Below are positions 1 through 64,000 of a stretch of 64,000 nucleotides of DNA, piece after piece. The position numbers and the translations under genes were made by a program. Location: positions 1-64,000 of the forward strand of contig JAPDFW010000145.1 in assembly GCA_028826165.1 (NCBI GenBank), read 5' to 3'. Below the pieces are notes generated by a model that was not told the DNA's origin, did not search any database, and was given only the letters and a program-made list of their open reading frames with translations. How positions within the stretch are numbered: position 1 is the stretch's first letter; each line of letters starts with the position of its first letter. This DNA is from Anaeramoeba ignava BMAN. Taxonomy: Eukaryota; Protista; Anaeramoebae.

Positions 1-551
1 GAAAAACAAAAGTGAAATACCGCTACTCTTGGTATCATATTACTAATTTGTTTAAGTGGGTAAATAAATAAATTATTTTATTCTAATTTATTTATAATAT
101 TAATTTTAAATAAAAATAAATAAAACCCAATCCAAAATTTTATATTTTTTTAAATTATTTTATTTAAATATAAAAACAACAAAAACAAGATCAGGTGGGG
201 AGTTTGGCTGGGGCGGCACGACTGCTATAAAATAACGCAGACGTCCTAAGAGAAGCTCAAGAAGAACAGAAATCATGTTTAGAACATAAGGGTAAAAGCT
301 TCTTTAAATTAAATTTTCAGTAAGAATAAAAAGTGTGAAAGCATGGCCTAGCGATCCTTTAAAAATATTCAATGAAATCTATAAATTTAAAGTAGATAAT
401 GAAATTAGAGGTGTCAGAAAAGTTACCTGAGGGATAACTGGCTTGTGGCAGCCGAGCGTTCAAAGCGACGTTGCTTTTTGATTCTTCGATGTCGGCTCTT
501 CCTATCCTATTCTTGTATAAGGGAATAAGGGTCGGATTGTTCACCCGTTAA

Positions 552-605
<54 letters not shown>

Positions 606-1030
606 CATTTATTTAAATAAAATAAAAATAAAAAGTATTTTGATAGTAATACAACATAGTACGAGAGGAACTGTTGTTTCAGATTAAAGGTAAAATGATT
701 TGGATGAATAAGCAATGATTAGAAGCTTATATCTGAAGGATTATGGCTGAAAGCCTCTAAGCCAGAAACCAAACTAAATTAATAAAATACTCATTTTAAA
801 AATCAAAACTTCATTTATTAAAAACAATAATTTAAAATAAATTTTATATTAATAAAATTGAAAAATATTTATATATAAAAATGAAGAATAAAAATATTCA
901 GTAAACGACTTTAAAATAGAACAAGGGATTGTAAGTAGTAGAGTAAGATTTTTAAATAAATAATTTTTATATTTTATTTATTTAAAAATAAATACGATCT
1001 ATTGAGATTTAACCTTTTGTTCTTATATTT
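1..1030 (+). rRNA. Eukaryotic large-subunit (28S/26S) rRNA, 3' portion (domains V-VI)
   Basis: Conserved LSU motifs: GGGGAGTTTGGCTGGGGCGGCA (~197), GGGATAACTGGCTTGTGGC (~431), GATGTCGGCTCTTCCTATC (~489), GAGCTGGGTTTAGACCGTCGTGAGACAGGTTAGTTTTACCCTAC (562-605) and the sarcin-ricin loop AGTACGAGAGGAAC (658-671). The 3' end GATCTATTGAGATTTAACCTTTTGTTC resembles the eukaryotic 25S/28S terminus. The 5' part lies outside the window. Confidence 0.98.
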
Positions 1031-1854
1031 TTAAAAATAAAAAATATTATTTAAGGGGGAAACATATATTTTTTATTTTTTATTTTTATTTTTATTTTTT
1101 ATTTTTTATTTTTTATTTTTATTTTTATTTTTTATTTTTTATTTTTTATTAATTAATTATAAATGAGGATAAAATTTATGATTAATGATGTAAAAATGAT
1201 GTAAAATTAATATTAATTTTATTCCAAAAAAATATTAAAAATTCAAAAATTTATTATAAATTTAGAATAAAATAATACAAAATTAAATCAATACAAAAAA
1301 ATTAATATTAAATTTATATTAAATTTATTTTTGTTTAAAAAATTCAAACTCCAAAATATAAAAATAAAAACCAAAATATTCCCAAATAAAACTCTTCTTC
1401 TTTTTATTTATTTTAAATCAATTTACTATCTAAATCTGTAATTACTTTATTAATTAATTTACTTTTAAATTTATTTATTTTCAAATTCTGAATTAATTTA
1501 TTTAATTTATTCTATTTATTTCTATTAGATAAAATCTTTATTTTATTTTTATTCATCTCCAATTTCCTAAAATAAAAATAAAATAAAAAATCAATAATTT
1601 CAAAAATCTAAATTTATATCATTATTTATAATTATAATTTATTAAAGGTAATTAATTAAATTTCTTTTTCACTTCATTTAGATTCAATTTATCTGATTAT
1701 TATTTATTATTTATTTATTTATTATTTTAAATTATTTTATTTTTATTAATAAATTTTGATTTGGAAAATATCAATCAATTAATTAATAATCAATCAATAA
1801 TTTATTTCTAATTCATTTCATTTTTTTTTCATTTCCAAAATTTAAATCCAAATT

Positions 1855-3960
1855 TAAATCAATTTATTTATATATATTATAAACAAATTTATAACAAAAT
1901 ACTTTATTAATTTAATTTCCAATTTATTTATAATTTATATTCAAAAAATAAAAAATCAATTTCTCTCTATATATAAAATATATAAATTTAATTTTCAATT
2001 TATTTATAATTTAAATTAAAAATAAAAATCAATTTATTTTATATATATTATAAACATATTTATAACAAAATAATTTATTAATTTAATTCCCAATTTATTT
2101 ATAATTTATATTCAAAAATAAAAATCAATTTCTCTCTATATATAAAAATATATAAATTTAATTTTCAATTTATTTCAATTTAAATTTAAAAATAAAAAAT
2201 CAATTTATTTATATATATTATAAACAAATTTATAAACAAAATAATTTATTAATTTAATTCCCAATTTATTTATAATTTATATTCAAAAATAAAAATCAAT
2301 TTCTCTCTATATATAAAAATATATAAATTTATTTTTCAATTTATTTATAATTCAAAATTAAAATTAAAAATAAAAATCAATTTATTTATATATATTATAA
2401 ACATATTTATAACAAAATAATTAATAAATTTAATTTTCAATTTATTTATAATTTATATTCAAAAAATAAAAAATCAATTTCTCTCTATATATAAAATATA
2501 TAAATTTATTTTTCAATTTATTTTATAATTCAAATTAAAAATAAAAATCAATTTATTTATATATATTATAAACAAATTTATAACAAAATAATTAATTAAT
2601 TTAATTCCCAATTTATTTATAATTTATATTCAAAAATAAAAATCAATTTCTCTCTATATATAAAATATATAAATTTAATTTTTAATTTATTTATAATTCA
2701 AATTAAAAATAAAAATCAATTTATTTATATATATAATAAACATATTTATAATAAAAATAATTAATCAATTTAATTTCCAATTTATTTATAATTTATATTC
2801 AAAAATAAAAATCAATTTCTCTCTATATATAAAATATATAAATTTATTTTTAATTTATTTATAATTTAAATTTAAAATAAAAAATCAATTTATTTATATA
2901 TATTATAAACAAAATTTATAATAAAATAATTAATTAATTTAATTCCCAATTTATAAATTTATATTCAAAAATAAAAATCAATTTTTCTCTCTATATATAA
3001 AATATATAAATTTATTTTTAATTTATTTCAATTCAAATTAAAAATAAAAAAAATCAATTTATTTATATATATAATAAACATATTTATAATAAAATAATTA
3101 ATTAATTTTTAATTTTCAATTTATTTATAATTTTATTAAAAAATAAAATTTCAATTTCTAAAATATAAATTTTAATAAAATATATGAATTTAATTTTTCA
3201 ATTTATTTATAATTCAAATTTAAAAATAAAAAAATCAATTTATTTATATATATTATAAACAAATTTATAATAAAAATAATTAATCAATTTAATTTTCAAT
3301 TTATTTATAATTTATATTCAAAAATAAAAATCAATTTCTCTCTATATATAAAATATATAAATTTAATTTTTAATTTATTTATAATTTAAATTAAAAATAA
3401 AAATCAATTTATTTATATATATTATAAACAAATTTATAATAAAATAATTTATAAATTTAATTTCCAATTTATTTATAATTTTATATTCAAAAATAAAAAT
3501 CAATTTCTCTATATATAAAATATATAAATTTAATTTTCAATTTATTTATAATTTAAATTCAAAAATAAAAACCAATTTATTTATATATATTATAAACAAA
3601 TTTATAACAAAATAATTTATAAATTTAATTCCCAATTTATTTTATAATTTATATTCAAAAATAAAAATCAATTTCTTTTATATATAAAATATATAAATTT
3701 AATTTATAATTAAAATTCAAAAATAAAAAAAATCAATTTATTTTATATATATTATAAAACAAATTTATAATAAAATAATTAATCAATTTAATTTCCAATT
3801 TATTTTATAATTTATATTCAAAAATAAAAATCAATTTCTCTCTATATATAAAATATATAAATTTATTTTTCAATTTATTTCAATTTAAAATTAAAAATAA
3901 AAAAAATCAATTTATTTATATATATTATAAACAAATTTATAACAAAATAATTTATAAATT
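1855..3960. repeat. ~170-bp tandem satellite (about 12 copies; internally a dimer of ~85-bp subunits)
   Basis: Marker AATCAATTTCTCTCTATATATAAAA recurs at ~1956, 2125, 2295, 2473, 2641, 2810 and onward. Confidence 0.92.
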
Positions 3961-6467
3961 TAAATTCAAAAATAAAAAATCAATAATTTCAAAAATCTAA
4001 ATTTATACTTATTTATATCATTATTTATATTTATAATTTATCAAAGGTAATTAATTAATTAATTAAATTTCTTTTTCACTTCATTTAGATTCAATTTATC
4101 TGATTATTATTTATTATTTATTTATTTATTATTTTAAATTATTTTATTTTTATTAATAAATTTTGATTTGGAAAATATCAATCAATTAATTAATAATCAA
4201 TCAATAATTTATTTCTAATTCATTTCATTTTTTTTTCATTTCCAAAATTTAAATCAAAATTTAAATCAAAATTTAAATTCAAAATCAAATTCAAATCAAA
4301 TCAAATTAAATTCAAAATTTAAATCAAATTCAAAATTCAAAATCTATTGATAATTTGTTCTGAAAATAAAATCTAAATATAAATATAAAAAAAATCAAAT
4401 TGATATTATTTTTATATGTTTTATTTAGAAACAAAAAAAAATCATCAAATTTGTTTTGTTTTTGTTTGTTTGTTTCATTTCTTTTAATATTTTTATCTAA
4501 AATAAATAAATAAATTAAAAATCCAATTTTTCTTTTTCTTTTCTTTTCTTTTTTTATTGATTCAAAATATTCCATAAAAATAAAAATAAAAAATAAAAAA
4601 AAATTGATTATTAATTTTTTTATAAGTTTTTGGAATTCCTTAAAATGTCTGTATTCATTTTAAAATATTTATCATTTTATTATTTTATTATTTATTTTTA
4701 TTATTAATAAATTTAAATTATTGATTTTATTTCTATTCTTAATTTTATATTTAATTTTAAATTATAAAATTATATTTTATTATTTATTTTTTTTATTATT
4801 AATAAAATTTAAATTATTTATTTTATTTCTATTATTAATTTTATATTTATTTTCAAATTATAAAATTATATTTTATTATTTATTTTTATTATTAATTATT
4901 TAATTAATTAATTATTTTTTTTGAAAACTTTTTATTTCAAGACAATTTAATAACTAAATCCAAAACTACTTTATTAACTAATTTACTTGTAATTTTATTT
5001 TAATTCACAAAATTTATAAATTTATAGATTAATTAATTAATTTTACTTATATTTTTATTTTTATATTAGATAAAATCTTTATTTTATTCATTTTCAATTC
5101 TTCCAAAAAAAAAATCATTATTTATAATCCACAATTTACCAAAATTAATTAATTAATTATTTATTTATTTATTTATTGAATTAATGAAACTCCTTTTTCA
5201 CTTCATTTAGATTAGATTAGATTAGATTAGATTCAATTTATCTGATTATTTATTTATTTATTTATTATTATTCATTTATTAATTTATTCCAAATTATTTT
5301 TATTTATATTTTTATTTATAAATAAATGGATTTTGATTTGGAAAATATCATTAATTAATTAATTAATAAATTATTTCTAATTTTCATTTTTCATTTTTCA
5401 TTTTTCATTTTTTTCATTTTTTTTTTCTTAGAAGAATAAAAATAAAAATAAGAATAAAAATAAAAATAAAAATAAAAATTACCTTCACAAAATGAAAGGA
5501 AATCTCAAAAACTAATAAAATATTCAATCCAATCCAATCCAATTCAATTCAATTCCAATTCAATTCAATTCAATTCAATTCAATTCAAAAGTAAATTTAT
5601 TTATTTATTTACTTAAAAATTTAAAAATTTAATTTTATTTTTATTTCAATTATAAATAATTAAATAATAAATTTAAATTAATTATTTTATTTCTATTATT
5701 TATTTTATATTTAATTTAAATTATAAAATTATATTTTATTATTTATTATTGATTATTTATTTAATTAATTATTTATATTATTTTTATTTCAATTATAAAT
5801 AATTAAATAATAAATTTAAATTAATTATTTTATTTCTATTATTTAATTTATTATTTTATTTCTATTATTTTTTATTAGGTTAAATAGGTTTTAAATTGAA
5901 AATTTTGATTAGTGCTTTTATTTTTTAAAAACAAAAAAACAAAAAAAATTCACTTTCAAAAACATTTTAATTAATGTAATCTTTATAAAATCAAAATCAA
6001 AATCAAAATCAAAATCAAAATAAAAATAAAAATCATGTAAACTTTGAATGTAATTAATTATAATTAATTAATTTATTTATTATTTATTTATTTATAAATT
6101 AAAAATTATTTTAGATTTTAATTAATTAATTAATAAATAAATAAATAAATAATAAAAGATTGAAGTAAATAAATAATATAAACAAAAAAAATGAAAATGA
6201 AAATAAAAATAAAAATAAACTTTCAAAGTAATTGAAATTTAGATACAATTCCTTAATTAAAATTATTCTAAATTTAAATAAAAAAAATTGAAAAGAAAAA
6301 ATGGAAAAAAAATGTTTTTGTGGATTTTTTTTTTTAAAAAGTGGAATTCATTTTTTTCTTCTTCTTTCATTTTTCTTTTTATATATATATAATATATAAA
6401 TAAATCTATTGAAAATTTGAAAAATAAAAATAAAAATAAAAATAAAAATAAAAATAAAAATAAAAAA

Positions 6468-6563
6468 GGGGGATGTTCATCTTTGGCAATGTTTTAAGCT
6501 TTGAAATTAGCCACCCGCCCAAAGAAAAAGCTGGTGTTAACATACTCACCCGAGTCTACGCCC
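6468..6563. ncRNA. GC-rich structured island A, copy 1 (candidate pseudoknotted ncRNA or cis element; unidentified)
   Basis: 96-nt GC island in near-pure AT DNA. Pairings: GGATGTT/AACATAC, TCTTTGG/CCAAAGA, TGGCAAT/ATTAGCCA, and a crossing AGCTTT/AAAGCT. Identical copy at 24056-24151. Confidence 0.35.
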
Positions 6564-6691
6564 TTATTTATTTCTAATTATTAATTATTAATCAATCCAA
6601 ATTAAATCAATTTAAAATCAATTTAATAATTAATAATTCTAATCAAAATTGAACAATATAAGAACAATAATGAAAAGAAATAAATAAGAAA

Positions 6692-6841
6692 CGCGACATT
6701 TGTCGTCTTCGTGTAAAGCCCCAAGTCGTCAACTGAGCCTCCCCGCCGTAGCGTAGCGGAGAGGCCGAAGGCCGGTGCATTGGGGGAGGTGAAGTTGAAA
6801 AAGACATTGGAGCATTTACTCGAAAAACGACAAAGTACGCG
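6692..6841. other. GC-rich long imperfect hairpin B, copy 1, with GNA-triloop mini-hairpins at the apex
   Basis: Nested arms CGCG/CGCG, TTTGTCGT/ACGACAAA, TTCG/CGAA, GTAAA/TTTAC, GCCCCAA/TTGGAGC, GTC/GAC, TCAACT/AGTTGA, CCTCCCC/GGGGAGG. The apex has GCGTAGC and GGCCGAAGGCC. Confidence 0.8.
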
Positions 6842-7694
6842 ATATGATCTCATATATTTATATTTTTATATTTATATTTATATATTTATATTTATATATT
6901 TTATTTCAAGTAAATTTAATATCTAAATCCAAAAATTACTTTATTAACTAATTTATTATTTGTAAGTTTATTTTAATTTCCAAAAATAAATAAATTAATT
7001 AATTAATTTTATTCTATTTATAATTAATATTTATTCTATTTTATTTTTATATTTATATTTATATTAGATAAAATGTTTATTTTATTTTATTTTTATTTTA
7101 TTTTATTTTATTCATCTCCATTTCCAAAATAAAAATAATTCCAAAAAAAATCTAAATTTATATTTATTAATATCTATCATTATTTATAATTATAATTTAT
7201 CAAAATTAATTAATGGAATTTCTTTTTTCAATTAAATTAAATTAGATTAAATTAGATTTATCTATTATTCTAAATTATTTATCATTTTAAATTACTTTAT
7301 TTATTTATTTTATTTTTGTTTTTATTTTTAAATAATAAATAAATAAATTTTGATTTTGATTTTGGAAAATATCATTAATTGATTAATAAATAATAAAATA
7401 AAATAAATCAATAATTTATTTCTAATTCATTTTTGTTTTTGTTTTTTGTTTTTGTTTTTTAATAATTTTTATTTTTAAATTTCCAAATTCATTTTTCATT
7501 TTTCATTTTTCATTTTTTTTTCTTTTCAAAGAATATTTATAAATATAAATATAAATATAAAAATTACCTTTAGAAAATGAAAGGAAACACCAAACACTAA
7601 AAAAATATTCAATTCAATTTAATTTAAAAGTAAATTTAGATTATTAATTTATTTATTTATTTATTTACAATTTAAAAATTTAATTTAAATTCTT

Positions 7695-8765
7695 ATTTCA
7701 ATTATAAATAATTAAATAATAAATTTAAATTATTTATTTTATTTCTATTATTAATTTTATATTTATTTTAAATTATAAAATTATTTTTATTATTTATTTT
7801 ATTTTTATTATTAATTATTTAATTAATTATTTTTATTATTTTTATTTTAATTATAAATAATTAAATAATAAATTTAAATTAAATATTTTATTTCTATTAT
7901 TTATTTTATATTTATTTTAAATTATAAAATTATTTTTATTATTTATTTTTATTATTAATTATTTATTAAATTATTTTTATTATTTTTATTTCAATTATAA
8001 ATAATTAAATAATAAATTTAATTTAAATATTTTATTTCTATTCTTAATTTTATATTTATTTTCAAATTATAAAATTATATTTTATTATTTATTTTTATTA
8101 TTACTTATTTAATTAATTGTTTTTATTATTTTTATTTCAATTATAAATAATTAAATAATAAATTTAAATTAATTATTTATTTCTATTATTAATTTTATAT
8201 TTATTTTAAATTATAAAACTATTTTTATTATTTATTTTTATTATTAATTATTTAATTAATTATTTTTATTATTTTTATTTCAATTATAAATAATTAAATA
8301 ATAAATTTAAATTAAATATTTTATTTCTATTATTAATTTTATATTTATTTTAAATTATAAAATTATATTTTATTATTTATTTTTATTATTAATTATTTAA
8401 TTAATTATTTTTATTATTTTTATTTCAATTATAAATAATTAAATAATAAATTTAAATTGATTATTTTATTTCTATTATTAATTTTATATTTATTTCAAAT
8501 TATAAAATTATTTTTTATTATTTATTTTTATTATTAATTATTTAATTAAATATTTATATTATTTTTATTTCAATTATAAATAATTAAATAATAAATTTAA
8601 ATTATATATTTTATTTCTATTATTAATTTTATATTTATTTCAAATTATAAAATTATATTTTATTATTTATTTTTATTATTATTTATTTAATTAATTATTT
8701 TTATTATTTTTATTTCAATTATAAATAATTAAATAATAAATTTAAATTAATTATTTTATTTCTAT
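7695..8765. repeat. 145-bp AT-rich tandem satellite
   Basis: CAATTATAAATAATTAAATAATAAATTTAAATT recurs at 8281, 8426, 8571 and 8716 (period 145). Confidence 0.92.
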
Positions 8766-9271
8766 TATTTAATTTATTATTTTATTTCTATTATTTTTTA
8801 TTAGGTTAAATAGGTTTTAAATTGAAAATTTTGATTAGTGCTTTTATTTTTTAAAAACAAAAAAACAAAAAAAATTCACTTTCAAAAACATTTTAATTAA
8901 TGTAATCTTTATAAAATCAAAAATCAAAAATCAAAAATGAAAAGAATTTATAATTAATTGATTAATTAATTGATTCTAAATTAATTAATACAAGATTCAA
9001 AAATAATTAACAAAATCTTTTTAATTATTTAAAATATAAAAGAATCAAAAAATAATCAATATTAATATTAATAATAATAATATTAAAATCAATTTTTCTT
9101 TCAATATCAATAATCAAAACAAAAAAACTATTCATTAACAAAATAAATTTATTAATATTAATTCTAAATTTTTAATTTTTAATTTTAATTATAATTTACA
9201 TTTATTGAAGGAAATTTCTTATTGTTGTTCTTGTTGATAATTTAAAACAAAAATAACGAAAAATAAATTGA

Positions 9272-9550
9272 TTGATTTTCAGATTTATTTTCAGATTTAT
9301 TTTCAGATTTATTTTCAGATTGATTTTCAGATTTATTTTCAGATTGATTTTCAGATTGATTTTAAGATTGATTTTAAGATTGATTTTAAGATTGATTTTA
9401 AGATTTATTTTAAGATTGATTTTAAGATTGATTTTAAGATTTATTTTAAGATTGATTTTAAGATTGATTTTCAGATTGATTTTCAGATTTATTTTAAGAT
9501 TTATTTTCAGATTTATTTTAAGATTGATTTTAAGATTTATTTTAAGATTG
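9272..9550. repeat. 12-bp minisatellite (TTTTCAGATTTA and variants)
   Basis: Tandem units ATTTT(C/A)AGATT(T/G). Source of the FIFR/IYFQ pseudo-ORFs. Confidence 0.95.
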
Positions 9551-9710
9551 ATGATATTCTTTTTATTTTTATTTTTATATTTTTATTTTTATTTATTTGG
9601 ATAATTTGGCTTTTAAAAAAATGATTTAGAAACTATTGAATGAATAATTTATAAACAAAATTAATTGATTTATTTATATTTATATTTTATTTTTTTCGAT
9701 TTGTTTTTTT

Positions 9711-10005
<295 letters not shown>

Positions 10006-10239
10006 TAAAATAAAAGAAATGATTTTGTTTATTGTTTGATTTGGAAGAATGGGAAAAAAATTCAGTATTATTTGAGAGTTAATTGACAATTAGATTATGG
10101 ATTCAGGAGCATCAATCATAATGTGATTATCCATTTATTATGATTCCATCATATATTCTCCAATATTTTGATTTAGAAATAGTAAGTAAGTTCAATAGAA
10201 ATCCTTATGCAAATTAATTATTGCTCGATTCTCCTCCTT

Positions 10240-12322
10240 CTAATTTTCATCTGATGATTCTTTTTCTGCATTTATTGGAACAAAAAATCTTCGTTGTTGC
10301 TGTTGCTGAATAACTTTGTAAGTTGAATGATCTTCTTTATTAACCAAATCTATATTTTGGTTGCCTCTATAATTTTGCTCTTCAGTTTCTGTTTGTTGAA
10401 ATTGCTCAGAAAATTCAGAGAATTGAAGCTTCTTTTTGCTCTTCATTTTTGGTTTTTGGTGTTTTAAAAAAGTAGTTGATTTTGATTTTGATTTTGATTT
10501 TGATTTTCGATTTCGATTTTGATTTTGATTTTGATTTTGGTTTTGATTTTGATTTTCGATTTCGATTTCGATTTTGATTTTGATTTTGATTTTGATTTTG
10601 ATTTTGATTTTGATTTTGATTTTGATTTTGGTTTTGATTTTGATTTTGATTTTGGTTTTGATTTTGGTTTTGGTTTTGGTTTTGATTTTGATTTTGATTT
10701 TGATTTTGATTTTGATTTTGATTTTGATTTTGATTTTGATTTTGATTTTGGTTTTGGTTCTAGTTCTACTTCTACTTCGGGTTCTATTTCTTGTTCTGAT
10801 TGTGATTGCGATTCTGATCTTGAATTTGAATTTGAATTTGATTTTGAATTTGAAATTTGAAATTGAAATAGATTGTGTTTGCGATTTTGAATTTGAATTT
10901 GATTTTGATTTTGAATTTGAAATTGAAATAGATTGTGTTTGCGATTTTGATTTTGATTTTGATTTTGATTTTGATTTTGATTTTGATTTGGAAATATATT
11001 CTTCTTTTCCATTTTCATTTATATCAGGTATTCTGGATTGGGATCGTGTCTGAATGCGAGCAAGTCTTCTAGATGTATTTGATTCATTTCTTTTTGGTAA
11101 AAAAACTCTTCTTTGGCTTCGGTAATTTGAGCGGTTATTGGCATGAGTATTATTAGAAAGATTATTGGTAAAATAATGATGTTGATTATTATTATTATTG
11201 TTGTTGGTGATGGTGGTCGTGTTGCTTTTATTCCTATCGTTGTTTAGATTATCATTTGTAATATTTGAAATATGACTAATATCAAAAGAATATAATTTCG
11301 TTTTTGTTTTTTTTTTTTTTTTTTGTTTTTGTTTTTTTACTTATTTCTCCTTTGATTTTGGATTAACTTTTGTTTTTTCACTTCAGGATCGTTTTCTTGA
11401 TGAAGTATATGCAAATTTTCCTCCATATTAACAAGTGTGGGATTGGTTCTTTTTGGGGGATTATTATTCCTTCTAGTTTGTTTCCAATCAAGAATTTCCT
11501 TATTAATATTTTCTTCCAGATATTGTTCTGATGCGTTATTCACACATCTAGAATATATGTATCTTCTTTTTTCACCTTCTCGGATATTATTTGCGCATCT
11601 CTTAAATATTTCTAGAGTTCCAAGATCGCGCATTTCGTTTTCGCAAGGACAAATATGTGGTTTACTTTTGTATTGAAAGCATAATGAACACTTTTTTTTT
11701 TGTGAAGAATTTTGGCTCTCTCGACCATCACCTTGATGATCTTGGTTAGTTTGGATTTTTGCTTTTGTTTTCTTTTATATATATATATATATATTTCAAA
11801 AGAAAAATTACCTAATTCCTGTTCTCGACGCATTCTCCTCTGTTCACCTGAATATGGAGAGATATTTCTTCTTGTATTTTCATTTACATATGTGTGATTC
11901 GAGAAGACTTGATCAATTTCGGATTCATTCTCTTCATAAGATCTTTCCAAAAAGGGGAAGTTATCGAGGGAATTATCCATATCTGTTTCATAAAAATGTT
12001 CATCTCCTAAAATATGGGATGAATTCTCAAAGAGTGGAGGAATTGGAGGTTTCATATCTTCGTTATTTTGATTTCTTAAAATTTCAATGGCTTTCAAAAA
12101 AGCAGTTGCATCTATAAAATAACTTCTCCAAAGTTGTGTGACAATTTCAATACTTTCTGCAGTTGAATATGTTTGAACCGAACCTATAATTTTGAATCTT
12201 AATAAGCAATTCACAATGGTTTCACTTTGGTAACCTAGTGAAAAAATCATTTGGAGTTCCTTCTTTAATTCCTGAAAAGTCTCTTCCTCGTTTTCGTTAT
12301 TTTCATCAAGTTCAATTTCCAT
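10240..12322 (-). CDS. Spliced passenger gene of unknown function (N-terminal helical domain, CxxC-x7-HxC motif, Asn- and Ser/Lys-rich low-complexity tail; apparent frameshifts in the repeat tract)
   Basis: ATG at 12322 (MEIELDENNE...). Intron 1 at 11811-11741 (GTAATT...ACTAACCAAG) joins ...RREQEL in frame to DHQGDGRESQNSSQKKKCSLCFQYKSKPHICPCENEMRDLG (ORF 11337-11633). Intron 2 at 11340-11276 (GTAAAA...ATTAG) continues NHISNITNDNLNNDRNK...RIPDINENGKEEYISKSKS. Frame slips occur inside the (TCAAAA)n tract. The last segment is ...STTFLKHQKPKMKSKKK...SSDEN-stop at 10240. Confidence 0.65.
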
Positions 12323-12448
12323 GTTAAAGCAAAAAAAAATGAAAACACAAAAAAATGAAAACAAAAAAATGAAAACAAAAAAATGAAAAACAAAAATGAA
12401 AAACAAAAATGAAAACAAAAATGAAAACAAAATGAAATATATTTTCAT

Positions 12449-13595
12449 TTATTTTTTCAAAAATTCATAATCTTTTTCAAAATAGCATTGAGCATCTTGC
12501 GTGGAATTAAATTTCTGAACAAGATCTTGCCATGTTTGGAAAGGATTTTCAAGAAATTCTTTTCGATAACTTGCTAAAGTACGCTTTAGCCAACCAAATC
12601 CCATTTCGATTGGGTTGAGTTCTGGGGAATATGGTGGAAGGTAAATAATTAAGTGATTGAATTCCTGATAATATCCTTTGACAAGGTTATCCACAGAATG
12701 ATGGATAGAGCAATTATCCATGACTACTGCAGACGATTCTGATAGAAGTGGAAGCAAAACTTCGATCATAAATTGTGCAAATTTAACTCCATTAATTGAA
12801 TCTTGATATGAATCCATACAAACAAATCCATTATTAGACAGTGCACATATTGAATTTATCCGATGTTTCTCATCTTTTGCAATAAAAGGCGATAAAATTT
12901 CTTCGTTTTTTTTTGTGAAAAGAATCTAAATTCACACCAACTTCATCAATAAAAATAACATTGTTGTCTCCAAATAGATCAAATATTTCTTTCATATATT
13001 CCTTGAATTTGGCATGGAAATGCTTGTTTTCTTCTGTAAACTTTCTCGGAGATCTCAAAGATAGTTTCTTTTTGGAATATTTTAATTGATTCGTGATATA
13101 TTTATATAAACTAGAAATCGAAATATCTAAGCTAAATTCCTCATTTAATTTCGATTGAATTTCTCGAATATATATTGAGGGTTGTTTCTTGATTTCATTT
13201 TTGATAAATTCTTCATGTGTCAATGTTAATTTCTTTTTCGAATTGGAAGTTTTATGTGAATTTTTTATGATCTTTTCTGTTGTTTTGATTATCGCTTCTA
13301 CAAAAATATAATGAAAATCCTCTTCAACCATCATCTCTACTTTTTCCGAAAACAAGGCTGCTACATTTTTTACAAATTTTTGATTAAGTTTATGAATATA
13401 TGAATGCCCTACGCACAAAATTTCTTCCATTTGTGCAAATGTGAGATGAGATTTGTCTTTGAAAATTTCACAAATTAAGTTTTCGCTCAGTAATAATAAT
13501 ACTTGAATTACAACCCTTGGTTCATAGGAATACCCAGGAAAATACACATTGCCTGTTTTGTTTAACTGAAAATTGAAAATTTTCTTTGTGTCCAT
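12449..13595 (-). pseudogene. IS630/Tc1-mariner superfamily DDE transposase (DD36E) split by a frameshift
   Basis: Catalytic motifs IFIDEVG, VVMDNCSIH and YLPPYSPELNPIE, with 36 residues between the second D and the E. HTH-like segment PSIYIREIQSKLNEEFSLDISISSLYKYI. The two ORFs are joined by a shift in the A9 run (12906-12914) into NEEILSPFIAKDEKHRINSICALSNNG. Confidence 0.9.
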
Positions 13596-13809
13596 TTCTA
13601 AAAAAAAAATGATTTTTTTATTTTTTTATTTTTTTCATTTTTTTCATTTTTTTTTTCTCAAAGAATAATTATAAAAATAAAAATAATATCAATAAAATGA
13701 AAGGAAATCTCATAAAAGAATAAAATATTCAATCCAATCCAATCCAATTCAATTCAAAAGTAAATTTATTTATTTATTTATTTAAAAATTTAAAAATTTA
13801 ATTTTATTT

Positions 13810-15465
13810 TTATTTCAATTATAAATAATTAAATAATAAATTTAAATTAATTATTTTATTTCTATTCTTAATTTTATATTTATTTTAAATTATAAAATTA
13901 TATTTTATTATTTATTTTTATTATTAATTATTTAATTAAATATTTTTATTATTTTTATTTCAATTATAAATAATTAAATAATAAATTTAAATTATTTATT
14001 TTATTTCTATTATTTATTTTATATTTATTTCAAATTATAAAATTATATTTTATTATTTATTTTTATTATTAATTATTTAATTAAATATTTTTATTATTTT
14101 TATTTCAATTATAAATAATTAAATAATAAATTTAAATTAATTATTTTATTTCTATTATTAATTTTATATTTATTTTAAATTATAAAATTATTTTTTATTA
14201 TTTATTTTTATTATTAATTATTTAATTAATTATTTTTATTATTTTTATTTCAATTATAAATAATTAAATAATAAATTTAAATTAATTATTTTATTTCTAT
14301 TATTAATTTTATATTTATTTTAAATTATAAAACTATTTTTTATTATTTATTTTTATTATTAATTATTTAATTAAATATTTTTATTATTTTTATTTCAATT
14401 ATAAATAATTAAATAATAAATTTAAATTATTTATTTTATTTCTATTATTTATTTTATATTTATTTTAAATTATAAAATTATATTTTATTATTTATTTTTT
14501 ATTATTAATTATTTATTTAAATATTTTTATTATTTTTATTTCAATTATAAATAATTAAATAATAAATTTAAATTAATTATTTTATTTCTATTATTAATTT
14601 TATATTTATTTTAAATTTATAAAATTATATTTTTATTAATTATTTTTATTATTAATTATTTAATTAATTATTTTTATTATTTTTATTTCAATTATAAATA
14701 ATTAAATAATAAATTTAAATTAAATATTTTATTTCTATTATTAATTTTATATTTATTTTAAATTATAAAATTATATTTTTTTATTATTTATTTTTATTAT
14801 AAATTATTTAATTTAAATATTTTTATTATTTTTATTTCAATTATAAATAATTAAATAATAAATTTAAATTAATTATTTTATTTTATATTATTTTTTATTT
14901 TTATTTTAAAATTATAAAATTATATTTTATTATTTATTTTTATTATTAATTATTTAATTAAATATTTTATTATTTTTATTTCAATTATAAATAATTAAAT
15001 AATAAATTTAAATTAATTATTTTATTTCTATTATTAATTTTATATTTATTTTAAATTATAAAATTATATTTTTATTATTTATTTTTATTATTAATTATTT
15101 AATTAAATATTTTTATTATTTTTATTTCAATTATAAATAATTAAATAATAAATTTAAATTAAATATTTTATTTCTATTATTAATTTTATATTTATTTCAA
15201 ATTATAAAATTATATTTTATTATTTATTTTTATTATTAATTATTTAATTAAATATTTTTATTATTTTTATTTCAATTATAAATAATTAAATAATAAATTT
15301 AAATTAATTATTTTATTTCTATTATTAATTTTATATTTATTTTAAATTATAAAATTATATTTTATTATTTATTTTTATTATTAATTATTTAATTAAATAT
15401 TTTTATTATTTTTATTTCAATTATAAATAATTAAATAATAAATTTAAATTTATTATTTATTTCTA
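13810..15465. repeat. 145-bp AT-rich tandem satellite
   Basis: Same unit as 7695-8765, about 11 copies. Confidence 0.92.
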
Positions 15466-15967
15466 TTATTTTTTATTAGGTTAAATAGGTTTTAAATTGA
15501 AAATTTTGATTAGTGCTTTTATTTTTTAAAAACAAAAAAACAAAAAAAAATTCACTTTCAAAAACATTTTAATTAATGTAATCTTTATAAAATCAAAAAT
15601 CAAAAATCAAAAATGAAAAATGAAAAGAATTTATAATTAATTAATTAATTAATTGATTCTAAATTAATTAATACAAGATTCAAAAATAATTAACAAAATC
15701 TTTTTAATTATTTAAAATATAAAAGAATCAAAAAATAATCAATATTAATATTAATATTAATAATATTAAAATCAATTTTTCTTTCAATATCAATAATCAA
15801 AACAAAAAAACTATTCATTAACAAAATAAATTTATTAATATTAATTCTAAATTTTTAATTTTTAATTTTAGTTATAATTTACATTTATTGAAGGAAATTT
15901 CTTATTGTTGTTATTGTTCTTGTTCTTGTTGATAATTTAAAACAAAAATAACGAAAAATAAATTGAT

Positions 15968-16100
15968 TGATTTTCAGATTGATTTTCAGATTGATTTTCA
16001 GATTGATTTTTAGATTTATTTTCAGATTGATTTTCAGATTTATTTTCAGATTTATTTTCAGATTTATTTTCAGATTTATTTTCAGATTTATTTTCAGATT
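15968..16100. repeat. 12-bp minisatellite (TTTTCAGATTTA)
   Basis: Short array with the same flanks as 9272-9550. Confidence 0.93.
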
Positions 16101-16464
16101 GATTGATTGATTTAATTTGATTTATTTCTCTCTTTATTTGGATAATTTTGCTTTTTAAAAATGATTTAGAAACTATTGAATGAATACTTTACAAACCAAA
16201 TGAATTGATTTATTTTCATTTAAGAAGACAAATAACACATAATTTATATTTATATTTATATTTCTATTTATATTTTTCAATAAATAAAATAAAAAGAAAT
16301 GATTTTTTTATTTATCATTTTTGAAATAAAAATCAAAATAAAAATAAAAACCAAAATCAAAATCAAAACAATGTAAAGTTTGATTATAATTAATTACGAT
16401 TTATTTATAATTTATGAATGAAAAATTATTTTAGATTTTAATAATAAAAAAAAAATGAAAAAAA

Positions 16465-17010
16465 AAAAAATGAAAATAATATCAAGTTGAAGACTAACTA
16501 ACGTTTGGTTGCAATTTCTTAACTGAAAGTTATTCTAGATTTGGATAAAAAATTGAAATGAAAAAAAAAAATGAAAATAATATCAAGTTGAAGACTAAGT
16601 AACGTTTGGTTGCAATCTCTTAACTGAAAGTTATTTTAGATTTGGATAAAAAATTGAAATGAATAAAAAAAATGAAAATAATATCAAGTTGAAGACTGAG
16701 TAACGTTTGGTTGCAATTTCTTAACTAAAAGTTATTCTAGATTTGGATAAAAAATTGAAATGAAAAAAAAATGAAAAAAATTTGTAAAAAATAATGTAAA
16801 AAATAATGTAAAAATTGACAAAAAAATGAAAATAATATCAAGTTGAAGATTTATTTAACGTTTGGTTGCAATTTCTTAACTGAAAATTATTCTAGATTTG
16901 GATAAAAATTGAAATGAAAAAAATGAAAATAATATCAAGTTGAAAACTAAATTTAATTTTATTGCAATTTTTAACTAAAAATTATTCTAGATTTGGATAA
17001 AAATTGAAAT
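16465..17010. repeat. ~100-bp tandem repeat, 5 copies
   Basis: ATCAAGTTGAAGACT..TAACGTTTGGTTGCAATTTCTTAACTGAAAGTTATTCTAGATTTGGAT at 16481, 16582, 16683, 16837 and 16934. Confidence 0.9.
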
Positions 17011-17504
17011 GAAAAAATGAAAAAAATGAAAAAATTTTTATGATTTTTTTCATTTTTTGTTATTTTTTATTAATTTTTAAAAATTTTTGTATAAATTTAC
17101 ATTATTTCATCCTCAGTCAATCGAAAACGACTTAATAAAAAATTTAAATTAAAAATTAAAAATCAATTTATTTATATATTTTATTAAACAAATTTATTTT
17201 ATTTTATTTATTAATTTTTAAAAAAATAAAAATCAAAAATTTCAAAATTTCTAAATTTATATTTATTTTATAATTTATAATTTATTAAAATAATTAATTA
17301 AATTTCTTTTCACTTCATTTAGATTCAATTTATCTGATTATTATCTATTATTTATTTATTTATTATTTTAAATTATTTTATTTTTATTAATAAATTTTCA
17401 ATTTTGGAAAAATCAATCAATTAAATTAAAAATAATAATCAATCAATAATTTATTTCTAATTCATTTCATTTTTTCATTTCCAAAAATTTAAATCAAAAT
17501 TTAA

Positions 17505-18240
17505 AAATCAATTTATTTATATATATTATAAACAAATTTATAACAAAATAATTAATTAATTTAATTTCAATTTATTTATAATTTATATTCAAAAATAAAA
17601 ATCAATTTCTCTCTATATATAAAATATATAAATTTAATTTTCAATTTATTTATAATTTAAATTAAAAATAAAAATCAATTTATTTATATATATTATAAAC
17701 AAATTTATAACAAAATAATTAATTAATTTAATTTTCAATTTATTTATAATTTATATTCAAAAATAAAAATCAATTTCTCTCTATATATAAAATATATAAA
17801 TTTATTTTTCAATTTATTTATAATTTAAATTAAAAATAAAAATCAATTTATTTATATATATTATAAACAAATTTATAACAAAATAATTTATTAATTTAAT
17901 TTCCAATTTATTTATAATTTATATTCAAAAATAAAAATCAATTTCTCTCTATATATAAAATATATAAATTTAATTTTCAATTTATTTTTAAATTTAAATA
18001 AAAATAAAAAAATCAATTTATTTATATATATTATAAACAAATTTATAACAAAATAATTAATTAATTTAATTTCAATTTATTTATAATTTATATTCAAAAA
18101 TAAAAATCAATTTCTCTCTATATATAAAATATATAAATTTAATTTTCAATTTATTTATAATTTAAATTAAAAATAAAAAAAATCAATTTATTTATATATA
18201 TTATAAACAAATTTATAACAAAATAATTTATAAATTTAAA
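17505..18240. repeat. ~170-bp tandem satellite
   Basis: Same unit as 1855-3960. Confidence 0.9.
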
Positions 18241-20651
18241 TTCAAAAATAAAAAATCAATAATTTCAAAAATCTAAATTTATACTTATTTATATCATTAT
18301 TTATATTTATAATTTATCAAAGGTAATTAATTAATTAAATTTCTTTTTCACTTCATTTAGATTCAATTTATCTGATTATTATCTATTATTTATTTATTTA
18401 TTATTTTAAATTATTTTATTTTTATTAAATAAATTTTGATTTGGAAAATATCAATCAATTAATTAATAATCAATCAATAATTTATTTCTAATTCATTTCA
18501 TTTTTTTTTCATTTCCAAAATTTAAATCAAAATTTAAATTTTAAATCAAATTCAAAATCAAAATTTAAATCAAAATTTAAATCAAATTTAAATCAAATTC
18601 AAAATTCAAAATCTATTGATAATTTGTTCTGAAAATAAAATCTAAATATAAATATAAAAAACAAAATCAAATTGATATTATTTTTATATGTTTTATTTAG
18701 AAACAAAAAAAAATCATCAAATTTGTTTTGTTTTGTTTGTTTCATTTCTTTTAATATTTTTATCTAAAATAAATAAATTAAAAATCCAATTTTTCTTTTT
18801 CTTTTCTTTTCTTTTTTTATTGATTCAAAATATTCCATAAAAATAAAAATAAAAAATAAAAAAAATTGATTATTAATTTTTTTATAAGTTTTTGGAATTC
18901 CTTAAAATGTCTGTATTCATTTTAAAATATTTATCATTTTATTATTTTATTATTTTATTATTTATTTTTATTATTAATAAATTTAAATTATTGATTTTAT
19001 TTCTATTCTTAATTTTATATTTAATTTAAATTATAAAATTATATTTTATTATTTATTTTTATTATTAATAAATTTAAATTATTTATTTTATTTCTATTAT
19101 TAATTTTATATTTAATTTAAATTATAAAATTATATTTTATTATTTATTTTTATTATTAATTATTTAATTAATTATTTTTATTTATTTTGAAAACTTTTTA
19201 TTTCAAGACAATTTAATATCTAAATCCAAAACTACTTTATTAACTAATTTACTTGTAAGTTTATTTTAATTCACAAAATTTATAAATTTATAAATTAATT
19301 AATTAATTTTACTTATATTTTTATTTTTATATTAGATAAAATCTTTATTTTATTCATTTTCAATTCTTCCAAAAAAAAAATCATTATTTATAATCCACAA
19401 TTTACCAAAATTAATTAATTAATTATTTATTTATTTATTGAATTAATGAAACTTCTTTTTCACTTCATTTAGATTAGATTAGATTAGATTAGATTAGATT
19501 CAATTTATCTGATTATTTATTTATTTATTTATTTATTATTATTCATTTATTAATTTATTCCAAATTATTTTTATTTATATTTTTATTTATAAATAAATGG
19601 ATTTTTGATTTGGAAAATATCATTAATTAATTAATAAAATTAATTAAATTATTTTTAATTTTTCATTTTTCATTTTTCATTTTTCATTTTTTCATTTTTT
19701 CATTTTTTTCTTAGAAGAATAAAAATTATAAAATAAAAATAAAAATAAATTATCACAAAATGAAAGGAAATTCAAAACTAATAAAAATCAATTCAATTCA
19801 ATTCAATTCAATTCAATTCAAAAAAGTAAATTTATTTATTTATTTACTTAAAAATTTAAAAATTTAATTTTATTTTATTTCAATTATAAATAATTAAATT
19901 TAATAAATTAAAAATTTTATTTTATTTTATTATTTATTTTATATTTAATTTAAATTTTATAAAATTATATTTTTATTATTTATTTTTATTATTAATTATT
20001 TAATTAAATATTTTTATTATTTTTATTTCAATTATAAATAATTAAATAATAAATTTAAATTAATTATTTTTAAATTAATTATTTATTTTAAATTTATTTT
20101 TAATTTTTATTTATTATTTTTTTATTATTTTTATTGTATTTAGGTTTTAAATTGAAAATTTTGATTTATTATTTTATTTTATTTTTATTTTTTAAAACAA
20201 AAACAAAATATGTTTTTAGGTTTTCAAAAACATTTTAATTAATGTTTATTTTTATAAAATCAAAAATCAAAAATCAAAAATCAAAAATGAAAAGAATTTA
20301 TAATTAATTAATTAATTAATTAATTGATTCTAAATTAATTAATATAAGATTCAAAAATAATTAACAAAATCTTTTTAATTATTTAAAATGTAATCAAAAA
20401 TCAAAAAATCAAAAAATAATCAATATTAATATTAATAATAATATTAAAATCAATTTTTCTTTCAATATCAATAATCAAAACAAAAAAAACTATTCATTAA
20501 CAAAATAAATTTATTAATATTAATTCTAAATTTTTAATTTTTAATTTTAATTTTAATTTACATTTATTGAAGGAAATTTCTTATTGTTATTATTGTTCTT
20601 GTTGTTGTTGTTGTTGATAATTTAAAACAAAAATAACGAAAAATAAATTGA

Positions 20652-23232
20652 TTGATTTTCAGATTTATTTTTAGATTTATTTTCAGATTTATTTTCAGAT
20701 TTATTTTAAGATTTATTTTCAGATTTATTTTCAGATTTATTTTCAGATTTATTTTCAGATTTATTTTCAGATTTATTTTAAGATTTATTTTTAGATTTAT
20801 TTTAAGATTTTATTTTACAAAGATTTATTTTCAGATTTATTTTAAGATTTATTTTCAGATTTATTTTCAGATTTATTTTCAGATTTATTTTTAAGATTTA
20901 TTTTCAGATTTATTTTCAGATTGATTTTAATTTTAGATTTATTTTTAAGATTTATTTTTAGATTTATTTATTTTATTTTTAGATTTATTTTAAGATTTAT
21001 TTTTTGATTTATTTTCAGATTTATTTTCAGATTTATTTTCAGATTTATTTTCAATTTAGATTTTTTTTTTATTTTCAGATTTATTTTCAGATTTATTTTC
21101 AGATTTATTTTTAGATTTATTTTCAGATTTATTTTCAGATTTATTTTCAGATTTATTTTTAGATTTATTTTCAGATTTATTTTCAGATTTATTTTCAGAT
21201 TTATTTTCAGATTGATTTTCAGATTTATTTTCAGATTTATTTTCAGATTTATTTTCAGATTTATTTTTAGATTGATTTTTAGATTTATTTTCAGATTTAT
21301 TTTCAGATTTATTTTCAGATTTATTTTCAGATTTATTTTCAGATTTATTTTCAGATTTATTTTCAGATTTATTTTCAGATTTATTTTCAGATTTATTTTA
21401 AGATTTATTTTCAGATTTATTTTCAGATTTATTTTCAGATTTATTTTAGATTTATTTTCAGATTTATTTTCAGATTTATTTTCAGATTTATTTTAAGATT
21501 TATTTTCAGATTGATTTTCAGATTTATTTTCAGATTTATTTTCAGATTTATTTTCAGATTTATTTTTAAGATTTATTTTGATTTTTTTTAAGATTTATTT
21601 TCAGATTTATTTTCAGATTTATTTTCAGATTTATTTTCAGATTTATTTTCAGATTTATTTTCAGATTTATTTTTAGATTTATTTTCAGATTTATTTTTAG
21701 ATTTATTTTAAGATTTATTTTCAGATTTATTTTAAGATTTATTTTTAGATTGATTTTCAGATTTATTTTCAGATTTATTTTCAGATTTATTTTTAGATTT
21801 ATTTTAAGATTTATTTTAAGATTTATTTTTAGATTTATTTTCAGATTTATTTTAAGATTTATTTTCAGATTTATTTTCAGATTTATTTTTAGATTTATTT
21901 TCAGATTTATTTTCAGATTTATTTTCAGATTTATTTTCAGATTTATTTTCAGATTTATTTTTAGATTTATTTTCAGATTTATTTTCAGATTTATTTTTAG
22001 ATTTATTTTCAGATTTATTTTCAGATTTATTTTCAGATTTATTTTAAGATTTATTTTAAGATTTATTTTCAGATTTATTTTCAGATTTATTTTTAGATTG
22101 ATTTTCAGATTTATTTTCAGATTTATTTTCAGATTTATTTTCAGATTTATTTTCAGATTTATTTTCAGATTTATTTTTAGATTTATTTTCAGATTTATTT
22201 TCAGATTTATTTTCAGATTTATTTTCAGATTTATTTTCAGATTTATTTTCAGATTTATTTTCAGATTTATTTTAAGATTTATTTTCAGATTTATTTTCAG
22301 ATTTATTTTCAGATTTATTTTCAGATTTATTTTAAGATTTATTTTTAGATTTATTTTCAGATTTATTTTAAGATTTATTTTCAGATTTATTTTCAGATTT
22401 ATTTTCAGATTTATTTTCAGATTTATTTTCAGATTTATTTTCAGATTTATTTTCAGATTTATTTTCAGATTTATTTTCAGATTTATTTTCAGATTTATTT
22501 TCAGATTTATTTTCAGATTTATTTTCAGATTTATTTTCAGATTTATTTTCAGATTTATTTTCAGATTTATTTTCAGATTTATTTTCAGATTTATTTTCAG
22601 ATTTATTTTCAGATTTATTTTCAGATTGATTTTCAGATTTATTTTCAGATTTATTTTCAGATTTATTTTCAGATTTATTTTCAGATTTATTTTCAGATTT
22701 ATTTTCAGATTTATTTTCAGATTTATTTTCAGATTTATTTTTAGATTTATTTTCAGATTTATTTTCAGATTTATTTTAAGATTTATTTTCAGATTTATTT
22801 TCAGATTTATTTTCAGATTTATTTTCAGATTTATTTTCAGATTTATTTTCAGATTGATTTTAAGATTTATTTTCAGATTTATTTTAAGATTGATTTTCAG
22901 ATTTATTTTCAGATTTATTTTCAGATTTATTTTCAGATTTATTTTCAGATTTATTTTTAGATTTATTTTAAGATTTATTTTCAGATTTATTTTCAGATTT
23001 ATTTTCAGATTTATTTTCAGATTTATTTTTAGATTTATTTTAAGATTTATTTTCAGATTTATTTTCAGATTTATTTTCAGATTTATTTTCAGATTTATTT
23101 TCAGATTTATTTTTAGATTTATTTTCAGATTTATTTTCAGATTTATTTTCAGATTTATTTTCAGATTTATTTTCAGATTTATTTTTAGATTTATTTTTAG
23201 ATTTATTTTCAGATTTATTTTCAGATTGATTT
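20652..23232. repeat. 12-bp minisatellite (TTTTCAGATTTA), ~2.6 kb
   Basis: About 215 tandem units. Source of the 494-aa FIFR pseudo-ORF. Confidence 0.97.
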
Positions 23233-23333
23233 GATATTTATTTATTTGGCTTTTAAAAATGATTTAGAAACTATTGAATAAATAATTTACAAAACAAATG
23301 AATTGATTTATTTTCATTTAAGAAGACAAATAA

Positions 23334-23484
23334 TTTATATTTATATTTATATTTATATTTATATTTATATTTATATTTATATTTATATTTATATTTATAT
23401 TTATATTTATATTTATATTTATATTTATATTTATATTTATATTTATATTTATATTTATATTTATATTTATATTTATATTTATAT
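23334..23484. repeat. (TTTATA)n microsatellite
   Basis: Pure hexamer run. Shorter paralogs at ~16243 and ~27173. Confidence 0.95.
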
Positions 23485-24055
23485 TTTCAATAAATAAAAT
23501 AAAAAGAAATGATTTTTTATTTATTTATTTATTTATTTAACATTTTTGAAATCAAAATCAAAATCAAAATCAAAATCAAAATCAAAATCAAAATCAAAAT
23601 CAAAATAAAAATCATGTAAACTTTGAATGTAATTAATTAATTTATTTATTATTTATTTATTTATAAATTAAAAATTATTTTAGATTTTAATTAATTAATA
23701 AATAAATAAATAAATAAATAAATAATAAAAGATTGAAGTAAATAAATAATATAAACAAAAAAAAATGAAAATAAAAATAAATATAAATATAAACTTTCAA
23801 AGTAATTGAAATTTAGATACAATTCCTTAATTAAAATTATTCTAAATTTAAATAAAAAAAATTGAAAAGAAAAAATGGAAAAAAATGTTTTTGTGGATTT
23901 TTTTTTAAAAAGTGGAATTCATTTTTTCTTCTTCATTTTTCATTTTTTCTTTTTTATATATATAATATATAAATAAATCTATTGAAAATTGAAAAAAATT
24001 TGAAAATAAAAATAAAAATAAAAATAAAAATAAAAATAAAAATAAAAATAAAAAA

Positions 24056-24151
24056 GGGGGATGTTCATCTTTGGCAATGTTTTAAGCTTTGAAATTAGCC
24101 ACCCGCCCAAAGAAAAAGCTGGTGTTAACATACTCACCCGAGTCTACGCCC
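24056..24151. ncRNA. GC-rich structured island A, copy 2
   Basis: Identical to 6468-6563. Confidence 0.35.
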
Positions 24152-24279
24152 TTATTTATTTCTAATTATTAATTATTAATCAATCCAAATTAAATCAATT
24201 TAAAATCAATTTAATAATTAATAATTCTAATCAAAATTGAACAATATAAGAACAATAATGAAAAGAAATAAATAAGAAA

Positions 24280-24427
24280 CGCGACATTTGTCGTCTTCGT
24301 GTAAAGCCCCAAGTCGTCAACTGAGCCTCCCCGCCGTAGCGTAGCGGAGAGGCCGAAGGCCGGTGCATTGGGGGAGGTGAAGTTGAAAGACATTGGGGCA
24401 TTTACTCGAAAAACGACAAAGTACGCG
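24280..24427. other. GC-rich long imperfect hairpin B, copy 2
   Basis: Near-identical to 6692-6841. Here TTGGGGC pairs perfectly with GCCCCAA, and the flanking ATAAGAAA/TTTCTTAT extends the stem. Confidence 0.8.
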
Positions 24428-25289
24428 ATATGATCCTTTCTTATATTTATATTTATATTTATATTTATATATTTATATTTATATTTATATATTTTATTTC
24501 AAGTAAATTTAATATCTAAATCCAAAAATTACTTTATTAACTAATTTATTATTTGTAAGTTTATTTTAATTTCCAAAAATAAATAAATTAATTAATTAAT
24601 TAATTTTATTCTATTTATAATTAATATTTATTCTAATTTATTTTTATATTTATATTTATATTAGATAAAATGTTTATTTTATTTTATTTTATTTTATTTT
24701 ATTCATCTTCATTTCCAAAATAAAAATAATTCCAAAAAAAATCTAAATTTATATTTATTAATATCTATCATTATTTATAATTATAATTTATCAAAATTAA
24801 TTAATGGAATTTCTTTTTCAATTAAATTAAATTAGATTAGATTAAATTAGATTAGATTTATCTATTATTCTAAATTATTTATCATTTTAAAATTATTTTT
24901 ATTTATTTATTTATTTTTATTTTTTTTTATTTTTAAATAAATAAATTTTGATTTTGGAAAATATCATTAATTGATTAATAAATAATAAAATAAAATAAAT
25001 CAATAATTTATTTCTAATTCATTTTTGTTTTTGTTTTTGTTTTTGTTTTTGTTTTTAATAATTTTTATTTTTAAATTTCCAAATTCATTTTTCATTTTTC
25101 ATTTTTCATTTTTTTCTTTTCAAAGAATATTTATAAATATAAATATAAATATAAAAATTACCTTTAGAAAATGAAAGGAAACACCAAACACTAAAAAATA
25201 TTCAAATTCAAATTAATTTAAAAGTAAATTTAGATTATTAATTTATTTATTTATTTATTTACAATTTAAAAATTTAATTTAAATTCTTA

Positions 25290-25945
25290 TTTCAATTATA
25301 AATAATTAAATAATAAATTTAAATTAAATATTTTATTTTATTATTAATTTTATATTTTATTTTAAATTATAAAATTATATTTTTTTATTTTATTTTTTTT
25401 ATTATTAATTATTTAATTAAATATTTTTATTATTTTTATTTCAATTATAAATAATTAAATAATAAATTTAAATTAATTATTTTATTTCTATTATTTATTT
25501 TATATTTATTTTAAATTATAAAATTATATTTTTATTATTTATTTTTATTATTAATTATTTAATTTATTATTTTTTTATTATTTTATTTCAATTATAAATA
25601 ATTAAATAATAAATTTAAATTAATTATTTTATTTCTATTATTAATTTTATATTTATTTCAAATTATAAAATTATTTTATTATTTATTTTTATTATTAATT
25701 ATTTAATTAATTATTTTTATTATTTTTATTTCAATTATAAATAATTAAATAATAAATTTAAATTAATTATTTTATTTCTATTATTAATTTTATATTTATT
25801 TCAAATTATAAAATTATTTTTATTATTTATTTTTATTATTAATTATTTAATTAAATATTTTTATTATTTTTATTTCAATTATAAATAATTAAATAATAAA
25901 TTTAAATTAATTATTTTATTTCTATTATTAATTTTATATTTATTT
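25290..25945. repeat. 145-bp AT-rich tandem satellite
   Basis: Same unit as 7695-8765. Confidence 0.9.
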
Positions 25946-26459
25946 TATTTATTATTTTTTATTAGGTTAAATAGGTTTTAAATTGAAAATTTTGATTAGT
26001 GCTTTTATTTTTTAAAAACAAAAAAACAAAAATAAATTCATTTTCAAAAACATTTTAATTAATGTAATCTTTATAAAATCAAAAATCAAAAATCAAAAAT
26101 CAAAAATGAAAAGAATTTATAATTAATTAATTAATTAATTAATTGATTCTAAATTAATTAATATAAGATTCAAAAATAATTAACAAAATCTTTTTATTTA
26201 TTTAAAATATCAAAAATCAAAAAATCAAAAAATAATCAATATTAATATTAATAATAATAATATAATAATATTAAAATTAATTTTTCTTTCAATATAAATA
26301 ATCAAAACAAAAAAACTATTCATTAACAAAATAAATTTATTAATATTAATTCTAAATTTTTAATTTTTAATTTTAATTTTAATTTACATTTATTGAAGGA
26401 AATTTCTTGTTGTTCTTGTTGTTGATAATTTAAAACAAAAATAACGAAAAATAAATTGA

Positions 26460-27062
26460 TTGATTTTCAGATTGATTTTAAGATTTATTTTAAGATTGAT
26501 TTTCAGATTTATTTTCAGATTTATTTTCAGATTTATTTTCAGATTTATTTTCAGATTTATTTTCAGATTTATTTTCAGATTTATTTTCAGATTTATTTTC
26601 AGATTTATTTTCAGATTTATTTTAAGATTTATTTTCAGATTTATTTTCAGATTTATTTTCAGATTTATTTTCAGATTGATTTTCAGATTTATTTTCAGAT
26701 TTATTTTCAGATTTATTTTCAGATTTATTTTCAGATTTATTTTTAGATTTATTTTAAGATTTATTTTCAGATTTATTTTGATTTATTTTCAGATTTATTT
26801 TCAGATTGATTTTCAGATTTATTTTCAGATTTATTTTCAGATTTATTTTCAGATTTATTTTCAGATTTATTTTCAGATTTATTTTCAGATTTATTTTAAG
26901 ATTTATTTTCAGATTTATTTTCAGATTTATTTTCAGATTTATTTTCAGATTGATTTTCAGATTTATTTTAAGATTGATTTTCAGATTGATTTTCAGATTG
27001 ATTTTCAGATTTATTTTCAGATTTATTTTCAGATTTATTTTCAGATTGATTTTCAGATTGAT
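26460..27062. repeat. 12-bp minisatellite (TTTTCAGATTTA)
   Basis: Tandem units with the same flanks as the other three arrays. Confidence 0.95.
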
Positions 27063-27332
27063 TTGATATTTATTTATTTGGCTTTTAAAAATGATTTAGA
27101 AACTATTGAATGAATAATTTACAAAACAAATGAATTGATTTATTTTCATTTAAGAAGACAAATAACACATAATTTATATTTATATTTATATTTATATTTA
27201 TATTTATATTTATATTTATATTTATATTTATATTTATATTTATATTTATATTTATATTTATATTTATATTTATATTTCTATTTCTATTTCCAATAAATAA
27301 AATAAAAAGAAATGATTTTTTATTTATTTATT

Positions 27333-29850
27333 TGTTAAATTTAGATTACATATTAATATAAATATTTATATTAATAATTAATTAATATTTAATAAATATT
27401 TTATTTATATTCATTATTTATAATTAATATTTATATCTATTTATTTATATTTATATTAATTTATTTTATTCAATTTATTTTAAAATATATTTAATTTAAT
27501 TTTTATTTTTTATTTTTTAATTTGTTAAATTTAGATTACATATTAATATAATATTTATTTATATTTTTTAATTAATATTTAATTAATTAATTTATTTTAT
27601 TTTAAATATTTATTTATATTCATTATTTATAATTAATATTTATATCTATTTATTATATTTAATTTAATTTATTTATTAAATTTATTTTTAAATATGATTT
27701 TATTTTATTTTTAATTTAATTTTTAATTTTTTATTTAAATTTAAATTTAGATTACATATTAATATAAATATAAATATTTATATTAATTAATATTTAATTA
27801 ATATTTTATTTATATTCATTATTTATAATTAATATTTATATCTATTTATTATATTATTTAATTTTAATTTATTCAATTTATTTTAAATATGATTAATTTA
27901 ATTTTATTTTTAATTTTTAATTTGTTAAATTTAGATTACAAATTAATATAAATATTTATATTATATTTAATTAATAATTTAATTAAATATTTTATTTATA
28001 TTCATTATTTATAATTAATATTTATCTATTTATTATATTTAATTTATTTATTCAATTTATTTTAAATATGATTAATTTAATTTTATTTTAATTTTTAATT
28101 TGTTAAATTTAGATTACATATTAATATAAATATTTATATTAGTATTTAATTAATATTTAATAAATATTTTATTTATATTCATTATTTATATAATATTTAT
28201 ATATTTATATCTATTTATTATATTTAATTAATTTATTCAATTTATTTTAAATATAATTAATTTAATAATTTTGAAATAAAATTATTATAAAAACAAAAAA
28301 ACAAAAAAACAAAAAAAAAAGGAAATAATTGAACTAATGAATTTTTAATTAAAAATAAAAAGGAGAAAAAATAAAATAAAAAATAAAAATAAAAAGGATA
28401 AAAGAGAAAAATAATTATTTTTTCCCTTTTATTTATTTTTTAATTTAAAATTTAATTAAATTTTTTTAATTAATTTTTATTTAAAATTTAAATTAATATT
28501 TAATTATAAATTATTGGAAAAATCAATCTAAAAATAATAAAATAACAAATAATTATTATTAATATCTATTCAATTATATTTAATTTATTTTTAATTTAAT
28601 TTTATTTTAATTTTTAATTTGTTAAATTTAGATTACAAATCAATATTAATATTTATATTAGTAATTAATTAATAATTAATAAATATTTTATTTATATTCA
28701 TTATTTATAATTAATATTTATATCTATTTATTATATTTAATTTATTTATTCATTTTATTTTAAATATGATTAATTTAATTTTATTTTAATTTTTAATTTG
28801 TTAAATTTAGATTACAAATTAATATAAATATTTATATTAATTTAAATTAATAATTTAATTAATATTTTTATTTATATTCATTATTTATAATTAATATTTA
28901 TATCTATTTATTATATTTAATTTAATTTATTAAATTTTATTTTAAAATAAAATTTAATTTAATTTAATTTTATTTTTAATTTTTAATTTGATAAATTTAG
29001 ATTACAAATTAATATAAATATTTATATTAATAATTAATTAATAATTAATTAATATTTTATTTATATTCATTATTTATAATTAATATTTATATCTATTTAT
29101 TATATTTAATTTAATTTATTAAATTTTATTTTTAAATATAATTAATTTAATTTTATTTTAATTTTTAATTTGTTAAATTTAGATTACAAATTAATATAAA
29201 TATTTATATTAATAATAAATTAATAATTTAATAAATATTTTATTTATATTCATTATTTATAATTAATATTTATATCTATTTATTATATTTAATTTATTTA
29301 TTAAATTTATTTTTAAATATGATTAATTTAATTTTATTTTAATTTTTAATTTGATAAATTTAGATTGTAAATTAATATAAATATTTATATTAATAATTAA
29401 TTAATAATTTATTAATATTTTATTTATATTCATTATTTATAATTAATATTTATATCTATTTATTATATTTAATTAATTTATTAAATTTATTTTTAAATAT
29501 GATTAATTTAATTTTATTTTAATTTTTAATTTGATAAATTTAGATTACAAATTAATATAAATATTTATATTAATAATAAATTAATAATTAATTAAATATT
29601 TTATTTATATTCATTATTTATAATTGATATTTATATCTATTTATTATATTTAATTTAATTTATTAAATTTATTTTAAATATAATTAATTTAATTTTATTT
29701 TAATTTTTAATTTGATAAATTTAGATTGTAAATTAATATAAATATTTATATTAATAATTAATTAATAATTAATAAATATTTTATTTATATTCATTATTTA
29801 TAATTAATATTTATATCTATTTATTATATTTAATTTATTTATTAAATTTA
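27333..29850. repeat. ~180-bp tandem satellite (interrupted at ~28270-28590)
   Basis: TTG(T/A)TAAATTTAGATTACAAATTAATATAAATATTT recurs, for example at 29351, 29531 and 29712. Confidence 0.9.
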
Positions 29851-32800
29851 AATTTAATAGGATAATCAATCAAAAAAATGAAAAATGAAAAAAAAAATAA
29901 AATTAAATGTTTTAAGAGAATAAATCTGAATTAATTTTCTTGATGATTGTATATATTAATTTCTTTTGTTATGAGATTTATTGTTATTTAAGATTAAAAA
30001 AAAATGGGATTTGATTGTAAAATTTTTTTTTCTAGTTTGTAATCAGAATAAAATAACATTTTCAACAACAAAAACAAAAACAAAAACAAAAACTTTGAAA
30101 CAATAAAAAAGACAGAAACAATTCAAAATAAACAAAGAAAAAACTTTGAAAAAATAAAAAATATATTCTCACATTCAAACAAGTTTTCAGGAAATCAAAA
30201 TAAAAAGAAAAATCAAAAAAAAAATATCCAATCAAGAAAAAAGAGAGAAATATTTCCTAAAAGGATTAAAACAGATCAGTTAAATTTCATTTCTTTATTG
30301 AGGATAATGGAATAAATGAAATTTTTTTTTTTCAAATTTTTGATTTTAAATTAAATATAATTTTTGATTCTTAATAAGGGTTTAGTTGAGAGAAAAACAA
30401 ATTAATTTGCAAAAAAAAATGAATGAATCTAATAAAAATGAAAGAGAAGGGAAAAAAATAATTTTAATTTATTCAATTTAAAAAAAAACACATTTTATTG
30501 ATTTGATTAATTTACTCAATTTTTCTTTTTTTTTTTTCTTGATTTTTGATTTTTTTCTTTTTTCCCGTAAAATGAGTTTTGAATTGAAGAGAAAAAAAAG
30601 TGATTATTTGCAATTTTAGATAAAATTTATTGAATCAAGTTTATTCAAATATGTATTCAAATTTTTAAAAAATATTTATAACTCACAAATGTATTGAATA
30701 TATATAATTTATTCAAATTTAGATTATAAATTTATATCTAATTAATAATTTATTAATATTCATTATTTATAATAAATATTAATTTCTATTTAATATATTT
30801 AATTTAATATTATTTATTTATTTAATTTATTAATTTCATTCTATTTTAAATATAATTTATTTAATAATTTTATTATTTTTAATTTTAATTTTTATTTTTA
30901 ATAACAAATTCAATCAAATAATAATTTACAAAAATTTAATATTTGCAAATTATTTAATAAAATATTTTTATCATTTAATTTTTTTTAATTGATTTTTATG
31001 ATTTTGTATTGATATTATTTGAAAATATATAAATATAAATATAAATATAAATTTTATTAAATTTTATTTTCTATTTTTGAAATAATGAATTAACATTTAT
31101 TTCTTTTCATTTATTATTATTATCATTTTCAATCCAAAAAAATAAAATAAAAATATATAAAAATATGAATAAAAATATATAAATAAAAATATATTTTATT
31201 TATTAAATATTTTTTGATTTGATTTTCTAATTCTTTTCCATTTTTTTTGGAATAATTAATATTTCTTTTATTCAAAATTTCATTTTAATTTCAATTCATA
31301 TTTATATTTTATTTATAAATAAATAAATAAATATTTTTAAATTTAATTCATTTTAATTTATTTTTATGAATTTAGGGGAAAATAAAAATATATAAATTTG
31401 AAATGAAAAATAATAAATCAAAAATGAATATATAATTAATAAATATATAATAATAAATATCAATTCAAAATATATAATATAAAATGTTTAAAAATAAAAA
31501 TAAATTTTTAAAAGTAGAAATCAAAATAAATAATATTTTTTATCAATTTTATTTCAATTTATATAAATATAAATCAAAAAAAATCAAAATTTATTCCAAT
31601 TTATATATTTCAATAATAAATATTAAATCAAAAATATATTTTATTAATTAAATATTCTTTTTTTTGATTTGATTTTCTAATTCTAATTCTTTTCCATTTT
31701 TGAATAATTAATATTTTTTATTCAAAAATTTCATTTTAATTTCAAACAAATAAATCAATAAAATAAATAAAAATAAAATAATATTTGAATTAATAATAAA
31801 ATAAAAATGAATATTAATTATATTATATAAATATAACAAATGAATATATAATTAATAAATATATAATAATAAATATCAATTCAAAATATATATAATGTAA
31901 AATGTTTAAAAATAAAAATAAATTTTTAAAAGTATAAATCAAAATAAATAATATTTTTTTTATCAACTTTAATTTCAATTTATATAAATATAAATCAAAA
32001 AAAAAATAAAAAAAATCAAATTTTATTCTAATTTATATATTTTAAACATTTTTCAATAATAAATATTAAATCAAAATATATATTCAAAATTAATATAATA
32101 ATATAATCAAATTTATTATCAATATTATATTAATAAATAATATAATAAATATAATATCAGAATAATAAATATATTAATAAAAATATATTTTATTAAATAT
32201 TCTTTTTTTGAATTTGATTTTTATTTTGTAATTCTTTTTATATTTTTAGAATAATTATTTATTTATTTTCATTTATTATTTTTATTCAAAATTTCATTTT
32301 AATTTCATTTACAATTTAATTTATTTTAAATCTAATTTAATTTCATTTTCATTTTCAATTTCAATTTAATTTAGATTTGAATTATAAAATATTTTAAATT
32401 AAAATTAATAAAAATTAATTAATATTAAAATAAATATTTAATTTATTTATTTATATTTTAAATTCAAAATTTGATTTAATAATTTATTTATATATATATA
32501 TTCATTTTATTTGATTTATTTATTTGATTTATTCTTTATTCATTAATTTAAATTTCAATTTAATTTATTGAAAATTTTGAAAACAAAAATAAATAAATAA
32601 ATAAATAAAAGATATTTTGAATTTAATTAAAAATAAAAAATAATTTTAATTTAAAGTTTAATTTAATTTAATTTAATTTAATTTAATTTAATTTAATTTA
32701 ATAAAAAGATAAAAATTTATTTTTTGAAATGGAGATTTAAAAATTTAAATTAAAAAAAAAAAAAAATGAAAAAGAATATAAAATTATTTTAAAAAAAAAG

Positions 32801-35140
32801 ATAAAAGTATTTTTGAAAAGATAAAAAGTATTTTTGAAATGGAGAAAATATAAAAAAATAAAAGGAGAAAAAAATAAATATAAAATTGATAGTTGTTTTA
32901 ATTATTTTTATTTCTTTATTATTTTATTATTTTATTATTTTATTATTCTTTTATCAAAAATATAAATAATATTTATAAATAATAATTTAATTTTAATTTC
33001 AAAAATAATTAATCTATAAAATATTAAATAATAATTAATATCAATTATTAATTCAATTATATTCAATTTTCAACTTAAAATTTAATTTTAATTTAATTTT
33101 CAATTACATTTCAATTTATATTTTGTAAACAATTTAATAAATATTTTTAATTGTAATTTATTTTATTTTCATTTTATTTTGTGTGTAAATAAATTTTGAA
33201 AAATCAAAAAAAATAAAATTAATAAAATAAATAAAAATAAATTTTGAAAATAATAATTGAATTATTAATAAAATAAAAAAATATTAAAATTAATTAATTA
33301 ATTAATTATAAATCAAAATTTATTATTATTAATTATTAAAATAAATAAATTTGAAATGAAAAATAATAAATAAAAATGAATATTAATTATATTATATAAA
33401 TATAATAAAATGAATATATAATTAATAAATATATAATAATAAATATTAATTCAAAATATATATAATGTAAAATGTTTAAAAATAAAAATAAATTTTTAAA
33501 AGTATAAATCAAAATAAATAATATTTTTTTATCAACTTTATTTCAATTTATATAAATATAAATCAAAAAAAAATAAAAAAAATCAAATTTTATTCTAATT
33601 TATATATTTTAAACATTTTTCAATAATAAATATTAAATCAAAATATATATTCAAAATCAATATAATAATGGAATCAAATTTATTATCAATATTATATTAA
33701 TAAATAATATAATAAATATAATATCAGAATAATAAATATATTAATAAAAATATATTTTATTAAATATTCTTTTTGGATTTGATTTTTATTTTAAAAATTC
33801 TTTTATATTTTTAGAATAATTATTTATTTATTTTCATTTATTATTTTATTCAAAATTTCATTTTAATTTCATTTACAATTTAATTTATTTTAAAAATATA
33901 ATTTAATTTCATTTTCATTTTTTCAATTTATTTTTCATTAAATTTTCAATTTAATTTTGAATTTAAATTTGATTTGAATTTAAATTTAATTTAATTTTAA
34001 TTTGATTTGAATTTAATTTAAAATTTGAATTTAATTTAATTTGATTTTATATATAAAAATTTGAATTTAATTTGAATTGAATTTAATTTGAATTTGATTT
34101 AAGATTTGAATTTAATTTGAATTTAATTTGATTTGAATTTAATTTAATTTAATTTGAATTTAATTTGAATTTTAATTTGAATTTTGAATTTATATTCAAA
34201 TTTAAATTTAATTTGGAATTTAATTTGAATTTAATTTAAATTTAAATTTATTTTTTTTGAATTTAATTTAATTTTAAAAAAAAAAAAAAAAATTTTAATG
34301 AAAATTTTCAAATTTTAATTTAATTTTAAAATTTTTTTTTTGATTTGAATTTTAAAACAAAAATAAAAATTTAAAAATTTGGTATATTTTAAATTTTTTT
34401 TTTTTTCAATTCATTTTTTAATTTTTTCAATTTCATTTTAAAAATTTTTCAATTATTTTTAAATTTCATTTTCAATTACATTTTCAATTACATTTTCAAT
34501 TACATTTTCATTTCATTTCATTTTCATTTTCAATTTCAATTTTCAATTACATTTTCAATTTCATTTTCAATTTCATTTTTTTCAATTTCATTTTCAATTT
34601 CAATTTATATTTTGTAAACAATTTAATAAATATTTTTAATTGTAATTTATTTTATTTTCATTTTATTTTGTGTATAAATGAATTTTGAAAAATCAAAAAT
34701 AAAATTAATAAAATAAATAAAAAATAAATTTTTGAAAATAATAATTGAATTATTAATAAAATAAAAAAATATTAGAATTAATTAATTAATTAATTATAAA
34801 ATCAAAATTTATTATTATTAATTATTAAAATAAATAAATTTGAAATGAAAAATAATAAATAAAAATGAATATTAATTATATTATATAAATATAATGAATG
34901 AATATATAATTAATAAATATATAATAATAAATATCAATTCAAAATATATATAATATAAAATGTTTAAAAATAAAAATAAAATTTTAAAAGTATAAATCAA
35001 AATAAATAATATTTTTATCAACTTTATTTCAATTTATATAAATATAAATCAAAAAAAAAATAAAAAAAAAATCAAATTTTATTCTAATTTATAAAAAGAA
35101 AAAAAAATAAAAATAAAAAAATAGAATAAATTAATAAAAA

Positions 35141-35443
35141 GTGAATAGTGCCCGCCTCCTCCCCGTTAACACCGACTTACAGCCGTTGTTACCAACCCTC
35201 AGGGTTGTCAAACCTCGATATTCGAAATGTCTTGTATGTTGTTTTGAATTACAAACTGAGATTTGTCAAACAAGTCTTTCATATGGATTTATTTATTTGT
35301 TTATTCGAAAGGAATCCTTTCTCATTAAATAAATCCTATTCGGATTTGTTTGACAAATCTCAGTTTGTCAAAAATACAAAAATTTTCGCTCGGTTGCTCC
35401 TCTTACCCCCCCTTTCACTAGTTCTCCCCCGTTCCCCTCACTA
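35141..35443. other. Unique GC-richer island C with a perfect 23-bp inverted repeat (pre-miRNA-like or MITE-like hairpin)
   Basis: ACAAACTGAGATTTGTCAAACAA (35251-35273) is the exact reverse complement of 35346-35368. Inner arm GGATTTATTTA/TAAATAAATCC, apex GAAAGG-AAT-CCTTTC, extra hairpin CAACCC-TCA-GGGTTG (35193-35207), C-rich flanks. Confidence 0.75.
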
Positions 35444-38400
35444 ATATGTGTTTGTGTTTTGATATACTTAATTTTTATATCTTGAAAAATGGGTTGAAAA
35501 TGGAGAATATTTATTTTCAATTTTTGTAAAAGTATTATCAATTATGGAAAAATTTATTAAAAAAAAACAAAAAGAATTGTTTTTATTTATTTATTTATTT
35601 ACAACAGAATGTAATTTAGATTTATTTTTCAATGAATTTATTTTAATATTAAATATCTTTTTTTTTCATTTATAAATCATTAAGAAAATAAAAAAAGAAA
35701 TGAAAATATTTTATTTTATTTTCCAACATTAAAAATATTATAAATTAATGAATAAATAATCAAATTATTATTATTATTACTTCTAATAATATATATAATT
35801 AATAAATATAAATCAAAAATGAAAAAAAAAAATAAAAAATATATATATTACAAACATTTTCAATAATAAATATCAATTTAATTATATTTAAAATTAATAT
35901 AATAATGTAATCAAATTTATTATCAATATTATATTAATAAATAATATAATAAATATAATATAAGAATAATAAATCTATTAATAAAAATATATTTTATTAA
36001 ATATTCTATTAAATATTCTTTTGGAATAATTAATATTTATTTTGATTTCATTTCTTTTGAAATTTCATTTTCATTTTCATTTTCAATTTCAATTTTGATT
36101 TACAATTAAATTTATTTTTAATCAATTTTGAATTTTGAATTTTAAATTTTAAATTGAAAAATCAAAAATAAATTTTATTCATTTTATTTTAAATTAAATA
36201 AAATAAAAAATATTAGAATTAATTAATTAATTAATTATAAATCAAAAATTTATTATTATTAATTATTAAAATAAATAAATTTGAAATGAAAAATAATAAA
36301 TAAAAATGAATATTAATTATATTATATAAATATAATGAATGAATATATAATTAATAAATATATAATAATAAATATCAATTCAAAATATATATAATGTAAA
36401 ATGTTTAAAAATAAAAATAAATTTTTAAAAGTATAAATCAAAATAAATAATATTTTTATCAACTTTTATTTCAATTTATATAAATATAAATCAAAAAAAA
36501 AATAAAAAAAATCAAATTTTATTCTAATTTATATATTTTTAAACATTTTTCAATAATAAAATATTAAATCAAAATATATATTCAAAATTAATATAATAAT
36601 GGAATCAAATTTATTATCAATATTATATTAATAAATAATATAATAAATATAATATCAGAATAATAAATATATTAATAAAAATATATTTTATTAAATATTC
36701 TTTTTGGATTTGATTTTTTATTTTGTAATTCTTTTTATATTTTTAGAATAATTATTTATTTATTTTCATTTATTATTTTATTCAAAATTTCATTTTAATT
36801 TCATTTACAATTTAATTTATTTTTAAATATAATTTAATTTCATTTTCATTTTCATTTTCAATTTCAATTTCATTTAGATTTGAATTATAAAATAAAATGA
36901 AATTAAATAAAATTAATAATTAATTAATATTAAATAAATATTCTATTTATATTCATTATTATTATTAATAACTATTTATATATCTATTCATTTTATTTAT
37001 TTATTTTTTATTTATTTATTTATTATTTATTCATTAATCTCATTTTAAATTAATTTATTGAAAATTTTGTAACAAAAATAAATAAATAAATAAATAAAAG
37101 ATATTTTGAAATTGAATTTAAAATTAAATAAAAAGTTGTTTAATTTAATTTAATTTAAGAATTTAATTTAATTTAATTTAATTTAATTTAATTTAATTTA
37201 ATTTAATTTAATAAAAAAGATAAAAAGTATTTTTGAAATGGAGAAAATAAAATTATAAATTAAAAAGGAGAAAAAAATAGAAAAGATAAAAAAATTTTTG
37301 AAATTGGAGAAAATATAAAAATAAAAGGAGAAAAAATAGAAAAGATAAAAAGTATTTTGAAAAGATAAAAAGTATTTTGAAATGGAGAAAATATAAAAAT
37401 AAAAGGAGAAAAAAAATAAATATAAAATTGATAATTGTTTTAATTATTTTTATTTCTTTATTATTTTATTATTTTATTATTTTATTATTCTTTTATCAAA
37501 AATATAAATAATATTTATAAATAATAATTTAATTTTAATTTCAAAAATAATTAATCTATAAAATATTAAATAATAATTAATATTAATATTAATTCAATTA
37601 TATTCAATTTTCAACTTAAAATTTAATTTAATTTAATTTTCATTTTCAATTTCAATTTATATTTTGTAAACAATTTAATAAATATTTTTAATTGTAATTT
37701 ATTTTATTTTCATTTTATTTTGTGTGTAAATGAATTTTGAAAAATCAAAAAAAATAAAATTAATAAAATAAAATAAAAATAAATTTTGAAAATAATAATT
37801 GAATTATTAATAAAATAAAAATATTAGAATTAATTAATTAATTAATTATAAATCAAAATTTATTATTATTAATTATTAAAATAAATAAATTTGAAATGAA
37901 AAATAATAAATAAAAAATGAATATTAATTATATTATATAAATATAATGAATGAATATATAATTAATAAATATATAATAATAAATATCAATTCCAAAATAT
38001 ATATAATGTAAAATGTTTAAAAATAAAAATAAATTTTTAAAAGTATAAATCAAAATAAATAATATTTTTTTTATCAACTTTATTTCAATTTATATAAATA
38101 TAAATCAAAAAAAAAATAAAAAAAAATCAAATTTTATTCTAATTTATATATTTTAAACATTTTTCAATAATAAATATTAAATCAAAATATATATTCAAAA
38201 TTAATATAATAATGGAATCAAATTTATTATCAATATTATATTAATAAATAATATAATAAATATAATATCAGAATAATAAATATATTAATAAAAATATATT
38301 TTATTAAATATTCTTTTTGGATTTGATTTTTATTTTGTAATTCTTTTTATATTTTTTAGAATAATTATTTATTTATTTTCATTTATTATTTTATTCAAAA

Positions 38401-39229
38401 TTTCATTTTAATTTCATTTACAATTTAATTTATTTTTAAATATAATTTAATTTCATTTTCATTTTTTGAATTTTTCAATTTGATTTATTTTGAATTTGAA
38501 TTTTAATTTGAATTTATTTTTAATTTTGAATTTGAATTTCAATTTAATTTGAATTTAATTTGATTTTGAATTTAATTTTAATTTGAATTTAATTTGAATT
38601 TGAATTTGAATTAAATTTGATTTGAATTTAATTTGAATTTAATTTGAATTTGAATTTGAATTTAATTTGAATTTTAATTTGAATTTTAATTGAATTTTCA
38701 ATTTAAATTTTCAATTTAATTTGAATCAATTTTAATAATAAATAAAATTTAAATCAATCAAATAAATTTGATTTTTATTTTTGATTTTTAATTATTTTAT
38801 TTTTGAATTAATTTTTTGAATTTATTTTAAATTCAATTTCAATTTAATTTAATTTAATTTAAAAAATTTTGAAAATTTAATTTTTAAATTTAAATTAATT
38901 TCAATTTACAAAAAATTTAAAATTAAAATTTTAAATTAAATTTAAATTCAAATTGAATTTAAAATTTTAATTATTTAAAATATTCAAATAAATTAAATTT
39001 TAAAATTAATTTCAATTTAATAAATTAATTAAATTAAAATTTCAATTAAATTAAATTAAATTTAAATTTAATTTTAAATTAATTTATAATTTAATTTAAA
39101 ATTAAATTAATTTAATTTAATTCAAATTAAATAAACAATTTAAATTAAAATTAAATTTAATTTCAATTTAATTTAATTTCAAAATTTAATTTAATTTAAT
39201 TTAACAATTTAATTTAATTAATTTAATTT

Positions 39230-39930
39230 ACAATTTAAATTCATTTAAATTTAATTCAATTTACAATTAAATTAAATAAATTAATTCAATTTACAATTAA
39301 ATTTAATTAAATTAAATTTAATTTAAATTAAATTTAAATTAAATTTAATTTAAAATTTAATTTTACAATTAAATTAAATTAAATAAATTCAATTTACAAT
39401 TAAATTAAATTTAAATTTAATTCAATTTAAATTAATTCAAATTAAATAAATTAATATTTCAATTTTTAATTAATTTAAATTTTTTATTTTAATTTTTCAA
39501 TTAATTTTAAATAAAATAAATTCAATTTTAACAATTTAAATAAATAAATTTTCAATTTCAATTAAATTAAATTAATTAATTTACAATTTTTAAAATAAAT
39601 AATTCATTTTCAATTAAATTAAATTCAATTTACATTTTCAAAAATTTTCAATTAAATTTCAATTAAATAAATAAAAATTCAATTTACAATTAAAATCAAT
39701 TTACAATTAAATCAATAAAAATTAAATTTAAATTAAATTAAATTTCATTTCAATTCAATTTACAAATTAAATAAAAAAATAATTCAATTTACAATTAAAT
39801 TAAATAAAATAATTCAATTTACAATTAAATTAAATAAATAATTCAATTTACAATTAAATTAAATTAAAATTTATAATTCAATTTCAATTCAATTAAATTA
39901 AATTCAATTTAAAATTTACAATTAAATCAA
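39230..39930. repeat. TTCAATTTACAATTAAA variable-linker minisatellite (degenerate or noisy copy)
   Basis: Same core as 43530-45730. Confidence 0.8.
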
Positions 39931-40283
39931 ATTAAATTTACATTTTGATTTTTCATTTTATTTATTTATCAAACGAATTTGTTTTAAACACTTATTTTTC
40001 AATTTTATTTGATTTTTTATTTGATTTTCATTGATTTGATTTTCAATTATTTTTGATTAAAACAAAACAAAACAAAAATAAATTTTTGAATAAAGTTATT
40101 TTATTATATTTTTATTTGATTTAATATAAAACAAGTATTTCACTTCAATTATAAAACAAAATTGAAGTATATTTTGAATTAATTTACAACATAATTATAT
40201 TTAATTTACATTTATTTCAATTCAAATTTATATTCAATTTCATTTATAGTTAATTTATAAAGGAAATAAAAGTAAATTAAAAT

Positions 40284-40311
40284 GGGGTTTGGGTTGAAGG
40301 GGCATAAGGGG
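40284..40311 (+). promoter_or_regulatory. G-quadruplex motif, copy 1
   Basis: GGGG-TTT-GGG-TTGAA-GGGG-CATAA-GGGG fits the G3+N1-7 x4 pattern. Confidence 0.6.
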
Positions 40312-43109
40312 ATTAATAATAATTTATTCATAATTTATTCATAATTTAATTTATTTTTTATTTTTATTTTTAATTTATGTTTTTAATTTTGAAATTTATT
40401 TTTATATTTGATATATATATTTTTAGTATTTTGTAAATTAAAATATTTATAAATAAATATTTATTTTAATTTAATTTAATTTAATTTAATTTAATTTTGT
40501 TTTTTATTAATTTAGAATTAATAATCAATTTTAAAAATATAATATATATTTTTATCTTCTTTTTCAATTTCTTCTTCTATTTTTATTTATTTATTTATTT
40601 TCAATTTCATTTTTTTCAATTTAATTTATTTTAATTTTCATTTTCAATTTCATTTTCAATTTATTTTTTTCATTTTCATTTTTAATTTTCAATTTAATTT
40701 AATTTTAATTCAATTTAATTCATATTTTATATTTTATAAATTAAATAAATAAAATATTTTTAATTGTAATTTATTTTATTTTCATTTTTATTTTGTGTGT
40801 AAATGAATTTTGAAAAAATCAAAAAAATAAAATTAATAAAATAAATAAAAATAAATTTTGAAAATAATAATTGAATTATTAATAAAATAAAAATATTAGA
40901 ATTAATTAATTAATTAATTATAAATCAAAATTTATTATTATTAATTATTAAAATAAATAAATTTGAAATGAAAAATAATAAATAAAAATGAATATTAATT
41001 ATATTATATAAATATAATGAATGAATATATAATTAATAAATATATAATAATAAATATCAATTCAAAATATATATAATGTAAAATGTTTAAAAATAAAAAT
41101 AAATTTTTAAAAGTATAAATCAAAATAAATAATATTTTTTTTATCAACTTTATTTCAATTTATATAAATATAAATCAAAAAAAAATAAAAAAAATCAAAT
41201 TTTATTCTAATTTACATATATTTTAAACATTTTTCAATAATAAATATTAAATCAAAATATATATTCAAAATTAATATAATAATGGAATCAAATTTATTAT
41301 CAATATTATATTAATAAATAATATAATAAATATAATATCAGAATAATAAATATATTAATAAAAATATATTTTATTAAATATTCTTTTTGGATTTGATTTT
41401 TATTTTGTAATTCTTTTTATATTTTTAGAATAATTATTTATTTATTTTCATTTATTATTTTATTCAAAATTTCATTTTTAATTTCATTTACAATTTAATT
41501 TATTTTAAATATAATTTAATTTCATTTTTCATTTTCATTTTCAATTTCATTTTCATTTTCAATTTCATTTAATTTGAATTATAAAATAAATGAAATTAAA
41601 TAAAATTAATAATTAATTAATATTAAATAAATATTCTATTTATATTCATTATTATTATTAATAACTATTTATATATCTATTCATTTTATTTGATTTATTT
41701 ATTTGATTTATTCTTTTTATTTGTTCATTCATCTCATTTTAAATTAATTTATTGAAAATTTTGTAACAAAAATAAATAAATAAATAAATAAAAGATATTT
41801 TGAATTTAAATTAATCAAAAATACAATTAAAAAGTTGTTTAATTTAATTTAATTTAATTTAATTTTTTATTTAATTTATTTTTAATTTTAATTTAATTTT
41901 AAATTTAATAAAAAGATAAAAAAGTATTTTTGAAATGGAGAAAATAAAATTATAAATTAAAAGGAGAAAAAATAGAAAAGATAAAGATGTATTTTTAAAA
42001 GATAAAAGTATTTTTGAAATGGAGAAAAATAAATAAAAATAAAAAGGAAAAAATAAATATAAAATTGATAATTGTTTTAATTAATTTATTTCTTTATTTT
42101 TTATTATTTTATTATTTTATTATTCTTTTATCAAAAATATAAATAATATTTATAAATAATAATTTAATTTTAATTTCAAAAATAATCAATCTATAAAATA
42201 TTAAATAATAATTAATATTAATATTAATTCAATTATATTCAATTTTCAACTTAAAATTTAATTTAATTTATTTTCAATTTCAATTTCAATTTATATTTTA
42301 TAAACAATTTAAATAAATATTTTTAATTGTAATTTATTTTATTTTCATTTTATTTTTGTGTGTAAATGAATTTTGAAAAAATCAAAAAAAATAAAATTAA
42401 TAAAATAAATAAAAATAAATTTTGAAAATAATAATTGAATTATTAATAAAATAAAAATATTAGAATTAATTAATTAATTAATTATAAATCAAAATTTATT
42501 ATTATTAATTATTAAAATAAATAAATTTGAAATGAAAAATAATAAATAAAAATGAATATTAATTATATTATATAAATATAATGAATGAATATATAATTAA
42601 TAAATATATAATAATAAATATCAATTCAAAATATATATAATGTAAAATGTTTAAAAATAAAAATAAATTTTTAAAAGTATAAATCAAAATAAATAATATT
42701 TTTTTATCAACTTTATTTCAATTTATATAAATATAAATCAAAAAAAAAATAAAAAAAATCAAATTTTATTCTAATTTATATATTTTAAACATTTTTCAAT
42801 AATAAATATTAAATCAAAATATATATTCAAAATTAATATAATAATGAAATCAAATTTATTATCAATATTATATTAATAAATAATATAATAAATATAATAT
42901 CAGAATAATAAATATATTAATAAAAATATATTTTATTAAATATTCTTTTTGGATTTGATTTTTATTTTGTAATTCTTTTTATATTTTTAGAATAATTATT
43001 TATTTATTTTCATTTATTATTTTATTCAAAATTTCATTTTAATTTAATTTTCAATTTAATTTATTTTAAATTTAATTTAATTTCAATTTCATTTTCATTT
43101 TCATTTTAA

Positions 43110-43420
43110 TTTTTGATTTTTGAATTTTTGATTTGAATTTGATTTAATTTGAATTTGAATTTAATTTGAATTTGAATTTAATTTGAATTTAATTTGAATT
43201 TGAATTTGAATTTAATTTGAATTTGAATTTGAATTTAATTTGAATTTAATTTTAATTTGATTTTAATTTGAATTTGAATTTAATTTGAATTTAATTTGAA
43301 TTTAATTTGAATTTAATTTGAATTTGAATTTAATTTGATTTGAATTTTGAATTTGAATTTAATTTGAATTTAATTTGAATTTAATTTGAATTTGAATTTA
43401 ATTTGAATTTAATTAATTTA
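43110..43420. repeat. (TTTGAA/TTTAA)n simple repeat
   Basis: Mixed 5/6-mer array that follows many ~800-bp units. Also at ~33950, 38480, 47330, 53945, 56660, 58520 and 63440. Confidence 0.85.
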
Positions 43421-43529
43421 AATTTTCAATTTAGATTACAATCAACTTTACATAATAAATAAACACAAAAAAAATCAATCAATATTCATTTCTGATTTTT
43501 ATTTTGATTTTTCTTATTATTTTTATTTT

Positions 43530-45730
43530 GAATTCAATTTACAATTAAATTAAATTAAATCAATTCAATTTACAATTAAATTAAATAAATTCAATTTACA
43601 ATTAAATTAAATAAATTCAATTCAATTTTAAATTAAATTAAATAATTAAATTCAATTTACAATTAAATTTAATTAAATTAAATCAATTCAAAATAAAATT
43701 AAATTAAATTCAATTAATTTACAATTAAATTAAATAAATAATTCAATTTACAATTAAATTAAATAAATTCAATTCAATTTACAATTAAATTAAATAAATT
43801 AATTCAATTTACAATTAAATTAAATAAATTAATTCAATTTACAATTAAATTAAATTAAATAATTCAATTTACAATTAAATTAAATAAATAATTCAAAATT
43901 TAAAATTAAATTAAATAAATTAATTCAATTTTAATTAAATTAATAAATAATTCAATTTTACAATTAAATTAAATAAATAATTCAATTTACAATTAAATTA
44001 ATAAATAATTCAATTTACAATTAAATTAAATAAATAATTCAATTTTACAATTAAATTAAAATTAAAAAAATAAATTCAATTTACAATTAAATTAAATAAA
44101 TAATTCAATTTACAATTAAATTAAATAAATAATTCAATTTACAATTAAATTAATAAATTAATTCAATTTACAATTAAATTAAAATAAAAAATAATAATTC
44201 AAATTTACAATTAAAATTAATAAATATAATTAAATTTTATAAATTAAATTAAATTAAAATAATTCAATTTACAATTAAATTCAATTTAAATAAATTCAAT
44301 TTACTACAATTAAATTAAATAAATAAATTCAATTTACAATTAAATTAAATAAATTCAATTTACAATTAAATTAAATAAATAAATTCAATTTACAATTAAA
44401 TTAAATAAATAATTCAATTTACAATTAAATTAAATAAATAAATTCAATTTACAATTAAATTAAATATAATTCAATTTACAATTAAATTAAATAAATAATT
44501 CAATTTACAATTAAATTAAATAAAAATAAATTCAATTTACAATTAAATAAATTAAAAATTTCAATTTAAATTAATAAATTCAATTTACAATTAAATTAAA
44601 TAAATAAATTCAATTTACAATTAAATTAAATAATTCAATTTACAATTAAATTAAATAAATTCAATTTACAATTAAATTAAATTAAATTCAATTTACAATT
44701 AAATTAAATTAAATTCAATTTACAATTAAATTAAATAATTCAATTTACAATTAAATTAAATAAATTCAATTTACAATTAAATTAAATTACAATTCAATTT
44801 ACAATTAAATTAAATTACAATTCAATTTACAATTAAATTAAATTACAATTCAATTTACAATTAAATTAAATAAATAATTCAATTTACAATTAAATTAAAT
44901 AAATAAATTCAATTTACAATTAAATTAAATAAATAAATTCAATTTACAATTAAATTAAATAAATAAATTCAATTTACAATTAAATTAAATAAATAATTCA
45001 ATTTACAATTAAATTAATAAATAAATATAATTCAATTTACAATTAAATTAAAATAAATTCAATTTACAATTAAATTAAATAAATTCAATTTACAATTAAA
45101 TTAAATAAATTCAATTTACAATTAAATTAAATAAAAATTCAATTTACAATTAAATTAAATATAATTCAATTTACAATTAAATTAAATAAATTCAATTTAC
45201 AATTAAATTAAATATAATTCAATTTACAATTAAATTAAAATAAATTCAATTTACAATTAAATTAAAAATTAATTCAATTTTTAAATTAAATTAAATAAAT
45301 TCAATTTACAATTAAATTAAAATTCAATTTACAATTAAATTAAATATAATTCAATTTTACAATTTAAATTAAATTAAATTCAATTTCAAATTAAATTAAA
45401 TTATAATTCAATTTTACAATTAAATTAAATTAAATTCAATTTACAATTAAATTAAATTAATTCAATTTACAATTAAATTAAATAAATTCAATTTACAATT
45501 AAATTAAAATAATTCAATTTACAATTAAATTAAAATTATTAAATTAATTCAATTTACAATTAAATTAAATTAAATTCAATTTACAATTAAATTAAATTAA
45601 TTCAATTTACAATTAAATTAAATACATTCAATTTACAATTAAATTAAATTAAATTCAATTTACAATTAAATTAATAAATTAAATTCAATTTACAATTAAA
45701 TAAATAATTAATTCAATTTACAATTAAATT
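43530..45730. repeat. TTCAATTTACAATTAAA variable-linker minisatellite (~20-35-bp units)
   Basis: Constant 17-bp core separated by linkers built from TTAAA, TAAA and TAA. Confidence 0.92.
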
Positions 45731-46083
45731 ACATTTTGTTTTCATTTTATTTATTTATCAATAAAACGAATTTATGTTCAAACACTTATTTTTCAATTTT
45801 ATTTGATTTTTATTTGATTTTCATTGATTTATTTTGATTTTCAATTATTTTGAATTAAAACAGAACAAAAAGTAAATCAATATTGAATTAAGTTATTTTA
45901 TTATATTTTTTATTTGATTTAATATAAAACAATTATTTCACTTCAATTGTAAAACAAAATTGAAGTATGTTTTGAATTAATTTACAACATAATTCCATTT
46001 AATTCACATTTATTTCAATTCAAATTTATATTCAATTTCATTTATAGTTAATTTATAAAGGAAATAAAAAGTAAATTAAAAAT

Positions 46084-46110
46084 GGGTTTGGGTTGAAGGG
46101 GCATAAGGGG
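46084..46110 (+). promoter_or_regulatory. G-quadruplex motif, copy 2
   Basis: GGG-TTT-GGG-TTGAA-GGGG-CATAA-GGGG. Confidence 0.6.
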
Positions 46111-48294
46111 ATTAATAATAATTTATTCATAATTTATTCATAATTTAATTTATTTTTTATTTTTATTTTTAATTTATGTTTTTAATTTTGAAATTTATTT
46201 TTATATTTGATATATATATTTTTAGTATTTTGTAAATTAAAATATTTATAAATAAATATTTATTTTAATTTTAATTTAATTTAATTTAATTTAATTTAAT
46301 TTTGTTTTTTATTAATTTAGAATTAATAATCAATTTTTAAAATATAATATATATTTTATCTTCTTTTTCTTCTTCTTCTATTTATTTATTTATTTATTTA
46401 TTTGCAATTTCATTTTCAATTTAATTTAATTTAATTTTCAATTTCAATTTCATTTTACAATTTAATTTCTATTTTCATTTTAATTTCAATTTAATTTAAT
46501 TTAATTTTAATTCAATTTAATTCATATTTTATATTTTATAAATTAAATAAATAAAATATTTTTAATTGTAATTTATTTTATTTTCATTTTATTTTGTGTG
46601 TAAATGAATTTTGAAAAATCAAAAATAAAATTAATAAAATAAAAATAAATTTTGAAAATAATAATTGAATTATTAATAAAATAAAAATATTAGAATTAAT
46701 TAATTAATTAATTATAAATGAAAATTTATTATTATTAATTATTAAAATAAATAAATTTGAAATGAAAAATAATAAATAAAAATGAATATTAATTATATTA
46801 TATAAATATAATGAATGAATATATAATTAATAAATATATAATAATAAATATCAATTCAAAAATATATCTAATATAAAATGTTTAAAAATAAAAATAAATT
46901 TTTAAAAGTATAAATCAAAATAAATAATATTTTTTTTATCAACTTAATTTCAATTTATATAAATATAAATCAAAAATAAAAAAAATCAAATTTTATTCTA
47001 ATTTATATATTTTAAACATTTTTCAATAATAAATATTAAATCAAAATATATATTCAAAATTAATATAATAATGAAATCAAATTTATTATCAATATTATAT
47101 TAATAAATAATATAATAAATATAATATAAGAATTAATAAATATATTAATAAAAATATATTTTATTAAATATTCTTTTTGGATTTGATTTTTATTTTGTAA
47201 TTCTTTTTATATTTTTAGAATAATTATTTATTTATTTTCATTTATTATTTTATTCAAAATTTCATTTTAATTTCATTTACAATTTAATTTTATTTTTAAA
47301 TATAATTTAATTTCATTTTCATTTTCAATTTGATTTTAATTTGAATTTAATTTGGATTTGATTTGATTTAAATTTGAATTTAATTTGAATTTAATTTGAT
47401 TTGAATTTGAATTTAATTTAATTTGAATTTGATTTTGATTTGAATTTAATTTGAATTTAATTTGAATTTAATTTGAATTTTGAATTTGATTTGAATTTAA
47501 ATTTGAATTTGAATTTTTGAATTTGATTTGAATTTGAATTTGAATTTGAATTTGAATTTGAATTTGATTTGGAATTTAATTTGAATTTGATTGGAATTAA
47601 ATTTGAATTTAATTTTGATTTTTAATTTTGAATTTGATTTTGAATTTGATTTGAATTTGATTTGAAATTTAATTTGAATTTGAATTTAATTTAAATTTTA
47701 AATTTAAAATTTAATTAATTAAATTAATTTTAATTTAAAATTTCAATTTAAAATTAATTTTGATTTTGAATTTTCAATTTAATTTAAATTTTAATTTTTG
47801 AATTCAATTTACAATTTATTAATTTAATTAATTTCAATTTACAATTAAATTTTAAATTAAAATTTCAATTTACAATTAAATTTTAAAAATTTAATTTTGA
47901 TTTAAATTTACAATTTCAATTTACAATTTAAATTAAATTTAAATTTGAATTTGATTTGAATTAAAATTTAAATTTAAATTAAATTTAATTTTAATTTTTA
48001 CAATTAATTTAAATTTAAATTTTAAATTAATTTAATTAATTAATTTGAATTAAATTTAATTCAATTTAAATTTAAATTTTAATTTAAATTAAATTTGAAT
48101 TTAATTTTAATTTGAATTAAATTAAATTAAATCAAATAATTCAATTTTAATTAAATTTATTTAAATTTGATTTGAATTAAATTTAAATTTTCAATTTAGA
48201 TTAAAATCAACTTTTACATAAAAATAAATAAACACAAAAATCAATCAATATTCATTTCTGATTTTTATTTTAAATTTTCAATTATTTTTATTTT

Positions 48295-49230
48295 GAATTC
48301 AATTTACAATTAAATTAAATTCAATTTAATTAAATTACATTCAATTTACAATTAAATTACATTCAATTTACAATTAAATTCATTCAATTTACAATTAAAT
48401 TACATTCAATTTACAATTAAATTAAATAAATAATTCAATTTTTAAATTAAATTACATTCAATTACAATTAAATTAAATTTACAATTAAAAATTCATTCAA
48501 TTTACAATTAAATTAAATAAATAAATTCAATTTTACAATTAAATTAAATAAATTAAAATTCAATTTACAATTAAATTAAATTAATAAATTCAATTTACAA
48601 TTAAATTTAATTTTAATAAATAATTCAATTTACAATTAAATTTACAATTAAATTTACAATTAAATTAAATTTACTGATTAAATTAAATTCAATTTACAAT
48701 TAAATTACATTCAATTTACAATTAAATTAAATTCAATTTACAATTAAATTAAATTAAATTCAATTTAATTAAATTAAATTACATTCAATTTACAATTAAA
48801 TTACATTCAATTTACAATTAAATAAATTCAATTTACAATTAAATAAATTCAATTTACAATTAAATAAATTCAATTTACAATTAAATAAATTCAATTTACA
48901 ATTAAATTAAATAAATTCAATTTACAATTAAATTAAATAAATTCAATTTACAATTAAATTAAATAAATTCAATTTACAATTAAATTAAAATAATTCAATT
49001 TACAATTAAATCAATAATTAATTAATTCAATTTACAATTAAATTAAATAAATTCAATTTACAATTAAATTCAATTTACAATTAAATTAAATAATTCAATT
49101 TACAATTAAATTAAATAAATATAATTCAATTTACAATTAAATTAAATAAATAAATTCAATTTACAATTAAATTAAATAAATAAATTCAATTTACAATTAA
49201 ATTAAATATATTCAATTTACAATTAAATTA
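48295..49230. repeat. TTCAATTTACAATTAAA variable-linker minisatellite
   Basis: Same core and flanks as 43530-45730. Confidence 0.92.
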
Positions 49231-49591
49231 ATAATTTTACATTTTGTTTTCATTTTATTTATTTATCAATAAAACGAATTTATGTTCAAACACTTATTTT
49301 TCAATTTTATTTGATTTTTATTTGATTTTCATTGATTTATTTTGATTTTCAATTATTTTAAATTAAAACAGAACAAAAAGTAAATCAATATTGAATTAAG
49401 TTATTTTATTATATTTTTTATTCGATTTAATATAAAACAATTATTTCATTCCAATTGTAAAACAAAATTGAAGTATGTTTTGAATTAATTTACAATATAA
49501 TTCCATTTAATTTATATTTATTTCAATTCAAATTTATGTTCAATTTTAATTATAGTTAATTTATAAAGGAAATAAAAAGTAAATTAAAATT

Positions 49592-49617
49592 GGGTTGGGT
49601 TGAAGGGGCATAAGGGG
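49592..49617 (+). promoter_or_regulatory. G-quadruplex motif, copy 3
   Basis: GGG-TT-GGG-TTGAA-GGGG-CATAA-GGGG. Confidence 0.6.
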
Positions 49618-50754
49618 ATTAATAATAATTTATTCATAATTTATTCATAATTTAATTTATTTTTTATTTTTATTTTTAATTTATGTTCTTAATTTTGAAA
49701 TTTATTTTTATATTTGATATATATATTTTTAGTATTTTGTAAATTAAAATATTTATAAATAAATATTTATTTTAATTTATTTTAATTTTAATTTAATTTA
49801 ATTTTGTTTTTTATTAATTTAGAATTAATAATCAATTTTTAAAATATAATATATATTTTATCTTCTTTTTTTTCTTCTTCTATTTATTTATTTATTTATT
49901 TATTTATTTGCAATTTCATTTTCAATTTCAATTTAATTTTCATTTTCATTTTACAATTTAATTTCTATTTTCATTTTAATTTTCAATTTAGTTTAATTTT
50001 AATTCAATTTAATTCATATTTTTATATTTTATAAATTAAATAAAATATTTTTAATTGTAATTTATTTTATTTTCATTTTATTTTATGTGTAAATGAATTT
50101 TGAAAAATCAAAAATAAAATTAATAAAATAAATAAAAATAAATTTTGAAAATAATAATTGAATTATTAATAAAATAAAAATATTAAAATTAATTAATTAA
50201 TTAATTATAAATCAAAATTTATTATTATTAATTATTAAAATAAATAAATTTGAAATGAAAAATAATAAATAAAAATGAATATTAATTATATTATATAAAT
50301 ATAATAAATGAATATATAATTAATAAATATATAATAATAAATATCAATTCAAAATATATGTAGTATAAAATGTTTAAAAAATAAAAATAAATTTTTAAAA
50401 GTATAAATCAAAATAAATAATATTTTTTTTATCAACTTAATTTCAATTTATATAAATATAAATCAAAAAAAAAAAATAAAAAAAAAATCAAATTTTATCC
50501 TCGAAAAATTGAAACAATAAAATTTTATTTTTCAAAAATTTAATTAAAGACCCGGAAAAATAAAATTTCATTTTTATTGACGGGGGCGAATTTATTTTCT
50601 GCCATTTGGGGAAAATAAAATTTTATTTTTCCAGGTCTTTTTCCCCTTTTTAAAATTGAAATTTCTCCTTTTTATTTCAAAATAAAATGATATTTGAGAA
50701 ATTTGGTTTTTTATTGAAAAGTGAGTAAATTCCAAAAAATCCTAAAAAAAACCA

Positions 50755-50868
50755 TGAAGAAAATGAAAATGAAGAAAATGAAAATGAAGAAAATGAAAAT
50801 GAAGAAAATGAAAATGAAGAAAATGAAAATGAAGAAAATGAAAATGAAGAAAATGAAGAAAATGAAAA
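50755..50868. repeat. 15-bp tandem repeat (GAAGAAAATGAAAAT)n inside the Crypton
   Basis: About 7 copies, downstream of the YR stop codon. Confidence 0.9.
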
Positions 50869-50912
50869 TCAGTAAAAATCCAAGAATGAGATCCCAAGCA
50901 TTCAACCTACTG

Positions 50913-52103
50913 TTACTTCTTTTCATCAGGGTTCAAGAATGTTGATTTCCAAGTTGTTGCCATGTCTTTCAATGATCTCTTTCGGTCGTGTACTCCAATG
51001 TTGATTGATATAATCGAGTTTGAGGGATTTCCAATTGAGATCCCATTGGGAAATAAAAGTGGAAGGTTTTGGTTTGAGTTGTTCTCTTTTTGATCTAATT
51101 TAAGCTGCAATGCATTATCAATTGCTTTTTCTTTCTCTAAACAAACTCTTTTATATAATTGGAGAGATGATTCTGATTTATGCCCACTTTTTAATTTCAT
51201 AATTTCTTGATCTTGGATCCCTTGGTTGTATAGCCTCGATACACAAGTTACACGAAAGGAATGTAGACCAATTTTCTTATTAATATTAACTTTTTTGCAT
51301 AGCTCTTGTAAATGTCTTCTCAATGTAGGTGCTTTAATTGCTTGGTTTGTAAGGGGATTTCCTGTAAAGTTTTTCTTTTTGAATGATCTAAAAAGCCGAT
51401 TGTCTGGATTCGTGGGTAACTCTGATCGAAATTTCCAATACTTGCTCAAAATTAAATATGGATCTTTCGGTGAATCTGAAAAAGGAAATAGTTTGACTGT
51501 TTTTGGTTCAAAGTTAGTCACTCCAATTGTTGCCTTATTGTTTTTGCATTCACCTTGTACATACTCTATAAAATCTTGACCATCAATGTGCCCAAAATGA
51601 ATTTGTGTCAATGTCAGATCTGCGATCTCTTGTCCTCTCAAACAAAAATGGATTCCAACTACCATCACCGTTGCAATTGTCAAATGTTTTGGATTTTCTA
51701 ACCTTAGATATTCCATCAATTTAGTTTGTTCAGCTTCTTTCAAATCTTGATAATGCGAAGTAAAACAGTTTCCAGCTGCAATAATTTCTTTTAACCGGTT
51801 TTCTACGGTGTTCTTGATGTCCTCAAATTCAGAATTTTTTAAATCTACGCTAATTAATTTCTTTTGATTCAAATACGATAAAAGGTTTGAGCAATAGGAC
51901 CGATAAGTTTTAAGTTTGTATTCCTTTCCGTTACTCCTTTTTAATTGAATAAAAAATCGACAGATGGTGTCTTTGAGATCTATTTCTTCGAAAGTAACAT
52001 TCTCAGCTTTCAAAAATCTTTCCCATTTCTTTCCCATAACAGAAATCGATTTTTGTGTATTTAAAGGGATTTTTTTTTTTTTGTACTCCTCAACAGATGT
52101 CAT
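50913..52103 (-). CDS. Tyrosine recombinase, DUF3504/Crypton type (396 aa)
   Basis: Complete R-K-HxxR-H-Y set: FCLRGQE, CKNN, HSFR, SGHKS, LQLYKR. The N-terminal pattern NT...W..F...FF...NGKEY...T is typical of DUF3504-type (CryptonA-like, ZMYM/QRICH1/KCTD1-related) recombinases. The ORF is uninterrupted. Confidence 0.93.
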   Translation of the reverse strand: MTSVEEYKKKKIPLNTQKSISVMGKKWERFLKAENVTFEEIDLKDTICRFFIQLKRSNGKEYKLKTYRSYCSNLLSYLNQKKLISVDLKNSEFEDIKNTVENRLKEIIAAGNCFTSHYQDLKEAEQTKLMEYLRLENPKHLTIATVMVVGIHFCLRGQEIADLTLTQIHFGHIDGQDFIEYVQGECKNNKATIGVTNFEPKTVKLFPFSDSPKDPYLILSKYWKFRSELPTNPDNRLFRSFKKKNFTGNPLTNQAIKAPTLRRHLQELCKKVNINKKIGLHSFRVTCVSRLYNQGIQDQEIMKLKSGHKSESSLQLYKRVCLEKEKAIDNALQLKLDQKENNSNQNLPLLFPNGISIGNPSNSIISINIGVHDRKRSLKDMATTWKSTFLNPDEKK

Positions 52104-52839
52104 AAGAGACGAATGAAAATCAAAAAAAAATTTTTTTTTTCTTTTGAATCCCGAATTAGAAAAATTTTTTCTTAAATAGTTTTCTCTTAAATTTTTTTTT
52201 CTCCTTTTTTCGATTTTTTTCTCCTTTTATTTTTTTTTTATTTTTTTTTTATTTTTTATTTTTTGGATCAGATCAATTTTTTGAGGATAAAAATACTATT
52301 TGCCCTCATTCGGAAAAATAAAATCATTTTTGAATCTCGATTTTTAGCTAAACCATCCGCTCGCCAGGGCTCGCTAAGATAATTTTGGCTCGTAAACGAG
52401 CCACCGCTAAAAATCTCGATTGCAAAAATAAAATTTTATTTTTCCAAATTTGAGCAAATAGTTTATCTTTATTCTAATTTATATATTTTAAACATTTTTC
52501 AATAATAAATATTAAATCAAAATATATATTCAAAATTAATATAATAATGGAATCAAATTTATTATCAATATTATATTAATAAATAATATAATAAATATAA
52601 TATCAGAATAATAAATATATTAATAAAAATATATTTTATTAAATATTCTTTTTTTTGGATTTGATTTTTATTTTGTAATTCTTTTTATATTTTTTAGAAT
52701 AATTATTTATTTCTTTTCATTTATTATTTTATTCAAAATTTCATTTTTAATTTCATTTACAATTTAATTTATTTTAAATATAATTTAATTTCATTTCCAT
52801 TTTCATTTTCAATTTCATTTTTTCATATTTATATATATA

Positions 52840-53945
52840 ATTAATCAATTTAATTTCCAATTTATTTATAATTTATATTCAAAAATAAAAATCAATTTCT
52901 CTCTATATATAAAATATATAAATTTAATTTTTCAATTTATTTATAATTTAAATTCAAAATAAAAATCAATTTATTTATATATATTATAAACAAATTTATA
53001 ATAAAATACTTAATTAATTTAATTCCCAATTTATTTATAATTTATATTCAAAAATAAAAATCAATTTCTCTCTATATATAAAATATATAAATTTATTTTT
53101 CAATTTATTTATAATTTAAATTAAAAATAAAAATCAATTTATTTATATATATTATAAACAAATTTATAATAAAATAATTAATTAATTTAATTCCCAATTT
53201 ATTTATAATTTATATTCAAAATAAAAAATCAATTTCTCTCTATATATAAAATATATAAATTTATTTTTCAATTTATTTATAATTTATATTCAAAATAAAA
53301 ATCAATTTATTTATATATATTATAAAACAAATTTATAACAAAATACTTAATTAATTTAATTTCCAATTTATTTATAATTTATATTCAAAAATAAAAATCA
53401 ATTTCTCTCTATATATAAAAAGTATATAAATTTATTTTTAATTTATTTCAATTCAAATTAAAAATAAAAATCAATTTATTTATATATATTATAAACAAAT
53501 TTATAACAAAATAATTTATTAATTTAATTTTCAATTTATTTATAATTTATATTCAAAAATAAAAATCAATTTCTCTCTATATATAAAATATATAAATTTA
53601 TTTTTCAATTTATTTATAATTTAAATTAAAAATAAAAATCAATTTATTTATATATATTATAAACAAATTTATAACAAAATAATTAATTAATTTAATTTCC
53701 AATTTATTTATAATTTATATTCAAAAAATAAAAAATCAATTTCTCTCTATATATAAAATATATAAATTTATTTTTCAATTTATTTATAATTTAAATTAAA
53801 AATAAAAAAAATCAATTTATTTATATATATTATAAACAAATTTATAATAAAATAATTAATCAATTTAATTTCCAATTTATTTATAATTTATATTCAAAAA
53901 ATAAAAAATCAATTTCTCTCTATATATAAAATATATAAATTTATT
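52840..53945. repeat. ~170-bp tandem satellite (third array)
   Basis: Same unit as 1855-3960. Confidence 0.9.
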
Positions 53946-54309
53946 TTTGAATTTGATTTGAATTTGATTTGAATTTGATTTGAATTAAATTTGAATTTGA
54001 TTTGAATTTAATTTGAATTTGATTTGAATTTAATTTTAATTTAATTTGAATTTGAATTTAATTTGAATTTAATTTGAATTTGATTTTGAATTTGAATTTG
54101 AATTTGATTTGAATTTGATTTGAATTTGATTTGAATTTGAATTTAATTTGAATTTAATTTTAATTTAATTTGAATTTGAATTTAATTTTAATTTAATTTG
54201 AATTTGAATTTAATTTGAATTTAATTTAATTTGAATTTAATTTGATTTGAATTTAAAACAAATAAATAAATATTTATTTCTTTTGGTTATTTTTCTTTTT
54301 TCTTTTTTC

Positions 54310-55830
54310 ATTTTCAATTACATTTTCAATTACATTTTCAATTACATTTTCAATTACATTTTCAATTACATTTTCAATTACATTTTCAATTTCATTTTCA
54401 ATTACATTTTCAATTTCAATTTCAATTACATTTTCAATTACATTTTCAATTACATTTTCAATTACATTAAAAAATTTTCAATTACATTTTCAATTACATT
54501 TTCAATTACATTTTCAATTTCATTTTCAATTACATTTTCAATTAATTCATTTCCATTTTCAATTACAATTTTTTACATTTTCAATTACATTTTCAATTAC
54601 ATTTTCAATTACATTTTCAATTACATTTTCAATTTCATTTTCAATTACATTTTCATTTCATTTCATTTTCAATTACATTTTCAATTACATTTTCATTTCA
54701 TTTTCAATTACATTTTCAATTACATTTTCAATTACATTTTCAATTACATTTTCAATTACATTTTCAATTACATTTTCAATTACATTTTCATTTCATTTCA
54801 TTTTAATTTTAATTTTCAATTTATTTTTTGAATTTAATTTTCAATTACATTTTCAATTACATTTTCAATTACATTTTCAATTATTTTCAATTTATTTTCA
54901 ATTTCATTTTCAATTCATTTTCAATTACATTTTCAATTACATTTTCAATTACATTTTCAATTACATTTTCAATTACATTTTCAATTACATTTTCAATTAC
55001 ATTTTCAATTACATTTTCAATTACATTTTCAATTACATTTTCAATTACATTTTCAATTTTGAATTTTCAATTTAATTTTTCATTTAATTTGAATTTTCAA
55101 TTACATTTTCAATTTCATTTTCAATTACATTTTCAATTTACATTTTCAATTACATTTTCAATTACATTTTCAATTACATTTTTCAATTTTCATTTTTCAT
55201 TTTCAATTACATTTTCAATTACATTTTCAATTACATTTTCAATTACATTTTCAATTTCATTTTCAATTACATTTTCAATTACATTTTCAATTACATTTTC
55301 AATTACATTTTCAATTACATTTTCAATTACATTTTCAATTACATTTTCAATTACATTTTCAATTACATTTTCAATTACATTTTCAATTACATTTTCAATT
55401 ACATTTTCAATTACATTTTCAATTACATTTTCAATTACATTTTCAATTTCATTTCATTTCATTTCATTTTCAATTTCATTTTCATTTCATTTTCAATTAC
55501 ATTTTCAATTTCATTTTCAATTACATTTTCATTTCATTTTCATTACATTTTCAATTACATTTTCAATTACATTTTCAATTTCATTTTCAATTACATTTTC
55601 AATTACATTTTCAATTTCATTTTCAATTACATTTTCAATTACATTTTCAATTACATTTTCAATTACATTTTCAATTACATTTTCAATTACATTTTCAATT
55701 ACATTTTCAATTACATTTTCAATTTCATTTTCAATTACATTTTCAATTACATTTTCAATTACATTTTCAATTACATTTTCAATTTAATTTTCAATTACAT
55801 TTTCAATTACATTTTCAATTTCATTTTCAA
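54310..55830. repeat. 12-bp minisatellite (TTTTCAATTACA)n
   Basis: Tandem units, source of the FSIT/FNYI pseudo-ORFs. Short paralog at ~34465-34560. Confidence 0.95.
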
Positions 55831-58794
55831 TTTCAATTTATATTTTATAAACAAATAAATAAAATATTTTTAATTGTAATTTATTTTATTTTCATTTTAT
55901 TTTGTGTGTAAATGAATTTTGAAAAAAATCAAAAAAAATAAAATTAATAAAATAAAAAATAAATTTTGAAAATAATAATTGAATTATTAATAAAATAAAA
56001 AATATTAAAATTAATTAATTAATTAATTATAAATGAAAATTTATTATTATTAATTATTAAAATAAATAAATTTGAAATGAAAAATAATAAATAAAAATGA
56101 ATATTAATTATATTATATAAATATAAATGAATGAATATATAATTAATAAATATATAATAATAAATATCAATTCAAAATATATGTAATATAAAATGTTTAA
56201 AAATAAAAATAAATTTTTAAAAGTATAAATCAAAATAAATAATATTTTTATCAACTTTATTTCAATTTATATAAATATAAATCAAAAAAAATAAAAAAAA
56301 ATCAAATTTTATTCTAACTTATATATTTTAAACATTTTTCAATAATAAATATTAAATCAAAATATATATTCAAAATTAATATAATAATGAAATCAAATTT
56401 ATTATCAATATTATATTAATAAATAATATAATATCAAATAATAAATATATTAATAAAAAATATATTAATAAAAATATATTTTATTAAATATTCTTTTTGG
56501 ATTTGATTTTTATTTTGTAATTCTTTTTATATTTTTTTAGAATAATTATTTATTTATTTTCATTTATTATTTTATTTAAAATTTCATTTTAATTTCATTT
56601 ACAATTTAATTTATTTTAAATATAATTTAATTTCATTTTCAATTCATTTTCAATTTCATTTTAATTTAGATTTGAATTTAATTTAGATTTGAATTTGATT
56701 TGATTTGATTTGATTTGAATTTGATTTGATTTTGATTTTTATTTTGAATTTAATTTGAATTTAATTTGAATTTAATTTGAATTTGAATTTGAAATTGATT
56801 TGAATTTAATTTGAATTTAAATTTGAATTTAATTTGAATTTGATTTGAATTTAATTTGAATTTGAATTTTAATTTTAATTTTAATTTTAATTTGAATTTG
56901 ATTTGAATTTGAATTTTAATTTTAATTTGAATTTGATTTGAATTTGAATTTAAATATAATTTAATTTCATTTTCAATTTCATTTTTATTTTCATTTTCAT
57001 TTAGATTTGAATTATAAAATAAATGAAATTAAATAAAATTAATAATTAATTAATATTAAATAAATATTCTATTTATATTCATTATTATTAATAACTATTT
57101 ATATATCTATTCATTTTATTTGATTTATTTATTTGATTTATTCTTTATTCATTAATCTCATTTTAAATTAATTTATTGAAAATTTTGTAACAAAAATTAA
57201 TAAATAAATAAATAAAAGATATTTTGAATTGAAATTAATCAAAAATATAATTAAAAGTTGTTTAATTTAATTTAATTTAAATTTAATTTAATTTAATTTA
57301 ATTTAATAAAAAGATAAAAAGTATTTTTGAAATGGAGAAAATAAAATTATAAATTAAAAGGAGAAAAATAGAAAAGATAAAAAGTATTTTTTTGAAAAGA
57401 TAAAAAGTATTTTTTTGAAAAGATAAAAAGTATTTTTTTGAAATGGAGAAAATATATAAAAATAAAAGGAGAAAAAAATAAATATAAAATTGATAATTGT
57501 TTTAATTATTTTTTTTCATTTTATTTTATTATTTTATTATTCTTTTATCAAAAATATAAATAATATTTATAAATAATAATTTAATTTTCATTTCAAAAAT
57601 AATTAATCTATAAAATATTAAATAATAATTAATATTAATATTAATTTCAATTATATTCAATTTTCAACTTAAATTTTAATTTAATTTTATTTTCATTTTC
57701 AATTTAATTTATATTTTGTAAACAATTTAATAAAATATTTTTAATTGTAATTTATTTTATTTTCATTTTATTTTTTGTGTAAATAAATTTTGAAAAATCA
57801 AAAATAAAAATAATAAATAAAAATAAATTTTGAAAATAATAATTGAATTATTAATAAAATAAAAATATTAGAATTAATTAATTAATTAATTATAAATGGA
57901 AATTTATTATTAATTATTAAAATAAATAAATTTGAAATGAAAAATAATAAATAAAAATGAATATTAATTATATTATATAAATAAAAGAATGAATATATAA
58001 TTAATAAATATATAATAATAAATATCAATCCAAAATATATATAATGTAAAATGTTTAAAAATAAAAATAAATTTTTAAAAGTATAAATCAAAATAAATAA
58101 TATTTTTTTATCAACTTTATTTCAATTTATATAAATATAAATCAAAAAAAAATAAAAAAAATCAAATTTTATTCTAATCTATATATTTTAAACATTTTCA
58201 ATAATAAATATTAAATCAAAAATATATATTCAAAATTAATATAATAATGTAATCAAATTTATTATCAATATTATATTAATAAATAATATAATAAATATAA
58301 TATCAGAATAATAAATATATTAATAAAAATATATTTTATTAAATATTCTTTTTTTGGATTTGATTTTTATTTTGTAATTCTTTTTATATTTTTTAGAATA
58401 ATTATTTATTTATTTTCATTTATTATTTTATTCAAAATTTCATTTTAATTTCATTTACAATTTAATTTATTTTAAATATAATTTAATTTCATTTTCATTT
58501 TCATTTTCATTTTCAATTTATTTTGAATTTAATTTGAATTTAATTTGAATTTATTTTAATTTGAATTTGATTTGAATTTGAATTTGATTTGAATTTAATT
58601 TTAATTTAATTTGAATTTGAATTTAATTTGAATTTGAATTTGATTTGATTTTAATTTGATTTTAATTTGATTTGAATTCATTTAAATTTTCAATTTAGAT
58701 TACAATCAACTTTACATAATAAATAAACACAAAAAAAAGTCAATCAATATTAATTTCTGATTTTTATTTTGATTTTTCTTATTATTTATTTTGA

Positions 58795-61700
58795 ATTCAA
58801 TTTACAATTAAATTAAATAAATAAATTCAATTTACAATTAAATTAAATAAATTAAATTCAATTTACAATTAAATTAAATAAATAATTAATTCAATTTACA
58901 ATTAAATAAATAATTCAATTTACAATTAAATATAATTCAATTTACAATTAAATTAAATAAATAATTCAATTTACAATTAAATTAAATAAATAATTCAATT
59001 TACAATTAAATATAATTCAATTTACAATTAAATTAAATAAATAATTAATTCAATTTACAATTAAATTTAATAATTCAATTTACAATTAAATCAATAAATA
59101 ATTCAATTTACAATTAAATTAAATAAATAATTAATTCAATTTACAATTAAATTAAATAAATAATTAATTCAATTTACAATTAAATTAAATAAATTCAATT
59201 TACAATTAAATTAAATAACAATTTAATTCAATTTACAATTAAATTAAATAAATAAATTCAATTTACAATTAAATTAAATAAATTCAATTCACAATTAAAT
59301 TAAATTAAATAAATATAATTCAATTTACAATTAAATAAATTCAATTCACAATTAAATTAAATATAATTCAATTTACAATTAAATTAAATAAATTCAATTT
59401 ACAATTAAATTAAATTAATTAATTCAATTTACAATTAAATTAAATTAATTAATTCAATTTATAATTAAATTAAATTAATTAATTCAATTTATAATTAAAT
59501 TAAATAAATAAATTCAATTCACAATTAAATTAATAAATAAATTCAATTTACAATTAAATTAAATAAATTAATTCAATTTACAATTAAATTAAATAAATTA
59601 ATTCAATTTACAATTAAAATTAATAAATAAATTCAATTTATAATTAAATTAAATAAATAAATTCAATTTACAATTAAATTAATAAATAAATTCAATTTAC
59701 AATTAAATCAATAAATAATTCAATTTATAATTAAATTAATAAATAAATTCAATTTATAATTAAATCTATAAATAATTCAATTTACAATTAAATAAATTCA
59801 ATTCAATTTACAATTAAATTAAATATAATTCAATTTACAATTAAATTAAATAAGTAATTCAATTTACAATTAAAATTAAATAAATAAATTCAATTTACAA
59901 TTAAATTAAATAAATAAATTCAATTTACAATTAAATTAAATAAATAATTCAATTTACAATTAAATTAATAAATAAAATTCAATTTACAATTAAATTAAAT
60001 AAATAAATTCAATTTACAATTAAATTAAAAATAAATTCAATTTACAATTAAATTAATAAATAAATTCAATTTACAATTAAATTAAAAATAATTCAATTTA
60101 CAATTAAATTAAATATAATTCAATTTACAATTAAATTAAATAAATTCAATTAAATTTACAATTAAATTAAATAAATAATTCAATTTACAATTAAATTAAA
60201 TAAATATAATTCAATTTACAATTAAATCAAAATAAATTCAATTCAATTTACAATTAAATTAATAAATAAATTCAATTTACAATTAAATTAAATAAATATA
60301 ATTCAATTCAATTTTACAATTAAATAAATTCAATTTACAATTAAATTAAATTACAAATAAATTCAATTTACAATTAAATTAATAAATAATAAATTCAATT
60401 TACAATTAAATTAAATAAATAATTCAATTTACAATTAAATTAAATAAATAATTCAATTTACAATTAAATTAAATAAATAATTCAATTTACAATTAAATTA
60501 AAATAAATTCAATTTACAATTAAATTAAAAATAAATTCAATTTACAATTAAATTAAAAATAAATTCAATTTACAATTAAATTAAAAATAAATTCAATTTA
60601 CAATTAAATTAAAATAAATTCAATTTACAATTAAATTAAAAATAAATTCAATTTACAATTAAATTAAATAAATTAAATTCAATTTACAATTAAATTAAAT
60701 TATAAAATAAATTCAATTTACAATTAAATTAATAATAAATAAATTCAATTTACAATTAAATTAAATAAATAATTCAATTTACAATTAAATTAAATAAATA
60801 AATTCAATTTACAATTAAATTAAATAAATAATTCAATTTACAATTAAATTAAATAAATAATTCAATTTACAATTAAATTAATAAATAATTCAATTTACAA
60901 TTAAATTAAAAATAAATTCAATTCAATTTACAATTAAATCAATAATTAATTCAATTTACAATTAAATCAATAAATAATTCAATTTACAATTAAATTAAAA
61001 ATAAATTCAATTCAATTTACAATTAAATCAATAATTAATTCAATTTACAATTAAATCAATAATTAATTCAATTTACAATTAAATCAATAATTAATTCAAT
61101 TTACAATTAAATCAATAATTAATTCAATTTACAATTAAATTAAATCAATAATTAATTCAATTTACAATTAAATCAATAATTAATTCAATTTACAATTAAA
61201 TCAATAAATTAATTCAATTTACAATTAAATCAATAATTAATTCAATTTTACAATTAAATTAAATAAATAAAATTCAATTTACAATTAAATCAATAAATTA
61301 ATTCAATTTACAATTAAATCAATAAATAATTCAATTTACAATTAAAATCAATAATTAATTCAATTTACAATTAAATCAATAATTCAATTTACAATTAAAT
61401 CAATAAATTAATTCAATTTACAATTAAATCAATTAATTCAATTTCAAATTAAATTAATAAATTAATTCAATTTACAATTAAATCAATAAATTAATTCAAT
61501 TTACAATTAAATCAATAATTAATTCAATTTACAATTAAATCAATAATTAATTCAATTTACAATTAAATCAATAATTAATTCAATTTACAATTAAATCAAT
61601 AAATTAATTCAATTTACAATTAAATCAATAATTAATTCAATTTACAATTAAATTAATAAATAATTAATTCAATTTACAATTAAATCAAAATTAATTAAAA

Positions 61701-61845
61701 AATAATTCAATTTACAATTAAATATAATTAATTCAATTTACAATTAAATCAATAATTAAATTCAATTTACAATTAAATCAATAATTAATTCAATTTACAA
61801 TTAAATCAATAATTAATTCAATTTACAATTAAATCAAATTAAATT
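58795..61845. repeat. TTCAATTTACAATTAAA variable-linker minisatellite, ~3 kb
   Basis: Same core. The linker shifts to TCAATAATTAA in the distal third. Confidence 0.93.
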
Positions 61846-62197
61846 ACATTTTATTTTCATTTTATTTATTTATTAACAAAACGAATTTATGTTCAAACAC
61901 TTATTTTTCAATTTTATTTCAATTTTATTTGATTTTCATTGATTTATTTTGATTTTCAATTATTTTGAATTAAAACAGAACAAAAAGTAAATCAATATTG
62001 AATTAAGTTATTTTATTATATTTTTTATTTGATTTAATATAAAACAATTATTTCACTTCAATTGTAAAACAAAATTGAAGTATGTTTTGAATTAATTCAC
62101 AAGATAATTTTATTTCATTCACATTTATTTCAATTCAAATTTATATTCAATTTCAATTATAGTTAATTTATAAAGGAAATAAAAAGGAAATTAAAAT

Positions 62198-62224
62198 GGG
62201 GTTGAGTTGAAGGGGCATAAGGGG
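62198..62224 (+). promoter_or_regulatory. G-quadruplex motif, copy 4 (second G-tract disrupted)
   Basis: GGGG-TT-GAG-TTGAA-GGGG-CATAA-GGGG. Confidence 0.4.
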
Positions 62225-64000
62225 ATTAATAATAATTTATTCATAATTTATTCATAATTTAATTTATTTTTTATTTTTATTTTTAATTTATGTTTTTAAT
62301 TTTGAAATTTATTTTTATATTTGATATATATATTTTTAGTATTTTGTAAATTAAAATATTTATAAATAAATATTTATTTTAATTTAATTTAATTTAATTT
62401 AATTTTGTTTTAATTTTGTTTTTTATTAATTTAGAATTAATAATCAATTTTTAAAATATAATATATATTTTATCTTCTTTTTCTTCTTCTTCAATTTATT
62501 TATTTATTTATTTATTTGCAATTTCATTTTCAATTTAATTTAATTTAATTTTCAATTTCATTTTACAATTTAATTTCTATTTTTAAAATTTAAATTTAAT
62601 TTAATTTAATTTTAATTCAATTTAATTCATATTTTATATTTTATAAATTAAATAAATAAAATATTTTTAATTGTAATTTATTTTATTTTCATTTTATTTT
62701 GTGTGTAAATGAATTTTGAAAAATCAAAAATAAAATTAATAAAATAAATAAAAATAAATTTTGAAAATAATAATTGAATTATTAATAAAATAAAAATATT
62801 AGAATTAATTAATTAATTATAAATGGAAATTTATTATTATTAATTATTAAAATAAATAAATTTGAAATGAAAAATAATAAATAAAAATGAATATTAATTA
62901 TATTATATAAATATAATGAATGAATATATAATTAATAAATATATAATAATAAATATCAATTCAAAAATATATATAATGTAAAATGTTTAAAAATAAAAAT
63001 AAATTTTAAAAGTATAAATCAAAATAAATAATATTTTTTTATCAACTTTATTTCAATTTATATAAATATAAATCAAAAAAAATAAAAAAATCAAATTTTA
63101 TTCTAATTTATATATTTTAAACATTTTTCAATAATAAATATTAAATCAAAATATATATTCAAAATTAATATAATAATGTAATCAAATTTATTATCAATAT
63201 TATATTAATAAATAATATAACAAATATAATATAAGAATAATAAATATATTAATAAAAATATATTTTATTAAATATTCTTTTTTTTGGATTTGATTTTTAT
63301 TTTGTAATTCTTTTTATATTTTTTAGAATAATTATTTATTTATTTTCATTTATTATTTTATTCAAAATTTCATTTTAACTTCATTTACAATTTAATTTAT
63401 TTTAAATATAATTTAATTTCCATTTCCATTTTCAATTTAATTTAGATTTGAATTTGATTTGATTTGGATTTGATTTTAATTTGATTTGAATTTGAATTTA
63501 ATTTGATTTGAATTTGAATTTGAATTTAATTTGAATTTAATTTGAATTTGATTTAATTTAATTTAATTTGAATTTAAATTTAATTTGAATTTAATTTGAT
63601 TTGAATTTGAATTTAATTTGAATTTGATTTTAATTTGAATTTAATTTGAATTTGAATTTGAATTTGAATTTGAATTTGATTTGAATTTAATTTGAATTTG
63701 AATTTGATTTGAATTTGATTTGAATTTGATTTTCATTTAAATTTTCAATTTAGATTACAATCAACTTTACATAATAAATAAACACAAAAAAAAATCAATC
63801 AATATTCATTTCTGATTTTTATTTTGATTTTTCTTATTATTTTGATTTTGAATTAAATTTACAATTAAATTAAATAAATTAATTCAATTTACAATTAATT
63901 TACAATTTAATTCAATTCAATTTACAATTAAATTAAATAAATTCAATTCACAATTAAATTAAATAAATTCAATTTACAATTAAATTAAATAAATTCAATT

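Follow-up and report, generated by a model that had tools for sequence, protein, structure and literature searches.

The element analyzed here, found in a 64,000-nt stretch of an Anaeramoeba ignava contig (hereafter the window), is a small autonomous Crypton-type DNA transposon whose coding capacity consists of a tyrosine recombinase alone. It carries an internal, inverted copy of its own circle junction beside one end, a layout for which the only other known examples are DIRS retrotransposons and single-strand recombination sites of bacteria. The best explanation, to which we give about even credence, is a Crypton with a palindromic attachment site that acts folded back on itself. Judging from its genomic copies, the element has apparently been active recently. 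Its features, in window coordinates, are as follows:

50494–50498, + strand: left TTTAT, the 5-bp crossover core on the attL side (single copy in empty sites)
50499–50515, + strand: left terminal arm A (CCTCGAAAAATTGA...), complementary to A'; the 17 nt of the junction alignment right of the joint
50511–50641, + strand: left subterminal region with three ~22-nt palindromic motifs and a hairpin (repeat search, self-palindrome)
50736–50879, + strand: 15-bp tandem repeat, downstream of the recombinase stop codon
50913–52103, - strand: tyrosine recombinase gene, 396 aa, uninterrupted (ORF, Pfam)
52273–52332, + strand: internal complementary region, which copies the circle junction imperfectly and in inverted orientation, made up of A' (52273–52286), the inverted core ATAAA (52287–52291), the spacer AATA (52292–52295), and B' (52296–52332)
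52333–52425, + strand: palindrome loop, with the conserved apex motif TCCGCTCG-N6-CTCGCTAAGAT (52356–52380) and a G+C mini-hairpin (52386–52403)
52426–52467, + strand: right terminal arm B (...GAGCAAATAGTTTATC), complementary to B'
52468–52472, + strand: right TTTAT core on the attR side (filled site compared with empty sites)
Satellite target of the element: ATCAAATTTTATTCTAA

The mobile unit comprises 1974 bp, with a unique part (50499–52467) flanked by TTTAT on each side. The original prediction had placed the ends at 50493–52472, which is correct to within the core, since the empty site contains one TTTAT and the filled site contains TTTAT at both 50494–50498 and 52468–52472; the base-exact unit was obtained from a second, near-identical copy on contig C107 together with the empty sites. 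At least 10 paralogous empty sites with one TTTAT are present in the window, in addition to the C107 comparison, and all 10 of those examined in the window read ...ATCAAATTTTATTCTAATTT.... A third insertion remnant is likewise located at TTTAT. Integration is a conservative crossover in the 5-bp TTTAT common to the element and its AT-rich satellite target. The two cores of the C107 copy are unequal, TTTAT and TTAAT, so a crossover heteroduplex fits better than a target-site duplication; a duplication of the DDE type is unlikely for this reason and because the outermost ends are not inverted repeats of one another. A short direct repeat in the 4–6-bp range at the termini, present once in the empty site, with TIRs (terminal inverted repeats) and LTRs both absent, is the arrangement by which Cryptons are recognized, and the element shows it. 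The differences between the window and C107 copies are nearly all in homopolymer or microsatellite length, and the 15-bp tandem repeat differs in copy number between them, with a 21-nt indel at 50848. An alternative raised with the original prediction, namely a simple TIR element (50493–52292) followed by a separate hairpin or MITE insertion, is excluded, because a search for independent copies of the hairpin module found none and the empty sites match the outer ends. The right end is 52467/52472 in both copies and against all empty sites, and the whole 1974-bp unit has moved, distal hairpin included.

The recombinase gene is the sole long protein-like ORF in the element; the one other ORF of at least 100 aa (117 aa) lies on the opposite strand inside it. 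The protein matches Pfam Phage_integrase (PF00589, 5e-11) and contains the catalytic R...H-x-x-R...Y signature of tyrosine recombinases. An alignment of 10 proteins shows no variation at R156, K187, H281, R284, H308, or Y317, and the catalytic R-K-H-R-H-Y set is intact. An annotated A. ignava protein is 94% identical to the 396-aa recombinase. ORF and Pfam analyses found neither a reverse transcriptase (RT) nor any further transposition enzyme inside the 1974-bp unit or in three sister families (B, B2, and C), and no ORF or domain for the RT/RNase H that accompanies the recombinase in DIRS elements occurs in the element, which bears out its original description as an RT-less Crypton-type element. 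Outside Anaeramoeba, the closest proteins have QRICH1, DUF3504, and Phage_integrase domains. QRICH1 is matched by families B (above the curated cut-off) and B2 (below the cut-off), and the only Pfam match of the window element (family A) is Phage_integrase, DUF3504 and QRICH1 not being reached. The recombinase appears to be related to CryptonA/QRICH1-type proteins, and among Cryptons the CryptonA/DUF3504-QRICH1 group offers the closest comparison.

The circle junction was reconstructed as the right end, TTTAT, and the left end, and was aligned to the reverse complement of the interior. Read directly, 52273–52292 is the reverse complement of the left end (50493–50512) at 19 of 20 positions, and 52295–52324 is complementary to the right end (52433–52462) at 26 of 30, a match also found by repeat search. 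As originally proposed, the joined ends are complementary to the internal copy along its length: the junction alignment picks 52273–52324 and reaches 37 nt to one side of the joint and 17 nt to the other, and both extremities are thus matched side by side within 52273–52332. The small bulge expected beside the core is present as well, the junction reading ...AATAG TTTATC TTTAT CCTCG and the inverted internal copy ...AATAG TATT TTTAT CCTCA. The plain alignment score is 67, compared with 24 ± 3 for shuffles. Plain scoring is weak against real satellite sequence, in which 117 of 600 pseudo-junctions scored at least 47, and the alignment was therefore re-scored with composition-aware weights, giving 43. 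Under these weights, no junction-spanning match scored above 19 in 1000 pseudo-elements drawn from real AT-rich DNA or in 400 wrong circular permutations of real elements; on these controls (0/1400), an origin of the match by chance from AT-rich composition was rejected.

With the ends joined, as they would be in the presumed excised circle, one imperfect palindrome of ~210 nt starts at 52262, crosses the joint, and runs into the left end; the crossover core is located inside one of its arms, 17–20 nt from the palindrome base. The folds and the comparison of the junction with the internal copy both place the crossover within the stem, with unpaired bases beside it. A search with the apex-motif pattern returned five matches in 42.8 Mb and none in the control. 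Four of them are in YR elements already identified and the fifth is a new partial copy, on C76, of a family represented on C60; in these searches, the motif is specific to palindrome-bearing YR elements. The ~22-nt motif of the left subterminal region (50511–50532, 50554–50575, and 50609–50630) recurs at 52312–52333 (read by eye) and 52422–52443, and the left subterminal hairpin is formed by 50538–50558 pairing with 50621–50641.

The three further A. ignava families have 27–38% protein identity, unrelated non-coding sequence, and a similar layout. Family C (C61; core TTTATT) has the same layout, its ends fixed by many satellite empty sites, as does family B2 (C82; core TTAT). Family B (C104/C78) shows it more weakly: the match is weak under strict scoring, and the centre of the internal copy fails to reproduce the core. 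The possibility that relatives lack the internal complementary region had been named with the original prediction as something that would refute it; the region is found in C and B2 and, in weaker form, in B. In each of the four families, the circle-junction region folds with DNA parameters into one long hairpin (-50 to -66 kcal/mol, z of -10 to -15), and the complementarity of the arms is continuous for 55–110 bp to the loop apex, far past the recombinase footprint. In families A, C, and B2, the internal copy retains the core, falls 2 nt short of the junction's length, and shows T in place of the junction's C directly 5' of the core. The internal copy adjoins a terminus in all families, the one upstream of the ORF in A and C and the one downstream in B and B2, and because the side varies relative to the ORF, the copy is tied to the element end and not to a promoter. 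An independent site holds a 695-bp non-autonomous derivative of B2 that has kept the left end, internal copy, hairpin, and right end, and its deletion breakpoint is at the start of the internal copy.

The check proposed at the outset was for covariation between the internal region and the termini. No compensatory double change was seen within a family: all five differences between the two B2 copies compared are on the internal arm or loop. Across the four families, G.T and A.C mismatches number 11 and 12 overall (1:8 in A and C, 10:4 in B and B2), without consistent strand bias or relation to the coding strand. Differences between families cannot separate a requirement for pairing from two copies of one protein-binding site. 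In the C60 family, the hairpin, apex motif, and right end are conserved in the second copy on C76, and a search for its left-end partner found none. CryptonA-like contigs in ENA ERZ25039471 carry 100–130-nt palindromes with a similar apex beside YR genes; neither element limits nor a far-end partner of the palindrome were found in these contigs, and one ERZ26695902 locus has no clear palindrome equivalent. A diverged family-A-like fragment on C35 ends just before the internal copy, and family-B-like pieces on C89, C141, and C104:1017935 are degraded.

If a folded palindromic site is indeed used, the palindrome would serve as the attachment site in the form of a hairpin in single-stranded DNA or an extruded cruciform, and the recombinase would act on the duplex of the junction strand and the internal copy. 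Because the crossover core is inside one arm, integration splits the palindrome. The outer 17–20 nt of the split arm land at the far (left) end of the element, and the sequence complementary to this outer arm, together with that complementary to the right end, remains internal and makes up the internal complementary region. Beside the core, the 2-nt bulge and the C.A mismatch, both conserved, may favor exchange of one strand over the other, as they do in integron attC and CTXphi attP. Once the element is integrated, A–A' and B–B' pairing could draw the ends together on the internal splint, allowing excision or copy-out. The element may use a single-stranded substrate and copy-out transposition. 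No process is known to us that would supply single-stranded DNA to a eukaryotic element lacking an RT, which counts against such folding, and the genome assembly contains no assembled circle junction or tandem dimer within 3 mismatches. A more far-reaching proposal, which we regard as unlikely, is a eukaryotic Crypton lineage with a folded single-stranded site like attC or that of CTXphi, in which a strand would be circularized on the internal splint, exchanged as a single strand, and completed by replication, giving copy-out without reverse transcription; the ITRs and internal complementary region (ICR) of DIRS would then have been inherited from such a Crypton ancestor and not invented for reverse transcription.

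The internal region might instead be a second, inverted recombinase-binding site in double-stranded DNA, with no folding of strands, a possible reading that we hold to be somewhat improbable. The recombinase bound to A and A' (and to B and B') would bridge the DNA, and the site could serve attL–attR synapsis for excision, an accessory or architectural role, inversion of the body relative to the hairpin module, or titration of the enzyme. Tyrosine recombinases normally use duplex sites with inverted binding elements around a 6–8-bp spacer (PMC3212892), the 2-bp shorter spacer would leave the internal copy competent for binding only, and neither wobble bias nor compensatory change is seen. The opposite orientation of the ORF relative to the hairpin module in A/C and B/B2 is also what A–A' inversion would yield. 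Against this reading, the complementarity continues over 55–110 bp to the loop apex, well past any binding site, the same bulge and mismatch beside the core are found in three families, and long palindromes in duplex DNA are costly to maintain unless used.

Roles for the palindrome outside recombination, such as a promoter, terminator, insulator, RNAi-feeding UTR hairpin, origin for circle replication or second-strand synthesis, guide-like RNA pairing with the junction, or neutral relic of palindrome formation, appear decidedly unlikely as its explanation. The internal copy occupies the 5' leader of families A and C and the 3' trailer of families B and B2, and so is probably transcribed. Imperfect palindromes also serve as single-strand origins in rolling-circle plasmids, which speaks for a role of this kind. 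Against it, the conserved position is that relative to the terminus and crossover and not to the gene, a transcript of an integrated copy has both A:A' halves only if it spans the whole element, and conservation in four families and a non-autonomous derivative argues against a neutral relic. DIRS-like retro-mobilization in trans, in which an end-to-end transcript would be copied into cDNA by the RT of another element, the cDNA ends splinted by the internal region, and the circle integrated by the recombinase, is highly improbable. It draws on the layout of DIRS-1, whose 88-nt ICR is essential for retrotransposition via single-stranded cDNA (PMC7192593), on the intronless recombinase ORF, on the C-terminal CX2CX4HX4C knuckle of the family B recombinase, and on active-looking reverse transcriptases in the genome. 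Yet the two RT loci examined are LINE-type with an APE endonuclease and not DIRS-type, none of the 17 RT matches in the genome is inside a YR element, and the elements are ~2 kb long without gag, RT, or RNase H. Moreover, transcription of the gene in families A and C leads away from the hairpin end, and a normal mRNA would therefore not include the right arm.

Among the DNA transposons of eukaryotes, no class is less well understood than the Cryptons, and to our knowledge their cis-acting sites have been described as a 4–6-bp repeat and nothing further. A conserved palindromic site with an internal junction copy provides a concrete, testable cis-architecture for them, and the putative palindromic attachment site suggests a possible copy-out route. 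As the layout is otherwise on record only for DIRS elements and bacterial single-strand sites, palindrome-bearing Cryptons may move in an unrecognized way. Crypton ends are notoriously difficult to delimit, and the combination of a terminal arm, an internal inverted junction, and a ~100-nt loop with a CTCG-N-CTCG apex could help to locate them exactly in annotation. In structure, the layout equals that of the DIRS-1 ICR, which experiments have shown to be essential (PMC7192593), and this opens a route to testing the descent of DIRS termini from a recombinase-only ancestor.

The element resembles Cryptons (Goodwin et al. 2003; Kojima and Jurka 2011, PMC3212892) in its ~2 kb size, coding for a tyrosine recombinase only, R-H-R-Y chemistry, 4–6-bp direct repeat that flanks the element on both sides and occurs once in the empty site, and site-biased insertion. 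According to published descriptions, PMC3212892 among them, Cryptons lack terminal inverted repeats, and those of animals lack terminal repeats altogether. The inverted internal junction copy and the long palindrome at the joint set the element apart from published Cryptons, in whose descriptions we found no report of either. Active Chlamydomonas Cryptons excise cleanly yet increase in copy number, which has been called "a complex mode of transposition" (PMC9977147).

With integron attC and CTXphi attP(+), the element shares an imperfect palindrome whose stem holds the crossover, next to unpaired bases, so that the integrated unit starts with the tail of one arm and has the rest of the site at the other end, and two inverted half-sites ~90–130 nt apart. 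Those systems are bacterial, draw their substrates from conjugation, phage, or replication, and rely on IntI or on XerCD of the host; here, the host is eukaryotic, the Crypton-type enzyme is self-encoded, folding is predicted from the sequence, and the far-end arm is 17–45 nt long and not 6–7 nt as in attC and CTXphi attP. The integrative elements SE-6283 and SE-6945 of Vibrio, which circularize in a strand-biased manner (PMC9345347), show the kind of copy-out that a folded site would allow. They are bacterial, have four core genes including two recombinases, and carry imperfect terminal inverted motifs in place of an internal junction copy.

In DIRS-1, a segment inside the element, next to one of the terminal regions, is complementary to the outermost sequence of each end, the two matches lying side by side (PMC7192593), and an ICR of this type therefore equals an inverted circle junction. 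The element differs from DIRS-1 in having no RT, RNase H, gag, or methyltransferase, in an internal copy that is ~52–85 nt long and imperfect, with a core bulge and mismatch, compared with 88 nt and exact, in "terminal repeats" that are ~100-nt hairpin arms and not ~300-bp ITRs, and in that the internal copy can be upstream of the gene. It shares with DIRS-1 an internal segment that adjoins one terminus and is complementary to both extremities, a short core common to element and target that flanks the insert, and insertion into repeat-rich DNA.

The family A element is a recombinase-only DNA transposon of the Crypton type. Its ends are defined to the base, its crossover core is 5 bp long, and its targets are satellites. 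It has a conserved palindromic junction region, the inner half of which is the internal complementary region (ICR), an inverted and imperfect copy of the circle junction formed by the right end, the core and the left end. Its features on the window's contig (C146; other C-numbers denote other contigs of the same 42.8-Mb assembly), with a remnant elsewhere, are as follows.

50499-52467: unique sequence of the family A element
50494-50498 and 52468-52472: TTTAT cores of the filled site
50913-52103, minus strand: tyrosine recombinase ORF, 396 aa, the only long protein-like ORF of the element
52273-52332: internal copy of the circle junction
50736-50879: 15-bp tandem repeat downstream of the stop codon
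52104-52272: long T runs in the 5' leader
C131:54851-54905 (L060), minus strand: 47-bp family A remnant within a ~49-bp satellite

A whole-genome search recovered a second full copy on C107. When the two copies were aligned with their flanks, similarity began at TTTTATCCTCG and stopped at ...AGTTTATCTT, and the outer flanks were unrelated. The empty site, rebuilt by fusing both flanks of the window element, was matched at 93-97% identity over 300 bp by at least 10 further sites of the window (e.g., 31878, 33448, 36377, 37988, 41059, 42623, 46853, 56169, 58027, and 62958 within 30000-64000). All matching empty sites show ...ATCAAATTTTATTCTAATTT..., indicating that the target has a single TTTAT, and the mobile unit thus comprises 1974 bp. 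The cores of the C107 copy differ (TTTAT on the left, TTAAT on the right), which fits a conservative crossover better than a duplicated target. A conservative crossover within a short near-identical stretch is the model put forward for Cryptons (PMC3212892; PMC9977147). In the C131 remnant, the left palindromic motif is joined straight to the right end (...GAGCAAATAGTTTATC + TTTAT), the left end has lost its first 8 nt at an AAAAAT microhomology, and the sequence terminates in ...GTTTATC TTTAT in a satellite different from those of the other copies. The remnant represents a third insertion at a TTTAT site and records a deletion that runs from one copy of the palindromic motif to another. The C146 and C107 copies diverge almost exclusively in homopolymer and microsatellite lengths, nearly all of it in the tandem repeat and the T runs, indicating that transposition was recent. 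The frameshifts of the C107 ORF sit in homopolymers, and its frameshifts and stop codons may be assembly errors.

The window is very AT-rich (5-10% G+C except in a few islands) and consists mostly of satellite arrays, in which several AT-rich satellites form a higher-order repeat. All placeable Crypton insertions (families A, B, B2, and C) occupy (A/G)T-TTTAT-like sites within satellite arrays, suggesting that the elements prefer or tolerate satellite DNA as a target. Copies or fragments of LINE-type (APE + RT) retrotransposons occur within a few kb of several recombinase loci (C67:15750-16334; C61:374834-375157; C35:486144-486362), a proximity likely due to repeat-rich neighbourhoods rather than to composite elements. 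Window ORFs of 217-494 aa in the G+C-richer islands (21750-23234, plus strand; 11612-12448, 12870-13595, minus strand; 26460-27113, plus strand) gave no Pfam match at E ≤ 0.01.

The 396-aa protein is 94% identical to an annotated A. ignava hypothetical protein and matches Pfam Phage_integrase at 5e-11; a 117-aa ORF lies inside its gene on the opposite strand. R156, K187, H281, R284, H308, and Y317 do not vary when the protein is aligned with four further recombinases of A. ignava and five foreign relatives, and they make up the complete catalytic set of tyrosine recombinases. An exhaustive profile search returned 785 relatives, of which the closest from outside Anaeramoeba combine QRICH1, DUF3504 and Phage_integrase domains, the CryptonA signature. 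The proteins of the A. ignava families B and B2 match QRICH1 themselves, B above and B2 below the curated cut-off. The family B recombinase (477 aa) ends in a CX2CX4HX4C motif of the retroviral zinc-knuckle type (L041 1093-1150, from C104), which Pfam zinc-knuckle models matched below cut-offs only. Such knuckles usually bind single-stranded nucleic acid.

The original prediction held that two adjacent internal segments are complementary to the two ends of the element, and both pairings were confirmed. By direct reading, 52273-52292 matches the reverse complement of 50493-50512 at 19/20 positions, and 52295-52324 pairs with 52433-52462 at 26/30, a match also present in the repeat search (I10). 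When the joined ends (45 nt + 45 nt) were aligned to the reverse complement of the element interior, the best match was 52273-52324, crossing the joint, with a score of 67 versus 24 ± 3 for shuffled junctions. Since pseudo-junctions from real satellite DNA often reach equal scores under plain scoring, the test was repeated with weights rewarding G/C matches. Under this strict scoring, family A scored 43, while no joint-spanning score exceeded 19 among 1000 pseudo-elements (from the window, LINE loci and another contig) or 400 wrong circular permutations of real elements.

A protein search revealed several diverged recombinase loci in the A. ignava genome, three families of which are listed here together with a B2 derivative.

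Family C: C61, 38% identity, core TTTATT, in a ~320-bp satellite
Family B2: C82, 28% identity, core TTAT, in another satellite
Family B: C104 and C78 (copies 99.2% identical), 27% identity, mirror layout
B2 derivative: C64, non-autonomous, 695 bp, with left end, internal copy, hairpin and right end kept

As the original prediction had asked of related elements, families C, B2 and, more weakly, B have an internal copy matching their own ends. Family C, whose ends are fixed by many paralogous empty sites, has a 183-nt palindrome upstream of the ORF, adjoined by 17 nt exactly complementary to the left end and core (strict score 45). In family B2 the palindrome is 201 nt long and lies downstream of the ORF, with an adjoining segment complementary to the left end (strict score 37). 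The internal copy of family B lies near the left end and matches less well (strict score 19), and its centre does not match the core. Non-coding sequence is unrelated among families, yet each internal segment follows the ends of its own family. In the B2 derivative, the deletion breakpoint is the start of the internal copy; flanks 74-76% and element parts 92-96% identical to those of the C82 copy indicate an independent insertion. The two copies of a further family, C60 (on C60 and C76), have the hairpin and right end in common, and a left-end partner was looked for but not found. In both, a long (AAT)n microsatellite also separates the start of the recombinase from the hairpin module (L034 2750-3160 on C60; L071 on C76), so the expansion belongs to the element and is no later local event.

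In the joined form of each of the four families, the stretch running from the internal copy across the joint is predicted under DNA parameters to fold into one long, imperfect hairpin (-50 to -66 kcal/mol; z -10 to -15 versus shuffles). The crossover core lies within the stem, 17-45 nt from the hairpin base, so that on integration one arm loses its outer part to the opposite end of the element. The internal copy of families A, C and B2 includes the core but, immediately 5' of it, falls 2 nt short of the junction, and it carries T where the right end of the element has C; the folded form would thus have a small asymmetric loop and a C·A mismatch at the core edge. This position is T in all attL sites seen and C in all attR sites (the left and right sides of a filled site), which places it outside the exchanged core. 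A conserved motif, (A)TCC(A/G)CTCG, 6-9 nt, CTCG(C/T)TA(A/G)GAT, occupies the loop apex. This pattern has five matches in 42.8 Mb and zero in the control; four are in known elements and the fifth is a new partial C60-family copy on C76.

Palindromes of 100-130 nt also adjoin CryptonA-like genes (QRICH1 + DUF3504 + Phage_integrase) of another organism on metagenomic contigs of ENA ERZ25039471 (L050 3956-4052; L051 1375-1487, 3653-3768, 5553-5671; L052 3797-3921). They are made of repeated ATAAC(C/T)CAC(G/T)(A/C)G units, are 85-89% identical across elements with proteins in different 50%-identity clusters, and have an apex, CCACTCG-N9-CTCG, similar to the Anaeramoeba motif.

We infer from sequence that the palindrome may be the attachment site, acting folded back on itself. 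The main rival is a duplex two-site model, in which the palindrome would serve in protein-bridged synapsis of the ends, in body inversion, or as a binding-only decoy. Between these two models, mismatch types gave no consistent strand bias (11 G·T against 12 A·C overall), and a comparison of the two B2 copies revealed no compensatory changes. No circle junction was found in the 42.8-Mb assembly. The fold-back site is favoured because the complementarity reaches far past a protein footprint, because the bulge and mismatch at the core recur, and because the palindrome is linked to a terminus, not to the gene, and is kept in the non-autonomous copy. A role outside recombination is less likely. The internal copy precedes the gene in families A and C, follows it in B and B2, and is beside a terminus in all, which counts against a promoter-linked function. 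Retro-mobilization in trans is also less likely, and the A. ignava reverse transcriptases examined are LINE-type with an APE endonuclease, none of them inside a recombinase element.

According to the published descriptions consulted (including PMC3212892), terminal inverted repeats are absent from Cryptons and animal Cryptons have no terminal repeats at all, and a full-text literature search found no description of a Crypton with an internal complementary region, hairpin or palindrome of this layout. Single-strand copy-out by tyrosine recombinases is reported for bacterial strand-biased circularizing elements (PMC9345347). The closest structural analogy to the internal copy is the ICR of DIRS-1, a sequence required for retrotransposition and complementary to the two extremities (PMC7192593). 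The closest functional analogies to the palindrome are integron attC and CTXphi attP; an integron cassette starts with bases that are part of its attC site, and the outer arm part likewise lies at the far end of the element here.
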